A DNA stretch of 20,000 bases, taken from contig JBNGIO010006249.1 in the NCBI GenBank assembly GCA_049999805.1, positions 314,140-334,139 of the forward strand. The letters are read 5' to 3'. The notes beneath the pieces were generated by a model. That model did not search any database. It saw nothing but the letters and a program-made list of their open reading frames with translations, and had not been told where the DNA came from. Origin of the DNA: Folioceros fuciformis (lineage: Eukaryota). This document shows, in pieces, positions 1 through 20,000 of this stretch (position 1 is the first letter of the stretch; every line of letters starts with the position of its first letter). The position numbers were made by a program, and so were the translations under genes.

Positions 1-70
1 CGGAATCCATCAGGCGCCTAGATGAGAAGCAAACTAAGCACAAGAACTCGAGTTGCCACCAAAAATTCAC

Positions 71-1091
71 CTTAAGGGCACCAAACACCCTGTTGCCAGT
101 TGTGGTTCTAGTCAGACCAACGTCAAGAAGAGCACGGAAGGGCCTCTTCTCCCCGCCAGCTTCAACGTTGTAGTCTTCACCAGCGGCCTGTAACATTGGC
201 GGCCAGTTATTAGAAACTTAATCCACTGGTACAAACAGCAAGAACAAGGACGAAGTTAGCCAAATTCATACCTTCTCATTGCCAACATACTCCTCATCCA
301 GCTCATACTTTTTCAGAAGTCTCCGGGCCAACAGCAGCCCGGTGCAGTACGCTGCACCACGAAAAAACAGAAGGATTGAGAATGGGTACCAACTAAACAT
401 CAACGTGTACTCTGTAATTCTCATAACCAGAATATAGCAGTGAGAGAGAGGGGAAAAGGGAAGGGAGCCATACCTGCAGCATAGTTGGTGAGGCCAACCT
501 TCAATCCGTACCTGGGAAGCTCATGCGAGTAGGCAGCAACCAGGACAATGTCACCAGCGAGGGTAGCATAGCTGATTTGCGCTACAATGTCTTTGTTGGT
601 CTGCGAAATTGGTTAAGAACATCCATGACCATAACACAAACCAAGCAGATCCCACACAACCTAAAACGTACCCTAAACCTAGACAACAGCGAGTCCATGC
701 AAGGAGTTAGATCACCACCTCTAAATTCTTAGGATACGAATCGAACAACGAAGCGGTATTTCGGAGTGTTGTATTTGTTCTTGTCCTGGGTCGTAAGACG
801 AATACGAGCCCGATAGTCTGTCTTACCGGCTGGAAAACAGTTCAAAAGTTCAGGGAACAGCGACGTGAGACACGGCTGCATCTACGCAAATCCCAACAAC
901 GTGCAACAAACTCGTGGACGCTGGAACGCTGGATAACCTCTGCGGCGCTTGTACTTCACTTGGAACCTCTTGAAGTAAGCCTTGCTTTTGTGAGCCTTCA
1001 CAAACGCCTGCGCAGACAGATGCAGGTCACAGGTTCAGCAGCGAGGAAATTCCAGCAGCGGCTTGGAAGGGTAAGGTAGACAACGCACCAT
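71..1091 (-). CDS. RPL5: 60S ribosomal protein L5 (uL18), 5' part; the gene continues beyond the left edge. Coding exons: 1089-1091 (ATG), 938-1007, 738-829, 474-600, 272-351, 71-187
   Basis: Hand-spliced translation: [163 protein letters not shown]. This is unmistakably eukaryotic RPL5. All junctions are GT..AG with consistent phases. Confidence 0.97.
601..737 (-). other. Probable U12-type (minor spliceosome) GT-AG intron, third intron of RPL5
   Basis: The 5' splice site reads GTATCCTA (U12 consensus RTATCCTT). A branch-site-like TTCTTAAC (619-612) lies about 12 nt before the CAG acceptor, with no long polypyrimidine tract. Confidence 0.8.
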
Positions 1092-1187
1092 TGCGAAGGC
1101 GGCCTGAGGCGAGCTTCACTGCTCGAACCACAAGCCCCGTCGAAGAGAACCCTTCAGAATTCTGCAGCCCTACTTAAACCAGACCAG

Positions 1188-1207
1188 AACCCTAAAGTGG
1201 TGGGGCC
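1188..1207. promoter_or_regulatory. RPL5 proximal promoter: telo-box-like AACCCTAAA (1188-1196) next to a site II/TCP-type motif GTGGGGCC (1200-1207)
   Basis: Both motifs lie about 100-115 bp upstream of the RPL5 ATG. Telo-box plus site II pairing is typical of plant ribosomal protein promoters. Confidence 0.55.
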
Positions 1208-2508
1208 CCAGTTTAACAGAAGATGAAGAATTTTATGGAAGTCCACGAAAACTCGTTTTGCTAATTGAATACGGAGGTATGGAAACAAAGGCCCTGTGCC
1301 CCTATCTACGGCAACGTGGGATTCGCTAGGTACCATAAACAGATAGACGCCTCAGAAGCCTCTAGGGCTTATCCTTCCTTAGTGGACTGAAATAGAATTA
1401 TGCTTCTTCTTTTATCATGTCCTCTGCGCTACTTTCATAGCATGCTTTGGTTCTTTTTTTGCACCAGTGAGTACAACTAACAAACAACTTATAGTTTACT
1501 TAGTTTAGAAACACTATCACAAAGATGATCACATATTGTATGGAATATTGGAAACTTTCATTAGACACATTTGGGCTTATGTTCCTAGTGTGTCAAACAC
1601 AAGTGTCTTCAAGCATTTTTCTTTCACATCAACAATACTTGACAAAGAGTCATGCACAATATTTTGTGCATAACATGTGTCCCCTATGTCGTAGATGAAT
1701 ATAAACTCACTATCCCAAGTTTACAAATGCAAGTTGCCTTTTGCAAAGGCTTGGTTCTGTCTAGTATGCAACCAAAAAACATATTTTTACACAAACATTA
1801 AGTCTGCCTACCTACACACAACACATAATTTCGAAAACGCTTGCACTTAGGACATGGCTACATTACCTCATATCACAATTGTAGTTTGCAAAGACAAGCA
1901 TAATGGGCTACCTTCCCCTCAACGTTACCTCTTCAGACAGGACATTATGCTAGATCATCGCCATGTGTAGTTGCCCGTACTTCTTGGTCTATAAGATACA
2001 ACAAAACCCTAAACCTAAGAAGGGACTACAAGATGCAACAAACCCCAAGATCCAATCCACAAAAGAAAAATTTTATAACAAACAACATGATAATATGAAA
2101 ACACCACAAGTTAAGAGGACAAGGGAATTTGGTTGGCCCTTTCCTCAAAAATTAGGCATTGCAAAATTAATGGATACTAAAAGCTATCCGGCCCACAAGT
2201 TTTCTACGGAAAAGCTTCCTTGTCCACAAATTGCAAAGCACCCAATTGTAGCAAATGGAAGGACAAAACCTCCACAATATCTTCTCTCCTTTTGGTAAAC
2301 TTGCTATTTCCAAAGGATCCCTGGTGTGAAATCCGATTTGAACAAGTTTTAGATGAGTCCTCAAGCTATGCATATAGTCTACTCCGTCATCCAAATTAGA
2401 GGCCCTTTCCCTCTTTGCTTGCAAGGTGCTGGCAATGGAATGAGCTTGGCCGTACTTTACAAATAAGAAGAAAAGCAAGCCTAGGATGGGAGCTTCACCA
2501 TTCTAGGA

Positions 2509-2665
2509 AGGTTGTTTCTAATGCTTTGTGACCTCGAAAGAATCTTGGTGGAGTTTAATTGAGTTGCTAGAGAGGTTGTTTCTCGAGCCTATTGGCCTTG
2601 AAAGGATGTTGGTAGAGTTGAACTAAGTTGTACAAAGTTGTTTCTAAAGCCTTTTGAACCAAATT
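2509..2665. repeat. Degenerate tandem repeat, period about 62-64 bp, about 2.4 copies, in an AT-rich intergenic tract
   Basis: Units start with a(g/a)gttgtttc at 2509, 2573 and 2635. Internal segments align: gacctcgaaagaatcttggtggagtttaattgagttgc versus ggccttgaaaggatgttggtagagttgaactaagttgt. Confidence 0.7.
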
Positions 2666-3399
2666 CTTCTTCTTTGGTAAGTATCAGGCTTACCAATCAA
2701 TCTCCTTGCACTTGCATTGAGACTTGTTCATGTGTAAGGTCGTGTTGATGTAAGCACTTACTAACCTCGCCTGTCCGGAAGTGTACTCAGCAAAACCCAT
2801 ATTAATCCTAGAAGGATGGATTTTTTCGCGGCGTCCCAAAACAATGAACTTCAGAAAGCAGGCTTATTGAGCTTCATTTAGGAAAGCTCATAAGGGTGCC
2901 GCGAAGTAGAAAACCAAGTACTGTAGGTCAAGTACAAAAATCCTAAGACGCCGAGGCATCTTGTACTGGAAGGATAGCATAAAACACGATACAGTATGTG
3001 AAGACAGACAGTGCTACATGTCGACCAACTTAAGCACCAGCATCTGGAGAGAAATCTTGCAGTGAGCTATCTGCAAAAATTGTTGGGAGAAGTGGCCAGC
3101 CACTACTATCTTGGTAGACTGTGAGTGAGCCCTACTCAGCACCAACACAGCAGTTACATGGCGTGTCACTGTTATCAGACATGCCACTGTCCAAGGTCAG
3201 ATGCTGCTATCACGGCCAAGTATTTGACTCAAGCAGCCTTCACATACTGTACTTAAACCTCTTGCAAACTATCCCCGTGCTAGAAGGCAGTCCTGCAGTA
3301 AGCCACACTAGGGTGTTGGGTCTGAGTACTCAAGGAGCAGATGATTCACAGGTCAAGGAACGGTATAATCGGCTCGACAACTTGTTCATCCCAACATGT

Positions 3400-6300
3400 T
3401 CAAGCAAGCAGCCCAGCGTCAACGTAAGTATCTTTCTCTGAAACCTCCTTCCCAACCTGCTCAAGCAGCAAGACCACATGCTGGATTGTGGGTCTTTTCT
3501 GCGGGATGTGACTCACACACATAGTGGCTACGTCTAAAACTTGGAGCATTTCGCTCTCGTAACCTTGATGTCGCAATAGGACATCAAAGGTCTCTTCTGC
3601 AGTTCCCTTATTCTTCATCTGCTGCACCCAAGACACCAGGTCAGCCACCCCTTTCTTGCGGGAGACCTCTACTGGCCGTCGGCGAGTCAGAAGCTCTAAT
3701 ACTACGACACCAAAACTGTACACATCGCCCCTCAGTGTGGCAATCCATGCTTGCCCATATTCTGGAGGGATATACCCAAGAGTGCCCACCAACTCAGTCG
3801 TCACGTGCGTATCAGCGTTGGCCAGGTGTCTTGCAAGCCCAAAATCTGCAAGATGGGCCTCAAACTTCTCATTGAGGAGAATGTTGCTGCTCTTTATGTC
3901 CCTGTGAACAATGTGAGGCTCACACATTTGATGGAGGTACGCGAGCCCTCTGGCAGTACCCAGTGCAATCCTTCGTCTCATGGGCCAGTCTAGCTTCGAT
4001 CCACCGTCACTCTTTTCATGCAGCCAGAAATCTAGACTCCCGTTCTCCATGTAGTTGTAGATGAGCAAACGGTCGCTCCCAAACCTACAGTAGCCTTGCA
4101 GAGCCACCAGATTCTTGTGCTGAATTCGACCCAGCGTTAGTAGCTCTGCTTGCACCTCCCGCTCAGCTTGCCCTGTGTCACCAGTCAATCTTTTGATGGC
4201 CACATGAGTTCCATCTGACAGGGTTGCCCGGAATACTAAACCAAAACCACCACACCCTATGATGTTGGATTGGTCGAAGTTGTTGGTAGCCTTAACCAAG
4301 TCAGCCGGAGACAGTTTAGACAACTGATCATTGAGATACAGGTCAACACTGAAACTAACCATCCCGTCATCTGTGTACTCAGTCTCATCATCAGTTGGTG
4401 ACTTGACACGGCGTCGAGATAGAATGCACATCGTCAGCAAAGCCAACACACCGGCCAGACCAACGCCAACTCCCATGGTCAGTCCCAAGATGGCTCTTTT
4501 GCTTAGCCTTCGGTCATCGTACACAGGCAAATATGAGCTGTGAGGACTGGAGGCTGTGTCAAACATAGTGCCACATTTCTGCGACAAAGACCCACCACAA
4601 AGAAGAGGGTTACCAAGAAAGGAGGTACTAGGGAAGGAATCAAACTGGGGACCTTCAGGAATGGGACCAGAGAGGTTGTTATTCGAGACATCGAACAAAG
4701 CAAGAAAGTTCAGCGCTGTCAACGAGGAAGGGATAGGGCCAGACAGGGAATTGTTGGCAAGGTTCAGGGAGTACATGTTACTCATGTTTGACAATGAGTC
4801 CGGAATAGGGCCAGTCAGATTATTGTGGCTCAGATCAAGGGCCATGACACTGCGTAACCAGCCCAGTGCATCGGGAATCTGACCATGAAACTGGTTGTAC
4901 CCAAGAAGCAGTGAAGGAGGAAAGGAACTCAACTTGGTGTATCTCTGAGGATAGGCACCACTGCTTGTGTTCTTTCTCACAAAGAGAACAAGCGTGGTAA
5001 CCTCAACCAGACCAGTAGTACTCACGCTCTCTCCTCTAAAACTTGGGGCAGTGGACAGATTATGTGGAATAGGACCTGTCAAAGTGTTGTTTGAAAGTTC
5101 CAAGTAGATCAAATGCTGCAGGTCGCTAATCCACGGTGGTATAGAGCCGTTGAAGTGATTCCACGACAGATCCAACAATTGCAACTTGCTGCAGTTACCA
5201 ATCCAGTCCGGAATTGGCCCCTTGAGACCACAAAACCCTACAGCCAGGAGCTGCAGGTTAGGAAATGGTGAAATTTTAGCAGGAATCTCACCCCCCAGCC
5301 AAGGATTCTTTGTCAAGAGCATGGACACCAAGGCCGTACATCCATCCAACTCTGGTGGTATGCCCCCTGTGAGATTGTTAAAAGACAGAGATAAGGTTGT
5401 TAGGTTCTTCAACAGTCCGAGCTGAGGAGGGATCATCCCAGTGAGACTGTTTGTGCCAAGCACAAGGGCCTCCAGGTGACTACACAGGCTAACATTTGAA
5501 GGGATGACACCAGATAGGGTGTTGAATGACAAGTCAATAATCGTGATGTTAGGAAGCTTCTCGAAGTCAAGAGATATATCCCCAGTTAAGTTATTGCGCC
5601 TGAGATTGAGGACAAGAAGATTGTTGCAATCTGAGAGCTGGAGGGGAATATGTCCGGTGAACTGGTTAGAACTAAGGTCGAGCCGCTCCAAAGATGTCAA
5701 GGACCCCAACTCAGGTGGAATAGAGCCAGATAAAGAGTTGCTGGCAAGCACCAGATTCGTCAGGTTGGCCAAGCTTGCCACTGAGGCACTCAGATTTCCC
5801 ACTAGATGATTAAATTCCATAGAAAGCACGGTAAGGCTCTCCAAGCGAAACATGGTGTCAGGAATTTCGCCGCTGAGGTTATTATAACCCAGATCCAGAA
5901 CCTGAAGACTGGAACATAGGGAGATGGCGGGAGATAAGTTCCCACCCAGATCGTTGGCCGAGACATTTAGTATCCGGAGGCTGCCCTTCATAGAGCAAAT
6001 ATCTGCGTTGAAGTCACCTTCCAACTGATTGGAGCTGAGGTCAATGACCGTAAGAGCAGAACAGTTTAACAGGAGGGGAAGCAGTCCCGTAATTTGGTTA
6101 TAGGATACATTCAGGTATTCCAGGCTCCCTAGATTCTCCAGAGCTTGCAGTGAAGACGACAACCTGTTTAGACTGAGATCAAGACTCTTCAAACCGGAGC
6201 TGGAGAAGTTCACGGGGACAGGGTCAGAAAGGCCGTTGCTACTCAAGTTCAGTTCCACAAGGCTAGAACTCTGCTCAAAAACAGCTGCACAGCAATTAAA

Positions 6301-6834
6301 GCTGTTGTTGCTGAGGTCAACTTTTTTCAAAGACAGGAGCAGGCCCAGGTCCTTAGGAAGAGACCCGTAGAGCAAATTTGACGACAGATCCAACCCCTCC
6401 AGTCCGGACAAGTTCCTCCACGCCAACTCGTCGATGGTACCATTGAGCCCCAATTGTGCCAAGTCGAGATACGCAACCCTGTACACATTCTTGTTCGCAG
6501 TACTGTCGGCCTGTGACACTCCTCCTCCAACCCCGCTCGCTCCCTTCCTGCACTTAACCCCCGGCCAGCTGCAACAGCTGCTGTCGTTCGACCATACGCC
6601 GAGCACATCGGCCCCGTTAGCCAAAACCTCCTTCAAACTCAGCAGAAAATTCTGATCCCCGATGTCGCAATACGACAGCATCGGGATGAGCGACGCCCCA
6701 GGGCTGGAATCCCCATCCGGAGCAGGCGCAGGCGCAGGAACAGGCCCGGGAGCGACGTGGTCGCAGAGGCAGCACGAGAGGAAGCAGCAGCAGGAGAAGA
6801 AGAGGAGGAAGAGCCACGTCCCTCTAACCATCAT
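3400..6834 (-). CDS. Phytosulfokine-receptor-like LRR receptor kinase (LRR-X; PSKR/PSY1R group), intronless, about 1144 aa
   Basis: First ATG is at 6834 (the ORF track starts at a TTG). Contains a signal peptide, an N-cap CCSWPGVKC, many plant LRRs (LxxLxLxxNxLxGxIP), a PSKR-type island (LFVRKNTSSGAYPQRYTKLSSFPPSLLL), a C-cap FLGNPLLCG and a TM helix. The kinase domain is RD-type: LVKATNNFDQSNIIGCGGFGLV, VAIK, HRDIKSSN, DFGLAR, THVTTELVGTLGYIPPEYGQAWIATLRGDVYSFG. Confidence 0.93.
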   Translation of the reverse strand: MMVRGTWLFLLFFSCCCFLSCCLCDHVAPGPVPAPAPAPDGDSSPGASLIPMLSYCDIGDQNFLLSLKEVLANGADVLGVWSNDSSCCSWPGVKCRKGASGVGGGVSQADSTANKNVYRVAYLDLAQLGLNGTIDELAWRNLSGLEGLDLSSNLLYGSLPKDLGLLLSLKKVDLSNNSFNCCAAVFEQSSSLVELNLSSNGLSDPVPVNFSSSGLKSLDLSLNRLSSSLQALENLGSLEYLNVSYNQITGLLPLLLNCSALTVIDLSSNQLEGDFNADICSMKGSLRILNVSANDLGGNLSPAISLCSSLQVLDLGYNNLSGEIPDTMFRLESLTVLSMEFNHLVGNLSASVASLANLTNLVLASNSLSGSIPPELGSLTSLERLDLSSNQFTGHIPLQLSDCNNLLVLNLRRNNLTGDISLDFEKLPNITIIDLSFNTLSGVIPSNVSLCSHLEALVLGTNSLTGMIPPQLGLLKNLTTLSLSFNNLTGGIPPELDGCTALVSMLLTKNPWLGGEIPAKISPFPNLQLLAVGFCGLKGPIPDWIGNCSKLQLLDLSWNHFNGSIPPWISDLQHLIYLELSNNTLTGPIPHNLSTAPSFRGESVSTTGLVEVTTLVLFVRKNTSSGAYPQRYTKLSSFPPSLLLGYNQFHGQIPDALGWLRSVMALDLSHNNLTGPIPDSLSNMSNMYSLNLANNSLSGPIPSSLTALNFLALFDVSNNNLSGPIPEGPQFDSFPSTSFLGNPLLCGGSLSQKCGTMFDTASSPHSSYLPVYDDRRLSKRAILGLTMGVGVGLAGVLALLTMCILSRRRVKSPTDDETEYTDDGMVSFSVDLYLNDQLSKLSPADLVKATNNFDQSNIIGCGGFGLVFRATLSDGTHVAIKRLTGDTGQAEREVQAELLTLGRIQHKNLVALQGYCRFGSDRLLIYNYMENGSLDFWLHEKSDGGSKLDWPMRRRIALGTARGLAYLHQMCEPHIVHRDIKSSNILLNEKFEAHLADFGLARHLANADTHVTTELVGTLGYIPPEYGQAWIATLRGDVYSFGVVVLELLTRRRPVEVSRKKGVADLVSWVQQMKNKGTAEETFDVLLRHQGYESEMLQVLDVATMCVSHIPQKRPTIQHVVLLLEQVGKEVSEKDTYVDAGLLA

Positions 6835-7139
6835 ACACAACCGAAGAAGCTGGGCAGTGAAAACCTAACATATCCGCCCCATAGCCACAGAGCCACACCT
6901 ACCGCGCCTCTCCTTCCTCGACGTCAAGCTCGGACGCTGCACTACCATCCCTCGCACATCCAACAGTGCACAATTCGGCAGCACCACCCGTGCATTGCCC
7001 CAGCAACACTCCACCCTCATCCCCACACAGCAGGCACCTCCCCATCTCGTCTCCTGCTCCTCCCCGCCACTCCATCTCCTTCCCGCAACACATCAAACCC
7101 CGAATCCGAATCTGCGCTCCCACAGCGCCCCCACGCAAA

Positions 7140-7539
7140 NNNNNNNNNNNNNNNNNNNNNNNNNNNNNNNNNNNNNNNNNNNNNNNNNNNNNNNNNNNNN
7201 NNNNNNNNNNNNNNNNNNNNNNNNNNNNNNNNNNNNNNNNNNNNNNNNNNNNNNNNNNNNNNNNNNNNNNNNNNNNNNNNNNNNNNNNNNNNNNNNNNNN
7301 NNNNNNNNNNNNNNNNNNNNNNNNNNNNNNNNNNNNNNNNNNNNNNNNNNNNNNNNNNNNNNNNNNNNNNNNNNNNNNNNNNNNNNNNNNNNNNNNNNNN
7401 NNNNNNNNNNNNNNNNNNNNNNNNNNNNNNNNNNNNNNNNNNNNNNNNNNNNNNNNNNNNNNNNNNNNNNNNNNNNNNNNNNNNNNNNNNNNNNNNNNNN
7501 NNNNNNNNNNNNNNNNNNNNNNNNNNNNNNNNNNNNNNN
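7140..7539. other. Assembly gap (400 N) upstream of the receptor kinase
   Basis: Run of N in the sequence. Confidence 0.99.
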
Positions 7540-7641
7540 GCACAGGACTGTACCGCACTGTGGCCCGCCCTGCATGCTGCTACCACATCCGGCGTCAACG
7601 CTACGAAGCTTCCGCGCACGCGACTAGACCCCACATCCCGG

Positions 7642-7686
7642 GACCGGTCGCAGAGGGCGACCGGTCACCCACTCCCCGGACCGGTC
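7642..7686. repeat. Three copies of the palindrome GACCGGTC; the first two lie in a perfect 10-bp inverted repeat
   Basis: GACCGGTC at 7642, 7659 and 7679. GACCGGTCGC-agagg-GCGACCGGTC spans 7642-7666. Confidence 0.75.
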
Positions 7687-8400
7687 GGCCGGGCCTGCAA
7701 GCGCGCATGTAGGCAAGTTGCAAACTACATTACAAGGCGACGACTTCGGGGTGGCAGGGCAGCAGGGGGTCTCCAGAGGGCAACAGTGGGCAGAGCGGCC
7801 CGTCCCCTCCTTCCTCGAAGCTGCCGGTGCCGTTGCCGCCGTGCTGGGTCCACATCGTCGATATGTGCAGCCGCATCATGTCGCTCATGCTTTTGTCATC
7901 TTTCTCTTCTCATCTCCTTCCCTTCCTTTCCCTTCTCTTCAGAGCCTCCAAGGCGTTTCGGATGAGCCACGCATTCCCCATGCTTCCCCTCCCTGCCCTG
8001 CCCTGCCGTGCAATGCCCAACATACGTCCATGCACGGGATGGATGCACACATTATTGGCTGCCCTTCCGTTATTCTATTATATTCTGCTTATCGTAAAAT
8101 ATACATGCATAAAAATCTGGATAAAATAAATATTCTTCGCCTCGCAGGATATGGCAGCCTTGGTACCTTGACACCTAGCACACAACTGGGTTGCTTGAGT
8201 GATGGATGGACGGGTGTTGGAGCATCCGGGAACCCGAAGGACAAAAGGGACTGGTTGAGGCTTCCTCCTTTCCGGACAAAAGATTGTATAGAAGAGAGTT
8301 CAGCAGGTTATGGTTAGATGAACGAGGAACAAAGGAGAATTCAAAGAGAGGAGAATACTCCGCTTGCCTGGAGTTTCCAGGCAGTGGGTGTGAAGCTGCT

Positions 8401-8424
8401 GGCTGGCTGGCTGGCTGGCTGGCT
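8401..8424. repeat. (GGCT)6 microsatellite
   Basis: Read directly from the sequence. Confidence 0.9.
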
Positions 8425-9107
8425 TTGACACCTGCTTGTGGGAGAGCTGGCCGCGTTCCTTCGTCCCCTCTTTTTGTCGGGAGAGGGAGGGGTGGAATGC
8501 AATAGGAGGCTCTTTTTCTGTTATGGTCTTCCTGGGCTGTGGCGGATTTGTATATCCGGCCAGCATCTCGAATGCTTCGATGCCGGCCACGAATGGAAGA
8601 AAAAGGGGGAGTTGGTTGGAATTCGTGAGGTTAGTGATGTCAATATTTTGTCATGCATGAGCGCTAGGGTTCGACCGCACAGTCCACCATGAATGGGATG
8701 GACATGGTCAATGGCGGGAGCGGGAATGCTGCATCAGTTTGCTGCTGACCAAAGCATCTGCAGAACCTGGAGCCCGGAAGCTGCAACATACAGGAGTTCG
8801 CTGCTGAGTGCTGACCAAAGGCAGCTGCATACAGTACGTAACCTGGAGCGTGGAAGCGGAAGCTGTGGCCACGAAGGTCCTGCAGGAGTACAGACCTGGT
8901 CTACTACAGGTTGCGCATACTACGTGTTTGGGAGTTCAATACTAAGAGGATGCACGAGGAGCGCGGTCTGGTGGCTGGTTTCAATACAATTGTGAGACCT
9001 CGGAGTGAGTGGGGTCGTTTGTGAGAGGGAGAGAGCAAAGGAAAGCACGAGGCACTAAGTAAAGCCCACTACAACATTGTCTCCCTCGTGGAGGAGATAA
9101 GAGCCCC

Positions 9108-9284
9108 CCATTAGAACAGAAGGTGAAGGCCATTAGAACAGAAGGTGAAGGCCATTAAAACAGAAGATGAAGGCCATTAAAACAGAAGATGAAGGCCATT
9201 AGAACAGAAGATGAAGGCCATTAGAACNNNNNNNNNNTAGAACAGAAGATGAAGGCCATTAGAACAGAAGATGAAGGCCATTAG
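9108..9284. repeat. 22-bp minisatellite (CCATTAGAACAGAAGRTGAAGG), at least 7 copies, interrupted by a 10-N gap (9228-9237)
   Basis: Unit starts at 9108, 9130, 9152, 9174, 9196 and 9218, then 9256 and 9278 after the gap. Copies abut directly with no spacers. Confidence 0.95.
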
Positions 9285-9959
9285 GATCAGAGTTCGCCAG
9301 AAGAGACGTGGAGATCACGAGCAGAGCGTGTGAGTGATGAACCACCACCAGCTTGTAGTATGTGTGAGGGCTGAACTGCCACCATGTGTGTGATGAGCTA
9401 CCACGTTGCAAGACTCACCGTTGCAAGCATGTGTGCGAAATACAGTATGTACAGATGTACTTCCTTGTGGCGGTGCATCGCCTTCAAGCCTGCCTACTAG
9501 AGCATATGTGGAACCCGAACCCACGGGCATGGTTGTATGGATCACTTCCTAAGTTCCTCCTGGCTATGGTGGCTCTCTTGCTGAACATGTGCAGATTCCC
9601 TTCAGCACGTGGATACGAATCACTTCCTGGTGCCTGACGAGCTGTTAGTAAAGCACATGCTGAGGCAACCAACATGTGCTTGGTAGTGCACTTTGGCGTT
9701 AAGATGTGCGCGTCACTCCAACTGTCGTGGAAGAGAAGACTCTGAAGCTCATAAATAAGAGTGATGTTCCGCTTGTCCTAACTGTGGAGACACTCATGTC
9801 CATAAATAAGGAGGAAAAGGTTCTGCTGCTTGCAAGATGGGCGTGCCTTCCCTACTGTCGGAGGTCCGATGTGCTTCCTTCCTCTTGCTTTGTAATACCA
9901 ATGTGCCTCCCTTACCATAGCAGCAGGATGGACGTGGCTATGATGGGACTCCACTCACG

Positions 9960-11720
9960 CTACGGGTCTGGATAGTCACGGAGGCGCTTCCTCAGAATGA
10001 GGGGAACTCCATGCTCAGGCCGCAGAGCAAGAGTGTTGGGACAATGCTTGTATTTCGGGGAGAGATGGAAGATGTATCTCTGGAGGAACATGGCAAGCAC
10101 TACCTTTGCCTCCAGAACAGCATAAGCCTGCCCCACAGACACCAGCCGTCCAGACGAGAAGGGTAAGTATCCCAGAGGATGGAGGCCCTCGGGCAGGCCA
10201 TCTGCAAACCGCTCCGGCTTGAACTCCAGAGCATCGTCTCCCCAAATCCCGGGCTCCCGGTGCAGCTGCAGCACCAGGGTGAAGGTGGCCAGACCTTTGG
10301 GGACTTCCAGGCCGTTGAGGGTGGCCTGCTTTTGAATCTCCCTGGAGAGGACGGCGGAGGGAGGGTAGAGCCGCAACGACTCCTTCAACACCATGCCCAG
10401 AACCTTCATCTCGCTCAACTGGGCGGCCTCGGGGGCATCGTCTCCGCAGAGATCCAGGATCTCGGCCCGAGCTCGGTCTTGCCATTTCGTGTAGTGCCCC
10501 AACAGCATAAGAGTCCAGGACAGCATGATAGCGCTGGTCTCGTAGCCCGCGAAGAAGAAGTCCCTGCAATGGTCCACTATCTGCTCCACGTCCCAGTCCA
10601 GCTTCCTCCCTTTGGCGTTGCTCAGTATATGCCCCAGAAGATCATTGCCGTAGGACGGGAAGGCCTTCCCGCCTGCCCTGATAGAGCTCACCCGCTCGGT
10701 CACGATCTCACGCAGCGTGGATTCAATCCTTCGCCTGAGCTTCAGCATCCTCCGCTGCCTGCGAGAAGGGAAACATCCCGGAATCCAAACCCTCCTCTGC
10801 GAAAGCTCCGTCTGAATCTCCATCAGCTCCATCTGCTTCTTGAACACCTTCTTTCCCTGCTTCCTGTGGCTGCTGCTGAAGGCCGTGAGGGACAGGGCCT
10901 TGGTGGTGAGCTTGCTCACCTTCTTGCAGATGTCAATCTCGAAAGTGTGATCCTCAGAGTGCCTCAGCTCCTTATCCCAGTCCTGAAACAGCTCCCCCTT
11001 AACACCCTTTACCATGGTTTTCACAATGGCATCCACCCTGTCGGAGTTGAGGGCGTCCGTCACCACCCCGGCCCTGTCAGTCCAGGACTTCCAGCTCTCC
11101 CCTTCGGCCAGCACCAGCCCCGCCTCCCCCAAGGTCATCTTCACATACACTCTCTGCAGCCAGCTGTTGTGGAGCTGCCCGGGCTTGGTCTTGAAGATGG
11201 CATCCAGCAGGACCGGATCACTGGTGACCAAGGTGGGCTGCGGGCCGACGAATACGAGGAAGGGCTTACCGTAGAGCTTGGCCCATTCCCGGTAGTACGG
11301 AAACACCCGAGGCACAATGTCGTGGCTTATCTCTGCCATGGGCTTCTCCTGGGCCTTCCTCGCCATGCCGCTCATCTCCCCGAGATTCCCAACTAGGAAA
11401 CGGAACGGAGGACCCAGCACTCCCTTCCTCTCCAGCTCCGCCTTGAGGACTAGCAAGTCCCACCAGTAGAGCTTCAGGAATCTGCCCACGGCCAGCAACA
11501 TCACCAGGAACACCGCGACCATCGCCCACAAAGTCACATTCCATTCCTGAGCTTCCCCGGCGGGTCCGTCCAGAGCCAGCGGAGGAGGCTCCACGGCAGG
11601 AGGCCTCACCGGGCAGGTGCTGACATTGGAGAGCTGGGGATGGGCCGGGAACTTGGCCACCTGAGGGCAGTACGTGCAGACGCAGAGCACGCAGAAGAAC
11701 TGCACCTGGGTCTCATCCAT
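9960..11720 (-). CDS. CYP72-clan cytochrome P450-like protein, intronless, 586 aa, non-canonical (axial Cys replaced by Ser)
   Basis: TM anchor followed by GPPFRFLVGNL and HDIVPRVFPYY..WAKLYGK (CYP72-clan style). I-helix FFFAGYETS, K-helix ESLRLYPP and FKPERF are present. The heme loop reads YLPFSSGRLVSVGQAYA. The ATG has good context (GCAACATGG); an alternative start is M67 at 11522. Confidence 0.9.
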   Translation of the reverse strand: MDETQVQFFCVLCVCTYCPQVAKFPAHPQLSNVSTCPVRPPAVEPPPLALDGPAGEAQEWNVTLWAMVAVFLVMLLAVGRFLKLYWWDLLVLKAELERKGVLGPPFRFLVGNLGEMSGMARKAQEKPMAEISHDIVPRVFPYYREWAKLYGKPFLVFVGPQPTLVTSDPVLLDAIFKTKPGQLHNSWLQRVYVKMTLGEAGLVLAEGESWKSWTDRAGVVTDALNSDRVDAIVKTMVKGVKGELFQDWDKELRHSEDHTFEIDICKKVSKLTTKALSLTAFSSSHRKQGKKVFKKQMELMEIQTELSQRRVWIPGCFPSRRQRRMLKLRRRIESTLREIVTERVSSIRAGGKAFPSYGNDLLGHILSNAKGRKLDWDVEQIVDHCRDFFFAGYETSAIMLSWTLMLLGHYTKWQDRARAEILDLCGDDAPEAAQLSEMKVLGMVLKESLRLYPPSAVLSREIQKQATLNGLEVPKGLATFTLVLQLHREPGIWGDDALEFKPERFADGLPEGLHPLGYLPFSSGRLVSVGQAYAVLEAKVVLAMFLQRYIFHLSPKYKHCPNTLALRPEHGVPLILRKRLRDYPDP

Positions 11721-12057
11721 GTTGCAAGCCGGAGTTCAGAGCCTCCCGAACTGAGCTCCTTCGTATTATCCTACAGCAGCCTGCGATCCAGCAGCCACAG
11801 CCCCACCCCCTGCCATGGCCTCCCGGCATGTAAGTGCTCCATGCTAACGAGCCGGGAGCAAAGAATAACAACCCTGGAACTCTGTTGCCAGCTCGCGAAA
11901 TGCTTGCAACAATGCTACCCAGATGCGCTGGATGCACCACGCGTCCAGGTCGCCTAACATCCTGTCCAGACCACATATACGACAGAGAAAACACGGTTTT
12001 ACCGAGCGCCGAGTTCTCTCTTCCTACGTGAAGCCAGGTGTGCTGGGTCGGAATCCG

Positions 12058-14553
12058 ATGCAAGCGGCGGCCATGCTGGGCTTGTTGTGCCCGCCTCGCC
12101 CTTGGCTTCGGCATGCTGGTGTGCAGGCACTCGTCTTTTGTGGATCTGACAAGGAGCTGAAGTGTTCGGTTTGGCGGAGACCCGGTGACGATGTTGCTAG
12201 GCCATGGGAATCCGCGGGCTCGGGGAGAGTGGTATTCGTTGGGCTGTGGAATAGGAGAGTCTTCTACCCTCTGTTTTCCCAGAATGCTGAGCAAGGGAGG
12301 GGCGACATGGGAGTGGACGATGCAGGTGATTCTGCCGGGGCCGCATCTCATGAATGCAATGGGTATGATGCCATGGTCGAAGCTAGTGCCGCTGTTGCAG
12401 AATTCATGGTGCAGGGCGGGCTGTCCGAAGAGGATGCTCTCTCAGTGTCTGCCAAAGCGCCTGTCTATGCTCGAAGGCTGATTGATGCCGACAAGGAGTT
12501 GAGCGAGCTGGGCATCTTGAGTTCAGGTGCAGTTGCCACGACTAGTTACTATGATAGCGATCCCGCAGTGTACAGATTTCGGTTGCTTCAGATTGCTTTC
12601 AGGAGCTCTGGAAGGCAGCTAGCCCCTTTCCTAGAGAGTGTCGGTGTTCGCCTTTCTCAGATCCCGAGGATAGCGCACCTCCTGTCTGGAAGGAATTTGG
12701 CAGACCTGTTGGAGAAGGTGGTGTCGTGTTCTACTTGTCTAGTTGGTTGCTGCTTGTGGCATCCGCAACGTTGGGACATGGTTGGGTTTCTGGGTTCCTG
12801 AACTGATCGTCTTCTCTTGTTTCAGGTGAGGTTTTTAGAGGCGTTGCTGCCGCCAGCAGACGGTAGGAAAGTGGGTCTGGAAGATCAAATTCGAGTTATG
12901 ATGAAGAGATTATCTCTCTATGTCGATGACGATCTTCAGAGGACGCTTTCTCTGTTTGAAAAGGTTCAAGTTCCGCTCGTGATCGCTCTGCTGTTTGAAA
13001 CACTGATGTCTGCTACCCTTTGAGGCGTCTAACTAGTTTGTGTCTTGTTTTGCCACTGGTAGATGGAAGCTCAGCCTCAGGGAGTCGCTTGTTTCAATGC
13101 CAAAAGCAAGGCTATGGCCCTTCTTGTTGAAAGCTTTCCTCAAATTCTGGTCCGGAGTCTGGAGTTGCAGCTGAAACCTGTGCTCTCCTACTTGGAGGAA
13201 GTAGGTGTGCCAAGACAGAGCTTTGGACGTGTCATCTTGTGCTTCCCTCCGTTCCTGCAATACGATGTCGAGGAGGAGCTAAAGCCACGCATGAAGAAGC
13301 TAAGAGCAGTAAGTCGCAAGCCAGCATATTCACACACCTTGGGAAATAGTGTCGAGTGTCAGCCTTGATGTTTTCCTCTTGGTGCTCCAGGTAGGTGTGC
13401 GTGCAAGGGATCTAGGGCACATGATTGTAAAATATCCTTGGCTTCTGAGCAGGTGTGTGGAGGACAATGTTCCCACGACTGTAGAGTTTCTGGACGCCGT
13501 GAAGGTATGCCAACCTCGCTTTTCCGATGCACAAGATGCTGCTTGGTAGGGTTCGTCTGCTTCCATTCTGACTTCAGGCCTTTGATCCAGGTACCTAAAA
13601 GCAAGCTGCACCGTGCAATCACAAAGTATCCTCTGCTCTTAGGCGGCTCACCAACACGAACTTTCCAGCCGATGATTGATGCTATGAATCAGGTCGGTGC
13701 CAAGAGCAGGAGACTTGGAGGAGCAATTGGCAGTTCGCCAAACCTCCTCCTGAGGGGCCCTCGGGAGTTCCAGCAGGCAAGCCTTTGTTTTCTTGTTTGG
13801 GCTGCTCGTTGTTATGCTAGCGGATCCGCCGCGCCTGGACTGTGTCCTGGCACAAGTCTTTCTGTGTTAGACCATGGCTCCGTCATCACTGGCCTACCTG
13901 GACTTCTGCGGAGCAGGTTGTACAATTCTTGCGAGACATTGGTGTGGAGAGTGACGACGATGTGAAGAAAATTCTCCTTCGTACACCAGAGGTCTTCTCT
14001 TCGAATATTGAGAAGACGCTGCAGCGCAATTTGAACTATCTGGTGGAGCTTGGAGTTCCACGAGAGCAACTTGGGAGGGTAGTGAGGTGGTACCCCCAAG
14101 TACTGTCAATGAGTGTCACTACGTCAATCAAACCACGGTATGTGCCTGTAGCCTGGACTGAACCATGTACAAAGATCTTCATAGTCCGAGAAATGAGAGC
14201 GCGCCTGACGTCTCATTGCTTACAGAATGGACTACCTTCAGGAAAGGGGGTTATGCCAGGAAGATGTGGCTGAAATGGTGTACCGGTTTCCACCACTTGT
14301 TGGATACTCCATCGCGGCTGTTCTGAAACCCAAGTTAGACTTCCTGGTGGACTCCATGGGCAAACCTGTAGAAGACGTATTTTTCTACCCCAGGTTTTTC
14401 AGCTTCTCTCTCGAGAAAAGAATCAAACCGAGAGCTATGGTGCTTGCGAGGCGCAAGTTGGACTTCGACCTGCAAATAGTCCTGTCCAAGTCAGACCAAG
14501 AGTTTGCTGCGGAATATCTGGGGGTGGGGAGAATGCTGGTACCAACTGTATGA
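12058..14553 (+). CDS. mTERF-family (mitochondrial transcription termination factor-like) organellar protein, about 630 aa. Exons 12058-12717, 12826-12963, 13063-13308, 13391-13504, 13591-13776, 13917-14137, 14226-14553
   Basis: Repeated mTERF motifs (ESFPQILVRS..LKPVLSYLEEVGV, KYPWLLS, RTPEVFSSNIEKTL, RFPPLVGYSI..VLKPKLDFL) and the C-terminal YPRFFSFSLEKRIKPR. The hand-derived exons sum to 1893 nt in frame. The start codon is uncertain (in-frame ATG also at 11923). The N-terminus resembles a transit peptide. Confidence 0.88.
13777..13916 (+). other. GC-AG intron (fifth intron of the mTERF gene)
   Basis: Donor CAG|GCAAGC matches the GC-type consensus and the acceptor is GAGCAG|GTT. The join restores ...PREFQQ|VVQFLRDIG in frame. 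Confidence 0.75.
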
Positions 14554-14787
14554 TCGAGTGGCTAAGACGACAGCTTCTGTCTCAGACCCGGCAGGCAGGT
14601 CGATATTCAGGCGCACTGGGGTGCAAATTGCGAGACCCTCCTGAGGCGAAGGAAACAGAATGCGACAGACTCCCGCACTTTGCAAGGATATTTTATCTGT
14701 TCTGTCCTCCCTTGTATACTGGCCCATCTCTGCCACAGTGCCAAGCTCCTCATACTGATCTCCAGGAGATCCCACTCAGCGGCAAGT

Positions 14788-15927
14788 ATGAGTAAACATT
14801 TCCTTCTACTCTATGGACTGGGCCACGGCGCATGGACATGGTTCAAGATAGTAGCTTTGCTGCAAAAGGACGGCCACAGGGCCACTGCCATCGACAACCC
14901 AGCGCAGGGCAAGGATGTCACCGACCCTGAATCGATCACCACTCTGGCTCAACTGTCCAGCAACGCTATCAGGTTCCTGGAATCTCTGCCGGAGTCGGAG
15001 AGGGTGATGGCATCCATCCGCCTCATGCTTCACCAGTCATGGACTTCACCTAAGCTTGACCTCAACTCATCTTTCTCCCCCTTTCTCACCCGCCACAGGT
15101 CATCTTGGTTGCTCACTGCTACGGCGGATTGGTAGCAAATTACATCCTCGAGCATCTTCCGCACAAGGTTTCCGCCGCCGTCTACGTTTCCGGATACATG
15201 TTCCCAAGTCAAGACATGAAATCGGTTGCCAAGGTAGATAACCTAAGCGGAGGGAGCCTCCTTGACCCCTTGAACTAGCCTGCCTGGGCCTCATCCAACT
15301 TACTCCTTGCTCCTGTGGCATCACAGTTCTTAGACGTAGATGCTGTTGAATCTGGAGCTCTGGATCTCACTTACGCAAAGGACGCGACAAACTTCGAACC
15401 ACTCTCCATTTCGCTAATCCCGAGGGCTGGCTGGCTCTACCAACTGAGTCCTCCAGAGGTGAACTTGTTTTGCGCCTGCCAAATGCTTCTGGTACCAGTT
15501 CATGCTCTCTCTCACACCTTGGAATGCTTCGCAGACTGTGGCTCTGCCCACAAGCCTCCTCAAGCCTGGCGCGTGTTTACCTGTCGAAGAAGTTGCTATC
15601 AAGCTCTCGCCAGAGCGATACGGATCCGTGCCACGCGTGTTCATCCGCCTCGTCCAGGACCGTGCCGTGGTACCCCAGGTAGCGGATGCCCTAATCTCGT
15701 CTAATCCTCCCTCTGAGGTCCTGAGCATTGATACCGATCACAGTCCCTTCTTCTCCGCACCAATCGAGCTACACCAGCATCTCATCCACTTCGCGCAAGC
15801 CTACACCTATCTCTGCCCCGCGGTGAGCGTAGAGCTCTCACCATTCCTAGCAGTGTGGCATCGTCCGCGTGAGACTCTGTTCCTATCTGGCAAGCTCTTC
15901 GTCCTGTCTACCGGCGTGTCAAGCTGA
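14788..15927 (+). CDS. SABP2/MES-family methylesterase-like alpha/beta hydrolase with Cys at the nucleophile position, about 291 aa. Exons 14788-15003, 15099-15233, 15327-15458, 15535-15927 (3' end uncertain)
   Basis: Spliced protein: MSKHFLLLYGLGHGAWTWFKIVALLQKDGHRATAID...ESER|VILVAHCYGGLV...KVSAAVYVSGYM...|...LYQLSPPE|...RYGSVPRVFIRLVQDRAV...NPPSEVLSIDTDHSPFFSAP. All introns are GT-AG, phase 0. The triad Asp (QDRA) and His (DHSPFFS) are present. Confidence 0.88.
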
Positions 15928-16787
15928 AGACGGAGACGGGAATCACTACATTCTTCGGCTCTGTCTTACGGTTTATTGCGAAACTCTCCGGCATGCCCAC
16001 TACCAACATTTTCAAGCCAACGTATCATCAGGACCTCTCCCAGCACTCTTCCAAAGCCACGTGCTAATCACAAGTGGAAATCACGCAGCTTGCACGTAGC
16101 CAGGCTTGTGTCTCCCGCGATTCGACTCCATAGCAAATTCCTTGTCGAGCAATGTATTGTTATTGCTCTGTGTAATGCAAATGGTGTTGCACTTTTTGTT
16201 ATCAAGTTATATTTTTTACAAGCTTCTGCGAAGTATCGGTCAATGAATGCAACTTGAATTGGAAGGTAAGTAGTACGAAACAAATGTAGCTACATATTAA
16301 ATGATGAATTAGTTTAATTGTAACACTTCAGTTGTAGGAGGTCAGTCGACATCTTGAATACAAGCTTGTCCGGGACGTCGAGTCTTCTGTGGAGTACTTG
16401 TCCTTAGAGCGTGTGAAGTTCTCGTTTCGCACTGACGACAAGGACGAGAAGGTCCGTGTTCCTGCCTTCAGGGACTGGAAGAAGAAAACTGTTTCAGAAA
16501 CTATTAGAAGTGCTGGAAGCAGTTCCACTGCACAGTAACCCGGTTGATTGATTAGCGTCCGAGCATCGGAGAATCTTTCGCTGGAATCATGGTGTAGCTT
16601 GCACATTGTGTTAGATCAGTGGATGGTTGCTTGGCACACAGCTGGGTTGTTTTCGATCGATGAATGCTAGGTTGGCACATGCTGGGGTGTTTTGAAGCAG
16701 TGAATGCTAGCAGGGCACATAGCTGGATTGTTGTCAATCAGTGGACGCTATCTTGTCACGCTGGTGGGTGTAACACACTAGTGTGCA

Positions 16788-19517
16788 TCACCCAGTCACG
16801 ACTGTTTCTGCCTGCTCTGCAACTTCCAGTTGCTCATCATCTGCAGGAATAGGACAGGAAGGGTGTTCTTCCGCGGAACCCAGAGACAGTCTCTCCAGCA
16901 TTTGGCCAGCTTCTGCCTTGGATACAAGAAGGTTCACTGTATGCCTTCCTCTCCAACAACCAACGGAGGCACGGCTGCATTCAGCTGCACCCGGCCTGGA
17001 TGTGCCCACCAGCTCTTCAGAGGGCTCAACCAGTGTGATGACACAGCATCCAATGGGAAGGTCTTGCAGAGAGGCAATGAATAACGAGTCTTCGAAGGCA
17101 TGGAAAGGGATTCCCTTACCCAGTAACAAGGTTCCAAAATCCTTCCTCGACCTGCACTGAACGATCTGCTTGCCCATATGCGGCAGCAATGTGGGCAAAC
17201 CTTCTGATACTATTCTGAAGGGGCAAGGTGATATTCCTGCTGCTGTCGACTGCTGCCGTTCGAATACTTGAAGCCCAGCAGAGGTGATCTTCATTGGCTG
17301 CCCTAATGCGTGATTCGCTTCAATGGTTTTCCTGACCGAATCTCCCACGTAGTAGATCCTTTTTAGTCGAGACCTGTCTTCACTTCGAGTGATGAGGTTC
17401 CTCCGCAGCGGAAATGAATCTTTGATACCGTAATAGTCTTCCAAAGTTTTTATGACTTCCTCATCTTGTAGCGGGAGAACAGGATCCACACCACGCCACC
17501 TTCCCTGTTGTTGAAGCCTGCCCTTCGGTTTCTCTTCTAGGCTGGCTTCAGTGTTCCCCTCTGATTGCACAGCGACTACATCATTGACCGCAGCACAACC
17601 CTCCAGGAGATCCGGAGATTTACTAAGTGCCCCATTTTCTTCGGAGGCATCCACACCTTGGAGCTCCTCGACTGAAGAAAGGAGTTCTGTTGCAGGCCTC
17701 TCGCCCTCAGTCCCACCTTCGCCATCGGCTGTCATTGCTGACTGACTCAGATTGCTGCCAGCCTCATCTTGAGCTGAGATACGAAACATGGTCAGGAAAA
17801 GAGACTGGGTGAGGGTAAACCAAAAAGAAAAAAAAATGAAGCGGCTCGAGGGTCAAGTTTGCACACCAGTTTCATCAGCTTCAACCCTGGGAACAAGCCC
17901 ATTATCCTCCTTTGGGTTGCCTATCCGCTTTCTTGAATTGAACTGTTCAGAACTCTTCTGTGCATTGGGCTGCCAGGGAGAAACCTTTCTCAACACTGCA
18001 ATAAAGAACCCACCGGTGTCCTGATCGTGAGGAAGTATTCTCATGCATCTTTCCAGGGGCAAATCCGACACCTCACTTTCAAGCTCTTCTTCTTCCCTCT
18101 CCCCAACACTTCTCCGTTCCTCATCCCCTGACCTCTTGACGGGGCCTGCTTGAAGAGCATCTTCACTGTTTGCCTCTGTTTCTAGACTGTCAACATCATG
18201 AGATTCATTGCCGGTATCAACAGCAGCCCCACTGCCATTATCGGCCTCAGTCCTAGGTGTCCTTCCTACAAAATTGTCAGCAGCATCTCTAACAAATCCT
18301 TGTCCAGAAGGAAACATAGTCACAACAACGTTCCCTGCTCGGTGCATGTTGACCTGGGAAGCAGAACTGAGCCACAGTCCATGATCTCTAACTCTCCAGG
18401 TCTTCATTCCAGGTCTCCTCTTCAGCTCCGGGAGGGCATGAGACATGTCCAAGAGCTCCATGCTGCCTCCACTCTCCCTCAATATGGCGCTCACAACAGC
18501 CTCATCCTCGATGGGGTTCAGGGAACATGTCGAGTACACCAGAACCCCACCAACTTTGAGCAATGCAACTCCTCGCATAGCAATCTGAATCTGGAGCCGG
18601 TGCAACCCGTTCGCCACTCCTGAATTCCACTTCTTCCAAATGTCAGGTGCCTTCCTCACTGTCCCATCTCCACTACAAGGTACATCGCACAGAATGCGAT
18701 CGAACAGAAGCCCGGCATCCGCGTCCTTCAATCCGGGAAACCGCTGAGCCTCATGATTGGTGACCAGGATGTTGGGGCTGCACATCCGCTTGGTCTGATG
18801 GACCAGCAGGTGACAGCGCTGCACATCAGAGTCATTCGCGATGACCATGCCCTGAGGAATCTCCCCCGGCCCGACAGTGCTGTGCACCATCTCCAGCAGC
18901 TGGAAAGTCTTGGACCCCGGAGCAGCGCACATGTCCAGCACCCGGTGATGGGGCTGCACATCCAGCAGTAGGGGAGGCACCATGCTCACAGCCTCCTGCC
19001 GCGTGATGCTCCCAATCTCGTTTTCGCGCTTCAGGAACTCGTGAATCTTCTCCAGAATCGGCACTCTCCGCAGCTGGGTGCGGGAGTATCCAAGCTGCCA
19101 TGCCAAGTCGTGAGGATACCATGCCAGAGGGCGGATCGGGTGCACCACTCCGCCTCCCCCCTCCTCGTCCCCGGCATCCACCCCGTCTTTCAGACGCTCG
19201 TAGAAATCCCTCTGCAGCTGCGTCCTGATGTCGCTAGCGAATTGCCCGATCGCGTTGATCCTGAATGTTGTGGGGAGCGGTTTCCGTAGAGTGGCCATGA
19301 ATTCGTCCCACTCCTCGTCTTCCACGATCCTTTGCTTCTTATAGTAGAGATCGAAAGCCGAGCTCTCCAGCACAAACGGTTCCCATCCCTTGGCGGCTGC
19401 ATCGCCGTTGTTCTCGACCTTGGACTTCTTCCACTCGTTTGCCCGGCCGTCCTTGAAATCCCGTCTCTGTGTCCGCCCCCGCTTGTTCCCCCTTCCCCTG
19501 CCTCGCCCTCCTCCCAT
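16788..19517 (-). CDS. TRM4: tRNA/RNA (cytosine-C5)-methyltransferase, TRM4/NSUN2 family, about 878 aa. Exons 17867-19517 and 16788-17773
   Basis: Motifs RQEAVSMVPP, VLDMCAAPGSKT (I), IAND, FDRILCDVPCSGDG (IV), VYSTCS (VI) and PHDQDTGGFFIAVL, plus C-terminal KITSAGLQVFER and FRIVSEGL. First ATG is at 19517. A 93-nt phase-1 GT..AG intron (17774-17866) with a CTGAC branch joins the two ORFs in frame. Confidence 0.93.
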
Positions 19518-19730
19518 CACGGACACACTTCCCAGACGTCAAGATTCCTCCTGAAGCCAGCAAAACTCGAGGACGCCCAGCAGAAACCCAACACTGTCCA
19601 ACTAGAAACAGCAGAAATTTTGCGAAATCCAGCAAAACCCAAGAGAACGTTCCCGCACAGTTCAACAGAGCGTTCCCTCACGTCCCGCCATGCCCACAAT
19701 CTGGCAGCCTCAGTCTGAACCACGCGTACA

Positions 19731-19745
19731 AGGGTTTAGGGTTTT
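19731..19745 (-). promoter_or_regulatory. Telo-box (AAAACCCTAAACCCT on the minus strand) upstream of TRM4
   Basis: Exact AAACCCTA about 220 bp upstream of the TRM4 ATG. The motif is typical of plant translation and RNA-processing gene promoters. Confidence 0.55.
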
Positions 19746-20000
19746 TCAACCGCTTGCATGCATAAGGGGAGTAGATGTCCAGGCTCCTCAGGTGAGATTT
19801 TGATATGTGCCGCCTTGCCCATGATCTGTCCCTTTGAGGATGTTGTCCACGCCCTTGACAGCCGTTGGTGCTTTGGAGGAAGCTACGATTGCACCCCGAA
19901 TGGATGTCGTGATTATCTCCGCTTCCTTGTCCCTGCACAGGCCTGCTCTTTCTGGCAGGGACCTTTTTGGTCGGAGCAGTAGGATTAGGAGGTGTAGGAA

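Follow-up and report, generated by a model that had tools for sequence, protein, structure and literature searches.

Can a plant cytochrome P450 in which the axial heme cysteine has been replaced by serine be a working protein, and if so, of what kind? By long tradition the axial Cys counts as invariant and as the residue that defines a P450, and survey papers use the term "pseudo-P450", presumably for sequences that lack the motifs. One plant review calls this residue the thiolate ligand and places it at the core of the motif. The 20,000-nt window analysed here carries a P450 homologue (P0001) with Ser at this position, and a first-pass annotation of the window had suggested that it might be a conserved non-canonical protein of the CYP72 clan.

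Gene structure and transcription

The intronless coding sequence of P0001 lies on the minus strand at 9960..11720 (stop codon included), as do all features of the gene and protein given below. It was defined from the open reading frame list, its translation and RNA contigs, and consists of 586 codons and a terminal stop, the frame being otherwise uninterrupted. An antisense frame of 409 codons (10167-11396) was taken to be a consequence of the P450 frame's high GC3 (0.78).

The contigs that span the gene include record 2 of run X1, which covers 9255-12715 with no differences, and record 15 of run X5 (organism C), which covers 9570-11948 as a separate contig of 2429 nt. The latter gives an approximate transcribed unit of 3' UTR, CDS and 5' leader (9570..11948), its ends not being fixable from contigs. 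The RNA contigs are colinear with the genome across the P450 CDS, with no joint inside it, and the gene is therefore both intronless and transcribed. None of the runs listed is recorded as RNA, and the RNA status of X1, X4 and X5 rests on the spliced joints seen: all three skip six introns of the neighbouring plus-strand gene (five flanked by GT..AG, one listed as AG..GG), and the DNA run X2 skips none. Run X1 dates from 2017 and belongs to a separate study; X2 is possibly the source of the assembly. Organism C is represented by sixteen runs with a 0.13 share, among which only X5 counts as evidence. The P450 gene is thus a real, transcribed and intronless gene in a land-plant-type (streptophyte) genome.

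The heme signature

The remnant of the heme signature FxxGxRxCxG, placed by alignment to P450 BM3, occupies residues 521-531 (10128..10160). The reverse complement of this interval reads TTC TCG TCT GGA CGG CTG GTG TCT GTG GGG CAG (F-S-S-G-R-L-V-S-V-G-Q), and the codon for Ser528 is TCT at 10137..10139, exactly as the first-pass annotation had read them. In the HMMER alignment to BM3, Ser528 is paired with the axial Cys in "...gqracigq..." and Leu526 with the Arg; the axial Cys of the canonical heme-thiolate signature is not present. F521, G524, G530 and Q531 are retained, and P525R, R526L and C528S are altered.

A second protein, P0002 (641 aa, 62% identical, from another assembly), reads PFSAGKVVSVGQ; it shares the Ser, and its frame is open. 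The signature Arg two residues before the Cys, present in 90% of 77 canonical relatives, is absent from both proteins (Leu526 in P0001, Val in P0002). At position 525, which is Pro in 75% of these relatives, the pair is basic, with Arg in P0001 and Lys in P0002; the Pro-to-Arg change pointed out in the annotation is real, but is better seen as a conserved basic residue preceding the lost Arg. By alignment, P0001 and P0002 both carry Ser at the axial position in full-length proteins with open frames, which in sequence terms places them with the non-canonical CYP (ncCYP) proteins as conceived by Nguy et al. (2024). The axial position was covered in 187 of 199 homologues, and 183 of these 187 have Cys. 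The remaining four are P0002, which has Ser and is well aligned, and the poor or truncated matches P0051, P0143 and P0191 (scores 31, 30 and 103); no other well-aligned homologue lacking Cys was found among the 187. Among 80 metagenome loci, 78 have Cys, the axial position not being covered in the other two.

The contigs of X1 and X2 each cover the CDS with no other letters, in particular at the Ser codon. This upholds the annotation's view that the Ser codon is no base-calling error, and no TGT is found in the reads. In organisms B and C, no difference at the Ser codon appears among the 40 of 382 difference rows listed, and synonymous changes are seen at 10128 and 10146; from these rows we infer that Ser528 is present in both. 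RNA editing to Cys was considered and rejected, as TCT to TGT needs a C-to-G change and the RNA contig equals the DNA. Recoding was likewise dismissed, TCT being, to our knowledge, Ser in every nuclear code.

Fold and conserved motifs

The protein matches Pfam PF00067 over residues 142-561 (E = 2.3e-57; 195.2 bits against a cut-off of 22.8). Its AlphaFold model has a mean pLDDT of 86.5 and a pTM of 0.85, and the top Foldseek matches are CYP3A4, CYP46A1, BM3 and CYP4B1 (probability 1.00, target TM-scores 0.74-0.85). The P450 fold is thus predicted to be intact. The heme-loop block, residues 521-530, has the lowest confidence of the catalytic domain (pLDDT 68).

The claim that AGYETS, ExxR and PERF are all retained in an open 586-aa frame is borne out by the ORF translation. 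The I-helix motif AGYETS (residues 391-396; 10533..10550), identified by translation and alignment, contains the acid-alcohol pair E394-T395; the motif is AAYETF in P0002, and the pair is present in both proteins. The K-helix ExxR motif (E447-S-L-R450; 10371..10382) is also retained in both, and the PERF motif (P502-F505; 10206..10217) is PARF in P0002. The structural Glu-Arg-Arg triad (E447, R450, R504) is present in both, and A391, E394, T395, H487, R450 and R504 are all kept. Among the residues of the heme loop and L helix, P520, F521, G524, G530, A534 and K539, each conserved in at least 85% of the canonical relatives, are kept in both proteins and Q531 is common to them; only R526 and C528 are replaced. 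As read from the alignments, the changes cluster on the proximal face of the heme; the remainder of that loop is kept, as is the acid-alcohol pair of the I helix.

A further remodelled stretch is the C-helix region (residues 210-224; 11049..11093), in which the WxxxR stretch is lengthened by an insertion and D-A-L stands in place of the canonical P-x-F. P222D and F224L are common to P0001 and P0002. Alignments disagree on which Trp is that of the C-helix motif, and the placement of the C-helix Arg in P0001 is ambiguous. Losses among residues that usually hold the heme propionates or shape the proximal face comprise R526 and the C-helix P-x-F in both proteins, R460 (Met) and PERF (PARF) in P0002, and in P0001 a C-helix Arg that lies off the motif. 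This scattered loss of heme-propionate and proximal-face residues could equally represent slow erosion of an unused heme site.

At the N terminus, a hydrophobic membrane anchor is predicted at about residues 62-85 (11466..11537), with a Kyte-Doolittle maximum of 2.36 in the 19-residue window from residue 64 and a long helix at 54-98 in the AlphaFold model. It is preceded by a clade-specific peptide (residues 7-39; 11604..11702) that contains CxxCxCxxC, a fifth Cys and an N-x-S/T sequon, and is modelled with a pLDDT below 50. In P0002, 29 of its 33 residues are identical, against 62% overall, and there is no other Met ahead of the anchor. This conserved CxxCxCxxC peptide may form a second metal or redox site across the membrane from the catalytic domain.

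Relatives and clan placement

The best named full-length relatives of P0001 are cytokinin hydroxylases (CYP735A type) of Panicum and Acorus, at 35-39% identity. Fragments from the C-terminal part of proteins named CYP72A, CYP734A and CYP749A match P0001 about as closely (39-46% identity). In the tree, the Ser pair falls inside the plant set and separate from a CYP4/CYP102-like outgroup (97*), the limits of the clan resting on a few named rows, as most rows are unnamed. By these similarities and tree position, P0001 is assigned to the CYP72 clan. Under P450 nomenclature, a family comprises proteins with more than about 40% identity to its members. Identities to the cytokinin hydroxylases are 35% and 39% (38% in the alignment), and the Ser pair forms a separate, fully supported branch that is neither sister to the cytokinin-hydroxylase pair nor nested with it; P0001 is accordingly not a CYP735A member.

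Few close relatives were recovered. A word-indexed search returned only P0002 above 39% identity, and an exhaustive search (37,203 hits among 1.84 billion representatives) only P0002 above 43%. Residues 380-586, used as a query for shorter proteins, gave no match above 50% identity. In metagenomes, scanning with N-terminal-peptide patterns turned up no relatives, and scanning with C-terminal patterns gave 175, of which 80 were kept; the best C-terminal relative is 52% identical over nearly the whole 100-residue query, and three short or split matches reach 64% in their best segment. Neither protein nor metagenome searches yielded a further member of the Ser clade, all 78 metagenome loci that cover the axial position having Cys.

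Selective constraint

Orthologues are carried by transcripts of two further species labels, organisms B and C. For these organisms 19 listed differences lie within the CDS, 15 of them synonymous and four nonsynonymous, these counts, the 15:4 split included, being drawn from the 40 of 382 rows listed; two of the synonymous ones fall in signature codons 525 and 531. The listed difference rows number 21 per 119 nt of 3' UTR versus 19 per 474 nt of CDS. All eight indels listed for the P450 transcript lie outside the CDS, and the sole gap in the piece from run X4 is at 11735.

The comparison with P0002, which could be a paralogue instead of an orthologue, covers a greater divergence. By our own count the two proteins are separated by about 13 in-frame indels. 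In neutral simulations (substitution-only, to 62% identity), none of 300 replicates kept an open frame, and the mean number of stops was 10.6. Columns that are at least 90% conserved in the 77 canonical relatives are kept to 92% by P0001 and 90% by P0002, and retention drops stepwise to 16% and 20%, respectively, where conservation is lowest. Over the final 100 residues the two proteins reach 83% identity, against 62% overall. The branches of the Ser pair (stem 0.77, tips 0.26 and 0.44) are similar to those of canonical clades.

Judged from these substitution patterns, the gene is under purifying selection in a small lineage made up of organism A, organisms B and C through their transcripts, and the organism from which P0002 comes. 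Reads from a separate study, transcript evidence, the orthologues in B and C, the Ser of the 62%-identical P0002 and the signs of purifying selection thus all support the proposal of a conserved non-canonical CYP72-clan protein. Orthologues with Cys, neutral drift and absence of expression, the pattern that would have marked the gene as a young pseudogene, were not observed; it is transcribed and its Ser is common to P0002. We consider it very probable that P0001 is a real, expressed and selected P450 homologue that lacks the thiolate.

Interpretation of the serine protein

Since the thiolate is absent, established P450 chemistry dictates that P0001 cannot be a classical oxygen-activating monooxygenase. 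The gene probably encodes a working P450 of non-classical type. The reading we prefer is that of a protein whose heme is ligated by serine or oxygen and whose function is other than monooxygenation; to this statement as a whole, heme retention included, we assign a probability of about 0.5. Under it, heme would still be bound in the usual pocket, with Ser528, water or nothing on its proximal side, an arrangement for which the bacterial Ser-ligated P450-G9 and the engineered P411 would provide precedent. Retention of heme is favoured by the heme-loop, L-helix and I-helix residues kept in both proteins, by H487, R450 and R504, by the raised identity of the final 100 residues and by the conserved basic residue that adjoins the lost Arg. 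The heme might then be used for chemistry other than hydroxylation, such as a reductive, peroxide-dependent or isomerase-type reaction. As an alternative to catalysis, the protein might bind a hormone- or terpenoid-like small molecule of the sort handled by its CYP72-clan relatives.

The chief competitor, somewhat less probable, is a heme-free pseudoenzyme, in which the P450 fold would serve as a membrane scaffold, chaperone or ligand binder in the manner of EryCII; such a protein might bind a hormone-like molecule, or might partner canonical P450s or their reductase. The evidence of expression and selection fits this equally. So does the way in which the losses are scattered over propionate and proximal-face residues and differ between P0001 and P0002, and the low heme-loop pLDDT of 68 points in the same direction. 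Against this, few stretches of the protein are as well conserved as the heme loop, Arg and Cys aside, and neither member has lost the I-helix acid-alcohol pair; a scaffold without heme would have no obvious need of either. Precedent can be cited on both sides, as one preprint (10.1101/2024.12.22.630014) describes heme-free P450 folds and also engineered and native Cys-to-Ser P450s that retain heme.

The other explanations are far less probable. A recent origin as a processed pseudogene, or as a decaying copy retrotransposed from a canonical CYP72-clan gene and still open by chance, would account for the lack of introns beside a neighbour with at least six short ones, and for the loss of an essential catalytic residue. 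We regard it as very unlikely, as the Ser shared with a 62%-identical protein implies that the change is old, and the simulations, the grading of conservation by site importance, the synonymous excess among the listed coding differences (15 of 19) and transcription in three species labels all argue for constraint. The exhaustive search also returned no canonical parent above 39% identity, and no poly(A) tract was seen downstream in 9150-9965, although such marks fade with age. It is slightly less likely still that the protein is a thiolate P450 after all, with another Cys, for example from the N-terminal cluster, as ligand. The strong conservation of the clade-specific CxxCxCxxC, which oddly coincides with loss of the canonical Cys, is what recommends this idea. 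The peptide is, however, separated from the catalytic domain by the predicted membrane anchor, and C560, the only other Cys nearby, is Ser in P0002; we know of no P450 with an axial ligand from outside the Cys loop. Least probable of all, to a negligible degree, is an error of sequencing or assembly that produced the Ser codon: X1 and X2, which stem from different studies, are identical throughout the CDS, three separate motif codons are altered, and the Ser recurs in P0002.

On a tentative view that we hold to be somewhat improbable, P0001 would be the first eukaryotic non-canonical P450: membrane-bound, with native Ser-oxygen ligation that arose independently of the bacterial cases, and with a natural reaction other than monooxygenation. 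Binding of heme would make it a template from nature, and from a eukaryote, for P450 chemistry with an oxygen ligand, and would raise the question of its use in plants. Without heme, it would be a P450 pseudoenzyme of the membrane, the equivalent in plants of the heme-free P450 chaperones of bacteria. Either way, P450 censuses filtered for the Cys overlook such genes.

Comparison with known systems

No plant or other eukaryotic P450 with native Ser ligation was found in the literature searched. The annotation's statement that no plant example has been characterised holds to that extent; a natural Ser-ligated P450 is now known from bacteria, through a 2024 preprint. The novelty thus lies in the plant, or eukaryotic, case, which is expressed, selected, common to proteins of 62% identity and small enough for expression tests. 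A Cephalotaxus preprint on "non-canonical cytochrome P450s" was set aside, as the term refers there to chemistry and the words "cysteine" and "heme" are absent from its text.

Canonical CYP72-clan P450s share with P0001 the N-terminal anchor, a catalytic domain of the same overall length and the majority of conserved motifs, but all have FxxGPRxCxG with its Cys, unlike P0001 and P0002. P411, an engineered BM3, carries the same Cys-to-Ser change as P0001 and keeps the signature Phe and the I-helix Ala-Glu-Thr, and it gains carbene and nitrene chemistry. It is, however, a laboratory product that retains the signature Arg, whereas P0001 lacks this Arg and has a remodelled C helix. The EryCII-type glycosyltransferase activators, as described in the preprint, resemble P0001 in being selected proteins with a P450 fold and no axial Cys, with a non-oxidative role in the case of the activators. 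These are bacterial, soluble, heme-free chaperones of glycosyltransferases, and the heme loop of P0001 is conserved save for two residues.

The closest parallel is with the ncCYP proteins. The preprint (Nguy et al., bioRxiv 10.1101/2024.12.22.630014) describes bacterial P450 families without the Cys, 20 ncCYP families in all with a list of 880 ncCYPs, one of the families truly Ser-ligated: in the native P450-G9 of Actinokineospora terrae, heme is bound via a Ser alkoxide (PDB 9CJG). This entry is absent among the 60 PDB sequence matches listed and the Foldseek rows listed, and P450-G9 is likened to P0001 by description. On that description, both are natural, have Ser at the aligned axial position, are otherwise typical P450s and belong to small conserved families. 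The ncCYP proteins are presented there as soluble members of unrelated CYP families, and P450-G9 as having an I-helix Trp lid. P0001, by comparison, is eukaryotic, membrane-anchored, a member of the CYP72 clan and of independent origin, and it carries an additional Cys-rich N-terminal peptide.

The P450 homologue and its nearest relative

The P450 homologue P0001 is encoded on the minus strand at 9960-11720 by a single open frame of 586 codons plus stop. Residues 142-561 match the Pfam P450 profile (E 2.3e-57), and P450 BM3 heme domains were aligned to the protein by HMMER with E of about 1e-31, placing the axial Cys at Ser528 and the signature Arg at Leu526. The heme signature, F521-S-S-G-R-L-V-S528-V-G-Q531, lies at 10128-10160 on the minus strand (TTC TCG TCT GGA CGG CTG GTG TCT GTG GGG CAG, reverse complement), with the Ser528 codon at 10137-10139. 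The first-pass annotation had given these letters and coordinates exactly, and translation bears out the uninterrupted 586-aa frame and the retained AGYETS (391-396), ExxR (447-450) and PERF (502-505) motifs that it described. GC3 is 0.78 in the P450 frame versus 0.49-0.61 in the adjoining coding frames. An open antisense frame of 409 codons lies opposite it at 10167-11396, and is probably explained by this high GC3.

Alignments of 199 homologues reach the axial position in 187 cases, 183 of them with Cys; the four exceptions are P0002, a 641-aa protein encoded on a 17.5-kb contig in a different public assembly, and three poorly aligned or truncated rows. Among 85 short matches, 76 cover the position and 74 of these have Cys, the remaining two being small fragments, while metagenome loci have Cys in 78 of 80 cases and leave the position uncovered in two. 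The first-pass annotation had proposed a search for relatives with axial Ser, and P0002 is such a relative: its signature, PFSAGKVVSVGQ, has Ser as in P0001, Val at the Arg position and Lys at the position of P0001 Arg525. P0002, in which Ala, Gly and Arg are abundant, shows 56% identity to P0001 in BLASTP and 62% across aligned columns; it could be either an orthologue or a paralogue that split off long ago. In a search of 1.84 billion representative sequences that gave 37,203 matches, it is the sole relative above 43% identity, and the Ser clade is thus narrow.

The two proteins also share features at their ends. A peptide at residues 7-39 (11604-11702, minus strand), ahead of the membrane anchor, contains a CxxCxCxxC pattern together with one more Cys and a sequon of the N-x-S/T type, which is NVS in P0001 and NGT in P0002. 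The peptide is absent from canonical relatives, and P0002 matches it at 29 of 33 positions by hand count, well beyond the 62% identity of the proteins as a whole. It is probably translated, since P0002 has no other Met ahead of the anchor, and may be a signal-like segment, a lumenal disulfide or metal site, or an acylation site. The last nine residues of P0001, K-R-L-x-D-Y-P-D-P (9963-9989, minus strand), are near-identical in P0002 and reach past the end of most relatives in a seven-sequence alignment.

Sequence confirmation and transcription

Four sequencing runs found to contain this stretch were compared with the window over 7700-14500: X1, from a separate 2017 study; X2, a DNA run that may be the assembly source; and X4 and X5, labelled as organisms B and C. 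X1 and X2 each cover the entire P450 coding sequence with 0 differing letters, in keeping with the view of the first-pass annotation that a single base-calling error is unlikely. Contigs of X1, X4 and X5 skip six short intervals in the adjoining plus-strand gene (12715-12824, 12961-13061 (not in X4), 13308-13391, 13502-13589, 13771-13912 and 14136-14225), five of them flanked by GT..AG and the fifth given as AG..GG. X2 keeps these intervals, and the other three runs therefore contain spliced RNA, regardless of the type under which they are recorded.

RNA support, which the first-pass annotation had also proposed checking, comes from all three: a 5376-nt X1 contig is unbroken across 9255-12715, a 2429-nt X5 contig spans 9570-11948 alone, and an X4 contig spans 9943-11847. 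None of these contigs has a joint inside the P450 coding sequence, indicating that the gene is transcribed and intronless; the contigs give no strand, transcript ends or expression level. Short contigs, loose at both ends and with high depth in X1 and X2, match just the 40 bases at 10360-10399 in the ExxR region. They probably stem from canonical P450 paralogues with the same conserved stretch, as transcripts or as genes, and account for an A>G difference at 10376.

X4 and X5 carry diverged copies, with 131 other letters and 1 gap over 1905 nt in organism B and 211 other letters and 24 gaps over 2379 nt in organism C. Among the 40 of 382 differences listed, the 3' UTR accounts for 21 (over 119 nt) and the coding sequence for 19 (over 474 nt), 15 of the latter being synonymous and 4 not. 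All eight indels listed for the P450 transcript lie outside the coding sequence, in the 3' UTR (9660-9923) or at 11735, upstream of the ATG, the last being the sole X4 gap. Within the signature the listed changes are synonymous (CAG to CAA at Q531, CGG to CGA at R525) and none falls in the Ser codon, from which the same Ser is likely in both organisms.

Neighbouring genes

The divergent neighbour runs on the plus strand from about 11970 to beyond 14500, with six short introns of 82-140 nt whose joints are seen in the RNA runs; one of its exon frames weakly matches mTERF (E 4.4e-4). Organisms B and C show the same head-to-head order with the P450 in their contigs, and a single X1 contig bridges both genes. 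An LRR receptor-like kinase occupies 3400-6864 (minus strand, single 1154-codon frame) with a plant LRRNT_2 domain, many LRRs and a protein kinase domain. An NSUN2-type RNA methyltransferase at 16788-19538 (minus strand) consists of two long frames parted by one in-frame TGA (17853-17855), which lies within a pyrimidine-rich stretch with GT at its start and AG at its end. This stretch is probably a short intron in frame with the coding sequence, and not the mark of a broken gene. The best match of the methyltransferase, P0202, is 71% identical (562 aa against a 561-aa query frame), and its best named matches are from mosses (Sphagnum, 61-63%), liverworts (57-60%), and Selaginella and ferns (57%). 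With the kinase and the best named matches of the P450, which are plant proteins, these sequence matches justify the label "plant" if this is understood broadly, as a land-plant-type lineage whose named relatives in the database are all distant. Beside the P450 3' end, a 756-nt X1 contig covering 8286-9175 with one GT..AG joint (8627 to 8762) points to a small spliced transcript, in which no long frame was found. A tandem repeat of ~22 bp at 9150-9300 flanks a 10-N gap (9228-9237), and a 400-N gap lies at 7140-7539.

Selection and remodelling of the heme face

When the P0001 coding sequence was drifted neutrally to 62% protein identity, by substitutions only, 0 of 300 simulations left the frame open (mean 10.6 stops, minimum 3), and the ~13 internal indels between P0001 and P0002 (hand count) are all in frame. 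In conservation classes set by 77 canonical full-length relatives, the consensus residue is kept at 92% (P0001) and 90% (P0002) of columns conserved at 90% or more, and in successively less conserved classes at 71/66%, 54/47%, 38/36% and 16/20%. Such a gradient is as expected from constraint on a working fold and not from decay. In a quick FastTree tree of 56 mostly unnamed rows, the two proteins form one clade (100*; stem 0.77, tips 0.26 and 0.44), with branches not longer than those of canonical clades (e.g., a moss pair with stem 0.75).

Both proteins are changed at 29 of 135 columns conserved at 60% or more in the canonical set. Ranked by canonical conservation, the top ones are C528S (99%), F224L (93%), R526L/V (90%), K230D/R and A512G (87%), F549Y (86%), and P222D and P89L (83%), with P525R/K (75%) and F533Y (69%) in addition. 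As general P450 structure indicates, several of these lie on the proximal heme face, in the Cys loop, the L-helix start and the C-helix end. Each protein has lost one more of the usual propionate-binding basic residues: the C-helix Arg in P0001, where alignments disagree owing to a 2-5-residue insertion, and R460, now Met, in P0002. Kept in both are P520, F521, G524, G530, Q531, A534 and K539 of the heme loop and L helix, H487, the ExxR and PERF arginines, and A391, E394 and T395 of the I helix. Identity over the last 100 residues is 83%, versus 62% overall. The AlphaFold model of P0001 is a confident P450 fold (pLDDT 86.5, pTM 0.85), with pLDDT falling to 68 at residues 521-530 and a disordered N-terminus; its best Foldseek matches are CYP3A4, CYP46A1, BM3 and CYP4B1.

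Possible function and known non-canonical P450s

Reads, RNA, the copies in organisms B and C, P0002 and the signs of selection together support the suggestion of the first-pass annotation that this is a conserved non-canonical CYP72-clan protein. By established P450 chemistry, classical monooxygenation needs the thiolate, so P0001 cannot be a classical monooxygenase. The replacement looks surgical at the sequence level, the Cys and its partner Arg being gone and the other loop residues and the distal acid-alcohol pair kept, which favours a protein that would still hold heme with Ser528 or water beneath it; we give this reading a probability of about one half. The loss of propionate-binding residues at scattered sites speaks for a heme-free scaffold or ligand binder, a serious if more tentative rival.

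The other explanations are poorly supported. A decaying retrocopy is very unlikely, as the retention gradient is unlike decay, and an axial ligand supplied from elsewhere is slightly less probable again; an artefact, with the coding sequence identical in two runs, is scarcely credible.

The heme-retaining reading has a bacterial counterpart. Nguy et al. (bioRxiv 10.1101/2024.12.22.630014) searched RefSeq, removed heme-free glycosyltransferase activators and obtained 880 CYP homologues lacking the axial Cys (ncCYPs), grouped into 20 families that are described without exception as bacterial. They showed that in one of these proteins, P450-G9 (PDB 9CJG), the native heme is high-spin and ligated by a Ser alkoxide, and that its ferrous-CO complex absorbs at 410 nm, so the Ser-ligated kind exists. 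A plant P450 review, in its accessible portion, takes Cys to be the thiolate ligand and mentions motif variants alone. Searches of a full-text collection with few subscription journals gave no P450 of plants or other eukaryotes in which a residue other than Cys is conserved at the axial position. The P0001 locus is testable by ordinary biochemistry and, in contrast to the bacterial ncCYPs and P450-G9, would be an independent, eukaryotic, membrane-anchored case within the CYP72 clan.

Follow-up and report, generated by a model that had tools for sequence, protein, structure and literature searches.

A methylesterase-family gene with cysteine at the catalytic serine position in Folioceros fuciformis: drifting duplicate or cysteine enzyme?

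Does a member of the plant methylesterase (MES) family with a cysteine in place of the catalytic serine of its relatives represent a new kind of enzyme, or a duplicate that has drifted away from the ancestral chemistry? The question is raised by one gene in a window of 20,000 nucleotides (the whole stretch of Folioceros fuciformis DNA that was analysed here), for which a preliminary description, made from the letters alone, had proposed a Cys nucleophile and either altered chemistry or a ligand-binding role. We conclude that the gene appears closer to a duplicate in drift than to an established new enzyme type. The explanation that we favour, tentatively and with a little less than even confidence, is that of an old, lineage-restricted SABP2/MES duplicate released from selection for methyl-ester hydrolysis, the functional steps of which we infer.

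Under a GT..AG splice model in which all introns are phase 0, the esterase-like gene comprises four exons that join into an open frame of 291 codons (Table 1). The start ATG is preserved, as is every one of the six splice dinucleotides, and the exons contain neither a frameshift nor an internal stop; GC3 is 0.62, which lies inside the range of the neighbouring genes (0.57-0.78) and is uninformative. The frame of exon 2 had been said to be absent from the track of open reading frames, which was mistaken, as it appears in the stop-to-stop list at 15060-15278. The position of intron 1 is ancestral: among 148 aligned exon-1 matches, drawn from the best 150 of 910, 76 stop short of residue 85, 50 of them at residues 72-75. 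The short introns and tight gene spacing fit a host that is probably a hornwort, as its nearest relative suggests, gene density being a feature noted in the available text of PMC8075897.

Table 1. Positions of the esterase-like gene, its notable residues and the other features of the window, numbered from the first letter of the window.
Feature	Position	Strand	Remarks
LRR receptor-like kinase	3400-6831	-	Intronless, 1143 residues; LRRNT_2, LRR, Pkinase
Assembly gaps	7140-7539 and 9228-9237		400 and 10 N
Cytochrome P450 ORF	9960-11519	-	Intronless; PF00067; head to head with mTERF gene; GC3 0.78
mTERF-family gene	about 12058-14553	+	Pfam PF02536 on two exons
mTERF stop	14551..14553	+	234 nt before esterase ATG
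Exon 1	14788..15003	+	Met1-Arg72; strands beta3-beta4 and oxyanion loop
HG motif, Tyr9-Gly10	14812..14817	+	His to Tyr; Gly10 (SABP2 Gly12, esterase type) intact
Intron 1	15004..15098	+	95 nt, phase 0, donor AGG/GTGATG (slash at the junction); retained in run X3
Exon 2	15099..15233	+	Val73-Lys117; beta5, nucleophile elbow AHCYGG, beta6
Cys79, TGC	15117..15119	+	Position of catalytic Ser
Stop under intron 1 retention	15133..15135	+	115-residue product without Cys79
Intron 2	15234..15326	+	93 nt; X3 has a spliced joint and an intron-spanning contig (15204-15354)
Exon 3	15327..15458	+	Phe118-Glu161; cap region, least conserved part
Intron 3	15459..15534	+	76 nt; X3 spliced joint
Exon 4	15535..15927	+	Thr162-Ser291 and stop; acid loop, His loop DTDHSPFFS, C-terminal helix, tail
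Asp203	15658..15660	+	Catalytic acid position; Asp in 162/163 aligned homologues
His230	15739..15741	+	Catalytic base position; His in 163/163 aligned homologues
C-terminal tail, 39 residues	15808..15924	+	Begins at codon 253, TAT
NSUN2/Trm4-type RNA cytosine methyltransferase gene	16788-19517	-	PF01189, PF25376, PF25378

The assignment to the methylesterase family, that of SABP2, MJE and PNAE, as first proposed, was borne out by structure matches for exons 1, 2 and 4, by the family profile and by placement among plant MES proteins. The best PDB matches of exon 1 are hydroxynitrile lyases, SABP2 and MKS1, with E down to 1.5e-14, and exon 2 aligns column for column with SABP2-family structures at the nucleophile elbow. 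Exon 2 also fits a 106-row family profile free of gaps, with Cys on the Ser column (hhalign probability 99.0, E 5.5e-18). The proposed Cys at the nucleophile position, in the AHCYGG encoded at 15111-15128 (+), also stands. Pfam Abhydrolase_1 and Abhydrolase_6 matches on single exons, with exon 1 taken as a fragment, remained under the curated cut-offs.

It is very unlikely that Cys79 is an assembly error. Two DNA runs (X1 and X2) and the RNA-containing run X3 had zero alternative letters and zero indels across 13000-16400; all three read TGC, and AGC, for which base 15117 was to be checked, occurred nowhere. A further run, X8, had no cover here, which carries no weight. A sequencing or assembly error, or a private allele, masking a true Ser codon would be a small step, TGC being one base away from both AGC and TCC, and X1 and X2 may themselves be the source of the assembly and hence of this window. 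X3, however, comes from a different sample and a separate study under the same species label, and its contig over the codon has 0 other letters, which leaves this explanation barely credible.

The closest relatives that we found are a protein of the hornwort Nothoceros aenigmaticus (P0031; EukProt EP00246 P006592) and a Logan protein (P0183), at 41-42% identity and with scores of 207 and 197 bits, respectively, versus 176 for the next homologue. Both have Ser at the nucleophile position (GHSFGG). A quick maximum-likelihood tree of 54 rows united the Folioceros protein (the query) with these two in one clade (SH-aLRT 95) and placed it among 48 plant rows, separate from 6 prokaryote-type rows; its end branch is 0.98, compared with paths of 0.70 and 0.75 for P0031 and P0183. 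Because these two are 65% identical to each other, the query would be a diverged paralogue or a distant orthologue of them, as judged from sequence comparison. A structure model of P0031, which served as a stand-in for the query, had a pLDDT of 94 and a TM of about 0.85 to MKS1 and SABP2. Codon 253 of the query, TAT, aligns with the stop codon of both relatives and differs from a stop codon by a single base; the 39-residue tail gave no match in a Pfam search and no transmembrane segment by hydropathy (maximum 0.77).

A second cysteine was sought more widely. The homologue set held 289 proteins, of which 288 aligned and 210 cover the elbow; they are the tops of longer lists and an incomplete sample of the family. 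Among these 210 the elbow residue is Ser in 189, Asp in 17 (one of these rows, P0157, being misaligned), Gly in 2, Asn in 2 and Cys in 0. An apparent Cys in P0024 proved to be a misaligned fragment that a stricter filter removed. Of 245 exon-4 matches in metagenomes 80 were kept, and all 67 loci that cover the elbow have Ser; exon 1 had no match among the metagenome contigs. A protein search with exon 4 gave 19 matches, the best at 47-52% identity. With exon 2, searched against proteins of 80-2000 residues, none of the 42 candidates scored was a match, and exon 1, searched against 1.84 billion representatives, had none above 55% identity in the best 150 of 910. A profile built from the exons and P0031 returned 2627 matches in 8000 scored candidates, of which the best 120 were examined, so Cys-bearing members elsewhere in the family would be missed. 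The ESM Atlas search returned the same family and nothing further. An orthologue of the esterase was not found in the protein and metagenome searches, the collections of which are poor in hornwort proteins; for instance, none of five ORFs of this window is present in the protein collection.

The triad Asp and His, which in this family follow beta7 and beta8, are retained, as the preliminary description had stated, but their retention is no sign that Cys79 is used, for the same pair is kept in all 11 rows that lack Ser among 49 plant-like homologues (Asp 7, Asn 2, Gly 2). Judged from these alignments, loss of the nucleophile is common in the MES family. In Arabidopsis, MES11, 13 and 15 carry Asp at this position. 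The variants among the aligned homologues are of several forms: AHNIGG, with Asn, occurs in P0260 (Physcomitrium) and P0243, and Gly stands at the nucleophile position of P0194 (Cryptomeria), which has HE in the HG motif, and of P0207, which has HD there. All 11 of the plant-like rows without Ser retain the His of the HG motif and Leu at position 37, whereas the query has lost both; the HG motif had rightly been described as altered, with Tyr9 where 278 of 281 aligned homologues have His. The changes H9Y, L37N, G77A, S79C and A104G all fall within the loops of the oxyanion and nucleophile zones, as those zones are defined in the accessible part of PMC7034887. Gly10, His78, the GG after the nucleophile and the entire His loop are intact. 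A hydroxynitrile lyase of the HbHNL type was considered and rejected; it needs Thr11, Glu79 and Lys236, where the query has Gly10, His78 and Ser231, which are esterase-type residues (the role of SABP2 Gly12 and the diagnostic residues of the lyases are taken from the available text of PMC10473745).

The losses extend well beyond the active site. Of 42 columns with at least 90% conservation among the 49 plant-like homologues the query has lost 10 (11 of 43 if an alignment artefact at the start Met is counted); the other plant-like rows have lost 4.5% at the median and 17% at most. In a mixed set of plant and prokaryote rows the query lost 7 of 29 columns, as large a share being seen in 1 of 108 rows, and of 59 columns that P0031 and P0183 share with the family 14 are lost in the query, compared with 13 in the next most affected row. 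The conserved positions lost are spread protein-wide (H9Y, L37N, P59N, G77A, A104G, D162T, A166P and the ancestral stop) and are not enriched in the catalytic loops (6/20 versus 11/43, Fisher p=0.77).

The query nevertheless matches P0031 at 41 of 55 conserved columns versus 59 of 187 others, a pattern indicating that constraint did act on its lineage. Four of the 14 losses require two or more base changes, and a simulation of neutral decay reproduced 14 losses, four of them multi-base, together with an open frame at a joint P of <=0.0015 at each of the six divergences simulated, a figure that overstates the case since the simulation was substitution-only and ignores indels and the losses expected on any long branch. 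The open frame and this poor fit are evidence against a long-dead pseudogene. Recent death of the gene is another matter: in 34-49% of simulations the frame is still open after 0.02-0.03 neutral substitutions per site, so that such an event would be invisible to them.

Transcription bears on the same question. X3 is not recorded as RNA; we took it as such from its spliced GT..AG joints, which are absent from the DNA runs. These joints span four introns of the upstream mTERF gene and, in the esterase, introns 2 and 3, in agreement with the boundaries of the splice model. No spliced joint was seen in X3 for intron 1, X3 being the sole RNA run and assembled contigs tending to drop rare forms; one contig instead covers 14225 to 15233 without a break, intron 1 included, and ends at the intron-2 donor. 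The proposed splice junctions were thus upheld for introns 2 and 3 and not for intron 1. Carry-over of DNA fails to explain the cover of intron 1, since the bin depths over the mTERF introns in X3 equal those expected from the spliced contig alone. The removal of intron 1 is needed to bring Cys79 in frame: its retention gives a product of 115 residues that lacks Cys79, and a transcript starting downstream of exon 1 would begin at Met106, likewise without it. The X3 contigs neither confirm nor disprove full splicing of the esterase mRNA, and the RNA over intron 1 may come from either strand. Scored against a donor consensus of nine positions, the intron-1 donor has 4 of 9 matches, the lowest among seven donors, and +5G is absent from all three esterase donors and present in all four RNA-supported mTERF donors. 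The substitution K72R abolishes the -2A of the intron-1 donor and may be the cause of its weakening. An alternative donor after 14916, the only other in-frame GT, was rejected, as its use would delete 29 core residues.

The neighbourhood offers a possible source of RNA over the esterase. A single X3 contig covers both the mTERF gene and the esterase, and overlap or read-through of their transcripts is possible. The five joined exons of the mTERF gene form an open frame to the stop, and one of its introns, at 13777-13916 (+), is of the GC..AG type (140 nt, donor CAG before and GCAAGC after the junction), and X3 has an RNA joint across it. The gap that separates the mTERF gene from the esterase contains, at 14660-14758 (+), an upstream ORF of 32 codons out of the esterase frame. 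Downstream, the NSUN2-type gene is convergent with the esterase, and the X3 contig ends at 16150 and 16253 are separated by about 100 nt. The heme-binding motif of cytochromes P450 normally carries a Cys that serves as heme ligand; the P450 of the window has by eye an I-helix AGYETS and a heme motif FSSGRLVSVG with Ser at the expected position, and its axial cysteine may therefore be absent. The LRR receptor-like kinase may be phytosulfokine-receptor-like.

How, then, might such a gene have come about? Its Ser codon has become TGC as one among many changes at conserved positions across the protein. If it is a duplicate freed from methyl-ester hydrolysis, the product would still have the alpha/beta hydrolase fold, with the Asp-His pair and the pocket kept, and Cys79 would presumably be a poor nucleophile in a site tuned for Ser whose oxyanion loop is disturbed, capable of slow turnover of activated esters or thioesters only, or of none. 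Little full-length protein would be made, as the weakened intron-1 donor would mostly be read through, and the remaining role, if any, would be non-hydrolytic, such as the binding of a small acid or ester, or MKS1-type chemistry with His as the base; a non-hydrolytic role is likewise likely for family members with Asp, Asn or Gly. We lean towards this account because the gene groups with relatives that have Ser, has an excess of losses, has lost its stop and has weak donors, and because Asp and His are kept in the family regardless of the nucleophile. Against it, H9Y, L37N, G77A and S79C, the most radical changes near the site, fall on its loops and could equally be co-adaptation to Cys, the esterase-type Gly10 and His78 and the whole His loop are intact, the tree is a quick one with a longish query branch, and the RNA comes from one contig run. 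The preliminary description had counted, as findings that would speak against its proposal, AGC in the reads or a Cys private to this assembly in a gene unexpressed or under relaxed selection; AGC was not what the reads held, and the excess losses, the lost stop, the retained intron 1 and the failure of our searches to turn up a second Cys lineage point in the latter direction. A ligand-binding or other non-hydrolytic role is compatible with these data.

Alternatively, the locus might be a recent pseudogene or untranslated, having diverged under selection and then lately lost its function, its RNA being largely mTERF read-through or 3' overlap with intron 1 kept and residual splicing of introns 2 and 3. 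We regard this as unlikely, if a serious contender. It would account for the missing intron-1 joint and the unbroken contig from the mTERF exon, which DNA carry-over does not explain, given the spliced mTERF introns and the depths in X3; the gap between the two genes is just 234 nt, the donors are weak, the stop is lost, an Ala-to-Pro change falls within a predicted helix, and recent death escapes detection with frames surviving as often as they did in the simulations. Yet frame, ATG and splice dinucleotides are all intact, introns 2 and 3 are spliced exactly at the coding boundaries, and a two-gene contig in one RNA run is no proof of a single transcript. Doubtful, and on the whole improbable, is a working Cys enzyme, in which Cys79, His230 and Asp203 would form a thioester acyl-enzyme that resists water and transfers the acyl moiety to an amine, thiol or alcohol acceptor, or which would open an activated lactone or thioester, with H9Y, L37N, G77A and A104G reshaping the site for sulfur. 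The Cys occupies precisely the elbow position, Asp, His, Gly10 and the GG are kept, several adjacent loop residues changed along with it, the frame stayed open while multi-base changes accumulated, and the fold offers precedents (PMC11878206 and PMC13288461, in their available text) including, in that of PMC6642262, a lipase rescued by four nearby changes. Nonetheless no second Cys member occurred in the 210 aligned proteins or the 67 bacterial-type metagenome loci, the changes are not concentrated at the site, Asp and His are retained whatever the nucleophile, intron 1 is kept in the RNA run, and TGC, a single-base neighbour of Ser codons, is the easiest change by drift. Altered Cys chemistry as first proposed thus goes unsupported beyond its possibility. 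Improbable as well is the reading by which such an enzyme, having arisen among the hormone methylesterases of a bryophyte lineage, would form a thioester intermediate at Cys79 and serve as an acyltransferase or covalent ligand trap with co-adapted H9Y, L37N, G77A and A104G loops, retention of intron 1 acting as a regulated switch on its output. A released and drifting duplicate remains the explanation that we prefer.

The distinction matters for what the gene could teach. A member from outside the seed plants with a changed nucleophile would be a cheap probe of the shift of MES proteins from esterases to other roles, and the characterised MES enzymes are, according to the available part of PMC11644291, all from a few angiosperms, whole groups being uncharacterised. 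If the Cys enzyme were true, it would be the first characterised one of the SABP2/MES family within the literature searched, in which there was no assay of a Cys-bearing MES (subscription journals lie mostly outside its coverage). If Cys79 is inactive, the gene would add another nucleophile loss beside the Asp, Asn, Gly and Ala variants, which is of modest interest.

Among known systems the query stands nearest to P0031 and P0183, which share its length up to the ancestral stop; unlike it, they have GHSFGG, the HG His and a normal stop. Tobacco SABP2 and the plant MES proteins (Ser81-His238-Asp210 in NtSABP2) resemble it in sequence kinship, in the positions of elbow, Asp and His, in the Gly after the HG position and in the conserved intron following exon 1, and differ in having Ser for Cys, His for Tyr in the HG motif, Gly for Ala at the first elbow position and no 39-residue tail; its His loop, DHSPFFS, is of the type of the non-SABP2 clades. 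The change from G-H-S-x-G to A-H-C-Y-G lowers the likelihood that the protein is a methylesterase, not that it belongs to the sequence family, and membership stands despite the Cys because the published family includes members without Ser such as MKS1. In ShMKS1 (Ala-His-Asn) the Ser has been lost and a non-hydrolytic decarboxylase reaction gained, as described in the available text of PMC11644291. ShMKS1 is the top PDB match for exons 2 and 4, a likeness at the family level only, and it has Ala and Asn where the query has Cys and Asp and belongs to a different clade. A tomato survey reports three SlMES proteins in which Cys and Asp take the place of the triad Ser (PMC12083104); the candidates are Solyc03g044740, Solyc06g048570 and Solyc03g095550, the available text not specifying which bears Cys. 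This unassayed angiosperm protein is the only plant MES with Cys at the triad Ser that we found in print, as far as that text goes, and if the report is correct it would represent an independent origin and may bear on novelty.

Beyond the family, dienelactone hydrolases, PHA synthases and Cys-type NRPS thioesterases share with the query the Cys-His-Asp triad, by sequence position. Their profiles (dienelactone hydrolase, PHA synthase, Cys thioesterase) gave no Pfam match for any exon, and the dienelactone hydrolase family gave no PDB match for exons 1, 2 and 4, so these enzymes would be an analogy for a Cys mechanism and not kin. The point made at the outset that Cys triads are known in dienelactone hydrolases of this fold was correct, C-D-H triads being described for dienelactone hydrolase, PHA depolymerase and PHA synthase in the accessible part of PMC11878206. 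Cys-type thioesterases make up about 2% of thioesterases, and one of them cyclises with hydrolysis undetectable (PMC13288461, available text). A Ser-to-Cys swap generally breaks hydrolase activity, and the S105C variant of the lipase CALB had essentially no activity on most esters before a further four changes were introduced (both from the available text of PMC6642262). Should Cys79 work, the Folioceros gene would display natural changes that rescue this normally crippling swap, and would be a natural counterpart of the laboratory-evolved cysteine lipase.
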